A stretch of 63,942 nucleotides of DNA, the filler included, from Reticulomyxa filosa (lineage: Eukaryota; Protista; Foraminifera): the NCBI GenBank assembly GCA_000512085.1. It is 19 parts of 19 records of this genome, joined end to end, with 100 filler letters (N's around TTAATTAATTAA, not from the genome) between each part and the next. Parts side by side here need not be neighbours in the genome. Positions count along the whole stretch, not along the records: positions 10,287 to 12,711 come from ASPP01002366.1; 18 more parts are not named here. One strand, 5' to 3'. A model generated the notes under the pieces. That model was not told where the DNA came from, made no database searches, and saw nothing but the letters and a program-made list of their open reading frames with translations. Within the stretch, counting starts at the first letter, position 1, and the number at the start of each line of letters is the position of its first letter. Positions 1 through 63,942 of the stretch are shown piece by piece. A program made the translations under genes and the position numbers.

Positions 1-33
<33 letters not shown>

Positions 34-94
34 TATACATATGTATATATATAACATAATTGCTCCTCCCCACCCAATAAAAAAAAAATAATTA

Positions 95-1300
95 CTAAAC
101 TTTGAATTGCTCAGTAACAGCAATCAAAACAGTGATCAACGACGGCAGACATGTGTGTGTGCGGTGTATGTCAACCCAAGAGAGATCAGTGTGCCAATTT
201 TGGCCGACGTTTCCCGGAGGAGATTGAAAGAAGCCAATGTTGACCAAGCGGAGTTCTTTTTCGGGAAAAACGGACGTATACAGACGTTTGAGTTGGGTGA
301 TGCATTCGAGGTGGTCCATGATGGACACTAGCATGGGAGCAGTGATGCGTCCAATCTTCAAAGACATGTCCAGCGTGGCATGTTCAATGTCAATTTCCGG
401 ACCATTGCTGCGAAACAGAAACTCTCGAAAGTAATGATTTTGTTTGCGCAATTCGCGCAAGCCTACGTTTTGAAGTGATCTTTGTCGACACCATTTGTCC
501 AAAATGTCAAAGTACGTGTCGTGAACTTTCAACATTGACGACACGTCTGTTTGTGAGACCCCCTTTTGGATCATCCCCACTCCAAAAAATAACAGCGACT
601 TCAAAAAAGAGTCGTCGTCGAGCAATTTCACGCACACGCTGTTCTTGGTCAATACGTCGTCAAACATCTGGACAATGTCTGTGCCCTTTATCTCTTCCAA
701 TCTCTTTTGCAGCTCCTTCGCCACCGTCGTGCTCTCTTTCGCGCATTTGCACGCATCGCTTTCCTTGGGAAGCAGGCTTTCATTTATCAACTTTCGCAAA
801 AAAAAAAAAAAAAAAACAAAACAAAACAAACACATTATTACTGTGCTATTTTTATTTACTTATTTATTTATTTAATCCCAAGTCATGTAACTTCTTCACA
901 AGACATGTTTGGCAGCTTTGCAAATCTCGAATTCCAATTGGGGAGTTTGGGTTCCTCTTTGTTTTCATTGTCACTTGCATTTGTGTTTGTGTTCGTATTT
1001 GTATTTGTATTTGTGTTCATATTTGTACTCATATTTGTATTCATATTTGTATTCATATTTGTATTCATATTTGTATTCATATTTGTATTTATATTTGTAT
1101 TTATATTTGTATTTATATTTATATTTATGTCTACACGCTCATATATACGTTCGTCGTCAATCTCTTCTTCTGTCTCTTCATCTTCTTCCTCCTCCTCTTT
1201 TTCTTTTTCTTTATTCTCTCTCTCCTTGTGTTCATGCTCTTCGTCTTCTTTATTCTCTCTCTCTTCGTATTCATGCTCTTCTTCTTCTTCTTCTTCTTCC

Positions 1301-1340
<40 letters not shown>

Positions 1341-1381
1341 TCTTCTTCTTCTTCTTCTTCTTCCTCCTCCTCTTCTTCTTC
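95..1381 (-). CDS. Partial multi-exon gene: acidic/Asn-Thr low-complexity region followed by a PhyH-like 2OG-Fe(II) dioxygenase domain
   Basis: FFQSPPGNVGQNWHTD..LITVLIAVTE fits the PhyH-type HxD motif and following strand. Intron at ~792-890 (GTTACA...polyT-AAG). Both ends truncated. Confidence 0.6.
979..1127 (-). repeat. Coding 12-bp minisatellite (ATATTTGTATTC)n encoding (NTNM)n/(NTNI)n
   Basis: Tandem unit visible directly; open on the minus strand between a Glu-rich tract and KEEPKLPNW. Confidence 0.9.
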
Positions 1382-1481
1382 NNNNNNNNNNNNNNNNNNN
1401 NNNNNNNNNNNNNNNNNNNNNNNNNTTAATTAATTAANNNNNNNNNNNNNNNNNNNNNNNNNNNNNNNNNNNNNNNNNNNN
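1382..1481. other. Artificial contig spacer N44-TTAATTAATTAA-N44, first of 18. Others: 4850-4949, 6036-6135, 8153-8252, 10187-10286, 12712-12811, 14188-14287, 15619-15718, 20232-20331, 27065-27164, 29556-29655, 31319-31418, 41000-41099, 49033-49132, 50280-50379, 54856-54955, 55956-56055, 58191-58290
   Basis: Identical 100-bp unit with stops in all six frames; genes are cut off at the spacers. Confidence 0.99.
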
Positions 1482-2049
1482 TGTGCATTCTGTAATCAAG
1501 GTAATCATATGTTAATGTATTGAAGTAAAGTTTGTCATTCAATAAAAATTTTTTTATAAAAAAAAAGGAGTTATTATTCACTCCAAAATTGGTATCAGTT
1601 TGCGCATTTGGCAACAATGCTTTATCAGTATTGAACAATCCCAAATTAAGCAATGCTTCTTTCACATGTTTGTTGCCGTTGTCGCTGTCTATATACACGT
1701 ATACACATTTTTTAAAAAATTGATGTAAAAAAAATTCAATTGAAAGATATTTTTTAATTGTGTTGAAGAGGGCAATATTATTTGTACCTGACTTCAATTA
1801 TTCTGAAATAACTTCTGCCCATTCTTATGATACTTTATTGTGCAATAGCGATGATCCAAAAAGTTGCTCATCGCATTAACTCTCTTTAACCTCATAATAA
1901 ATCCCCATATTCAGGAGATGCAGTTGTACTCGCAATCAGAGATACAATCGCACATATTAGAAAGTAGCACATCATAACAAATGATCACATGCTAGCCGCT
2001 TGTGTTTTGTTTTTTGTGTCGTGCATTACTCTAACAAAAATGATGAATG

Positions 2050-2920
2050 TTATATGCCAGCAAAAAAAGCCACGCTGTCAGTTAAATGGGACACAATGTT
2101 GTGAAGCCGAGTAGACTGCGATGATAGCGTATCAACAACAAAAAAGATATATCGGACAGAAGGTGCTAAACGAAACATATCTGGTTCAATGAGAAAAGTT
2201 ACTGGCTCTTCGCCTTGTAATGAATAATTCGAAATGTGACTGATCAAATAGCCATCCAATTTTTGTCGATGGCGAGTAAACTCTTCGTAGGCTTCCGGTA
2301 TGATTCCGTACACCTTCCATCCATTAATTTGGTCCGTTTTTACAGTGTACCTTAAAATCCGAAATGTTCTCTCAAGCTCAAACATCACAAACGCCGTATC
2401 GAAGGCCGCTAGTCAAGAGAAGATGGAGCCACAAATATAAATAAAAGAGTATGCGTGCGGAGAAAAAGAGAAAGAACGAGGGAGAGAGAAGAAAATGATG
2501 GACAAATAAGCAAACAGTTTTTTAAGTCTATCAACTTGATCGTAATAGGGGACGCTGCATCTTCTCTAAAGGCACGCAAATTCTACACTTTGCAAATATG
2601 CTTTTCGTGGGGTAATACGTACTCTTTTTATCCTCAACGGTCTCATAACAAAACGACAAAATTAGCATAAAAATAGCGTCAGGAAGTTCAAGAGGCCTCT
2701 TGCCAGCCGTTGCCTCGTCAATTAGCTCGCAAAATGAAGTATCAGTAGTCAAATTAATTGTCTTTGGAAGCAATGAAATATGCGTTCGCATGCATGGTGG
2801 GAGGTCTGTGTCGTACAGTCCTTGTTTGGAACGAGATGGTTTTGTCATAGTGGTTATTTTCGAGTCTTTTTGCGGAAGATCTATCTTCCAAAAAAATGCA
2901 GCTAAGTTATGAGTTTTCAT
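2050..2920 (-). CDS. Hypothetical protein with an F-box-like motif; two exons, one apparent frameshift near 2568
   Basis: LELPDAIFMLILSFC resembles an F-box. ORFs 2531-2920 and 2050-2388 are separated by a pyrimidine-rich intron-like gap. Confidence 0.45.
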
Positions 2921-3283
2921 TCAAGATATTTGTTAATCTTTATTTCCAAATATATGTCGTTCAAACTCTTCTACCCTCATATGTTTGAACTTCCATGCTA
3001 TAAATTGCCTATCAATTTCTCTGCTCGTAAAAAAAGAAAAATAATGGTCTTTAAAAATGCTATAAATTTGCACGTCTTTTATTGTTTAAGGCAATGATTT
3101 TTAAGCTCAGAATACATAAACTTTTCATTCAATTTTGGATGGTCTGTGTACCAGCTCATGATCACTCAAAAACATAGCATTTCACACTAAAATAAATAAA
3201 AAAAAGAAGCTCAAGTGTATTTCTAACAATCAATCATGGTGAGAGTGGTATCTTTTGTTCAATATGAGCAAATAGAGAGTTGA

Positions 3284-4770
3284 TTGTCATATCCACAGAT
3301 AGCGGCTGATTCATACAGTCAACTAATGCTTCGTGGTGGATACAGTTCTACTAAAAATGAAACTGCGAATACTTCTTCATTTCAATCGTGTGACAGTATG
3401 CTGGAGACTCTGAAACGTGAAGTGCAAAAGTGGAAAAATAAATATGATTTGACGTGCAAACATAAGCAAGAGGTGGAAGATAGATGTAGTAAGAACGCAC
3501 TCGAAACAGAAGAATGGAAGGCTCAAGCTAAATCACTTGAACTTGAGCTAAAGCATTATACTAAAAAACATGAACATGAAATGAAAGAACTTCAATTGAC
3601 ATACCAAAGAGAACACCAAAAAACAACAAGTAATTATGAACAACAAATTGATGACCTTACTAGCAAACTGATTAAAAATGAATCATTATTGAAACAGTTT
3701 CAAACAGGTTCGAATATTGGGACACTCAAGCTTCTTTTCCAAATTAAAAAAAACATTATTTCTAAAAAATGTATATCTTGTTAAACCCATCCAGAATTAA
3801 CTTATAAAAAAAAATTGAAACCGCTTTAACATCAAAAAAGTTTGGAGTTTAAACGAAATTTCAACAAGAAAGTGAATAAAGAAAAAAACAGTAAAAACAC
3901 GGGTTGGAGCAATTACAACAAAACAGTATTTTTTTTAACCCTGTGGAACAGAAAAAAGCAAAATTCAGAATGAATTGGACATTTGTCGAGAAAGTTTATC
4001 AAAGAGTGAGGAATACCAAAAAAGTTTGGAAAATAAGTTAGAGATGTCAGTTCAACAAGCAATTGAAATCCAACAATCAATATCAGAAAGGATGGACAGC
4101 ACGCAGAAAGCGTTGCAAGAAGGAAAGAGTGAGTGTATGCGTCAACTTGAGCGAGTGAAAACACAGTTGCAACAGAAAGGCGACGATTACCAATTCTTAA
4201 AAGAGCAACTTAAAGAGGAGCGTGAGCTCCATTGCAAAAAAATTAGTGATTTGTGTGCAAAACACAATAATGAGATCAAAAAGTTGATCGATGAAATCAA
4301 CACCTCTAAAAAAGAAATTTCACATCTGGAACAGCAAAAAGAAGAAATATCCAAAACTGTAAAGCTTTTATCTGAGTCATCCAATACTATGGTTTGAATT
4401 TTGTATTGACTTCTAAAAAAAAACAAAAAAACAGAGCCACTTGCACAAAAAAAAAAGACTTTTCAGTACGACAGTGAAAAAGAGCATTTAAAACGGCAAA
4501 TTCGACCACAATCAGAGCGAAAAGATTTTGTGTTGCAACAATGCCAAGATATTTGTGAAACACAGTTGCAAAAAGTATATCTATGTTCAAATTACTATAT
4601 TTGCTTGTACACAATTAATTGCGACACTGTTGTGTAATGATATTATTGTTATTTGTGTGGCGAAGTTGGAGATACTTTCTAGTCAAAAGCACGAATTGGA
4701 ATTAGAAAATAGCGTGTTGACAGAAAAATTGAAAGTGACATTGGACGAATTGAAAGACTCACGTGATGAG
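3284..4770 (+). CDS. Multi-exon coiled-coil protein, 3'-partial
   Basis: Heptad-rich E/K/L/Q ORFs 3284-3784, 3975-4397 and ~4665-4770, with GT donors (e.g. GAG|GTATTG at 4771). Confidence 0.7.
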
Positions 4771-4949
4771 GTATTGGCTTTGTCGTTGTCCTTGTTCTTA
4801 TTATTTCTCTGATATTTATTTTTTTAATGGATCAAAAAAAAAAAAAAAANNNNNNNNNNNNNNNNNNNNNNNNNNNNNNNNNNNNNNNNNNNNTTAATTA
4901 ATTAANNNNNNNNNNNNNNNNNNNNNNNNNNNNNNNNNNNNNNNNNNNN

Positions 4950-5430
4950 TGCTTGAATACAGAATTCAAAGATGAAAATGAACCTGATTGGATCGTCTTT
5001 GAGTGTGCATATTCAAACAAATGGTGACGCACAAGCACCAAAAATCGTTCAACTGGATGTAACCAATGACTATTATCTCAACTCTCGGCAAGATTCTCCA
5101 ATACGCTGGCAACCTTGTGAACCTCGTGAAATTCGCTTGAAACAAGTGAAAACTGGTCAGACGTTAGAAGTTCATGTTCAAAGTAAAACCTTCTTGTTGG
5201 ACATACTAAACTTTATCTCAATCCTTTGACTCTAAACAATGGCAGAGCTAGTGTCAATCTTGGTGCTACTGATCACAGTGCTTGTGAGCATCCATATGTA
5301 TATAGGTCTTCAGGAGTTGAAGAACAAGTATGGCCATCGAATCAAATCACAAGGTCGATTGCGATTGTTTATAGCTGCCCGGAGCTTTGCTATTTTTAGC
5401 ATTGATATTTTCGGTACTCCGATTGATTGA
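4950..5430 (+). CDS. Hypothetical protein fragment
   Basis: Protein-like ORFs 4972-5229 and 5239-5430; no family recognised. Confidence 0.35.
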
Positions 5431-6559
5431 CTATTGCATTATATTTTTCATTCTGAGAATTCGAGAATCGTTTCGACGCTGCAGTTTTGGTTCACAAGAA
5501 AAGCAAATCAATACATTTGCTATTTGTGTGTAGAGTCTGCTTTTACTTATTCGTCAACATCAATTTGATTGCCGAAAGTATGATTTGTCATGTTTTATAT
5601 GATAATCATAATTATTATGTAAACATTTTTTTTTAATCTCTTTTATCCTTCCAAAAGAAAAGGGAAGATAAAGCATGTTGTATTTTGAGTAAAAACATTT
5701 GCTCTCTTAAATTTTTGAAATAACACTTTAACTCAGTTTCTGAACGTCAATAGAAAAAAAGGATTTGTTTTGAAGCACAAATTTACAGCAACAACAGCAT
5801 TTGATACGATTATTTGAAAATTTTGGCAATCAGCTTGAAAAAGCAACAATATCACATACATGGAGAAATTGCAATCAAATTTATAATGATACACACGCGA
5901 AATTAGAAGAGATTTGTGCAACTTCCAACTTGAATGAGTTAAATATAAAAAAAATACAAATATAATGTAAAATAAAAATAATTTGTAAAATAATAGATTG
6001 AAAGAAATGTGTCTGTATATTTTATGGAATATTTTNNNNNNNNNNNNNNNNNNNNNNNNNNNNNNNNNNNNNNNNNNNNTTAATTAATTAANNNNNNNNN
6101 NNNNNNNNNNNNNNNNNNNNNNNNNNNNNNNNNNNAAATTATATCGATGAAATCAACTACATTGAACATTAAATACTGAATCGAACAAGCTTGTATTATT
6201 GAAATATTATAGTTCGGAAAAGTGAAATAGAAATAAATAGACATTGTAAAAAATTGTTTTAATAACAAATATTAACTTTTGTGAAAAAGTTGTATTTTAA
6301 AGAATGAAGCAACTAAATATTAAGCATTAAGCAGTATATGAAAAATTTTTTGCGAAAACAGCAAAAAAGAATTGTAATTGCAACCAATAGTGATTTAAAA
6401 TCGATCAATAGATGAAATTAATATGCGAATACAAGATTAAATAATTGAATGCATTTGTATCTAATATTTGGAGATAAATGAATCAAAGTTTGTGATCATG
6501 ATTAAATCCTTCGAGATAGTAGCAAATGGTGACGTCAGATGTTAAATATTCATAAATTT

Positions 6560-8152
6560 TTTTTTAGATATGTTGCAGTTGGGCGTGTCAAGCGTCGGAC
6601 TACTATCCAATTACAAATTTGAGAATGTACTTCAATTAAATAATATCACAATTCAATCGATCTAATGATAATAAAATTTCTATAATGTTGGCTCATTGAA
6701 TATCGTAATGGTGATTTATTGGATTGTAACATCATCGCAATTTGCATCGGTAGAACATTTGTGATTGGATGTGAATCTGGTTCAATGGTCTACAATCTAG
6801 CATCAGCTTCATGGATGAATCTATGTGATGATTTAGACAATTTACCAAAAAAAAATTTTTATGCAAAGGACAACATCATATTGACTAGATTGTTTGTCCT
6901 GCTACTCCAAGTCCTGGATTAGGTTTGCAACTTTCATACGTGAATATCAAGATTGTCTTTTCATCTAACATGTTCAATATCTCTTCTTGTGTTGGTTCAA
7001 TCTATTTCTCGGATGGATACTTGATTGAGTGGAACAATTTTGCGATTTGCATTGCAATTTGCTTTGGTATTTCATAACACCAAAAATATTGCACATTGCT
7101 ACTCTTTGGATTCTCTTTAGTCTTCTTGTGCTCCATTCCAGAATGCAAAGGAATATTTTCTTTTAAGATGGGGGCATATCAAGTGTTTGGCTCTATCTTG
7201 CTTCATCATCAACTTGAACTGCTTTTGCACAACTAGGGTCTTTCAAGTTAAAAGAGCACATCATAAAAGATTGAACACAATACTAAAAAAGAAACACAAA
7301 AGACAAAAGAAAGGCACACTAAATCTTATAATGACCAGAAGGTCCATGCAAAATAATTAACAGAAAAAACAATAAGTTATTTCAATTTAAATTGAGATTT
7401 GTCTTGACAATTGTTCAAATACTTACTTGGTATCGATTGCGAACTTGGCTGTTGCTTTCAAAACTTTGATCTTAATATCCGGTTTCCGCGATTGATCCAC
7501 AATGATGAATTGTTTCATTGACAGGGACAATATATTAATATCTGGAAGCAATTCTTGGACATTTGTCAACTAATTGCGACGTAGTTCAATGTACCGCAAA
7601 CATTTAATTAGGAAATGCTGGACAGTATCTTTTCTTCAAACTAAATACAATCAGAGAATCTGATCTTTGGATGTTAAACAAATAATCATTCAATCTAGTA
7701 ACAACGGCAGATGATCTTGCGCTAGCTAAATGTAAATCTTTTCAAATGATTGTTCCATCAATCAGATTAGACAGGAAATATCGTGGTGTGTGTCTTGGAA
7801 TATCAGCTCCTTCGCAAATCAAATGTATGTTCCATTGCTCTGATTAAATCTATGATTATTCAGGAACGTTGATCTATGTTGTTGAACCAAATATGGCTGC
7901 AATTACTGGGCTTTCTTGCGAGCATTATTTCAACAAGATCCACTCACCGTTTCCAGGAATATCACTATTCCACAATTGGATCTGTAATCCTAATGCTTCA
8001 ATATCTGCCCAATGTTTATTGTAATGCAATTGATTGGATATTCCAACTTCATCATAGTGACTAGATTGTCTGTCACGTAATCAAAGAACAGTGAATTAAG
8101 TCGCAATTGGTGGAAAAGATCTACAAAATTGTTAAAATTCACTCACAATCAA
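6560..8152 (-). pseudogene. Degenerate coding sequence with a decayed P-loop-like motif
   Basis: Coding-like composition broken by stops and frameshifts; LIILHGPSGHYK at ~7325-7362 resembles a Walker A. Confidence 0.4.
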
Positions 8153-8252
8153 NNNNNNNNNNNNNNNNNNNNNNNNNNNNNNNNNNNNNNNNNNNNTTAA
8201 TTAATTAANNNNNNNNNNNNNNNNNNNNNNNNNNNNNNNNNNNNNNNNNNNN

Positions 8253-8416
8253 TAATGCAAAATGATTGTTCTCAAAAAATTCAATCATTTCCTACACTTA
8301 TTTTTTATCCAAAAGGATCAAAAAATGGCATTCAATACAATGGAGGACGTACTGCAACTGAAATGATAGACTGGTTACATATACAAACACCTGAGAATAT
8401 TAAACAAGATCTTTGA
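8253..8416 (+). CDS. 3' end of a protein disulfide isomerase (thioredoxin-fold) gene
   Basis: KIQSFPTLIFYPKGSKNGIQYNGGRTATEMIDWL...IKQDL*: FPT cis-Pro motif, YxGxR, KDEL-like tail. Too short for the ORF track. Confidence 0.8.
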
Positions 8417-8970
8417 ACGTCAAAAGATAAATTGTATTTGCATTTTTTTGTTGCCACGTGCACTGACTGCGACTATGACTACAGTCATGTCATTGTTTTG
8501 TTCAATACCTAACACGAATTTTTTTTGTAACACCTTCCAGGAAAAAATATTTTATAACGTTTCTTAATTAATTTTGATTTGTGTTTTACACAAAAAAGTT
8601 TTATACTTAATTTTCATGCAATTGCTTTATTTTATGAACAAACCAATCAAGCTTGGAATAAGCAACATCAGTCTTCTTTTTTTGTTTACCAAAGACGATT
8701 TGTGTTTCGAATCAAATTTTTTTACGACTAAAGCAAAGCTAAAACATTTCACTTTATTTGTAAAGAAAAAAATGATTGTAACCTTTTCAAACATTTTAGC
8801 ACATGCTTTTAACATTATTTGTTTTACGCTGCAATATTTGTGACAAGTAATATAGAACAAATCTTTCAATACTTGCGTTCAATCAAATCAAACGAGTTTA
8901 ATATCACCTTAATTTTCTTTTAATCAAGCTTTTAAAAAACACTTTAATTTATTATTGGACAAAAAGTAAA

Positions 8971-9250
8971 TTATCTCCAAATACGAATGGGACCTTTGCG
9001 TGAACCATAACACAAATTTAACTTATATATAACATTCTTTGTCTTCTCTTTCTTTTTCAATTCAATAAATTTAAGACAAATCACTTCATAATATTCTTTT
9101 TCATCTCCTTGGATCATATGCAATTCATTTTTATTTGTTCGAATATCCCAAAAACGAATTGTGTTATCCAATGATCCAGAACATATCACATTTGAACCAC
9201 AAATACTATTCTCCATTACAAATGGTGAATATTCAACAGCACATAGTTAG
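8971..9250 (-). pseudogene. Isolated C-terminal fragment of a WD40-repeat gene
   Basis: VICSGSLDNTIRFWDIR...LCYGSRKGPIRIW; the frame upstream is broken and no further repeats follow. Confidence 0.65.
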
Positions 9251-9642
9251 TATGTCCATTGAACATTTGATTTGTTTTTTTAATCTTTGAGCTTGGTTTT
9301 GTTCATCAAGCGTAATATAACTCACATTGCTTTGAAAGGGTAGCAATGATATTTCAATCATTCATTATTTACTTTTTTTAATTTAAAAACAACTCATTTT
9401 GTATAATATTGCAATATCTAATGCATTCCATTTGATAAATAATAAAGAAGCAACAATCGTGATAATACTACAACCAAGTCGTCAAAATCAGGTACAGTAA
9501 AGTAAAAGTAGAAAAAACAAGTTTTTCACAAAAAGTCGACATATTGTTATCAGAAGACATAATCGTAATAAATAGTTTTTCTTGTGTTGTCGGCTGTACG
9601 TAAAGCTAATAGTAGTTTTTTTTAAATGTTCCCGTTGTCGAA

Positions 9643-10153
9643 ATGGAATTTCCAAATAACGGTGCACCTATTGGCAAAGATGCTGAAAAGCTCAAAATAC
9701 GGTTTGATAAGAACCAAACAACCGGAGATGAATGGTACTATGTTGATCGCTACGGAACTTCAAAGGGGCCGTGTACCGTCGACGAGCTAAGCTCGTTGTA
9801 TCTACAGTATGAGGTATCTACGTATAAATGCTATTTATTACATTTTATTTTTTTATCCCTTTTTTAGTGCTCCACCAAACAAAAAAAAAAGAAAAAAACA
9901 ATAATTGATCTTGTTACGTGACAAATTAGACATTCGATCAAACATATGTATGGAACGGGGTGGATGTCTTGCAATGGACACCATTGTGTCAAGTGATATC
10001 GTTACATACGTATATCCAAGGCCGAGTAAAAAGCAGTGGAATGAAGAGCAATAAGAACAATATCCTCTCACTTCAACCTGCACAATTGCAATATACCCAT
10101 TCAATGCCCCAGAAACGCGTTAAAAAAACACAAAAAAAGTTTAGTCTACTCAG

Positions 10154-10186
<33 letters not shown>
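9643..10186 (+). CDS. GYF_2 (DUF4339-like) domain protein, 3'-partial
   Basis: EWYYVDRYGTSKGPCTVDELSSLY, intron from 9814 (GTATCT), then VWNGVDVLQWTPLCQV. Confidence 0.7.
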
Positions 10187-11339
10187 NNNNNNNNNNNNNN
10201 NNNNNNNNNNNNNNNNNNNNNNNNNNNNNNTTAATTAATTAANNNNNNNNNNNNNNNNNNNNNNNNNNNNNNNNNNNNNNNNNNNNGATGATAGGGGTTT
10301 TATCACCACTCCCAGAAATCTGTGGTTGCAGAAATCAAAGTAAATCAATTGTCGAAAAACGACAGCAAACAAAAGCAACACAGCAAAAATCAGGTGTTTT
10401 TTAACGCCGACAATCTTAACTTGTGTTGCTTTTGTGGAACGTAATTCAAAAAACTTGGGACTTTATGTTGCTTGCAGATTATTCTTTTTTCTTTCGGTGC
10501 AGAAGCGAGAAAGTGTTGGTATGCAGAAACAAAAAAAATTACGTTTGTGTGCAATCGCACATACAAATTGGTGTAGGTTCTGATGAAAATAGTTTATCTT
10601 TTTGCATTACGTTTAAAAAAATTCTAGCATCACTACGTGACCCTTTCTTCGTCAAGAAGTATCTTCAGCTCGTTAATTTGTATTTTGAATTTGATAGTTG
10701 TAGTTTCGAACGGACTAAGGTTCAGGAATGAAGGCAAATTTGTGTTACGACGACAACTTAGCAAGGTTTGTCATCCTTGCTGTTTCTTTATTCTGGGACA
10801 TTTGTGGAGTTTTTCAGAAAAAAGGAGACATTTTAATGTGTTGCAAGCCCAGCACCATTATACCCCACACGTTTCCTGCTTGTTACTTCTTCGTGGCGAA
10901 CACCACAAACGATAAGAGTTTTTGAAGATCCTGTTTGTAACATGGGGACGGAAACAATTTGAAATTGGCAAATTGTATCTATGGATAAGAGTTTTAATTG
11001 AAAGAATTTTTTCATGGACTGGTTTGGCGTTAGTTTGATAGACCAAAATGAAATAACTTTTGTTCGTCAATGAATCAGCTGCTTATTGTTTACTGAGATA
11101 GAACCAAGTGTGTGACTGTACTTCTTTTTCTTCTCAAAAGTTTATTTTTCTTGTTCTTTTGAATAAAAGCGCCAAACAAGCAATGCTCCTTTTCCGACAC
11201 AGTAATCTTTTTTTTGCCTTAAAAATAGTAAAGGACGAAAAATGTGTGTAATGGGTGTGCAAATTAATTACAAATACCGAAAAATGAACTTTTAAATTGG
11301 TTTCATTTGAAAGTCAATGTACATCTTATTCCTGACTCT

Positions 11340-11516
11340 TTACATACCTGGTCGAACTCAGAAGGTGATCAAAAATGGCCCCTGGGTAGTGGGAAAATGT
11401 CCCAAAAATGCACTCAATGAGAAATCAGCTTTGGGCGTACCTACTTTGCTTTTTCCCAAGTGGACTAGCATTCGACTCAATTTATGTGTTATGGTGGCTG
11501 CGTAAATCGCACCACT
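11340..11516 (+). ncRNA. U1: U1 spliceosomal snRNA with variant 5' arm ACAUACCUG
   Basis: All U1 elements in order: ACATACCTGG (11342-11351); helix H GTCGAA/TTCGAC; SL1 ACTCAG..GGT-GATCAAAAATG-GCC..CTGGGT; SL2 AGTGGG/CCTACT and CCCAAA/TTTGGG with TGCACTC in the loop; SL3 TGCT..TCC-CAAGT-GGA..AGCA; Sm-like site AATTTATG; SL4 GGTGGCTGCG-TAAAT-CGCACCACT. About 177 nt. Confidence 0.92.
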
Positions 11517-12075
11517 CCCAATATTTTCACTTTATGTTTTGAGTTTGTTTATATGATGTCTTCATTGAGAAGAATCGTCAATGCATTATTACATTCCTTT
11601 GGTAAATATTTTGATAAACGCATAAATCAATAATACTTGAAAACAATCTGATATACAAATTAATTTAGTCAAGATAGGTGGGTGTTTCATTGAGTATTTT
11701 CTTTTTTCTTCCACAATATCGAAATCTTATTTTTTAATTTTTTTTGTATGTCGGTGCTAAGTCTTATTTAACAATCTCAAATTGGTGATGGATGTGAACC
11801 AAGAATTAAACTTAGTACATTTAATAGTTCATTTGCTTCATTCTTTTTCTTATCTCTATTTTGGTGGCTACCACTTTGTGACTTAGTAGAACAGCATTGA
11901 GTTATCAGAGAATTAACGTAATGTTCTTGGTGACTGTCTTTTTTTAAAAAAAGGGGGGAGGAAAATTGTATAAAGACAGCGTTCGTTAGTTTGTGTACTT
12001 TTTTATCGATATTTTTTTTATAATTTGGAGTGACAGCAAAGAGAACAAGCTATTTCAGTGTAACGAAAGAAAACA

Positions 12076-12615
12076 ATGCAAAGAAACGGCAATTCTGAGT
12101 ATAAAAAGGTGCAATCGAGAACAAACGACACAGCAATAATAGCAAAAGAGAATTTGACAGAAGAAGAAGAAAGAAGACAAAGTGTGCATGAGAGTACTAG
12201 TGAAGTGAATGTGGACATCCACACGAGCAACAGAAGCAAGAGTAGATCCTCAAAAAAAAAACGAAGCCATTCGCAAAAAAAAGTGGAGGCTACGTCCTCA
12301 TCGCGTGGGAGCTACAAAACGTCGCTAGCACATTATTTTAGTACCATGGTGGTGACCTTTATTCTGCTCATTTTGGCAGGGACAGCAGTGTTATTTATCT
12401 GGTCCAACCAAAGTGACGGCGCAAAAGTGCGGTTAACTGTGAATCCAATCTTCAGTGCCATCAAGCAACCGAACACGACAAATTGTGTCGACACGACGTC
12501 GACATTTTTGGCTTCACTTTTGGGGCAAGACAGCCACTACAGTAGTTATTTAAAAAAAAAGACATATACACAAGTATACATATATATGTATATATATATA
12601 ATTATCACTTTTTAG
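12076..12615 (+). CDS. Hypothetical single-pass membrane protein, 3'-partial
   Basis: Hydrophilic N-terminus then TM segment MVVTFILLILAGTAVLFIW; ORF runs into an AT-repeat intron. Confidence 0.55.
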   Translation: MQRNGNSEYKKVQSRTNDTAIIAKENLTEEEERRQSVHESTSEVNVDIHTSNRSKSRSSKKKRSHSQKKVEATSSSRGSYKTSLAHYFSTMVVTFILLILAGTAVLFIWSNQSDGAKVRLTVNPIFSAIKQPNTTNCVDTTSTFLASLLGQDSHYSSYLKKKTYTQVYIYMYIYIIITF

Positions 12616-13379
12616 TGATTTTTGTTTTGATCTATCCTTTTGCAAAGCGGAAGGGGAAGGAAGATATTATGTTTGTACGTGTGTCCCACATGCTTTTTTT
12701 TTTTTTTTTTTNNNNNNNNNNNNNNNNNNNNNNNNNNNNNNNNNNNNNNNNNNNNTTAATTAATTAANNNNNNNNNNNNNNNNNNNNNNNNNNNNNNNNN
12801 NNNNNNNNNNNAACAAATTTTTTCTTTACCTCAGGTAATTGCATCGATTTATGTTTGGTAATGATACAATTCTTATTCTCAGATAATTTTGAGCAAAAGA
12901 TAATGCTGTTGCTTTGAAAAAACAAAGCAATTATTTTAATTTTGTTTACAGATTTTTTTGAGGGTACAGAATCGCGGTAGTTGCTACTTTATTTTCTACG
13001 GTCAAGAGAAAGTAACTTTTTTTTTTTTGCGGCGTCAAGGTTTATCAAATTGTACCTTATCTTTTGTTTTTCCGCCAACGAGAAAAAAAAAAATACAAAA
13101 TTATCTGATACTTTGTATACGTGACAAAGCAATAATTTTTTTTTCTTTGGGTGAGATATGTATAATCGACAAGCGCATGTCTGGATTTGAAGCTGAAGCA
13201 GAATAATAATAAAAAGGACATCGTTTGTTGTCACTAATTTGCTGATGCTGAGGTTTTTCATTTTCCGGTATGGCAGCAATTGCTTCTTGTCTCTTGCTGC
13301 TTTTATTGGAAGATACATTCGCTTCTTCTTTTTTTTTTTCCTTTTCATTTCCATTTTTTTTTATCTTTATTTTTATCTG

Positions 13380-13913
13380 GAAAAGTATAAATATCATCAT
13401 ATTCGCTCAGCTAGTCCCATTCTTTTGATGTTCGTGTTTTTCCAATCATCGTTGTTCATATCTAATTTTTTTTTGTCGATGTCATCCTTATCGATAAACT
13501 TTTTCAATCAATTTTACATGATATCTTTTTTTTTTTGTCCCCCTTTTTTTTTTTGAGCGGAAAGACGCAATATTGAACTGTGAATGTATATATGTAGATA
13601 CCAACAAAAAAAGAACTTTGTGATTCTTTGGCCAATCAATGAGCCCGCCATGCATTCGAGGCTTTTCTTTTGTCTAAAAAAAGACACCACTCTTTCGATT
13701 AAATAATGGGCTGTCTTTGAATTAGAATCAAGTTCCGATTTCCAGTAAATCCATCCTGTTTGCTTCTGAAGTGGCACTGAAACTTAGACCTTCTCGCGTT
13801 AGTTGTACTTTCAAGTCTTTGTTAACCACATCTGCTAAACCTATCTTCACAAAGACGCTCTTTTTATCTTGGGCCCGTAAAAAATTCTGAGTCAATGGTT
13901 TTGCTATTGCCAT
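13380..13913 (-). pseudogene. p23/CS-domain (Hsp90 co-chaperone-like) pseudogene
   Basis: RAQDKKSVFVKIGLADV..KVQLTREGLSFSA (p23 WAQ changed to RAQ); later ID*KKFIDKDD matches VDWxKWxDED with TGA in place of Trp; frameshifts in between. Confidence 0.55.
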
Positions 13914-14639
13914 TCTCTCCTTTTTTCAAAATCTAGTTTCCCCCTGAAAAAAAAATTCTTTATGACCACAAAAAGGACGAGAATACAAGTTATTGTGCAA
14001 AAATGTAAAAAAACGTTGAGTTATTTTTTTAATTGTGAAAACTTGCGTTTTGATAAAGTAATAATAATGAACACCGTAATTTGTTAAAAAAACTCTAGCT
14101 TTGAGAAAAAAACTGGTCATCGGTTTAAAAATTCCATTTAAAATTAGCTTGTTGAAGAAAAGAGATAGTTAGTAGCTGACCATGTTCNNNNNNNNNNNNN
14201 NNNNNNNNNNNNNNNNNNNNNNNNNNNNNNNTTAATTAATTAANNNNNNNNNNNNNNNNNNNNNNNNNNNNNNNNNNNNNNNNNNNNAAGTGTTTTTGTT
14301 TGAAAAGTTTAAGTAAAAGAAAAGTAAGATGATATTAAACTTGTTTGGTTTGATCGAATGCAAGCATTTGAAAGATTTGTTCTATCTTACTTTATTGTTT
14401 AAAAAATTTGAAAAAGCTGCGTTCAATGTTTTTCAAAGAATTCAAAAGTATAATAAATAAAAATTGTATTAAATATCAAATAAATTGCAAGATATTCAAG
14501 TGTTGTGTTTTCTTCATTGCAAACTACTAATTTTTTGATTGTTTTTTGTATAGTATGGAATACTCAAAACAGAACAAAGTAAAAACAATATTTTCTCCTG
14601 AAGCAAGATATGATCTTTATATCACTTGGGCATGAAATT

Positions 14640-15130
14640 AAGTTCCAAAATTATGTTTAAATAATAATATTAACTTGAAAGACCAAAGAAACGATATCAT
14701 AGAAAATCTTTGAAAATAAAGATGTTTTTAATGAAGGAAAAAAATAATAAATCAAAAAACTTTATTCACATATGTTCATCCCCAAACATAAATTTGGCCT
14801 TTGATTGAATCATCATTTTTTAATTAAATTTCAGTAAGTTGATTATTCTAATTAATGAGGTATTTAAATGTTCATTCATGCTTTTTATTTTTCCTTTAAA
14901 ATCACATATGAAATTCAGTTTATTAATTTATATTTAAAAGTTGTTTTTACTTTAATATGTTGTAATTGTTGTTAGGGAATTGTTTTGGACAATGCTCTCC
15001 TGCAATCAGTGTTTCATTCATATCTTCATGTTAAATACAATTGATTTCGACTGGTATATCCTTAAGATAAATTGTTTATTCTTTGTTTCATCAATTTGCC
15101 TCTCTTTCGCACTTAATTGTTTTGCCTATT
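14640..15130 (-). pseudogene. Degenerate TRAF/RING-like zinc-finger family fragment
   Basis: ICDFKGKIKSMNEHL at ~14865-14910 within a frame broken by stops. Confidence 0.5.
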
Positions 15131-15429
15131 TGAAAAATAAAAGAATGACAGATGTATTCAAATTGCATCAGTAAAAAAATTTAAGACAAAACATTTTAAA
15201 ACAAATACCAAAATGAATTGATATTTATGACAGATTTTCTTCATGAGAAAAAAAGAAATAATTTAAGAAGTATATTTGAACATACTCAAATGGCGAAAAT
15301 ATATTTGAAGGGAAAATGATTTATAGATATTTTAAATTATATTTCTTCATCAAAAAATCAACTAACTTTAATTCATTATACTGTATTTATAATAATTTTA
15401 TCAAAATTATTGATCTATCATTTTATCGT

Positions 15430-15618
15430 CTAGTCCTCTAAGTGATTGTGTATACGATTGTCTTCTTCATTCAATATTGCAACGCAATCAAACAATGGAT
15501 TGAGCAAGGTGTTTTCAAATATCGTCCATGTATTTTCTCGAATTGAATACTTGCACACTGATTTCGAATAAATCAAATTACTATAATTTACAATATCCAC
15601 TAAAGAACAAAATGACAT
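15430..15618 (-). pseudogene. Kelch-repeat family fragment
   Basis: KYSIRENTWTIFENTLLNPLFDCVAILNEED, closely similar to 49172-49627 and 58070-58190; ends abruptly. Confidence 0.65.
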
Positions 15619-15795
15619 NNNNNNNNNNNNNNNNNNNNNNNNNNNNNNNNNNNNNNNNNNNNTTAATTAATTAANNNNNNNNNNNNNNNNNNNNNNNNNN
15701 NNNNNNNNNNNNNNNNNNATATATATATATATGTATGTATATCACGTGACATATGATAGCTAAGCAAATCCGATCCGACAGATCACCAAAAAAAA

Positions 15796-18294
15796 ATGCA
15801 TCGGCTATGGGATAGCAACATGCCAATGCTGACACATGCCCAAGATGTGGAAGTCCTTCCTGACGAGGATGGCGTCGAGCATACCGAAATACTCAAAGTG
15901 ATCCGGAAGGAATTGTCTTCCATCATCGAAAACTTGACCGAAATAAAATTGCGTCGATTGCAAAACATAAAGGAATATTGGGATAAAAATGTTCACGACT
16001 CAAATAAACTCGCCGACGTGGAAAAAGAGTTTACAGAGACCGAAGAGGAGCTCGCACAATGGCGTAGGGATCGGTCGCTGCATGAAGAGCAAGAGCAAAA
16101 AATTGAGCGCAGGAAATCGCTTGTTGCAAGTGGCATTGCCACACCCTTGGATTTTGCTGTGGATGAAGAGCTTGAACAGACTTTTGAGGAATACGATCCA
16201 AAGGAGGACTTTACTATTGTCAAAGGCAGATTTGTCGGTTTAGTTTTGTTTTTTTTTTTTTTGCTTCTTTTAGGAGGACAATAATAATATAATTGATATT
16301 GTATATCTTTTGGCCACGGGGGAAAAGATTTAAACCGACTGTACTGGCTGGAAGATCAAATTGTTTCACAAAGATTCGAACATTATTATCAGGGTATCAA
16401 TACGGCCATGAGAGAGCGTGCTCGAACAATCGAGACATTTGAACATCAAATGGTTCAAATGAAAAATCTGTTTAGCAACAGACCTAGTCAGGAACTCACC
16501 CAACTTTCAGGTGGAGATTTCAGTTCACAAGAGTCGGAAGGTGAAATTATACAAATGGATGATAAGGATCCCACAAAAGAAAACAAGCATGGCTCCGATA
16601 ATCCTGTCCCCCAATCCAAATCACATGCCCATAACCCACCTGTTTCAAGGGAAGAAGAGGATGAAATTGTGTTCATCGACGATGATGACAAAAATGATAA
16701 CAATGACAATGACAATAACAATAACAATAACAGTAACAACGACAATGACAAGGCCAAAGGGCCACAAGAGCAAAGAGATAACAAAAAAGAAGCAGATGTG
16801 AATGAAGAAAACGATAATGAAAGGGAAAATATTGTAAATGAGGACGACATTGCACTTGGAGATGATATCCAAAGTGATGAACAAAAAAAACTGCAAACAA
16901 AAATGAAATTGGAATTGCGACGATTCACAGAGACTCACCAAAAAGAAGTGGACACATTTATTTACCAAATCCAAAGAAAAGATAAGCAAATACAAACTCA
17001 AAAAGAGCATATCAATAATTTAGAGCAACAAGTCCATCAAGTTGAGTTAGTTTTCTTCTCGCCTTTTATGTATGTGTGTGTGTGTTCGCGTCCTTGAAAA
17101 ATGTGCAAAAACAAAATTAAAGCAAAACAAAACAAAAAAAAAAATCTGGACTCACTCTTACTTCTCCCCCTCCAGCAACGAGAATGACGAAATAACACCC
17201 AAACAAACAGCTCAAACAATATGTGCATGCATCGCAAAGTGATTTGGATAACTTCAAATCCAAGATGAGCGTGCGAATGAGTAACGCCGATATCTCACAA
17301 GAATTGAGGCAATTGAATACCGCAAACATGGAAACATCCGGACACAATAGAGACAGTACTAATACTGATCATTACTCCAATATCCAAACGTCATTCCAAC
17401 AAGGTTTTTTTTTTCTTTTTCTTTTCTTTTTTTTCCGCCTATTCAGACCTACTCGTTGTATGTGTTGACACTTGAAACATTACAAGTTGGACTACTCGAC
17501 TCTCAAAACGAGCAGGAGTCACCGATCAAAGAAACCGATTTTCAACCTGTTAGTGGAGGCTACATGTCACTACAAAACTCGGCAGAAAAAAACGGTCGAA
17601 GAGACACCGAAGTGGATTCCATGCGATCAGAGGAAAATGACAACGATAACAATGACGATCGCGATAATAATGAAAACGATAATGACGACGGCGACGAAAA
17701 AGGCACGCTCGAACAACAAATACATGCCACTATGGCTCCTATCGATGTCAAAAACACTATTATTGAAAAGCTCCAACGCAATGTACAAGAGCTGGAACAC
17801 AAGCTCGAAGATTTGACCCGTTCCAAACTTGAATTAATCAATAACACCTGTTTACAAATGGAAAAGCTAAGAGATCAAATTACGGCTGTTAATCAATATG
17901 CCATGACACAACAGAAAAGTGATGTTAAGTTGGAGAGACAAACAAAACGCAAATAAAAATAATAAATAATGTGAGAAAGATTTCATTTTCATAGTATTTC
18001 AATCCCAAACTGAAACATAATAATCAAACAAAAGAAAACATTTCTCTTTTTTTTTTTTTGGAAATAAAAAAGTCAATAAGATTTGGAGATGATAAAAAAG
18101 AAACGGCATCTCCTTCATCATGGTTTTCATTTAGCCGCTCCAAGTTCTCGTCTCCGGCGTTAAAATATGAAGCTCAAGATGTTGCCAAGTCAAAAATCAA
18201 ATTGGTTAATGACACGGACCAAGAAATCAGCCGATTGCGTGGCATCATCAAAGTCCTCGGTAAGCAATTGGATACCAAAAACAAATCGGGATGA
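15796..18294 (+). CDS. Multi-exon coiled-coil / acidic low-complexity protein
   Basis: Consecutive same-strand ORFs (15796-16284, 16408-17097, 17223-17468, 17456-17956, 18058-18294) separated by T-rich introns; ends KQLDTKNKSG*. Confidence 0.7.
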
Positions 18295-19025
18295 AGATCG
18301 ATATCTTCTCCACGTTTCACTTTTCATCTTTTCGAAATGTCAATAATACATGGAAATCATATTGGAAGAAAAAAATGCTGTTTTGTAACTTTCTGTGGCT
18401 AAAAAAGTTGTTTCCAAAATGATTTTGTAAGGCCTTTGCTTTGAAAGTTTTTTTTTCTTTTGGTTGCCTTTTTTTTTCCCCTTTGAAAAAAAAAAGTTGC
18501 TTATTTTGCAAGTTTTTTTTGTTTTGTTTTTTTTTTTTTTTACAATTTGTGAAGACCATGCTGTCTTGTTTATTATTTTGTGAATTTTTTTTGACAACGA
18601 TTCTGTTTGTTGGTTTTGTTTCTCAACTGTTCTCTTCTCATCCTTGTGCAGCAAATGCAATGCGTTCAATCCCAAGAATTTTTCTTGTGGTGTAAAAACG
18701 ACATTTTACAATACTCAGCTCTCTTTCATCTTATGCATATACACAAATCAAGCAATTTGTCGTCGATATTTTTCAATAAACAGACAGGCGTGCATTTATC
18801 CTTTTTTTAAATAGGCAAAAAAGGCATGTGGAATAATTTGAACTAAATTATATCAATTATTTTTTAAATGCTATACAATTGAAGACGCTGTTTTGTTGTT
18901 GAGCTTGAATTTCCTGACAGATGTTCTAATCTTTTTCTACCTCTTTTTTGAACGAAAACAGCACCAATATGCAAGAGAAATGTGCAAGTTTTTGCCACGT
19001 AAATAACAAAAAAAAAAGAATTACA

Positions 19026-20189
19026 ATGACGTCTTCTCAACGTCCTCCACCTCCTCGAGGAAAGACAAGCAAAAGTCGTCAAACCACTCCAGCGACCACC
19101 CCGCAGACAAGGACCCCTACATATCAGCCCTCACTTGACCAGATTACTAGTGTCGCAGAAACCTCAGTCGTATTGCATCCAAAAGATGACCAAAATTTCA
19201 TTGCGTTTTCGGTGATAACAGCAACAGAGAGAATATCATCTCCCAATGATATAAGTTATTATTATTTTTTTTTGTAATAAAAAAAGAATTTGGTTCATAT
19301 CAATCAAAAGAAAAAAAAAATTATCTTTGCTTTCCCTCCTCCCTGCTTTCTATATACATGAAAAAAAATGTATATGTGTTGCAACATTGAATATCCATAC
19401 AAACATGCAATCAAAGACAAAGAGAGTGGCAATAAACCGCAGCTTGGTGACAAAAAGATGCATGGAGAAAATGAGACATTGCCGTTATACAATGGCCTTC
19501 GAGATGACTCGAGAAATAGTCCATTGTCGAGATACGATGTGAGTAACGACAATGACAATGACAACTCTGATCCATCCCCGACGTCGAAACCTCCAATCAT
19601 CGATCGCCCATTGTATGGCAATGCAAATCACAATGAAGAAGAAGATGGAGACAAAGGGGATGATGAAAGATCAATCATTACAAAAGAGGACAGATCTAGT
19701 TCCAATAGTCCAACAGTTCCTGCAATGGACCCAAGTATGTTTGGATCACCTCCAGAGGAAGAAAAAGAAGAAAATAATCACGACAATGACAATACTAATG
19801 ATAATGTCATCACTGTTACTACGAATACTAATCATCATAGTTATAGTAATACTACAAATCACAATTATTACAACCATGGTAAGGATGCCAAAGTGGTAAC
19901 AATCGACCGACAACGGTTCTCATCCGACAACAATGAGACTGTCGAAAGTGTTATATCCTTAAGTGAAACTTGGATGGATGAAAGTAGCATCGCATTGCAA
20001 AAGAAGGCGAATGAAACGGAAAGCGAGCCAGTGACAGCAATTGCGAATGATGAAGACAGTCCTCCTCCTCCAATGACACCAAAATGGGAAACATTTGCAC
20101 CACTGCCTGTGCCATTGTCAAAGTTGAATATGGCCTATGCGCCATCACATGACCAAGAGAATAGCATCAATGGACATTGGCATTATGAC

Positions 20190-20231
<42 letters not shown>
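19026..20231 (+). CDS. Hypothetical Asn/Asp/Pro-rich disordered protein, 3'-partial
   Basis: Two large exon ORFs; contig breaks in an (AAT)n tract. Confidence 0.6.
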
Positions 20232-20351
20232 NNNNNNNNNNNNNNNNNNNNNNNNNNNNNNNNNNNNNNNNNNNNTTAATTAATTAANNNNNNNNNNNNN
20301 NNNNNNNNNNNNNNNNNNNNNNNNNNNNNNNAAAAAAAAACATCATTTCCA

Positions 20352-20804
20352 TTATGCAATTGGTTTCAAACGTATGATAATATGCGATCCTAAAAAAAAC
20401 AAAACACACATAAAAATAATAAATAATATAAATAAATAATATAAATAAATTATATACATACCACTATCAGTATGAACAATTCCAGAAATTTCACCAATTT
20501 TAAGAGCAGCAGTAGCTTGACTAAAAGGTTTTTGCATTTCTTCAAATCTAAAATTTTTTAAATCTCCACCACTTGAATAACTTCCACAATCAGAATATTT
20601 TTGTGCATATTCTGCAAATGCTTTTTCAGGATCAGAGCTTAATTTTATTTTTTCAAGATATCCTTGTAATATTTTATCTGCATCTTCAACAGAACGCTTT
20701 TTAATGTCTTCTTTGTTTGAAGGATTTCGTGAAACTGGATTTCGAGAGTTTTTATGCTTCACTAATAAATGACGTGCTCTTAAAACGTCTGTTGATTGAG
20801 CCAT
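20352..20804 (-). CDS. PIN1: Pin1-type parvulin peptidyl-prolyl isomerase without WW domain (exons 20804-20462 and 20389-20352)
   Basis: RARHLLVKHKNSRNP, YSDCGSYSSGGDL, MQKPF, GEISGIVHTDSG|SHIIIR; 72-nt GTATGT..TTAG intron at 20390-20461. Confidence 0.9.
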   Translation of the reverse strand: MAQSTDVLRARHLLVKHKNSRNPVSRNPSNKEDIKKRSVEDADKILQGYLEKIKLSSDPEKAFAEYAQKYSDCGSYSSGGDLKNFRFEEMQKPFSQATAALKIGEISGIVHTDSGMYIIYLYYLFILFIIFMCVLFFLGSHIIIRLKPIA

Positions 20805-21278
20805 TCTTTCAAAGATTTTTAACTAAGAAAATTTTAAGAGTAGTCAACTTCAAAATGTCTTCTTAAAAAGAAGGAAACACGTTCAGTTGTGTATACGTAA
20901 ACACAACTCTTCAAGTTTGTCTTTCAGGTGTTGCTCTTAAATAATCTAAATAAAAATCCTGCTGTCTTGGGCTTATCGAAAAAACGCTGTTATGCTGGTT
21001 CATACTATAATTTATTATTTTAAGGTGTTCAAGTTGGAAATAGTTTTAATCCTTTTCATCTTGTATTTTTTGGTTTTGTTTTGCAAACTAATTGTATCTC
21101 CACTTGAAAGTACAGTAAAAAATAAATTTCTTTTTCATTACAATTCATTCCTTTTCCAAATAAATTAAAAAAGAGGTCAACTTCTTTGGTCACAAAGCGT
21201 TATGCCCTTCGACGAGTTTTCCTTTAAAGATAATAATAAAAATAAATTATCTCCCATCTTTCAAAGTGATCAATAAAT

Positions 21279-22242
21279 ATGAAAAGATATCTCCTACACA
21301 TACAGAATTGGTTTTCAAGGCCACACACTCGAAGAGGAAATGTAGCGAATGTACTTCGGTGGCGGTTTAAAGGGCAATGGAAAGTAGGCGAAGACAAGAT
21401 AGGCAACCAGTATTATTTGTTTCAACCATACAAAAGTGAGTTGAAGGTACCTTTCTTTTTTTACATGCATCTCTTTTGTTTGGATTGTTACACTTATCGT
21501 TTGATATTTTAAACTCTGTCTTCGAAATAGTGAAAAAAAAATGCCTTAGCGTGTATTTTTTTTTGAAAAGATACTCCCATTCGGAGAATGGCACTATACA
21601 AAGACGGACAATATGGTTCGGATAGTGTTCCATTCTTATGGTTTCAATGGTTGCGATATCAAAGGGATTTCCCTCCAACAGAAGAGGAATTGACTGAATA
21701 CGACGAGTACTTGCGAACAATAAAAAAAAAGGGAGAGGAATGGGCAGAGAAAGATAGGTTGGAGCGTGAAACGAATAAAGATTTTTATCAAAGCCAAAGG
21801 AAAGCAGAAGATGAAGTTCAGAAACGAATAAATCAACGCTTGCATCAAGAGGTTATTGGACTATTTGCTGCTCGAGAGAAAGCCATACGCATTGCCGCCG
21901 AGAATAAAGTCAAAAAAATGAAAGAACACCAACAAGCAATGGAAAAGTTTGAACTCAGTCAACAAAGTTTTGTTTTGTCTTTCAATAATATGCATATATT
22001 ATATATAAGATATATATCTTATGTATGGTATATGTTAACTTATGGCTCATGTTTTCTCTGTTTTGTGTTGTTATGAAAAAGAACAAGAACTGGAAAGTGA
22101 ATGGGAATCACCAAAAAAAGAAAGTGAAAAACCAGTTGAACAACAATATCAACCACATGCGTGGAGACCCAATGTACAATCAGAAAAATCTGACGAAGAT
22201 GTCAAGGATGAAGAAATATTTACTCCACCACCGAAACGGTAG
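21279..22242 (+). CDS. NDUFA12-family protein, probably complex I assembly factor NDUFAF2-like; three exons
   Basis: VGEDKIGNQYY..., VPFLWFQWLRYQRDFPPTEEE, C-terminal YQPHAWRP. Confidence 0.75.
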
Positions 22243-22999
22243 GAAAGAATGTCTGCCACAATTCATATCACTTTGTTATAGCACTGTGAAATAAATAACG
22301 AATAAACCACAAAAATTAAAAAAGATCTTCTTAATTTTAAGCTTTAATCGTTTTGCATCCAAATACTGATCTTGTGAAAATGTATTTATCTATTCCCCCT
22401 CATTGTTGGGTTTACACGGAACATATAAACACTGCAGCAATTCTCACATACTTTTCTTTTGTTTTCACTTATCTTTGGTTAGCTTCTTGCAAACTGAATT
22501 TTTTAAAACCTTCACAACAAAATATTTTTTAATATGATCAAAATCGGGAATAGCTTCGAAAAGTTTAAAAATTGCGTGTTTTTATATAGATTACTGTTGT
22601 TGAAACATATGCTTGTTTTTTATTGGAGCTAGATGATTATGATTGAAACTTGAGAAAACCACGAGTGCAAATTCAATGATTGAACGGTTACTTCCGTCAT
22701 TGATATATTATATATTCGCAAAATAAAACATTTTAAAAACCGTGTGCCATTCTTCGATACAGAAAAAAAGCAAAGTCATCTCCCTCTTAGCCTCATGTCC
22801 TAAGGTGGATTGATGGGCTTTGTAGAGCAATGATTAGGGAAACGAGGACGGTAATGCAGAAGAGAGATGAGAGAAAAAAAAAGAGCAAGAAAACAGACAA
22901 ACAAACAAAACAAATCAACCAAAACAAAACAAAACAAAGTGAGATGGTTTATACAAAAATAGGTACGACAATTCACTATTGAGCGATAGAAATACAGTG

Positions 23000-24301
23000 T
23001 CACCAAAAATTAGAGCGTCTTTTAGCACTTTGTGAGTTTTCAATCAGCACATCAATTTTTTCTTGGACAGCGCCCAAATCGACCCCAGCCCTCCAAATAT
23101 CGCGTTTGCTCATATCGGTATCGCGAGTGGAAGCGATTTCCAGAGCGAGTTCTTCAAGCCTTTCTTCAAACTCACTCAAAACCAAGCGAATATTTTCGAA
23201 TTGATCGGACTTGGTAATGGCAGGGTTTTGAGACAAGCCCCTGGCCCGTTCAAAGTTTTTCCGCAGTTCCTCCATTTCTTTTCTGATTTCGCGTAACTCG
23301 ATCAAGTTGACTTTGCGTTCGTTGGTTTCATTGGCGCGAACGAATTTGCCACTTCCAAGACGACTTTGAGGACGATTGCGATCTTTGAAGTTGACCGGGA
23401 CAATCAGTTGTGGCAACTTGGTCAAGTCGGTACCTTTTTTGTGCAGCGCGACCAACTGGTTGAGGCCAATCACCCACATGTCGCACTCATCGGTACTTTT
23501 GGCGACCAAGTCCAAGGATTTGAAATCGAACGCGAACACAATGGAAAACGAGGCTTTCTCCAGCGCAGGTTGTTGGAACCTGCGAAACACTTGCGTCTCT
23601 TGGCCCTTCAGAACGTCTTTGATCTCCTTCACCAAAATGCGGGTCGTCTCCATTTTTTTTTTGCGACTGTACCATTGGATTGACAGGTTGTCCGCGGACA
23701 GTTGGATATACTTGAAATGAGGCACGCCCCGGCGTCGAGGGTATTTCAATAGTGAGGTTCCACGACGCAGTTCAGGAAGTGCATCCATTTGTCCTTTCAA
23801 AGGAGTGGCGGCATTTTCTTTTTCCTTTTCTTTTTCTTTCGTTTGTGTTTTGTTTTGAGCAGATGATGAAGATGACGACGACGATGAGGATGATGATGAT
23901 CCTCCCCCTTGGCTGTTTTTAGTTGGGTTGGTTATACGTGTTTCCTCTTTTTGATCCTTTTCGCCTTTATCCTCATCACTGTTGTCACTATCTTCATTCC
24001 CCTCAGTCAACATTTCACGCAACGTCTTAATTTCGGAATCTTGTATTGGAGTTGGACTCGCCACTTGTCCTTCGTTTATCACCTTCAGACTGGCACGTCC
24101 TTGTTGACTCTGGTCTTGACCTTGACTACTTTTTGTATCTGTCTCGATCGGCTTCACCAGTGATGCCATCGCCTCGAATCCGAAAAACGAATTAAAGTCG
24201 TCGATCGATTCTTGATTGTTGTCATTTGCATGACTGGTTTGTCCCAATATATCAAACAATCCTTGTGTGACTTGCGTGTTCACACTGTTATTCGGATTCA
24301 A
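23000..24301 (-). CDS. PLC-type PH-domain protein with C-terminal coiled coil (further exons probably upstream to ~24900)
   Basis: LRRGTSLLKY..PHFKYIQLSAD..GQETQVFRR..SFSIVF..SLDLVAKSTDECDMWVIGL. Confidence 0.8.
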   Translation of the reverse strand: MNPNNSVNTQVTQGLFDILGQTSHANDNNQESIDDFNSFFGFEAMASLVKPIETDTKSSQGQDQSQQGRASLKVINEGQVASPTPIQDSEIKTLREMLTEGNEDSDNSDEDKGEKDQKEETRITNPTKNSQGGGSSSSSSSSSSSSSAQNKTQTKEKEKEKENAATPLKGQMDALPELRRGTSLLKYPRRRGVPHFKYIQLSADNLSIQWYSRKKKMETTRILVKEIKDVLKGQETQVFRRFQQPALEKASFSIVFAFDFKSLDLVAKSTDECDMWVIGLNQLVALHKKGTDLTKLPQLIVPVNFKDRNRPQSRLGSGKFVRANETNERKVNLIELREIRKEMEELRKNFERARGLSQNPAITKSDQFENIRLVLSEFEERLEELALEIASTRDTDMSKRDIWRAGVDLGAVQEKIDVLIENSQSAKRRSNFW

Positions 24302-25321
24302 TGTCGGTCTTTTATATGTCTCGTTTGCTGTTCCCGTGCCAGCTTCTTTTTCCTTTCTTTCAGTTATACCTCCTCCTGATTCGCCCTGATTTTTTTTTTT
24401 TTTTACCCAGTTATTGTAATGAACTTTTCTTTTCTCCCTTCGTTTTTCGTTGTTGAGTTAATACACATATACAAAAAAAAAAAAAAAAGGGATATCGATA
24501 ATCACCAATTGCAAAAAGCTATTGCTGCGAACGTAACTGAAAATAATCCTAATAAATCGTCCGTTGTTTGGTTGTTATTATTGCTGTCATTGTTCTTATT
24601 TGTCCGTGGAGAAAGCGGTTTTACTTGGCTTGACAATAATTTGGGTGGGGCTGACACCTTTGTTTTTGTTTGTTTTTTTTGGATAGTTTTGTTTTTTTTT
24701 AGGCTGCCTACCACTCGTCACTCTTCCTCTTCTTTCAGAAAAGTATTGCAAACCCTTTTCTCTTTTGATTTTGATCTGACGGCTGTGCGAGGCTGTTCTA
24801 GCATATTCAAAATAATTTATGTATGTTTTTTTATTTGTACGAAACAACACCTTGAAAACGAGTGTGGACTTTCTCACTCTCAAAACACAAACCTTGAGGG
24901 TCAGTTTATTGATTTAAAATATATTTTTGAAAAAAAAAATTTGCTTATTCCTAAAATTCTTAAAGCAAATATATATTGGACCACCTGCACCAAAAGCATC
25001 CTTGAGAATAAAGAAACACTTGCTCTTTTTGTCAACAAAGAGAACAATAAACGTGTCAAGTTCTAAGTTTGATCAACAATCATTGTTTCTTTGCATAAGA
25101 TTTTATGATAAAAATTAAAATTAAACACGAAATATTCTGAATTTGCCAATTTTTTTATTATTAAAAAGGGCAACGCTCTTCACATGAGGGAATATCTTTG
25201 GTTCAGAAAAAGCGTAAATGTTGCCGCAAATGACACGGCAAAGTTGTAACATGCAATTTGGTAACTGAAAAAAGGATGAAATTCAAAAAAACAAAAACAG
25301 GATCAGAATCAAAATCAAAGA

Positions 25322-27027
25322 TTAATAAACTCGTTTTTTTGGAGGGACATGATGCATGTTTGAGTTCAAAGGTTGCATATGCACATCTCTCTTGCCAAGT
25401 ATGACAGATTTTTTTCCTTGGTTTTCATTGTCTCTCCACGACAAGGTATGGAAGAGCCATTTGTCATCGTCTCTGTTGGGGAAATCTTCTCTGGCATGTG
25501 CACCACGAGATTCTTTACGATTTTCGGCCGAGTACACTGTTTGTACGGCGTTTTCCAAGAGATTTTGTAGTTCCAAAGTCTCGACCAAGTCAGTGTTCCA
25601 AATCAAGCCTTTGTCAGTGACTTTGACATCTTCGTTGAATATCTTGATGCATTCTTCGACTTTTGTAACACCTTCTTGCAAATTGGGTCCATCTCGGAAC
25701 ACAGCGGCGTGGTTTTGCATGGTGCGTTGGAGTCTGTCTCGAATGGTGGCGGTGCTGGTCGAGCCCTTAGAGTATCGAAGTTTATCGATATTTTCAATGC
25801 TGTGCAGTCCGGCGTTGGGTGGCAAAGGAGCGAGCGAGGAGTTGGGTTTGATCTCCGAGGCGACCGTCAAAGCGCACGAGCGTCCAAAAATGACCAAATC
25901 CAATAGGGAGTTTGCGCCCAATCGATTGGCGCCGTGAACCGAGGCACACGCAGCCTCTCCACAAGCCAGTAATCCCGGGATGATCACGTCCTTTCCTTCA
26001 GAGTCTACCGTCACACACTTGCCGTTCCACAACGTGGGTACGCCTCCCATGTTGTAATGCACCGTGGGCAAGACCGGGATGGGCTCTTTGGTAATGTCAA
26101 CGCCGGCAAAGATGGCGGCTGTTTCCTTGATGCCGGGCAAGCGCTCGTTCAGCAAATCAGGAGGCAAATGATCCAAGTGCAAATGCAAGTGGTCTTTCAG
26201 GGGTCCACAGCCTCTTCCTTGTCTAATCTCCAATGTCATGGAGCGGGACACGACATCACGAGACGCCAAGTCTTTGGCCGTCGGGGCATATCTCTCCATA
26301 AATCGCTCTCCCTCACCGTTGCGCAGATAGCCGCCCTCTCCACGACAACCTTCCGTCATCAAACATCCAGCACCGTAGATGCCCGTGGGATGGAACTGAA
26401 CAAATTCCATGTCTTCCAAGGGGAAATTGGCACGTGAGACCATGGCGTTGCCATCTCCCGTGCACGTGTGAGCCGAGGTGCAACTGAAATAGGCTCGGCC
26501 ATAACCTCCCGTGCGATAATTACCCGATGAGCATTGAAACGATGGAAGGTTCCATCTTCCAAACAAAGTGCCATCACTCCTCGCACCGCTCCACTATCGT
26601 CCTTAATCAAGTCCGTTGCAAAGTACTCCACAAAATACGACGTGTCATATTTCAAACTCTGCCCATACATTGTGTGAAGCATTGCATGTCCGGTTCGGTC
26701 TGCTGCTGCCGCACATCGGTACGCTTGGCCTCCTTGTCCAAACTGTGTCGATTGACCTCCAAATGCCCTCTGATAGATTTTACCGTCCTCCGTTCGTGAA
26801 AATGGAAGTCCAAACGATTCCAACTCTCGCACTGCCACTGGCGCGTTTTCACACATGTATTGGATGCTGTCTTGGTCTCCCAACCAATCCGAGCCTTTCA
26901 CCGTGTCGTACGCGTGCCATCGCCAGTCGTCTTCATGCATATTCCCCAGTGCTGCGTTTATGCCTCCTTGTGCTGCCACTGTATGCGATCGCGTCGGAAA
27001 CAGTTTTGTCACGCAGGCCACTTTCAA
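25322..27027 (-). CDS. SDHA: Succinate dehydrogenase flavoprotein subunit, 5'-partial, one apparent frameshift at ~26512
   Basis: [16 protein letters not shown] (FAD-binding His), [51 protein letters not shown]. Confidence 0.97.
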
Positions 27028-27028
27028 A

Positions 27029-27064
<36 letters not shown>

Positions 27065-27164
27065 NNNNNNNNNNNNNNNNNNNNNNNNNNNNNNNNNNNN
27101 NNNNNNNNTTAATTAATTAANNNNNNNNNNNNNNNNNNNNNNNNNNNNNNNNNNNNNNNNNNNN

Positions 27165-27960
27165 TGTTGTTGTTGTTGTTGTTGTTGGATTTGTACTTGC
27201 TGCTGTGGCGGAAGTGCTTGCACTTTTGCCTTTGTCTTTGTTTTTGCTTGGCTTTGTGTTTGCACGTGTGCTAACGGCTCCTTTGTCTTTCGATGTACTT
27301 GCTGATTGCAATGAAGGACGAGGAGGAGGAGGAGGAGGAGGAGGAGGAGGAGAAGAAGAAGAAGCAGCTTGTGGTTTTGTTTGATTTGTCGCTGGTTGGC
27401 CAGCCTTCTGATTATCTTTTTTGTCTTTTTTATTTGATTTGAAGGCCTCGCTTTGTTTTTGTCCGGCTGTGCCTTTCACCGGCTTTTGTTCCTTTGTTTT
27501 GTTTTTTTTAATATATTAAAACGAAGCAGCTCGTTTTAATATGTACAATATATATTAGCGTGTGAACATCTCCTTCCTCGTAACTCCGAAGTGATTTATG
27601 TATTCATTAATATAAATAAATACATATGCATATATAAATGTATGTAATGAAATATAGAAAACACTTTGGCAGATTGGGCAAAGTTACAACTACTGTGATA
27701 ATACAATCCGTTGCTCTTTTTCAATAAATCATTTTTTCTTTGAAGTGGACTCCGATATATCGTTGGACAGAAATCTCCAGAAATTATTGACTCTTGTCCA
27801 CTGAGCCAATTATTTTCGACCAAATTTGTATTATTTAGTCCACTTACATATCGTGGCAAAACTCCTGCTGATGCTCTTCCTTTCCAATTTTATTTATTGT
27901 GATGTTGTTCTCTTCGTGCACTCCTCCTTTGCCGTCCGTTTGAAAATATTACTTCCTCAG
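27165..27960 (-). CDS. Hypothetical multi-exon low-complexity protein, 3'-partial
   Basis: ORFs 27596-27859 and 27165-27479 (poly-Pro, poly-Thr, Lys-rich). Confidence 0.45.
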
Positions 27961-28651
27961 AAAAAGAAACACGTCAACTATTCAATAGGCAACAATTTTG
28001 AGTTACTGATAAGAGAGAATGAGCTCTCAAGGTGCACCGGAAACGATTCATCAGTCAAGTGCTGTGCTACCTTGTTTTTTTTACACCGAAACATTTTTTT
28101 GTTGCAGTTTCCACGCCATAAAATACTCACAGAAGCATAAATACTTGAACAAAAGTTTCGACAGGTATGGTTTGATAAGCAGTTTTTTAACTACAAACTT
28201 CCTCATTAACCTCAATTTGAAAATGTTGTATTTATTTAAAAAAAATAAAAAGACTATTTAATTTGTTATTAGTTTATCCTTTCTAGTATGAAAGAACGTC
28301 AGCCAAAGCCAATGATAATCTCTATGGCTTGGTTTGCTGGTAGGAACGTAATTGTTCGTCATACTTAAAAAATGAAAAGTGACCCAGCACATAACAACGT
28401 CATTGAAGTATAGGCCTACCCAAAGCCATGACTTTTTTAGTCGATATAACTCCCAAAAACTGAAGATTTTGAAAATAGAATAAGAAAAAAAAGAAGAGAA
28501 GGAAAAAAAAAACCAAAAAATGGATAGTTTAGAAATTTCTTGTTCTTCCGTGACTCTTAAACGTTGTTCTGTTCCTTTTCTTTGTCACGGCGACGATCCT
28601 CACTGTTTAGTCAAAAAAAGACACAAATGTACGTAAAAAAAAATCCACCGC

Positions 28652-29476
28652 TTATGTGCTTAAAGTGCGACTTAACACGTCTTTTTCTTTGTGGTCATCG
28701 TCGTCGTGGTCGTGGTCATGGTCATGGTCATGATCATGGTCATGGTCATGATCATGGTTGTGCTTATGCTCTTTTTTGCCCTGCTTATGATCATGTTTGT
28801 GTTCTTTGCCATCATTTTTTTGGGCTTTGTCCTCTTTGCGTTCTTGTTCACGAGCATCTTTAACGTTGTCACCGCAATAGGGTGGGCACAAAGCTTCATG
28901 AATTTTCAGGTGATGGTCACGAGGATATTCGATCTGAATAGTTGAGTGTTGGATATGAAACTCATTCTGACATATTTTTTGCGCTTTGCGTAATATACCA
29001 TCAACACAAGCCGGGATGATTTTTCCGTCCATGTCAAATGTGGTGGATTTAACCAACAGATGGACTGACAACGCTGGTTTTCCAACTGACAAATTCCATA
29101 CGTGTAAGTCATGTACGTCCGCAACGTCAGGTAAGTCTGCCTGTGAAGCATCCACACAAACATCAAAAATTCAAAACTAGTTACAAAATCGTTTTAATGA
29201 GTATGTGTGTTTATATACATATACATATATGTATATGTGTATATAAACACAAACACACAATTATTGTCTAACCAAAGCTTCAGTAAGTTTAAGCAAATTG
29301 ATATGCTTAGGGACGTTTTCCATCAAAACGTCCAATGCATCTCTCACTAGTGTGGTGGTGGTAAACACTACAATCACCGAAAAAATCAACGTACAAATGG
29401 GATCTAAAAGGCGTAATTTATGATCTGCCCAAATAAACGCAGCTGCCACCACAACACCAACCGATTGCACTAAATC
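28652..29476 (-). CDS. CDF/SLC30 (ZnT) zinc transporter, C-terminal part, with His-Asp tail
   Basis: DLVQSVGVVVAA..LDPICTLIFSVIV..DVLMENVP; VHDLHVWNLSVGKPALSVHL..FHIQHSTIQIE; (HD)n tail. Confidence 0.92.
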
Positions 29477-29517
29477 TGTTCATTCCAACAATTTCATACA
29501 TTCGCATACAATCAAGC

Positions 29518-29555
<38 letters not shown>

Positions 29556-29766
29556 NNNNNNNNNNNNNNNNNNNNNNNNNNNNNNNNNNNNNNNNNNNNT
29601 TAATTAATTAANNNNNNNNNNNNNNNNNNNNNNNNNNNNNNNNNNNNNNNNNNNNGATTTTCAACAAAATCTTTGAAAATAGTTGTTCAACTTTTTTTAT
29701 AGTTGTAAAGAATGTTTGAAAATAAAAAGATAATTTATTTGAAATGTTTTTAACATAAATATCAAC

Positions 29767-31130
29767 TCATTGTTCATTAAATGCTTCATACGCATGTGAT
29801 TTTGATATTGTTTCATTAATGATAGTAGTAGAATTAAAAGTATCTTTGATTATTATTTTTTTTGTCAGATTTGTCAAATCCATCCAATAAACACAAATGA
29901 AAATATTTCTACGAATGACATCCATTATCTTTTTATTGACTTGTCCCATTTGCAAATCTTGAGAAATGATTTGATTCATTAGATTCATTATAACATTTTG
30001 GTAATGCGATATATAAACAATAATTTTTTTTTACAATCAGGACAACTAAAAGATGTCTTATATGAAATGAATCACACACTGATAATTTGACCTTTGATGC
30101 TGATTTCACTTGTCGGATATCATTTATCAATTCAATTATTTTTGCATCCTTTTTTACAGATTCATGTTGTAAAGCATCGATTTTTATTTTTATTTTATTT
30201 CAACAGTTCAAGTATTAATAAATTGAAATCAAATAATATTTAAATAAAACTGTGTACATTAAGTTGTTGAATTTCTGTGATACTTTTCAAATTCACAAAA
30301 ACACAAAAATAATGACAAAACTGTTTTCACTTTTTCAGTTTGCAATTACGATTGCAACTCTTTGATCAATGCAATAATTTGTTCAATTGAAATTAATTTA
30401 CATGATTTATTCAAATGATTTTTCATTTTTTTTTATAACTGCATTGTCTCCTCTTTTGATTACCTCTTTTTCAAATCATATCATTGAGGACAAATTATTA
30501 TCAGTAGGTCTAAAATTTGTTGCCTCGAAGATTTTACTCTTTACAAATTCGCAATGATATCATGTTGTTGAATTGGACATTTTCCATTGCTTTGTTTCAA
30601 ATATTTTTGCAGACATTCTTCTCCAAACATTAAACAATATTTATATTCATTACTTTATTCAATGTATTTCTTTCTCCAATTATGTTTTGTCATTTTGGAT
30701 AGCTACAGATTGATACTCTCTTGAATATGATGACTTTTTATTTTAATTGTTTTTTCATTATTTATAACAGTGTTCAATGGCTATCAGTTGATCTAAATAA
30801 AAAAGGAAAAAAGAAAATATCATTGAATTTCATTGGTATGAAATAATTATTGAAAATTTATCATTTAAACAAGTGCATCTCTCTAAATATAACATTCAAA
30901 AGCAAATAATTCAATACATTTCTTTCTTTTTTTGTGTTTTCAACAAAATTACAAATAAAATGTCACTTGTACTATGATTGCTATTTGATAAAGCTTTGCT
31001 TTTTATCTGAATACTTTATATTACTTTTGATTTTGCTTTATTATTTATACTAACTTGAGATAATCTTGAAACACTCTTTTCTAGAAAAATAACTCAGTTC
31101 TTAAATGATGGAGCAATCTCGTTTCATTCC
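29767..31130 (-). pseudogene. Degenerate RING/TRAF-like zinc-finger family gene
   Basis: FGEECLQKYLKQSNGKCPIQQH at ~30565-30630 amid stops and frameshifts; 30960-31152 is similar to 51180-51542. Confidence 0.55.
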
Positions 31131-32111
31131 TAAAAAAGAAAACTACTCAAAGGTTGTATTTGTGTCAAGTTTTTTACTTTTAATCCTTTTCTGCAATTGA
31201 ACTTTTAAATTGTTTAAATTGAAAAGTCGTAAAGTTTTCCCCTTTTTGTAGGGAACAACCAAGTAAGAAAAAAAAAATTAAATATTTTGTATTTGTTTTT
31301 TGCGTGAAATTTTCAAATNNNNNNNNNNNNNNNNNNNNNNNNNNNNNNNNNNNNNNNNNNNNTTAATTAATTAANNNNNNNNNNNNNNNNNNNNNNNNNN
31401 NNNNNNNNNNNNNNNNNNAGAATTCGATAAAAGAAGAAATTTCGCACAACCAGTTTATCAATAATTATAGATTCACCAAGATGTTATTAAGTCTTTTTTT
31501 TCCTTAATTTAATTTGGAATTTTTTGGTTATGAAAAATTTTTTGGAGATTTTGAGATAATAGCACGTTGAGACAAATCTCACGCTACTTTCTCTTAAGCG
31601 AGCTGTTTGTGGTCGGTTGGAACAAATTCCTCACTTCGTTCAGATCGTTTGAGAATTAGCGAATTTTTTTAATGATCTTTTAGTTGTAAATTTTAGTTAG
31701 AAAAAAAAGACATAGTGTTCAATTTGGTGTCATAATTTGTCCGTTTAACAACATTTTCAATTTATTTACGTTTTTATGGTTGGGCTATGTCCCTTTGGGG
31801 CGGGGTCATATAACCATTCTTCCAAAAAAAAAAAAATATATGATTAGATAAAAAAACTGAATACATTAAGGCAAAGGACATAATATTAAATCATTATATC
31901 GTTCGTCAAAAGTTCATTCAGTAATTCACATAAATTATAATTCAATTGAATAAGCAAGTCAACAAAAAGAAAATGTAAAAGTCAAATTGGTTTTATGCAG
32001 AAACAGTAATCAATACATAAAAATATATCCAAAATACATTTAAAAGACAAAAATGAAACAAACATATTTAATTATGTTTCTTTGGAAACGAAAAGCTAAG
32101 TTCCAAACTAT

Positions 32112-32328
32112 TGTAGGGCAAGTCACTATTATAAGTATCTGAACGTCAAGGGAATGGAGGAGTCCCCGGTAGGTTAAACTTCCTCAACAACTTACAACGA
32201 CTTCTTACTTTGTTACTTTTCTTTACTTTCCTTTTGTTATTTCGTTTTACGAAAACTCCTATTCTCTTTTAAGTAAACACCGCTCGTATTACAGTTAGTG
32301 CACCAACACTATCAGCAGACGTCCCACA
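32112..32328. mobile_element. 217-bp TG...CA element with 4-bp TSD CTAT (solo-LTR-like)
   Basis: CTAT|TGTAGGGCAAGTC...GACGTCCCACA|CTAT; first ~49 bp recur at 40951-40999. Confidence 0.8.
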
Positions 32329-33761
32329 CTATATGAAAATATTTTAGAAAATGTACTAACATGTAATCAAGAAAATTGTCAATTTTCAAGCATATTGAAA
32401 ACATTATGATAACCAATCTCACAACAGGCTATCAGATATCTTTTTTAATATTGGTCACTATGCAAAAAATTGTGGCGTGGAAGAAATTTTAAAGCATGAA
32501 ACAGTTAATATTGCAGGGCCAGTCTTTTTGAGAAATTTAACGAAATGTAAGCTAAATTAAATAGTGTACTAAAAAAAGTATTTGAAAACAAAAAAGTTAG
32601 ATAAAGTAAGAAAATGTTAAGTAAAGCGACCAGGAGAGCCCAATAGAACGTCACTTCGATGTTTGTCAATACACTGCACTACTTATTCTGAAAACAAAGC
32701 CTAGAAAGATCAAGATACTGTTGCAAATTTCATTGAATTTATCTCTTCCAATTTTGGATTTTTTTGAAAATAAAAAAGAAGGGCACATATACAAAACCAA
32801 CCGAAACAATGCCAACAACATACAAAATTTTAATTGCGTTATTTATTTATGAACAAGGTTCAAAGACAACAGACTATTTCACCCTTTTATCTTTCAAACA
32901 GATGAAAGAAAAAAGGTGAGAAGAACGAAGAAAAAAAAAAAAAAAAAAGCCCATCATAAATTTCATCATTAATTAATTGTTCTTTGTTTTTTTCTTTCTG
33001 TTCTATTCTGTTCTGTCTCTTCATCTATCGATTCATACTTCTCATTTGTTCAAGTGTTCCATGCACTCGAGCGCCACTTGCCCATACGCAACAACGTAAC
33101 AATAATTGTGATCCAATATTTCATAATGTTTTATCTACCTCTCTTTCTCTTCTCTCGACAAAGTTTTCAAAGCAAAACAAAGCAAAAACAAAAACAAAAA
33201 TAAAACAACAAACCATAACGAAAGAGAGAACAGGAGAAAGAGAAGAGCGCAAAGCCGGGGGAAAAACAAACAATTCATCCAGAAGTGGATTGTGTCAAGA
33301 AAGCAAGAGGAAAGGAGACCAAAAACAAAAAGAGCATAGCCGATCAACACAAAACACGCATTTGACAGCTTCTTCCTTCTTTTTTTTGCCATCTTAATTG
33401 ACAAAAAAAGAGAAGGGGAAAAAAGCAAAGCCGAACAAAACAAAAAAAACGCAAGCAAACAAATTTTTTTGTTTTGTTAAATAATTTTTTTTTCTTTTGT
33501 TTGATAATATATGAAAAAAAATCTAAAAAAAAAAGCACGCATACAAACTTTCCAAGTTTAAAAGAATTAAAGGTTGGTTTTAAAAAACTTTTCTCGTAAA
33601 CCTCAAAAAAACCTCTTTGAAATTGATTCGAGATTTATATATATGAGCAGCAAAAAATTTGCGCCGTGTCCCCTTTTTTTTGGAAAACTTAAAAGAAACG
33701 AAAAGATTTAGAGCAAACAAAAAAAAACAAACATAAAAAGAATGCAACAACAATGAAGGAT

Positions 33762-36700
33762 TTATTTTCGTCGACACTTGACACGAACACTTCCAATGTC
33801 GTTGGATTCGCCCAGGGAACACTTTTTACTTAAAAGCTTGTCGTCTTTGCAAATGCTAAACTTGAAGCGACATTGATAGCAAATGGTGAATACATTGGAA
33901 GGTCTGCAGAGCTCCGAGATTTCAGGGGGGGCGTGTTCTTGCAAATGCTTTGAAATGTGGTTAATGTCCACATACATGGATGGCTGTGCCCGCAAACAGC
34001 TGACAATTTGCGGCGAAATGACGGGCGTAGAAATGCGTCCGGAGAGTTCTTCCACCACTCCGTAGTACAGAGCGTAATCGATCGATTTTTCAATCCATTT
34101 TTGGGCAGGAACACCTCCCATCAGCACTTGGTCTTCAATCGATGGGTAATTGCGGCGCAGCGACGCAGACACCTCTTCGCGAGTGGGGTTGCCACCAAAC
34201 GATTGCTTTGACAATTGTCGCACCGTTTGAATTACCAGATTCGCTCGCACCGTTTTGTCATTTGGATACAAGGCGTTTTTCTTCGGTCCACGTGCTTGCC
34301 CCCTTGTTGCTGTTGCGATTGCGGTTGCTGCTGTTGCGATGGCCTTTTCCATTTTGGAATTGTCGCCGTCGTTGTCGTTGTCGTTATTGCTGCTCCTGTT
34401 GTTGATGGCACTGCTGCTCCTGTTGTTGCTACCGTCGCAGCAGGCAATGTCAGAGTGTCGTTGCTTTTTTCGACACGTGGCTCCTCTACTATCTCCTGCC
34501 ACGTGGGCAAAATATGGTCAAATAAAGTGGACTCGTTAATCAAATCAGATTGCGACGGCACAATGTTTTCTAGGAAAAATTTTGAATCCCATTCGGTTGG
34601 GGTCACTTTCAAGTCATCCAATGATACTTGTTCATCAAATACTTGAGGGGAGAGAGATAGAGAAACAAGATATTTTCGATTTGTTTGTTTTATTGGTATT
34701 TACAAACAACAAACATTTTTGTTCTTCCTCCCCATGTTTGTTTTTTTTTTTTAAAAAAAAAAAAGTGTCTTACAATTCAAAGCGAAGGCCGATTTGGTGG
34801 CATTTGCGCTTTTTGCACACGCAGTGTCATTTTCATGGAGGGATGAAAGCTGTACGACAGCAGCGTCAGCGATCTCAATGTACGGTGCACCTCGCCCATC
34901 CTCGCCATTCGATGTCAATACAGTGGCATTATGTTTTGGATTGTCTTTGGAGGTACTGGCAAGTGGCATTTCGCTTTTCAAGCCCTTGGCGTCCTGTCTT
35001 TTGTCTGCGCTGGTCACCCCACTTTCATGTTTGTTGTTGCTACTAACATCGCTACTACTGCCGTTGCTACCACTGTTGCTGCTGGCGCTATTCTTGTTCG
35101 CAGTGCCACCACCTGCCTTGCCAGTGTTGCTGCTCCCGCTCTTCACTTTCGGTTTTTCATAGAAAAAAGCTAATGCATGGTGAATGCTGTTGGTCACCTT
35201 GTCGTAGTTGTAGCTTTTATTCTTGTTGTTACCATTGCTCGCATCCGCGTTGTCCGCATCTACATCGACTTCCATTTCAATGGCAACTCCTGCTTCCGTC
35301 TGCGCATCCGTACGTCGTGCCACTTTCAGGTTCTTTTCAATATCCTCCGAAGTTACGTAAGGAAAAGGGATGGCCGGCTTGGCTTCGCTATTTTTTGGAG
35401 ACATTGGCATCTTTGTGTTTTTCATATCCGCTTCCGTGATCACTGTGGATCTGCTACTGTTGTTATGGATATTACCACTGTTTTTGTTATTCGCATTGTT
35501 GCCATTGTTGTTATTATTGCCATTACTACCGTTGTTGTTGTCACCATCGCCAAAATGCTCCCGCTGTCCTTTCTTTTCAGGCGAATGATGTTCTTTGTTT
35601 CCATTGGTGGCTGTGACGGGTCTGTAGGTTGAGTGTGCTGGATGAAGATGGGCATTGGACACTACGTCTGCCATCGATCCGAGCTGGGGTGTCAGCGACA
35701 CATTCAAGGGGTGATGAGACGCGTCATGGGGACCTCCGTCACTTTCGGCTGTCGGTCTTGGCTGTGATTTCGAACGATACTCGCCACCACTGCCAACTGC
35801 GACCAGACTGTTTGCTGTGTCTTTGTCGCGCTTTTCGTTGTTGTCACGATTCGAGTCAAACGTGGACGCCGGGGTGTGCGAATGAGTATGACCATGATTA
35901 TGGCCATTACCATGACCATGACCATGACCATTACCATGGCCGTGCGAATAGCCACGAAAATACCCGCGATCATGACCGTAATTCGTATTGCCGTGGTTGT
36001 GATTATGATTGGAGCCGGAGTTATATGAATAGCCACCTCCTGAGGCTTGGGCCTGTGTCAGCATGCCGTTGTGGTAGGACCGATTCATTGTATCTGGATA
36101 GCCATCAAAAGACTGGCGATTGCGGCCAGCATTAAATGCAGGATGTGGTCTATACACACATACAAAACAATTAAATAAACAAAAATAATAAATTATTTTT
36201 TTAAAAAAAAAAAAACCGGTGAAATGAGGAATGATTGTTATAATGAGGTGAAGAATGATTGGAATCCAAAAAGCGCTGATTTCTTTTGCTAAACGGATTT
36301 TCGACATTGCTCAATTGCTCAAAAAAAGGCACGACAAAGTCGACGTGAGATTTCAATGATTCTCGAACATGGGTGGTTTTGGTGATCAAAATGATCGACG
36401 ATATTTGCGGGCGTCCGTGTAGTCGCGACAATACATAACCAAAGTCCGAATCGCCGCTTATCAAGCATATCACGCCACGCTGTTTGCGTTGCGCCAAATC
36501 CGCCGCATTCAACGCCAAGTCCGCTATTATCCGCTTGTCCACTGATTCTTGTTTCCGTTTTGTCGGTACGTCCATTATACGCACCCCACTGTCCGTAAAG
36601 TCTTCACGTGCCTTAAAGTGTATTCGATCTGCCGCGCAATACAACAAGATTTCCTTTTTTTTTTTATCCTTTCAAATCTTATCTCATGTAATGGATTCAA

Positions 36701-37100
36701 GGACACACGTCTTGTTTTTTTTTTTTTTTGGAGTTGATGACGTTTTTAGTTCCAGTTTTTTTTTGTTTCCTTTTGAAAACATAAAAAAAAAATGCGCACT
36801 CAACTTTTTGAGCTGAGTATTGCAACTTGTCGTCTACCACCCGCTTTATTTCTTTCACTACGTATGCAACTGCATCTGTCATCGCGCACGGACAGTTTTC
36901 ATAGTCCCAAAATATTGTCACCAATGATGCTCTTTCCTCTCCCTTGTTTTATAACACAACAAAAAATTTTTTGGATTGTGATGCAACAGGGGCATAAGAA
37001 AAAAAAAGGGGGAAAAGAAAAAGAACCTATACAAGTTTTTTTTTTGAAAAATAAATAACAAAAAACTTACTGGAAGAGTTTTTTCTCCTTCTGTCGACAT
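33762..37100 (-). CDS. NYN (LabA/DUF88-like PIN) domain ribonuclease, MARF1/limkain-b1-like; multi-exon, apparent frameshift near 34300
   Basis: TIFWDYENCP, KQESVDKRII, CLISGDSDFGYVLSRL give the NYN acidic residues; long Asn/His/Gly-rich linker; helical C-terminal domain. Confidence 0.82.
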
Positions 37101-37850
37101 TTGGAACTGAACAATTATTTGATAAATAAAAATGAATAAATCAGCTACGCAACAGTTTGATATCTTTCACTGACGCTCTTTGAAATAAGATAATTTTTTT
37201 TTTTTTATTTTTACCAATTAAAAAACAGAGCTTTTTTTTCTGTGTGACTTGTTTCCTTGGTGCAAGAGTTCAAGTTTGGGAAGTTGATTTTAGCACAACA
37301 AATGTTTCTTGAACAAACAACAGTATTTGTGATGTTAATGACGATTCTGGTATCGAAAATTGGACTTTATGCAAATTCGTTGTTCTAATCATTTTTTGTT
37401 TCAATTTTTTTATTTGAGGTCGATCAATAAAAAAGTAAATTCCATGGCTAAGTAAAATTCAAAACATTAAGTTGTGCCAGCAGCACAGCCTATTGTAACT
37501 AAGGATGAGTTCTGTCCTACACTCAATTAAGACAATTTTTATAATGCTAACATGTGAAAAGAGCAAATGTTTTTTGTACAATATATCCAGAAAAATAATC
37601 AAATTAAAATTCAAACTATTCGCAACAAACCTAACTCAACCAATAATTAAAAAAAGAAATTACAAATTACAATGACAAAATTACTGCAAAACAAATCAAT
37701 TAGTTTTCAGTCAAATATCTTTTTTACTTCTTATTCATCGAAGCAACTTGTCTTTGATAGTGGTAATACTGTGCGTGTGATATTTCTTTCCAAAAAGTTA
37801 TCATTAAATGCTACAGCTTAATCTTTTTGTTTAGTTTTCCTTTGTTTACC

Positions 37851-38099
37851 TGTAGGGTAGGTTCCAAAGTTCTAAGGAAACCAGAGCCTCTTGGGATTAA
37901 CTTTCTTTATAATACACTCACTTTTCTCTTGATTTACTCTTTTCTTTGTTTTGTTGTAATTATTTCTTATTAATTTCTTTCTTTTTACTGAAACTTGTAT
38001 TCGGAACTAATTTCCTTCGTCTACGCTTAGCCTCACTATTACTACACTCGAATCAAGTGCACAATAAAATTAACTTATCTGGACGTTAATGTTGTTACA
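37851..38099. mobile_element. 249-bp diverged member of the TG...CA element family (no matching TSD)
   Basis: Starts TGTAGGG, pyrimidine-rich core, ends ACGTTAATGTTGTTACA, similar to ACGTCAATCTATTTACA (reverse complement of the 62414 end). Confidence 0.5.
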
Positions 38100-38559
38100 A
38101 TTTGTCATAGTATTTGCTAGGCGTTTGCACACTTTTGTTGTTTAGTGTATTTATTCGATTTGCAATTTTATTGTTGCAAACATATTTAAAGAAACATAAT
38201 AAATTTTTAGTTTTGAACTGTTTCAGTTTGTAACTACATCAATCAAAAACAATTAACTCATTATATAGTACAAACAGAATGCAAGCATAACACTAGTTAT
38301 AGATACTTTTACTTATAGTACCAATCACCACCTTTTGTAGTTTTTTTTAAGACACAGAAAAAACTATGATTTTTGTAATCTATTTCTTATGAAAATATTG
38401 AACGCGAACATGAAAAAAGATTTGTAAATTTGTTGACATAGTTTCAGATTGCCATAAATTATTACAAGCTTAAATTGCCAAGACTTAAAAATGTGTATAT
38501 ACGTACAAATAAGAATATATGATTAATTAAAAGCGACAACTTAAAAAAAGTACTTTTAT

Positions 38560-40106
38560 TGTCCGCCCCAATACTGAAGAGACCAAGGGCATGTCAACTC
38601 CAGAAAAGAGCAAGTGTATGGACTGGCAATGACATCACCAGTTGAAAAGTCAATGCTGAAGAAATAGCCATAAAGTGCTTGGGTTATATTTCCACAAGAG
38701 CCTATTTCAAACGAATACACGTATTCTCAATTTGTCTTTTTTCTATTAAAAAAAACAACAAAATAAATCATACCAAAAGGATTCTGAAACATAATATAAT
38801 ATCCAACACCATTCACAAGATCCGCAGCACCAGCAGCATAAGGGCCACAGTAATCTACAATTGGATCAAATTTCTTTGTAATTTCCAAAGTCACAGGATC
38901 CACGTAAGCTAATGTAAAAGTAGAATTTCCATTTTCTTCGGCTGTACATTTTTTGTCAAAGTTGCAGTCAAAATTATAACATTTTTAAATGATTAAAAAT
39001 ATAAAAAGCAAAAAAGCGACCATACAATCAACAGTCAATCCCACCAATGCATCCAAATTGGGATTATACGTAGCAGTAAGCAATGGCCAATCTTCGTACG
39101 ATATACTTGTCACAAGTTCACCATTTAGGGCGTTAATGTAAAAATAGGTAATGTCGGTGCGCATGATGCCAGCTACCCAAATCATATTTCGTTTCGAATC
39201 GTATGCTTGTGGAGCGCCTGCGGCTAACGATAAGTCATCAATACCTATGTACTGATTCACAACTGTCAGAGAGACTGTGTTCTGAGCGACATCCCTAACC
39301 ATTCGAATCAACAGCTGGGCATCCGAATCATTTGCGTGTCCCCATATGTATCTATTTATTCCCTCCTCCTTTATTAAACATCATTTCAAGAAAATTACTG
39401 TACATTTTATTTTAACAAGTCTCCGGTGTTTGGATCTGCAAGGCAGGCTTCATTCGCACCAACAAATGATTGTAATGCCAACTGTCAATTTTTTTTTTTT
39501 TTTTTTTTGTAAGCGATATCCAAACATTTAAGTATGTATTGCAAGTTTTATAACATGCGCAATCCAAAAGACAAAAGTACCATTGGCAACATTACAGGGG
39601 TCAATACTTCCAAATTGTCCAAATCGAATGGTTGCAATCCTGTAACCAATTGAGGACCTTCTTTGGTCGCGATTTCTTCTTCGTATAAGAAATATAACAG
39701 GTTATTGATGTCGTCCAAGCATAACAATCCTTCTCCAGTGTACTGTCGGCCGTTAGACGGGATCAACGTCGTCGCACTGCCCGTTTGTGTGTTATATTGA
39801 ATCAAGGACTGCCCGCCATCACTATTTTTTTTTGGATACCACCACAAAAGTTGGAATAGTGCACATGTGCAACAGCTACAAAGTACTAAACGGATAGGAT
39901 GATCCAGCAATAGCGTATACACCAGCTCCTGCGGAAGCTGACATCTTAAAAAATGTTTCAATAGCTTGCTCACGAGAATGAAATGGGCGGCGTGGAAACG
40001 ACGGACGGTAACGACGATAGTCAAAACCCTTTCGAAATTTTCCTTCTGTTCCCAATATCCATATTGTAACCACAACAAAAAATATAAGACGCAGCAAATT
40101 CGACAT
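38560..40106 (-). CDS. Hypothetical secreted protein, multi-exon, beta-rich (propeller-like)
   Basis: Signal-peptide-like MSNLLRLIFFVVVTIWILGTEG; repeated YDSKRNMIWV / YNPNLDALVGL / LDDINNLLYF strands. Confidence 0.55.
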
Positions 40107-40950
40107 TCTTTCGAATGTTATTTACTTTTATTTCAGTATTTATTTGAAACCCCCTTTTTACTGGTATTTTAAAACTATTTGACCATTTTTTTCATGCTCA
40201 ACTTTCGTTATCAATCAAAATATGCACTATTCTTTTTTTGACATTTTTATAATTTTTTTTTATTTATATATAATTTAAAATGTAACTACATAACCATTAA
40301 AGTGAGTGAAAATCGAGTAATATTTGCGTTCATTGACTTATTTTCTGAAAAAAGAATATCTTTTTTATTTTTTGAAGTGACAAAAAAACGAAGTAGTTTT
40401 TTTATTGCTTTTAAAGTCTAACTTTGTAATTTTTAAAAGGAATTGTGTTTAGCTGTTTTTTACCTTGTAATAATAAGAATTGTTTTTTTTAATATTTATC
40501 ACAGTGGCATACTTGACATGTCGAATATATCAGCAAAATAAAATTATTAAACTTTAATGATCATTCAAAATATTTATTTTAAAAAACAGAAAAATAAAAA
40601 AGATATTGCGAACATGACAATGAATAATTTGATATATTTAATAATTAAAACAAAATGTGGTTTCTGGTAAATTAAATGTTTTTCTTATTCTTAATTTGCA
40701 TACATTATATCCAAAATGCTGAAACCCACATACAAGATACTGCAATGAACAAGAAATGTTTATATACATTTTATTTTCCCTTTAAAATAACATGTTTTCT
40801 GCTTCAATTCTTTGCTTTCTGATTTGTTTTAATTGCTTTTAGATTTTTCCAAGTCTTATCGAAATTGAAGAATGCAAATTACATATAAATTGTATCATTT
40901 TATTTTTATATAATTACAATCTTGATTATATTGAATTATACTTGTGTTAT

Positions 40951-40999
40951 TGTATGGCAAGTCCATATTATAAGTATCTGAACGTCAAGGGAACGGAGG
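40951..40999. mobile_element. Truncated copy of the 32112 element at a contig end
   Basis: TGTATGGCAAGTCCATATTATAAGTATCTGAACGTCAAGGGAACGGAGG is near-identical to 32112-32160. Confidence 0.8.
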
Positions 41000-41196
41000 N
41001 NNNNNNNNNNNNNNNNNNNNNNNNNNNNNNNNNNNNNNNNNNNTTAATTAATTAANNNNNNNNNNNNNNNNNNNNNNNNNNNNNNNNNNNNNNNNNNNNA
41101 AAAAAAAAAATATGTGCTAGTACGGCCAGAACTACTCGACTTTTGAAAAAAAAATTTTGAGTTTGGTTGTCCTTGAAGTAGCAAATAATAAAAATA

Positions 41197-42331
41197 ATGC
41201 AACAAAATGAGGATAATTATTTGCTGGTTGCCAATATCTCTCAGCATTTGACAGCCATTCTTGAAAATACTCAGCAGTTGAAAAACAGCGAAACGCGCCA
41301 GCAAGTGCTGCAGTTGTTTCAGCAAACAGCGTGTCAATTGGAAGAGGCAAACATTGAGCATGAGGCAGCAAGCCGAACGAACCCGAAGCAAAGTAAGTCA
41401 TGGAAGGACTATTTGTTCGAAGAGACATTGAACGCAGAGTGTAATGATCCGTTCATAACGAGTTTGTTGGCGGATATGGATTGTCATTGCTCGCAACTGA
41501 ACGAAGAGACACCAGTAACCGAGATGAAAGCAAAAGAAGACAAGCAATCGAACGGAGTAAAAAAGACAGCAAAGACGGAAGAAAAGCGAGACAACATGGC
41601 AGACCCCACGCCAGCATCAATGATGCCGTCATCAAATGTGGGACATTTCGGAGCATTTGCCAATCATGTGATATCGCTTGAAAAGATGGAAGAAACAAAG
41701 ATGGAAAGCAAGTCCAGTTTACCAATGGCAAGTCCAGCGACAGGAATAGGAATAGGAATAGGAATAGGAGGAGGAGGAGGAGGAGCAGCAACAAAAGCAG
41801 GAGCAGGAGTAGGAGCAGGGATCACAGCAGTCGCATCGACATCGATTGCACCGAATGTAGCCCATATAAATATTCCAGACTCCAGTATGACCATCAACAA
41901 TCATGCACGTGTTGGCATGACTACAGGCAATATAATGGGCAATAGCATGATGACGAACAACGGACAATTTATCAATCCCATTTTGGACGGAAGCAATAAC
42001 ATAATGCCAATGGTGTCGCCAATCACGTCACTGCCATTCCTCATGTCCACGCCAATGGCCATGCCCATCGATGCGAGCGTGCCGATGGCGATCCCCTTTT
42101 CCATGACCAACTTCAACATACCTTCTATTGCACCGTTTTATAGTCACATTTCGCCGACGAATTTCCTGGGAGGCTTCCACAGTATCCCCAGCTATCCAAA
42201 CATGGTGTCGGAAATTTCAAGAGAGTTCATTCCCGCCAACCCCCACCACATTCATACAAGTGATAGTCAAACAAACAATGTCCTCAATGGCAACATCATG
42301 CTTAACAACAATATTAATAATATTAATAATA

Positions 42332-42367
<36 letters not shown>

Positions 42368-43014
42368 TCAATAATATCAATAACAATAATAATAACAATA
42401 TCAACAACAATAACAATAATATCATAATTAACAGCATCAGCAATCCCAGCAATGCTGTAAACACTACGACTGTGAACAGCAATATCGGTAGCAATAACAG
42501 TGGCAACAGCGGCAGCATAGAGATACCTATGACCACGGTCACTCCTGTCCTGGCCATGATCACCAATAGCTCCAACAACAGCACAGGTAATATGAACAGC
42601 GACAGCAGAAGTAACATTGGCATTGGTATTGGCATCGGCATAAACGGTACTTTGCCACAGGGCAGTGGAACTCACGACAACAAGTTGGCGGACTCCAATC
42701 TGGGCGCCATTGCGGCAAACAACTTCAATGTGAGCGTGACAGACCTGATCCCCATCCCCACCCATGCCAACAACAACGCGGCCATGAACGCACACGCCAA
42801 TGTCATCGACATGGTTTTAGCAGGACATTTGAATGTGCAATTGCCTCCCGAGCCCACCGCCGCAGCTCTCAATCTAAGCGCGCTGGACAACATTATCCAC
42901 GCAAAGAACGAAAGTCGCGTCACTCACACGTCGAGCAGTACCAACAGCAATAACAATAAGACCATCGTCAACAATAAGAATAACAATAGTATCAATAATA
43001 ATAATAATAGTAAC

Positions 43015-43066
<52 letters not shown>

Positions 43067-46000
43067 TCAACAATATCAACAACAATAATCACAATCACAA
43101 TAATACGAACAACAATAAAAATAATCATAATGACAAGAACAAGAACAAGAACAACAACAACAACAAGAATCACTATAAAAACTACGAAAACGACCAACTG
43201 CTAAATGACAGCGACTCGAGAACAGGGGCGCAACAGCGCAAGATGCCAATGGCCAATCCGACGCGATTGCAAGCCAGCCCACTCTATAGCCGCCATGCCA
43301 ATGCGCCCACGTACGGATCCTATGCTGCTGCCGTAGGTGCCATGGGACCAGTTGCATCGAGTGCCACATCTGCCAGTGCCAGTGCTAGTGCTAGTGCTAG
43401 TGCTAGTGCTAGTGCTAGTGCTAGTGCTAGTGCCAGTGCCAATGCGAGTTCGAACACAACGTCCATGGGATATACGAACACGACACATGGCAATCGCTAT
43501 GCCTCTTCAGGCCATCAAAGTACGACGTTGGCGAATCCTTCACACCTGCAAAAACACAAAAGCAGAGAAGAGGAAACATGGTCTGCACAGAGTCCGTCGC
43601 CGCCGGGAGGAGGCGCGGGAATGTACATTATCGACTTGGAGACCAATCTTCCTCGTCCTGTGGATCCACAGATGTATTACAAGCCGGAGGATGACTCAAG
43701 CGACGACACGGATAGCGACTATTCCATGTATAGAGACAATGAGAATGGCTATAATAATAGCCATGGTTATAACTATCACCATAGTTATCACAACAACAAT
43801 AATAACAATAACAACAACAATTACAACAATAATAACAATAACAATAACAATTATAATTATAATTATAATAACAATGGAAATAATGACGATATTGGATGGA
43901 GTGTGATGAAATCGCGCGCTCAAAAACGTGTGATGCGCAAGATGACGACACGAAGAGGAGGACGTGACAGCATCGATCATTTGACCAGCGAGGCGCAGGC
44001 AGAACGACTACGACGTGCTGAAATAAAGCGGCAACAGACGCGAAAGCAAATGCAAGAGAAATTAACCCAAGAATGGCAACAAAAGGAAAAAAAACGTGTC
44101 AGCAATGAGATACAAAAGGAACAATTGATAACTGCCAAAATACTGAAAAAACAAGAAATGGCACAGAAAATACGCAAAGAACGACACGAACAAAGTCAAC
44201 AACGCGTGCAACGATACAACTTCCAAACTCAGGAAATCAAATTATTGGATCATATGATTTCATTGGAGAAGAAAGCCAAAATGGAGGAACGAATGAGGTT
44301 GGCGGAAGAAAAGAAAAAAATCGAGAACAGCAGCATCAATTAAAACTCAAAGAAAAAGAAAATATGTTGAAATTGTTGCAAGAAAAGGAAGACAATTTCA
44401 AACAAGTCAAACAAAAACAAATTGTCGAAAGACTCAAGTCCGCGGAGGAACGAAAGAAACAGCAACATATTATCAAAAAGCAAAAACATTTGACAAACAC
44501 AAAATCAAACTCACAGAGTGCTCATGACAATGACGATAACAATTCCAATTCCAATTCAAAGCAAAACAACAAAAAAAATAAATACAAAAATAAAAATAAA
44601 AACAAAAACAATAATGACAATAACAATAATAATAATAATAACAATAATTACAACAAAAATAAAAACAAAAACAAAAATAAAAATAAAAACAAAAATAAGA
44701 ATAAAAATAAAAATAGAAATAACAAAAATAATACTGATTCCAATTCGTTAAATGACAAATCCAACACTGGAGGTGATGACATTGTAGTCAATGATCTCTT
44801 TCCATCTGCCAGTGTTTCGAGTTCCCACACCTATCGACATTTGTACGGAAATGAATACAATTCAACTAAAAATCAAATGGATCAGTTACGACAACAATGG
44901 TTTCAAGAACAAAAAAGCAATGACTGGAATGGAATTCATCGATCTACTCTGGGAGTCATTCACAAGCTACACAAGTCGCTCGATCAATGGAAAGATGCAT
45001 ATTCCAATCAAACATACAAACAAAATGTTCATACCTGCTTACGTGAATTGTTAAAGCATGCCAAAAAACAACAAAATCAAAATGAAATTGAAAAAGAGAA
45101 TGTCAATGTATATTTGGATGTCTTATGTAAAGTTATTCGATCTTATGAACACTTTCATCTTAGTGTAGGTGATGATTTCAAAATTCAAAAGACATTAGCG
45201 CAAGTGATGGACACATTGTTTATTCAGTATAATACCAATCGGCACAATGCAGAATGGGTGGAAGGTCTCATTTGGGATGGTAGTATTGTTTATTTATTCA
45301 AATGGTTGGATGATGTATTAATACAACTTATTTCCAATGGAGATAAATCCATTGATGCACTGCATTTGATGTTATTGACAAATGTTTGTAATTGGATCAA
45401 GATGATTGTCGAACATTTGACCGTCCTTTCCAATCAGCCCATTGCAAATAAGTCAATAATTCATCCTACTGTTCAAAACCACCAACGCACCGATGCAGCA
45501 TTAATTATGGAGTTACTTCTGATCAAAGATATTTGTCTTTTCAAAATTATGGAAAAAATTTCACAGTTATTCCAATTAACTTCGCCTATACTTGTAAAAG
45601 ATCGATGGCAAATGCTTGCTCATTTATTGCAAATGATCAGATCCTGTGTTACCATGTTGGGTGATGTTACCAGATCGAATACGATGGATGACAATGACAA
45701 ACACCTAGTGTCGGAACAAATTCAAGAATCACATTTGGCGGGCATATTTGTCTTATTGTCGAATTTGACTATCGGAAGCGCTTCTACTTCTCCACGTGCT
45801 CATCACTTGGTTAATGATTGTAGCAGCACTCATGTTGGCACATTTTCAAATTTTAACACTTCAAATGATCACAGCCTTGGCATTATTTCCAAAATGGAAT
45901 GGATGACTGAAGAGAAAACTGATATGACCAATGAAATCTTTCGAGTGGCTGTCATGTATGGGTCTTCGGGTTATTTGCAATCATTGCAACGTATTGCTCT

Positions 46001-46535
46001 GGAATACTCACAAGAGATGTGCCATATCTTGCATTACCTTATGCCACTCCTTAGCAGAGGTTTCACATGTCAAACAAGCAAGCATATAACCTCTGGCCAT
46101 CGAAAAAATGCGGATTGCGATCGATTAAATTATACTAGCAGTGTCAATTTGTGCCAAAGTTTGATTGAGTTTATTGGAACTATTTCATGGCTAAATTCGG
46201 ATATTCAGGAAATGTTACAATGGGGTCCTAGTCCCACCGTTTTGCATCGATTAATGGATTTGCCTTTCTTTTTTTATTTGACGCACGAAGGCAATATGAC
46301 CTTGTTCCCCACTCTTATCTCTGTCATGTTCCGGAATAATGCAACCACACAACTTGTAAAAGAGGAAATGTCTCTTGCTCATTTGATGCACTTCATGCTT
46401 GCTGTTACTTCCAACACTCCCCATAATACCTTTGAGCCCAGTAAAGATGATAAGCAGAGATTACTACAAAAAAGAATTGACAAAACCTATTGGGATGATG
46501 TTTTGTCGTGGCTAAAGATCCATGAACTGTCTTAA
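41197..46535 (+). CDS. SCAPER: SCAPER-like protein (S-phase cyclin A-associated ER protein), split by an apparent frameshift at ~44311-44320
   Basis: C-terminal LQWGPSPTVLHRLMDLPFFFY..LFPTLISVMF..EEMS matches the SCAPER C-terminal block; central R/E/K coiled coil; very long Asn-rich insertions. Confidence 0.75.
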
Positions 46536-47000
46536 AAAACTAATTGTTTTTTTCTCACTTTTTTTTGTTTGCTTTTTTTTTCGTTTGTTTTCTGAGAATT
46601 CAATATTTGTGTGATACGAGGAAAAAAAATTTTGTTTTTACAAATGTTTTGGGTGTATTGTTGGAGTGACAACAAGACAAGTTATATAAAGAACAAGGGC
46701 TATCCTTGATATTCTGCAAACGATGCAATGAAAACAACTTTTGAGATGTTTGTTACAAGTTTTTTTGTAAATTGACAAAAAAAAGTGCGATCGTGTTTGC
46801 ATCGCTTCAAGATTTACGGATAAATAATAAAGTTCGTTTCAATTTTCTAAGCAATTATTTTAAGGAGTGTTTATTTTGCATTGTAACTATGACACATGTC
46901 AAGGTTTGTTAGAAATATTACATTTTAAAATTGACCGAAAAAATTATTATATGTCGATCTAATGCAGCTATCAAATTTATTTGAAAGACTGGCTTCAAAG

Positions 47001-48956
47001 CTATTGAATGACACATTTTGGTGTCAAAAATTTAACGTCATTTTGATGAAAACGAAAAGATATTATTGCGGTCCCACCACAAAAAAAAGCACTTGATAAC
47101 ACTGAAACTATAAAAAAGAGGAGTAGGTATTGACTTATTGAAAATGCTTTGGTTTTTTGTGTTAATTCCCATTTGGTGACTGTAAATTGATAGGGCTGAA
47201 ATTCGTCGTCTTTCAGTTCTTCAATTTCCTGTTGTAACCTCTTGTTATATTCTTTCACTGTATTTTTCTCAAATTTATTTTCATAAGGGACTTCAGTCAA
47301 TGTATACTGTGAAATGATTTGCTTTATATCTGTTGCGGCAATATCTTTGATAAGATAGGTCTCAATCAATTCATATCCGATTTTGCGATAATAATTTCGA
47401 GTTCCGATACCAGCAATCACACTAACACGAGTAAAACCCTTCAGAACTGCGATTTGTTCTGCTGCGATCATCAATCGACGGCCGAATCCAGTATGTTGAG
47501 TCTTGTAATCTCTATGTCGATTGTAACAACAACGTACACGAGTGAACATGCGTTTTTTTTAAACAAAAAAAAATTATATAGGAAATTCAAAACTGTGTTC
47601 GAACGTTTTCTTTGTTTCCAACAGGTTTCATTTGTCCATAAACATGTAATTCTCGGATCATAGCACAATCTTTTAATTCTGGAAACACTTCGTCTGTGAT
47701 GTTTTTGTCATGAACTAATCGCAGTCTGACAAATCCAAAAATTGTACTTTCATCTTCAGTTTCAAAAGACAAGAAATACTCGTCCCCGCCACTACTCTCA
47801 TACTTGCGAATAAATAACTTGGCATCCCCTGTCGGAGTGGTTTTGGCCCTAACTTCACGACAGCGTATACATCGACAACGAATGCCACGATTTTTGTCAT
47901 CTCGTATTCCAAATACTGTCGCAAATTAGTGATTTCGTTTCCGCCGATGATATATTGGTTGGGAATGTCTCTCACAACTCGATTCAAACGTATCCATGGA
48001 TGAACTTGTGCTTTGACATGAATCATTAACTCAATCAAATCTTTGATTTCATAAGGTTTATATTTGCCCTCGTCATACCATTTCTTGATGACGGTCCAAG
48101 GGACAATTTGGCAAGGGTACAATTTCCACTGTTTTTCATTTTTTTTTTTTTTTTTTAAAAAAAATGTCAAAACAAAGTAATTATTTGTTGGTATTGACTT
48201 TTGGACAGACCTGGTCTGCCTGCATTTCGGTTGAGTATAAGACATAATTGAACATCTGCTTATCAAGACGAATGGAAGATCCAGGCAAATCGGGCATCAG
48301 ATGAAAGTCGATTTTAAATCCAACATTTTTCAACAATCGAACACAATTGATGGCGTCTTTATTTTCGCAGCCACGATTTATCAACTTGAGTATTTTGTCG
48401 TTTGTGTGTTGAATGCCAATTTGCACACGCGTGCAGCCATATTTCCTCATTCTCCTCAATTCGTCTGCGTCAATACAATCTGGTCTTGTTTCGAGCGTTA
48501 CGCCAATGACTCTGCACTCTGCAGCTTCGTTTTTGATTCTGCAATATACAAAACAAAACAAACAAAACAAAATGGTGTGTTGTTTGTTAACACAATATAG
48601 CGCAGGTGTCCTCTCGCACTCAACTGCTCTTCTGCCAAAGACAAGGGTTCTCTTTTTTTTGGTTCAAAGAATGTGTTTGCACTGTAAAAGATATCTCGCA
48701 TGAAAGTCTCTTGATATTCGTATGGATATTCACTCCATGTGCCTCCGAGCACCAATAGCTCCACTTTGTCAATAGGGTGTCCATTTACATAATAAGCCCA
48801 CGCGCGTGCGTAGAATTGTTGAATTGGATCCCAATGATTACGGTGACCTCGACGCACTCCTGATTCTTCACTCAAATAACTTCTGGGCATGTTGGGCTCA
48901 TTTGGGCAATAGTAACAATTGTGCTTGCAACTAAACTTTTGAATTTTGTCGCCCAC
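47001..48956 (-). CDS. ELP3: Elp3 radical-SAM/acetyltransferase, 5'-partial, multi-exon, with C-terminal TM segment
   Basis: CKHNCYYCP, MPRSY, DKVELLVLGGTW, TLETRPD, GCTRVQIGIQ, HLMPDLPG, RLNRVVRDIP, CRCIRCREV, IRELHVYG, QHTGFGRRL, VIAGIGTRNYYRKIGY. Confidence 0.95.
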
Positions 48957-49132
48957 CTTTTTTGATTTATTTGTATATTTGTATATTTAGCTCTTTTTTT
49001 TATTCTTTTTTTATTTATTTAAAAAAAAAAAANNNNNNNNNNNNNNNNNNNNNNNNNNNNNNNNNNNNNNNNNNNNTTAATTAATTAANNNNNNNNNNNN
49101 NNNNNNNNNNNNNNNNNNNNNNNNNNNNNNNN

Positions 49133-49770
49133 TGCTTTGTATCAAATTCAGAAAATGGACAAGTACAAGAAATGATTGAAACAAATAAAGAAAAAGAACA
49201 AAATTATCAAATGCTTTTATTTTCTAAAAATACAGGATTATCAATTGAATATGATGAAGATAACAACAAATTTCAATTTCATCAACTATCTGTTTGTCAT
49301 AGTGTTGCACAACTTAATGGGTATGCATATGTGCGTATCAATGATGTTATCTTGTTCTTTGGTGGATATGATTATTCTACTAATCTAAAATCAGTACACA
49401 AGTATTCAATTCGAGAAAATAAATGGATTACATTTGAAAATACTTTACCCAGTCCATTATGTTATTGTGTTGCAATATTGAATGAAGAAGACAATCATAT
49501 ACACATCATTGGAGGAGAAGACGATAAAGAAATAACAGTATCAACTCATATTAAGACTAAAGTGCGTTTATGGGACCATTCACTGTTGGTAATGATTTAT
49601 GCATTTATTTATTTTGATGAAACATAAATAAATTTGATTGACAAATAATAAATAATGAACAGTCGAGAAATGAAATAAAATGTATTATTGAATATTGGAT
49701 TCGAATTTTAAAATAAAATTTGGATGGATCAATGATTTTGATAAAATTATCATGAAATACAGTAGATGAA
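49133..49770 (+). CDS. Kelch-repeat family gene or pseudogene, 3' part
   Basis: VILFFGGYDY..VHKYSIRENKWITFENTLPSPLCYCVAILNEEDNHIHIIGG; the last exon appears frameshifted. Confidence 0.7.
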
Positions 49771-51179
49771 ATAATTTTGAAGAAGCAAAATAAAATATCT
49801 GTTAACTGTCTATCTTTAAATATGGTTTTGATTTGATTTTTTTTTTTTTTTGAATTATGAAATTTATCAATTTTTTTTTAAGTATTTTCAAAATATATAA
49901 AAAATGGTCAATAAAAACAAATAACAAATTATTCAAGAAATATTTTATAAATGTTTTTTCATAAATAATAATACAATTTTTTAAATTTTTTCAATTGGAA
50001 ATTTTTTCTTTGATGCAATGTACATTTTAATTACAGATATTGTAAATAAATTTAATTAAATAAAAACTATTTAACGATTACTTATAAAATCAATTCTAAA
50101 AAATCAAAAAAGAAATTGGATATGAAAGCAATGAACACGTGGACACAATCGGATGCGAGTCAACTGATAAATGGTATATCCAGAATATGTGAATATATTT
50201 TTGCAACATAACATTGACGGTGATGCGGTATTAGACTTCAGTAAGATCGATCAATTCCATAATTTTCCTAGGCTTGCATNNNNNNNNNNNNNNNNNNNNN
50301 NNNNNNNNNNNNNNNNNNNNNNNTTAATTAATTAANNNNNNNNNNNNNNNNNNNNNNNNNNNNNNNNNNNNNNNNNNNNGGGCTCTCAAGGACACTTGAC
50401 AACATTAAAATAGAATTTAACAACAAACAAACTTAATCATTCAATGGATATACAAATACTGTATTGTTGTTGGATATTCATTGTAATAAAGAGTAGTGTG
50501 AAGTTGTTTATAGAATTGAAAAAGAAAATAAATGAAAAATCAAATGGTGATAGTTGTATCAATTATGGTTATGGTTTAATTTGTGTTTGGAGATAAATAC
50601 ATGCGAATAATAGCATATATAAAGTTTGTTTTGAATGAATTTGTTTATTCCCATTTTCCAACTTATTCATTAAAAAAGCAGGCAAAAATTTAATTGATAT
50701 GAAATATTTCAACAAACATTTGCATAAAATATTTTAAGATGACAAGTAGAGCTATTGTATTTTTCTTATAATGATACAATTACATTTATTCGTGTACGAT
50801 ATTCTACAATTGATCAAATGATTGTATTTTCATTTGATGATAAGACAGTGATTTATAGAATGTAAAATTGGGTAAAGATTTCTGATTTTGTTATTATCTA
50901 AGCAGTCTAAGATGACTACATCCCATAGATCCCCCAACATTGTCCTTCGCATAATTGCATTTGTTATTTTTATCATTTTCCAGGGAAAATCTTGGTTATT
51001 GTTATTCTTTTTTCATAAGTTTGCACTTTGGTGAAGCTATCAAAAAAAAGTATTATACTGAGTATGATTGTCATTCACAAATACCATATTATGAATGTTA
51101 TTGATTGATTTTTCATTTTTTATGTTCTTTTATGACTTTTTGTATTCAAGATTTAAATTATTGTCAAAGTCTTTTAAAT

Positions 51180-51542
51180 ATCACTTATGCTATATTGTTG
51201 TTTGCATTGTAATTGATAAAGCTTATGTGTTTTTTATCTTTTGAATACTTTAAATTACTTTTGATTCCGGTTTATCATTTAAACTAACTTGACATGTTGA
51301 TTTATATTTCATACCATTCATGAAAAAAAGATAAAAAAATTGATAACATTACTGTAATTGATTTTCCTAGCATAATCTGAAATATTTAAACTCCATAATT
51401 AATCATGTTATCATTTGCACATGAGATAATCTTGAATGTACATTTCTAGAAAAATTGCTCAGTTCTTCTTTTTTTCTTTTTTACAGTCCTCAAATGATGT
51501 AGCAATCTCGTTTCATTCTTAAGAAAAGAAAATTACTCAAAG
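51180..51542 (-). repeat. Dispersed repeat similar to 30960-31152 (decayed gene-family 5' region)
   Basis: Shared blocks GATAAAGCTT, GAATACTTTA, TTACTTTTGATT, GAGATAATCTTGAA, CTAGAAAAAT, AGCAATCTCGTTTCATTC, with a ~130-bp extra segment in this copy. Confidence 0.75.
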
Positions 51543-51859
51543 TAATTGAGAAACCAAAAACCAAAAGGAAGAAAATGATTAAGATAGAAGAAGAGAAAAG
51601 CAAAGACAGTGCAAAAATAGACTTGAAGTCAATTCTCAACGACAGTATTGCTTTACAAAATTGGATTTTACAATTGAAGTAAAAAAATATTCAATTATTG
51701 TATCTAGATAATCCGAATATGCAAGAAAAAATTCATTTGGAATTTCAATCATCAATAAAAACGCGTTTTTTCATATATCTTACTTTTTCCATTAGAATAG
51801 ATTGTGCGAAAAAAAATAAAAACGAACATGAAAAAACCTAAAAATAAGAAATTTTGCAG

Positions 51860-53760
51860 TGCGAGTAATAGTCTACTGTCCAGCGACTGCTCCTCAAAGA
51901 GCTTCAGCGTTTTGAACACATGCACCAGGAGTTCACTAAGTCATCACATTACCTGTGTCAAAGCTGTGGCCATCGCTGTTGTCAAATCTTGTTTTTTTCT
52001 CTTCGACTCGATTAGGAGGAGCAGGTGCAACGTTATGTTCGGTCTTCAAAAATGTGGGAAGGTCATATACCAATATGCATCTATTCTTAATTCGCTCTTG
52101 GCTGTCTCCTCAACGCTGCTCCAGGAAGTGCGCTGTTGCAATGCTTTTTTTCCTCTGCCAAAGCACTTTTTGTCAATGTCTTTTTGATCAAACGGCCTTA
52201 TCCAACTATCGTTAAACTCGTTCCAGTCTACCGTCTTGAGAGTAGTCATATACTTTACTTGTGCTTGCAGTCCTTGGATCGGCTAATGCAACTGCTTGTA
52301 ATTCTCTGTCGTCTCCATGCGCAATTACACGAACAAGCGGAACCCGCTCATGTGTTGTATGTGAGTCTGCACTGACCGGTTTCAAAATGTGCAGAAGTTA
52401 CAGTAATAATTCCTCAAAGTCGATAGACCTGATCAATCAATCGCTAAGTTTCTGCGTCGTCGCTTTTATCACTGGTTCGTTTGCTTTTTATTATATTGCT
52501 GTTGTCGTATCATCTCGGTCGGCTTTTTCTACGTACTTGTGTTCCATTTTGTAAAGCAACAGTGGGCCATAGACAACACCAGATGATTCGCAGCATTCTC
52601 CTCCTGCACAGACTAGCTGCGCTCGCGTCAGGCGGTCGTTCACATTCACATTGTTCTTCGCCTTCTTCGCTGTCTCTGCAAACAGTAGTGTTCGAATAGT
52701 TTTTGGCTTTTATAAGATTTTACATACACACATATTGCAAACAAATTTTTCTTATATATTTATTTTGTTTTGTTGTAACTAACTCTGTTGCGAATATGAG
52801 AATCATTATGGTCTTGGAATTGCTCAATGATGAATCTATAATCTTTTTTTTAAACAAAATGAAAAATTTATATAATGTGATTTATCAGATAAAAAGAACT
52901 TACTGCTTGACAGAAAGCATGATCAACATATTTGAACGTGACAACACAGCATTCAAGGCGTACTTCGCAGTAATGCAATTGCTTATAACTTTTACAACGA
53001 AACGCCAAAGTCTTGTGGGGACGAAGTGTATACTTTGATTATGTTTTCCACTTGCGTCGTGCTTGTTTGGAAATTTTGTCAAATTCGCATGTTTTTTTGT
53101 CTGATTTGGCATCCAGCAGATCCATTAGATCGTTTGTGTTCATTAGCATGCACAAACTCGCAAAGGACCCACTACAAACGTTCTTACATATTATGTTAAT
53201 CAATTATAAATCTTTGTAAATTTGAATAATTTTCAAAGAAACTTTTTACTCTTTAATGATAGATTGACAATTGCAATCGTTGTTGTCGTATATACATATA
53301 TAATTTTTATGCAAATATTGTTTTATGCTTAGTAAACAAAAGATTTACCTGCACCACTTCGACCATAACAAAAGATTGTGACATTATATCGCTCCAAAGT
53401 TGCGTCCACCATTGGGTCGCCAATTTTGTTGAACATGTCATCTTGCGCCGCTTCGGATGGAAACATTTGGTCTAAGTGCACTTGTACTGCTTTTAGGAAT
53501 TCTCAATGTCACACCAAAAACACTGTTAGTATGTCCACCAAATTCTGTATACATGTTCATTTATATATTTGTCATTGTTTGTTTTAAAGAAGCGCTTTGA
53601 AAGTCCGCAAAAAAAAGGTATGTTAATCCATTGTACCTCTTGAGCTGCGTACAGCATCTCCTAGCCACTTGTGTGCCAAAATCTCCCCAATAATCAATTG
53701 ATTCTTTACTCATTTGTCATATGATTCTTTTAATTGCACAGATCTTCCTGCTTGTGAGCA
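51860..53760 (-). pseudogene. Degenerate multi-exon gene of unknown family
   Basis: GC-richer exon-like blocks with protein-like frames broken by in-frame stops and frameshifts. Confidence 0.5.
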
Positions 53761-55020
53761 AATAATCACAATACAAATGGTCTTTTTTAAAAAAAGATTT
53801 GACTCAAACAAAGGGCACCACGCCTTAAAAACAGCTTAAATGTTCCGTCTTTTTGTTTTTCTCTATCTACATGTATATGAAATAAATATTAAGTCAAAAT
53901 TGAAAAGGAGTGCTAGTTTCGTTTGACTTACCTTTTAGTAAAGAAAAGACCAGTCATTCATATGCATATACCATATCTCCATTTAGAAACCAAACACATG
54001 ATGAACATTATTAATACTTTGCGTGCAGTATATTTGTAATAATATGAATACAGGTCAATACATATAGAGAACTACTTAAATGGGTTTTTATTTCGTTAAA
54101 AATATGTTCACAAAGCATTAACATAATAAAGTGGATATATTCTTTGAAATTGTTGGAGGATTTACAAATTTATATAACACAGTGATTATCATTTCGATTC
54201 ATATCTTCCCCTTCAACTAAGCTTAGTCACACCAACAACAATCTCATCCAAAATTTATAACACATCGACACATGATACCAACTTTATCAGCGATCTACAA
54301 CACGTTTTAATTGCCACTTATCAATGGCATCGGCAATAGAAATACTAATATTGTAATTAGCACTTAAACAATAAGTATATGTATATATGTCAGTGCTTAC
54401 ATACGAAAATGATACATTATGAAATTATCAATTTTATGCGAAAGTTAATTTTTTAAAATTGTTCTAATAAAGTTAAACATTTTCATAGCATTAAAATGTT
54501 TGCTATTGACAAAATTGTGAGAATATTTTGAAACAAAACGTTGCAAAGTCGAAAAGTGTTAGTTTTGTGTTTTTTTTGTCGTAACATAAATCGAGAGCAA
54601 CGATAAGAAACAGTTTTTTTTGAAATGATTGCTTTGCAACAAAGAAAAAGGATCCAAAGTTTCCAAGAAAACTTTACCTTATTATGTTAGAATAAGTTTG
54701 AAAAGAAATTTACAACCTAAGTTTGTGTAGGTTCCCTTTTCTAACAAAATCATCAAAAAATATGCCAAGGAAAATTCTCAACTTTGGTAGTTTTTACATT
54801 TTTATAAAATGTGACAATTTTGAGCTTCTTTAAAAAGAATTAAAACCATTGCAAANNNNNNNNNNNNNNNNNNNNNNNNNNNNNNNNNNNNNNNNNNNNT
54901 TAATTAATTAANNNNNNNNNNNNNNNNNNNNNNNNNNNNNNNNNNNNNNNNNNNNAAAAAAAAAAAGGGACAAAAAAAAAAAAAAAAAAAAAAAAAAAAC
55001 ACGGCCATTAAAAAAAAATA

Positions 55021-55955
55021 GATCGTAGTAATGATACTGGCCTTGGTGAAGGCAAAAGGGTTCGATGATCATTCGAAACGTGACACGCTGATCAATGTGG
55101 TCCAATTTTCACTGATTGGAAGCATCTTCAGCAATTCGCTGCTGGTGTTGGGCTGTGCTTTCTTGGCGCACGGATTCAAGGGAGAGGCACACTTCAACGT
55201 CCAATCAACCAGTGCAAATGTCTCCTTGTTAATGTTGGCCTCGTTTGTTATGATTTTGCCTGCTCCTTACAATGGTATGTATATGTATGTACATTGGAGA
55301 CATTTTTACGTGATTGTTTATTGACGATTCAATTTGTTGTCACTAAGATTGAAAACATTTGATTTGTTGTTGTTATATATATATTTTTTTTTAAGGCTCT
55401 AATGAACTGATGGTGTCGCGGGCAGCTGCAGTGTTGTTGCTGATAATGTATTCGTGCCTACTCGTGTTTGTGTTGTTCACACACAAAGACTTGGGCGAGC
55501 ACCAGGAACCTGTTGAGGCATTCCGGCTTCACGGCAATAAAGACGTGGAAAACACGAGCGACGGAAAACTGGTTAATGAACAAAACTCAGAGAATCCATC
55601 TGCCGAAGAAGAAGAAGACGATGATGAATTGGAAATGTCATTGATTGGCAGCATGACATTGCTACTAGTGACAACTGTTATAGTCGCGGTGCTTTCCGAG
55701 TTCTTGGTTAGTGCTATTGAACCAATGTCAAGCAATGCTGGAATTGGCGAAGCATTTGTTGGGATGATTTTGTTACCTATCATCGGTATTTTTTTTTTTT
55801 TTTTTATGTCACTAGTGTGCACGGGATATAAAAATTACAAAAATTTAAAATAGAGGCATAGTAATAGAGGGTGACACTTTAAAAAAATTTACATAGTATG
55901 TACACTAAAGAATACATACTTATGTACGTTAACAAATAATAGGCAATGCAGTAGA
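55021..55955 (+). CDS. Ca2+/H+ exchanger (CAX/VCX1 family), internal exons
   Basis: LIGSIFSNSLLVLG, VSRAAAVLLLIMY..LFTH, acidic EEEEDDDE loop, SEFLV..IE, FVGMILLPIIG|NAVE. Confidence 0.92.
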
Positions 55956-56055
55956 NNNNNNNNNNNNNNNNNNNNNNNNNNNNNNNNNNNNNNNNNNNNT
56001 TAATTAATTAANNNNNNNNNNNNNNNNNNNNNNNNNNNNNNNNNNNNNNNNNNNN

Positions 56056-56097
56056 AAGCCCTAAGCCCTAAGCCCTAAGCCCTAAGCCCTAAGCCCT
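56056..56097. repeat. Telomere-like heptamer (AAGCCCT)6; G-strand unit TTAGGGC
   Basis: Six perfect units at the extreme left end of a contig, C-rich strand on top as expected for a left telomere. Confidence 0.8.
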
Positions 56098-56422
56098 GTT
56101 TTACTTAGACCTTATTCTTTTTTAAAAATATCTTATTTGCACATTTTTATTACTTTAAATTATTTATTTGTTATTTATGAGTTTTGCAATTTTAAGATAA
56201 TGAAAGATTTGTTTAATACTGAAAATGATCTGCTTTTTAAAGCTTTGATTAGTTTTCATTTTGTATTAATACCAAATAAAATTTTTTATTTTATTAACAA
56301 AGTAATTAATTAGACTTGTTGGGCATTTCTAACCATTTGAAATTTAAGCAAAAACATATAAACAAAGGCCAATCCAAAAAAAAAAGTCTCAAATAATACC
56401 TCACTTATTTTTAAAAAAATTT

Positions 56423-58190
56423 TTAAACAGGCTTTCTTTGCTGAAAAATAATGTCATAATTTGTGGTGTCTTGACTTTCCACACAATACCATTCACTACT
56501 TTTATTTGTACGGATTTCTGTTCTAATGTCCTCCAACATTCGCTTGAATGGATAGCCACTTTTATATTTTGACGTTACAACATTTTTCATGCATTGACTC
56601 AATAATGACAGATCAACTACTCGATGCCCTTTTGTAGTTGACCAAATAATCAAAAATCCATCATCATTATGTCCATGTAGCATTTTATTTCCTCGTGTTA
56701 CAATTTCGTAAGATTTTGGTATATTTTCACCACGGCAAGAATCAATAATCAATATTTTTGGAAGATCTTTAAACGCTTCCATTTTATAGCAATTAAATGA
56801 CGCACGCATTTCGTCAATTGATATATATTTTCCATCACTTGCCACTAACATATTTCCATCCTCTCCATGTCCACAAATGATTATGATTAATCCATCATAT
56901 TTGTTAGTATTTTCGTGAAGATCATGCTTTGCAATTGTTTTAGTCAAAAATGATTGCACACCCTGTCTTATCATTTGTGTAGATTGACTCCATTCAAATG
57001 TATAATTCAATTCTTTTTGAAATAATTGCTCAAAATTTTTTAAATCTTTTTCTTTCACATTTGGAAGATTAGGCCATTGTGTGTTATCATTATATTCACT
57101 AATCGCAATCATTATTACTAATGCATTTTTTATTGTTTTCGTTTTTCCATTTATTATTGGTTGAAATGGAGTCAAAATGATTTTAAATGAAAGTTCATTT
57201 TTTTTAAATTCTCTTTTCACATCATTGTCTGATTCAATAATTTTATCTTTTATGTTGGTTAAATCAAGCTTTACATGTTCATTTTTCATCTTTTGAATAT
57301 CTTTCCTTTCCAAACAATGATAACTTTGATACAGAAGTTCTTCAAATGTCAGTTCTTTCATTTTTATCAATGCTTCTCTTTCGTCCACTTTCACATATGT
57401 TGTCAACTATTTTGTATTTTGCTATTGCAATTCAGATCAAAAAATAAGATTAAAACAATACACAATTTATTAACTTCCTTTTCTTTTTTTTTATCTTCAT
57501 TGGTTGTGATCATAGCAAGATAGACATCAATGAAAAAACAAATAGAATCAATATCATCTTTTATGATTTGATTTTTCCATTTATGCTGATTCAATAACCA
57601 TTCTCCAAATTGTTCATTTGACAATGTTTTAAATTTTTCAATTATCTTTGTTTTATCCTTTTGTTCTCTTTCATTCCACCATTTCATCACTTTGTTAAAA
57701 TGTTCCTGGATTTTATTTCATTTGGATAAACAAAATAAAACATATTTCAATATTACATTCTTTCTTTTTGTCACATTGTTATTTTCAACTTAAAAAAGAT
57801 GATTTTTTATATCAAAATAAGAAATATTGCTATTGCTGACATTCATACTTAACTTTTACTTCCTTGTTTTTTACAAGTTTGCTCATTTCACTGTCAATTT
57901 CTTTTTCTTCTTCCTCTTCATTCTCCTCCTCTTCATCTTCTTCCTCTTCACTCTCTTCCTCGCTCTCTTTATTTTCTTCCTCGTCTTCTTCCACTTTCCA
58001 TTCTATTCCTTTTTCTTTACTCAACAATTCACTAACTTCTGTTATTATGTGTGTTGACATTAATTGATATTCATCATTTATTCCTCCAATAATATGCACA
58101 AACGTGTTGTCTTCACTCAATATTACAACACAATTTTTTAATGGATAGGGTAAAGTGTTTTGAAATGTCATCCATTTGTTTTCTCGAATT
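56423..58190 (-). CDS. Kelch-acidic linker-caspase-like (clan CD) protease gene, 5'-partial
   Basis: Last exon has NALVIMIAISEY, YDGLIIIICGHG (His), PKILIIDSCRG (Cys) and a p10-like DGFLIIWSTTKG; same-strand upstream ORFs 57403-57690 and 57830-58171 (kelch end plus Glu tract). Confidence 0.8.
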
Positions 58191-58427
58191 NNNNNNNNNN
58201 NNNNNNNNNNNNNNNNNNNNNNNNNNNNNNNNNNTTAATTAATTAANNNNNNNNNNNNNNNNNNNNNNNNNNNNNNNNNNNNNNNNNNNNCATTAGTTTT
58301 TTTTTTAAAAAAATTACAAAACAAATTCTCTTTGTCTGTCATGCGCGACCCTAACAAAAAAAACAAAAAAAAAGACATACACCCCACGACCTATCAACAA
58401 AATGTCAATCTTTCGTTTTTTTTTTTT

Positions 58428-59240
58428 TTAACTAAAAGAAGAGAGGGGGGGGAGGGGAGAAGGTAGAAAGAAATACAAAAAAAAAAAGTATACGTCAGTT
58501 CTAGGAACAAAAAAAAAAAAGTTTGCACATAATGAGAGAAGTTGAACCATTTGCTCGAAGATATAAGGAGGCAACGTGCTGATATTGGTGTTGATGTTCT
58601 GAGTGTTGCTAGGGGGAAACATTGGATGACTCAGCAATGGATTGGCTGATGTGGTTGTGTTCTTGCTGTCTTCTAACAATTGCAAGTTGGTTGGCAGCGT
58701 ATGCCCTGCGAATGCACGCACCGATTGTAACAACTCCAAATTAATCATTCGTATTAATTGGGAATCATGTTGTGTTGACATTGTTTTGAGAGACTCTGCA
58801 ATTCTTCCCATTTCAAACATTACTCGTAAATATATTACACATTGTGCCAAACAGTCATAGTCAGTGGATGCATTCCTCACTGCTATTTGCAATTCCGTGT
58901 TCAGTCCAGGAATTTTTTCTTGGTTTATCAATGTGCCACACTGAATTTCCAACCATCGCTCATGTTTGGTTATTCCTGTTGGTCTAAGGTCTTTTAAGAA
59001 AAACCAGAGAAATTGCTCCGCCGCTTTAATATTCAAGGTTGTGAACGCCCTGCGTGGGAAATAGCATACCAACAAACTGTCTGCTATCATTCCACACACT
59101 TTGTGTGATCCACCTTTTTAATATTATGCCCTTTTGTTTATTCGGAACTGCTTCAAAATCTTGCAGTCTTCTACGATCGGTTTTTTCTGTATTTTCGTTA
59201 ATATAATTACAATTTCATTCATTTAGAAAGAATTCTCCAT
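58428..59240 (-). CDS. Hypothetical protein, 3'-partial
   Basis: 223-aa helical-looking ORF running into a T-rich intron; family not recognised. Confidence 0.5.
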
Positions 59241-59522
59241 TTTGAATTAATGTTGTGAGACATTGCACAAATTAGCCTTAAGTTATTGTGAACTCGTTTA
59301 TAATTGGAAATCTTTAATGAAGTCTTCAAATACGTACAACATTCATTTAAATACAAAATTTGGCACAATTATTTGATACACTGTGTTTATTGTGATTAAT
59401 GGACATATTTTTTTTGGGTAGAATAGAAGAAGATTGCGTTTTGTGAAATCGAGAATAAGAGCCACAAGAAAGAGAAAAAAACGGAAAAAAAAAAAATTAA
59501 AAAAAAAGGGTAAGACACTTTT

Positions 59523-60389
59523 TCAAGTTTTAATTGGAGGTGTTTTAAGTAACATTTTGAAAGCACCAAATCCTCCATTGTCCTTTTGGTCAGGATTTTT
59601 GATTTCAAAAGGATATGAAACAGGTGAGTCTTTGAGTGTTTCAATGTTTGGTAGTTTTGGCAAATGGTCCATATATTTATTCGCGAAATCAATAATTTTG
59701 ATCATATTTTCTCTCACTTCTTTTTCCAACACTCGTAAATCAACATCTGAGGTATGTTGTTTTATTATAATTTGTTTTAACCAAAATAAAAAAAATAAAA
59801 CCTTTCTTTGAGCGTTTCAGTGGAATAACCCAGATTTCCCAATATGATTTGGCCTCTTTTTGCCAAAAAGCCCCCAATGATCCCAAAAACCCGTCGTTTT
59901 TGGTTTTGGTTTCCTCATAAAATTTAATTTCAATGGCAGTTGAGTGACTCTCGCTGCTTGGATTGGCTAATATTTGTTCTGATGCCTTTGTCACCTGGCT
60001 GATCGAAGCTTCAATGTCTTCGTAGAGTTGCTCGCAAGCACAAGTCATCTGTCCCACCCCAACCAGTTTGTACATTGTATCGCTATTATTAATTGCCAAG
60101 TTCGAAGAGGGACAAACACAATCACAAAACATAAGACGTGTTTGCAAATATGTCCGATGATACTTCACGTGGTTTCACGTTTCCCAACGTACGATGAAAC
60201 AATATGGTGTGAATCAGACATTGTAATACTGGTTTGATGTGTTTTGGTCCAACTTCCTGTTTGTTATGTGCATTTTTTGCTTGCTTGTGACTAACTTCCT
60301 TGGTATATATATATATATAGTGGCAAAAACACAAAGCAAAGCACGAGACAAACTAGTTGATTAAGATCAAACTTGGGACAATTGCTCAT
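59523..60389 (-). CDS. ATG101: Autophagy-related protein 101; three exons, apparent frameshift at ~60126
   Basis: MSNCPKFDL|EV..LIHTILFHRTLGNVKP, IKFYE, AFW (WF-finger-like), YWEIWVI, DHLP, YPFEI, KMLLKTP. Confidence 0.88.
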
Positions 60390-60699
60390 CTAAAAATTAT
60401 GACTAGGTTAATTATGTTTTATGCGACACGCCTTTAACTTTGGGAACGAGTACCCTGGAAGAAAAAAGCGTTTTAAAAAGCACAACATTAAATTTATTAA
60501 ATGAATTATCAAACTCTTATTTGAAAAAATATTCCACTTAACACAGAAAGCAGTAAAAATAAAATTTTACAATAAAAAATACGTTGGCGTGGACAGTTCA
60601 AAGCTAGCTTTCCAAACGCTTTGACAAACTTCTTCAGTCTTTCACAAAGGAACAAGTGACAAAAGGCGCTCAAAAAAAAAAAACAATAAAATAACAAGA

Positions 60700-61476
60700 A
60701 TGAATAAATCTATAGTCACAGAAATTCCAGTAACTTTGCAAGACCGTTATGGAGTTCCTTCGGCATACAAACTGTCTTTTGACACGAAAAATATTTTCCT
60801 GAAGCGAAACTATGTGAGTGATTTTCCTCCGTACGAGACGAAAACTCACATCATATTAGGACGTCGGAACATTTCTTCGATTCGTCTAGACGAAGGACCA
60901 GACTATAGAGCTGCTTTTTTTACTGGTGGTGCCATTGGAATTGTTGGTGGTTTTGCAGGTACCAACACTGTTCTGTGTATTTAATTTTTGACCGTTTTTT
61001 TGGATCTGCCAAGAGTACCGTACACAAAAAAAGGGCTGAATCATTTTGAGTGACCTTTTGAGAATGTGAGCAGGGTTTGTGTCACGAAAATGAAAGAATT
61101 TTTTGATTCTCTGCGCCCATGTCATTAAACGCGTATAGCAATTACTTCGCACGCACTTATTTGATCAAATCAACCCTTATTTTCTAAAAAAAATAAAAAA
61201 ACAAGCAAGCCAACGCGTAAAACAAAAAAATTCAAATGATTGCATGTGTGTGTAGGGATTTTTGCGGGTTATATGGTATTCGGAACAGGACAAGGCAGCT
61301 ATTTTGGGTCATTAGGAGGGTTTGTGACTGGATTTACTGCTGGTTTTTGTGTATCTTTGAGTCGCTTTCGTGTAGCGACTCTGGAAATAACATCTCCTTA
61401 CCAAAGGCACTTTTTTCACAAACGCAGAAAATGTAACACATTTACAACCTTTGTTGGTCAGCTGCACTGGAGATGA
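60700..61476 (+). CDS. Small glycine-rich membrane protein, at least two exons
   Basis: GGAIGIVGGFAG|IFAG..GSLGGFVTGFTAG hydrophobic Gly-zipper-like segments; intron ~60959-61256. Confidence 0.55.
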
Positions 61477-62413
61477 TCAATGGAATTGAATTCAATTTAT
61501 CCTTTTCCTCCTCCCCACAATAGCATTGTTTGTGCTGTTATTTTGTTCACTTGACACATCTTCTGCCTTTCATTTCTTTGAGCATCACACACCCTCCGAT
61601 GCTCAAAAAAAAAAAAAAAGAAATGAAGCACATCAAAACAAACATTTACGTTTTTCTTCAATACCGAGTTTCTAATCTAAAACGTATTGCATTGACGTCT
61701 AGATGTTCACATTGAATAATTTAATTGAAAACTGGCAATTTTAGTGTTTTAAGCTCTTAGTACAAGAGCTGCTTAAAAAATCAAGTGTACTGAAAACAAA
61801 GGGTTACAGAACTTCTTCTAAAAATCTATTCATACTTCGATTAAATACTTTTATTCAGCTGGCTTTTCTTGAAAAAACAAATTTTTTTAAGTTGCGTTTT
61901 ATCGTTTAAAAATAAACTGGACAGTGAATCTTCAATTTTTTGAACTCCAGCTGGTTTTTCATAAGATTAAAACTGTTTGACATAGAGTTTTTGAATTGAT
62001 ACAAAAACACATTTTTCAATTAAAAAAAAGGGTTGGACAAAGGAAAAATACTTTTTTGAATTGACCATATAACGTTCAACTAAGTATTGACAATGTTATC
62101 AAAATCACTATTTCCAACAAACCTTTTTCCAACCAGTTTCCACTCAATACACTATCAAGCTGCAATTAGCTTTGTGTAAACGACAAAACACTTATTGATA
62201 TTTATGTAATATGTTTTATTTTTGTCTGTTTCGTTTATTTTGCTTAATTATTTTTTGTTGTTTAGCAATTGTTCGCACGCAAATTGTAAACACATTTTAA
62301 TAATCACATAAATTTGACATATTTCATAAAACAACTTCGCTGATAAAGTTTATATACAAACTTTTTAAATTAAAGAATTACAACAAAAAAGAAAAAAAAA
62401 ATACATTTACACT

Positions 62414-62635
62414 TGTAAATAGATTGACGTAGCACCAAGTGTAATAAGAAAGTAATTACTGAAAGGTATTTTCAAAGACAACAAAAGTAATTAAATAATC
62501 AAGATAAACAACTCAATGACAAGAAATAAAAAAACAGAAAAGTGAAAGAAGAAAGACAGTGAAGGTTGTTGATGAAAAAAGGGTTTCATCGTTCATATGA
62601 AGCTTTTACTGTAATTAGTAGTGCATTGCACTACA
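62414..62635. mobile_element. 222-bp TG...CA element with 4-bp TSD CACT, inverted relative to the 32112 copy
   Basis: CACT|TGTAAATAGATTGACGT...TAGTAGTGCATTGCACTACA|CACT; shares GTTGTTGA, CGTTCA.AT and TAGTG..TTGC.CTACA with the reverse complement of 32112-32328. Confidence 0.75.
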
Positions 62636-63942
62636 CACTATAGTAGTTACAGTTTATTATTTTGACTAGCACAGACAATTACACGTTATATGTTTATTTA
62701 TAGGACTTAAGTATAATTAATAAAATGTAGTTATATCATTGACAATATTCTTCGATATAAATCAAGTCACAAACTAAGACATTATTAATACTAGTCATAA
62801 ATGGTTCTACTTGAAACTAACCATTGATAAATATATTATACTTAATGTTATACAGTATACTGCAGAAAAAACTAATATACATAATTTGCACACTATGAAG
62901 AGAATCAATTTTCTATATGAAAAATAAAAAATATATGAAATTAGTTGTATAATAACTTTTTTATATGTTGATCAAAGACATTGTTTTTTAAATAGTTTCT
63001 TTTTTAGAACTTTCAAGTAACGTATATACTTTATAAAAAAGAATTAACATTTTATCTTTCGTAGTTTTAAAAAAATTTGACAAGTACAATTAATTTTTAA
63101 AATTTATTGTGAAATTAAATTTTAGTTTTACAATTTTGTTAAATTTAAAGTTTTAAATTTTTTTTTTTGAGTTTTTGATATATTAATATGTTAAATCAAA
63201 CTGTATTTTTATAATCTAACAATTAGGCTCTGCTCAGTACTAATTTTAAAATATTTTTTATGAATTTTATAACTGACTTTGTTATTTATCTTGCAGTAAT
63301 GCATAAATTTTTTTGAATCAAAGCAAGCCAAATTGATAATACATTTACCAAATTTGATTATTTATTTTGACATTAACTTTTAAGTCTTAATTTGATAATT
63401 TTTAAATTAATCACTTCTACAAAATTTTACATTTGCTCATCAAAAAAATATCATTTTTTACAATGAATTCAAAATAGACACAAAGATAATATTTTAAATT
63501 AAAGTCGTCACTATAAAATTATTTTTCAACTTTTGCTTTTTTATTTGACGTTGCAATAAAATAATTTCAAAAAACCAAACATCAAAATAACAATTAAATT
63601 ATTAAAAAACGAAAAACAAACAAAAAACATATATTTAAATAATATAAAAAATTAAGGTTAAATGTTTATTTTTAATGTAGAAAATCAATTCTCTTCATAA
63701 AAACGCCACTTATATATTGCAATTTTTTCTGCAATATACTGTACAATACGAAGTTTTGCACTTGCTTTATTTTTTTAATGAAAAAAACAAACTCATGCAT
63801 TCCTGTCTCAAATTTCCTTAAAACTGTTAACACTCTTGATAGAATCAAAGAAGAATATCAAAGATAGAGCAATAGAAATAAATATAAGAAGATATATTCG
63901 TTATAGTAAAACAGTCATCACATTTTGTTTGTGCATTGCTAT

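Follow-up and report, generated by a model that had tools for sequence, protein, structure and literature searches.

A U1 snRNA gene of the foraminiferan Reticulomyxa filosa with a 5' splice-site arm predicted to prefer GUAUGU donors

The window, a stretch of 63,942 nucleotides from the foraminiferan Reticulomyxa filosa made of 19 parts joined end to end, includes a 2.4-kb piece (10287-12711, from ASPP01002366.1) that is the subject of this analysis. This piece has 35.3% GC and ends in a T18 run; the assembly as a whole has 35.0% GC and an N50 of 3.6 kb (PMC10245619). Rfam cmscan aligns the U1 family (RF00003) to the piece over the entire length of the model (Table 1), with a score below the gathering score of 69.5; rescaled to a 100-Mb genome, the E-value of the match becomes ~1e-3. 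Besides this gene, scans of the piece returned neither a tRNA nor a further credible match to an RNA family, and cmscan returned no second U1.

The predicted RNA has the parts of a complete U1. In the unconstrained minimum free energy fold, helix H and three stem-loops form a four-way junction that is followed by a 3' hairpin (-54 kcal/mol, z -2.78; none of 200 shuffled sequences folds as well), and the same architecture is kept when the 5' arm and the Sm site are forced to be single-stranded. Helix H and stem-loop 4 are free of mismatches. The loop motifs predicted for U1-70K (stem-loop 1) and U1A (stem-loop 2) are both present in the sequence, with small departures from consensus: the stem-loop 1 loop, at 11 nt, is one base longer than GAUCAnGAAG, and the stem-loop 2 motif AAUGCACUC differs from AUUGCAC by a U-to-A change at the second base. 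Some of these sequences are found in other U1 genes retrieved from metagenome contigs (described below), the Sm sequence AAUUUAUG in a 72.6-bit U1 (locus L002) and GAUCAAAAAGG in the 78-80-bit U1 genes of loci L010 and L022. Thus the full U1 of the original prediction, with helix H, four stem-loops, GAUCA and UGCAC loops and an Sm site, is recovered by cmscan and by the folds; every structural feature of U1 that we examined is there, and the RF00003 score lies below the gathering threshold.

Table 1. Coordinates of the U1 gene in the window and of the U1 genes on metagenome contig L017 (positions along the window or along the contig, respectively).
Feature	Position	Strand	Basis
U1 snRNA gene, whole Rfam match	11340..11518	+	RF00003, 40.4 bits, E 3.5e-8, model 1-166 of 166
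5' splice-site recognition arm ACAUACCUG, A11344 for the usual U at position 5	11342..11350	+	sequence; cmscan alignment against AUACUUACCUGG; duplex energies
Helix H, 5' strand GUCGA, pairs with 11472-11476	11351..11355	+	5 Watson-Crick pairs, constrained fold; covaries over 28 U1 sequences
Stem-loop 1, U1-70K-type loop GAUCAAAAAUG at 11367-11377	11356..11387	+	both folds; G28, A29, C31, A32, A36 invariant in alignment A1
Stem-loop 2, ~15 nt longer than consensus, U1A-type UGCACUC at 11409-11415	11388..11445	+	both folds; 15-nt insertion in cmscan; UGCAC invariant in alignment A1
Stem-loop 3	11447..11470	+	both folds
Helix H, 3' strand UCGAC	11472..11476	+	constrained fold
Sm site AAUUUAUGU	11479..11487	+	aligned to consensus AAUUUgUGg; fits RAUUUNUGR
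Stem-loop 4, GGUGG-CUGCG / CGCA-CCACU	11493..11516	+	9 bp in both folds; aligned to stem-loop 4 consensus
L017 U1, arm ACGCAC, 3' end cut	1-105	-	metagenome scan
L017 U1, arm ACGUAC	241-386	-	CCCATAA-type box by eye
L017 U1, arm ACUCAC	551-684	-	metagenome scan
L017 U1, arm ACUUAC	1311-1457	-	metagenome scan
L017 U1, arm ACAUAC	1908-2060	-	metagenome scan
L017, sixth U1 copy, 5' end cut	2187-2326	-	metagenome scan

Comparison with other U1 genes indicates how far this RNA has diverged, and where. In an alignment of 28 U1 sequences, 24 columns are invariant (the arm minus position 5, G28, A29, C31, A32 and A36 of the stem-loop 1 loop, UGCAC and the AUUU of the Sm site) and the window U1 keeps all 24; compensatory changes are seen in 28 of the 31 consensus pairs. 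For the window U1, just 17 of the 31 consensus pairs fall in the right place in the MAFFT alignment. Given that the RNA's own fold is complete, we attribute this to a slipped register, the branch being long; this figure was therefore weighed on neither side. The window U1 is ~50% identical to every metagenome U1 and sits on a long branch (0.86) whose position the tree does not place; none of the metagenome genes is its close relative. Since its divergence preserves the helices and it shows neither truncation nor an A-tail, we infer an intact gene rather than a decayed copy: on sequence and folding grounds, 11340-11518 is a real U1 snRNA gene whose structure is intact and whose lineage evolves fast.

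What sets this gene apart is one base of its 5' arm. In every U1 snRNP, base pairs with the donor site are made by nucleotides 3-11 of the RNA, which face the last three exon positions (-3 to -1) and the first six of the intron (+1 to +6). The 5' end of the window U1 (11340-11350) reads ACATACCTG where the consensus is ACUUACCUG, and cmscan aligns it as UUACAUACCUGG against the consensus of the family; eight of the nine arm positions agree with ACUUACCUG, the varying one being position 5, and in the U1 alignment A1 the arm residues A3, C4, A7, C8, C9, U10, G11 and G12 are invariant. The A that had been noted at 11344 is thus indeed in the sequence, giving ACAUAC where ACUUAC is usual, and it lies at U1 position 5, facing intron position +4. 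According to nearest-neighbour energies, the window arm forms a duplex of -12.0 kcal/mol with CAG/GUAUGU (the slash marks the exon-intron boundary) and of -7.6 kcal/mol with CAG/GUAAGU; the corresponding values for the canonical arm are -8.0 and -11.8 kcal/mol. The preference is thus swapped by ~4.4 kcal/mol between the arms, making the window arm a mirror image of canonical U1. The perfect duplex with CAG/GUAUGU that had been proposed for the A-bearing arm agrees with this calculation, in which A5 restores Watson-Crick pairing with a U at +4. The preference for GUAUGU is a computed one, and the arm would presumably also exercise it in vivo.

The arm has a second potential partner within the RNA. 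In the unconstrained fold, UACAUA of the arm (11341-11346) pairs with UAUGUG (11482-11487), which belongs to the Sm site of this very gene. The re-coded arm could thus bind a UAUGU in the Sm region that resembles a donor, which may be a coincidence.

The surroundings of the gene hold few recognizable features. Upstream, we found no recognizable snRNA promoter element, and none can be named because there is no same-lineage comparator. Further upstream, a hairpin (10369-10435) has a 15-bp perfect stem (ACAAAAGCAACACA.../...TGTGTTGCTTTTGT; -26.5 kcal/mol, z -3.9); a mir-15 match over 10360-10444 in the Rfam cmscan (22 bits, E 0.03) was rejected as chance. The U1 gene is followed 560 bp downstream, on its own strand, by a 179-aa open reading frame (12076-12615), whose N-terminus is charged and rich in serine and lysine and leads into a single hydrophobic helix; searches with it returned no exact record, no homologue at E <= 0.01 and only sub-threshold Pfam matches. 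The tail of this frame enters AT-rich repeats, and an intron therefore probably starts before 12575.

Arms of this kind are carried by U1 genes elsewhere. A single scan of metagenome contigs with a pattern made of the ACAUAC arm and the two loop motifs returned 26 loci, 20 of which hold ACAUAC-arm U1 genes: at the pattern site, 14 loci have a U1 at or above the Rfam gathering score, another three reach 56-66 bits, and three further, very divergent loci (22-24 bits) are U1-like by eye. The other six (L013, L015, L018, L021, L023 and L025) were rejected as U1 because they resemble chance hits in coding sequence. All nine contigs that hold at least two complete U1 genes (L001, L011, L003, L007, L010, L016, L017, L019 and L022) bear mixed arms; they belong to plants and marine algae-like organisms unrelated to the window organism. 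In the tree, ACAUAC copies cluster with the ACAUAC copies of other contigs, apart from their canonical neighbours, which implies that they are old, maintained paralogues. The snRNA promoter of the lineage is present on all arm types. In the plant-type clade it consists of the USE GTCCCACATC (-73 to -75) and a TATA box (~-30), separated by 32-34 nt, which is Pol II spacing (for the definition of the plant USE, see PMC9845283); in the marine clade it is a CCCATAA box, present in 13 of 15 genes at -55 to -58. Promoter-bearing U1 paralogues that differ only in arm position 5, or in positions 5 and 6, are common in environmental eukaryotes, beside canonical copies.

Several of these contigs deserve a description of their own. 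The richest is a marine one (L017:1-2326, contig Ga0209404_10051779, minus strand), which packs at least five U1 genes, with five arms among them, into 2.3 kb (Table 1) and additionally has a U4; three of its U1 genes were checked and have a CCCATAA-type box near -55, reading CCTATAA in one. This set looks like a U1 isoform repertoire for donor classes that differ at +3/+4. Two marine snRNA/tRNA clusters (L016:224-1410 and L019:418-1425) have three U1 genes each, with ACUUAC, ACAUAC and ACGUAC arms on each contig. In the tree, each gene pairs with its same-arm counterpart on the other contig (support 99/96, 96/96 and 92/90), so all three arms were already present before the two organisms diverged. 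Two marine tandem clusters (L010:758-1192 and L022:1493-3875) combine ACAUAC and ACUUAC U1 genes with U4, U5, U2, 5S rRNA and many tRNA genes, and CCCATAAC is found at -56 in all of their U1 copies. The plant-type U1 genes (L001:8812-8971 and 10191-10348; L003:6944-7100 and 7593-7753; L006:1691-1850; L012:561-717; L007:2-164 and 956-1121) have the USE at ~-74 and TATA at ~-30, again with Pol II spacing; their ACAUAC copies lie 0.5-1.4 kb from canonical ACUUAC copies and form a separate clade; this suggests that some green-lineage genomes have conserved a U1 paralogue that reads +4U. An ACAUAC-arm U1 of 152 bits (L009:3717-3882) shares a freshwater contig with a U2, a histone 3' stem-loop and another U1 copy truncated by the contig edge. 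The very divergent U1-like genes with an ACAUAC arm (L005:639-802; L008:1200-1357, minus strand; L014:1558-1703, minus strand) have a GAUCA loop, UUGCAC and a AAAUUUUUUG Sm site, and adjoin SRP RNA or U4 matches; L005 and L014 score 22-24 bits, L008 reads as L005 at the U1 site, and Rfam thresholds would miss all three.

By analogy, this outside evidence leans towards mixed U1 sets for the window genome too. Our favoured reading, a tentative one that we consider quite possible but short of probable, is that the window U1 is a working +4U-reading isoform that exists in the same genome beside at least one U1 with another arm. We favour it because all multi-U1 contigs are mixed, because Physarum polycephalum has both types, reportedly as standard and modified candidates (bioRxiv 10.1101/2022.06.08.495308), and because GTAAGT is also among the candidate donors of the original prediction. 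The separate ACAUAC clades and the promoters found on each arm type of the metagenome genes point the same way. Under this favoured reading, the window copy would be expressed and would share the work with another isoform: its A5, facing intron position +4, would make nine unbroken pairs with CAG/GUAUGU at the price of ~4.4 kcal/mol on CAG/GUAAGU; a second U1 gene elsewhere in the genome would carry another arm, probably ACUUAC; and both isoforms together could cover GUAUGU-type and GUAAGU-type donors. Several points weigh against it: the 2.4-kb piece has no second U1, the score of 40.4 bits lies below gathering, the upstream region offers no recognized snRNA promoter (a same-lineage comparator being lacking), the mixed-arm contigs are from plants and marine algae-like organisms whose U1 genes are so distant from this one, and Entamoeba provides the example of a genome with a single, fully re-coded U1 (bioRxiv 10.1101/2022.06.08.495308).

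That example brings up the alternative that the window U1 is the sole or overwhelmingly dominant type, with an arm that evolved in step with a donor consensus of +4U, a history reported for the abundant Physarum U1 and, with other bases, for Entamoeba and Mastigamoeba. Co-evolution and a set of several U1 variants had both been offered in the original prediction, and both are reasonable. We see the sole, co-evolved U1 as possible, if rather less so than the mixed set: the candidate donors placed by the original prediction in other pieces of the window mostly have a U at +4, the Physarum U1 genes covered by RNA-seq carry ACAUAC, Entamoeba manages with one re-coded U1, and the window gene appears intact from its folds; yet the same candidate donors also include GTAAGT, each multi-U1 contig recovered is mixed, and Physarum itself reportedly holds both types. 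It is unlikely that the gene is instead a silent or decaying copy (a pseudogene or an unexpressed variant) in a genome whose working U1 is canonical. An Rfam score far under gathering, the 15-nt insertion in stem-loop 2, the extra base in the stem-loop 1 loop and the want of an identified promoter element upstream would fit such a copy, and many human variant U1 genes are reported to be weakly functional or degraded (PMC10870369, PMC13573567). However, a decaying copy would hardly retain all positions that are invariant over 28 U1 sequences, keep helix H and stem-loop 4 free of mismatches, fold into a four-way junction better than 200 of 200 shuffles and confine its divergence to changes that preserve rather than break helices, and this one has no poly(A) tail or retrocopy-type truncation. 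Finally, an error of base calling or assembly at 11344 in an otherwise canonical U1 is very improbable: the assembly is fragmented and homopolymer-rich, and the piece ends in T18, but 11344 lies outside any homopolymer, and many independent U1 genes, as well as those of Physarum, naturally have A at this position.

The wider interest lies in a standing question of spliceosome evolution, namely why only a few lineages with GUAUGU donors have re-coded their U1 when the majority retain one that mismatches (Roy & Bowser, bioRxiv 10.1101/2022.06.08.495308). With a re-coded arm in a rhizarian, the change could no longer be seen as one lineage's quirk; if the ACAUAC U1 is the principal donor reader here, co-evolved with a +4U consensus, it would be the first such case outside Amoebozoa, and the Physarum solution would have arisen independently. 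The mixed-arm repertoires may turn out to be a more general result than the window U1 itself. Since promoter-bearing arm variants are common beside canonical copies, they suggest that many organisms read donor classes via a small repertoire of U1 isoforms, an idea testable with existing genomes and small-RNA data.

The U1 snRNA of Physarum polycephalum was reportedly described in 1989 by Myslinski, Wilhelm and Branlant (NAR 17:1019). The arm found here was put forward as an undescribed system, which it is not: an ACAUAC U1 together with GUAUGU donors is already on record for Physarum, where a closer look finds standard and modified U1 candidates both present (Roy & Bowser, bioRxiv 10.1101/2022.06.08.495308), and where two U1 loci with the arm ATACATACCTGG have an average RNA-seq coverage of 77 and 69 (PMC4758236 supplementary file 8). 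Judged by title, that preprint is the only item of the literature returned that concerns such an arm, and the search found no open paper on a foraminiferal U1; the ACAUAC arm is thus published, but not for a foraminiferal lineage. The Physarum and window U1s share an identical arm (AUACAUACCUGG/ACAUAC, complementary to GUAUGU) and the same overall U1 architecture, and the stem-loop 2 loop of Physarum likewise departs from AUUGCAC, reading CUGCACU. In contrast, the bodies of stem-loops 1, 2, 3 and 4 differ strongly by eye, which sets the window organism apart from Physarum, the first two bases are AU in Physarum and UU in the window U1, and the Physarum RNA is expressed according to RNA-seq whereas the window U1 is known as a gene sequence.

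Other U1s resemble the window U1 in part. Relative to the canonical RF00003 RNA, it has the same helix H, stem-loops 1-4, GAUCA...AAG and UGCAC loops, Sm site and ACNUACCUGG arm, and differs by the U5-to-A change, the stem-loop 2 that is ~15 nt longer, the 11-nt stem-loop 1 loop and the score under gathering. Human variant U1 snRNAs are similarly altered-arm paralogues that exist beside canonical U1 (PMC3561869, PMC10870369); in humans, however, they are minor, developmentally regulated and in many cases poorly functional, and no link to a +4 donor class is known. Entamoeba (U1 arm ACAAAC matching GUUUGU donors; one fully re-coded U1 per genome, with very few introns) and Mastigamoeba balamuthi (ACGUAC, with GUGCGC donors) also have arms re-coded at the positions facing +3/+4 so as to match an atypical donor (bioRxiv 10.1101/2022.06.08.495308), but the bases changed and the donors are others, and both are Amoebozoa; the published re-coded arms are few, and all amoebozoan. 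The commoner solution is that of the yeasts: as had been pointed out for GUAUGU-donor yeasts, 69-70 species of Saccharomycotina keep ACUUAC, and so do Giardia and Trichomonas, which also have GUAUGU donors (Roy & Bowser, bioRxiv 10.1101/2022.06.08.495308). These organisms have the donor type of the candidate donors of the window genome and tolerate the +4 mismatch, whereas the window U1 carries the compensating base.
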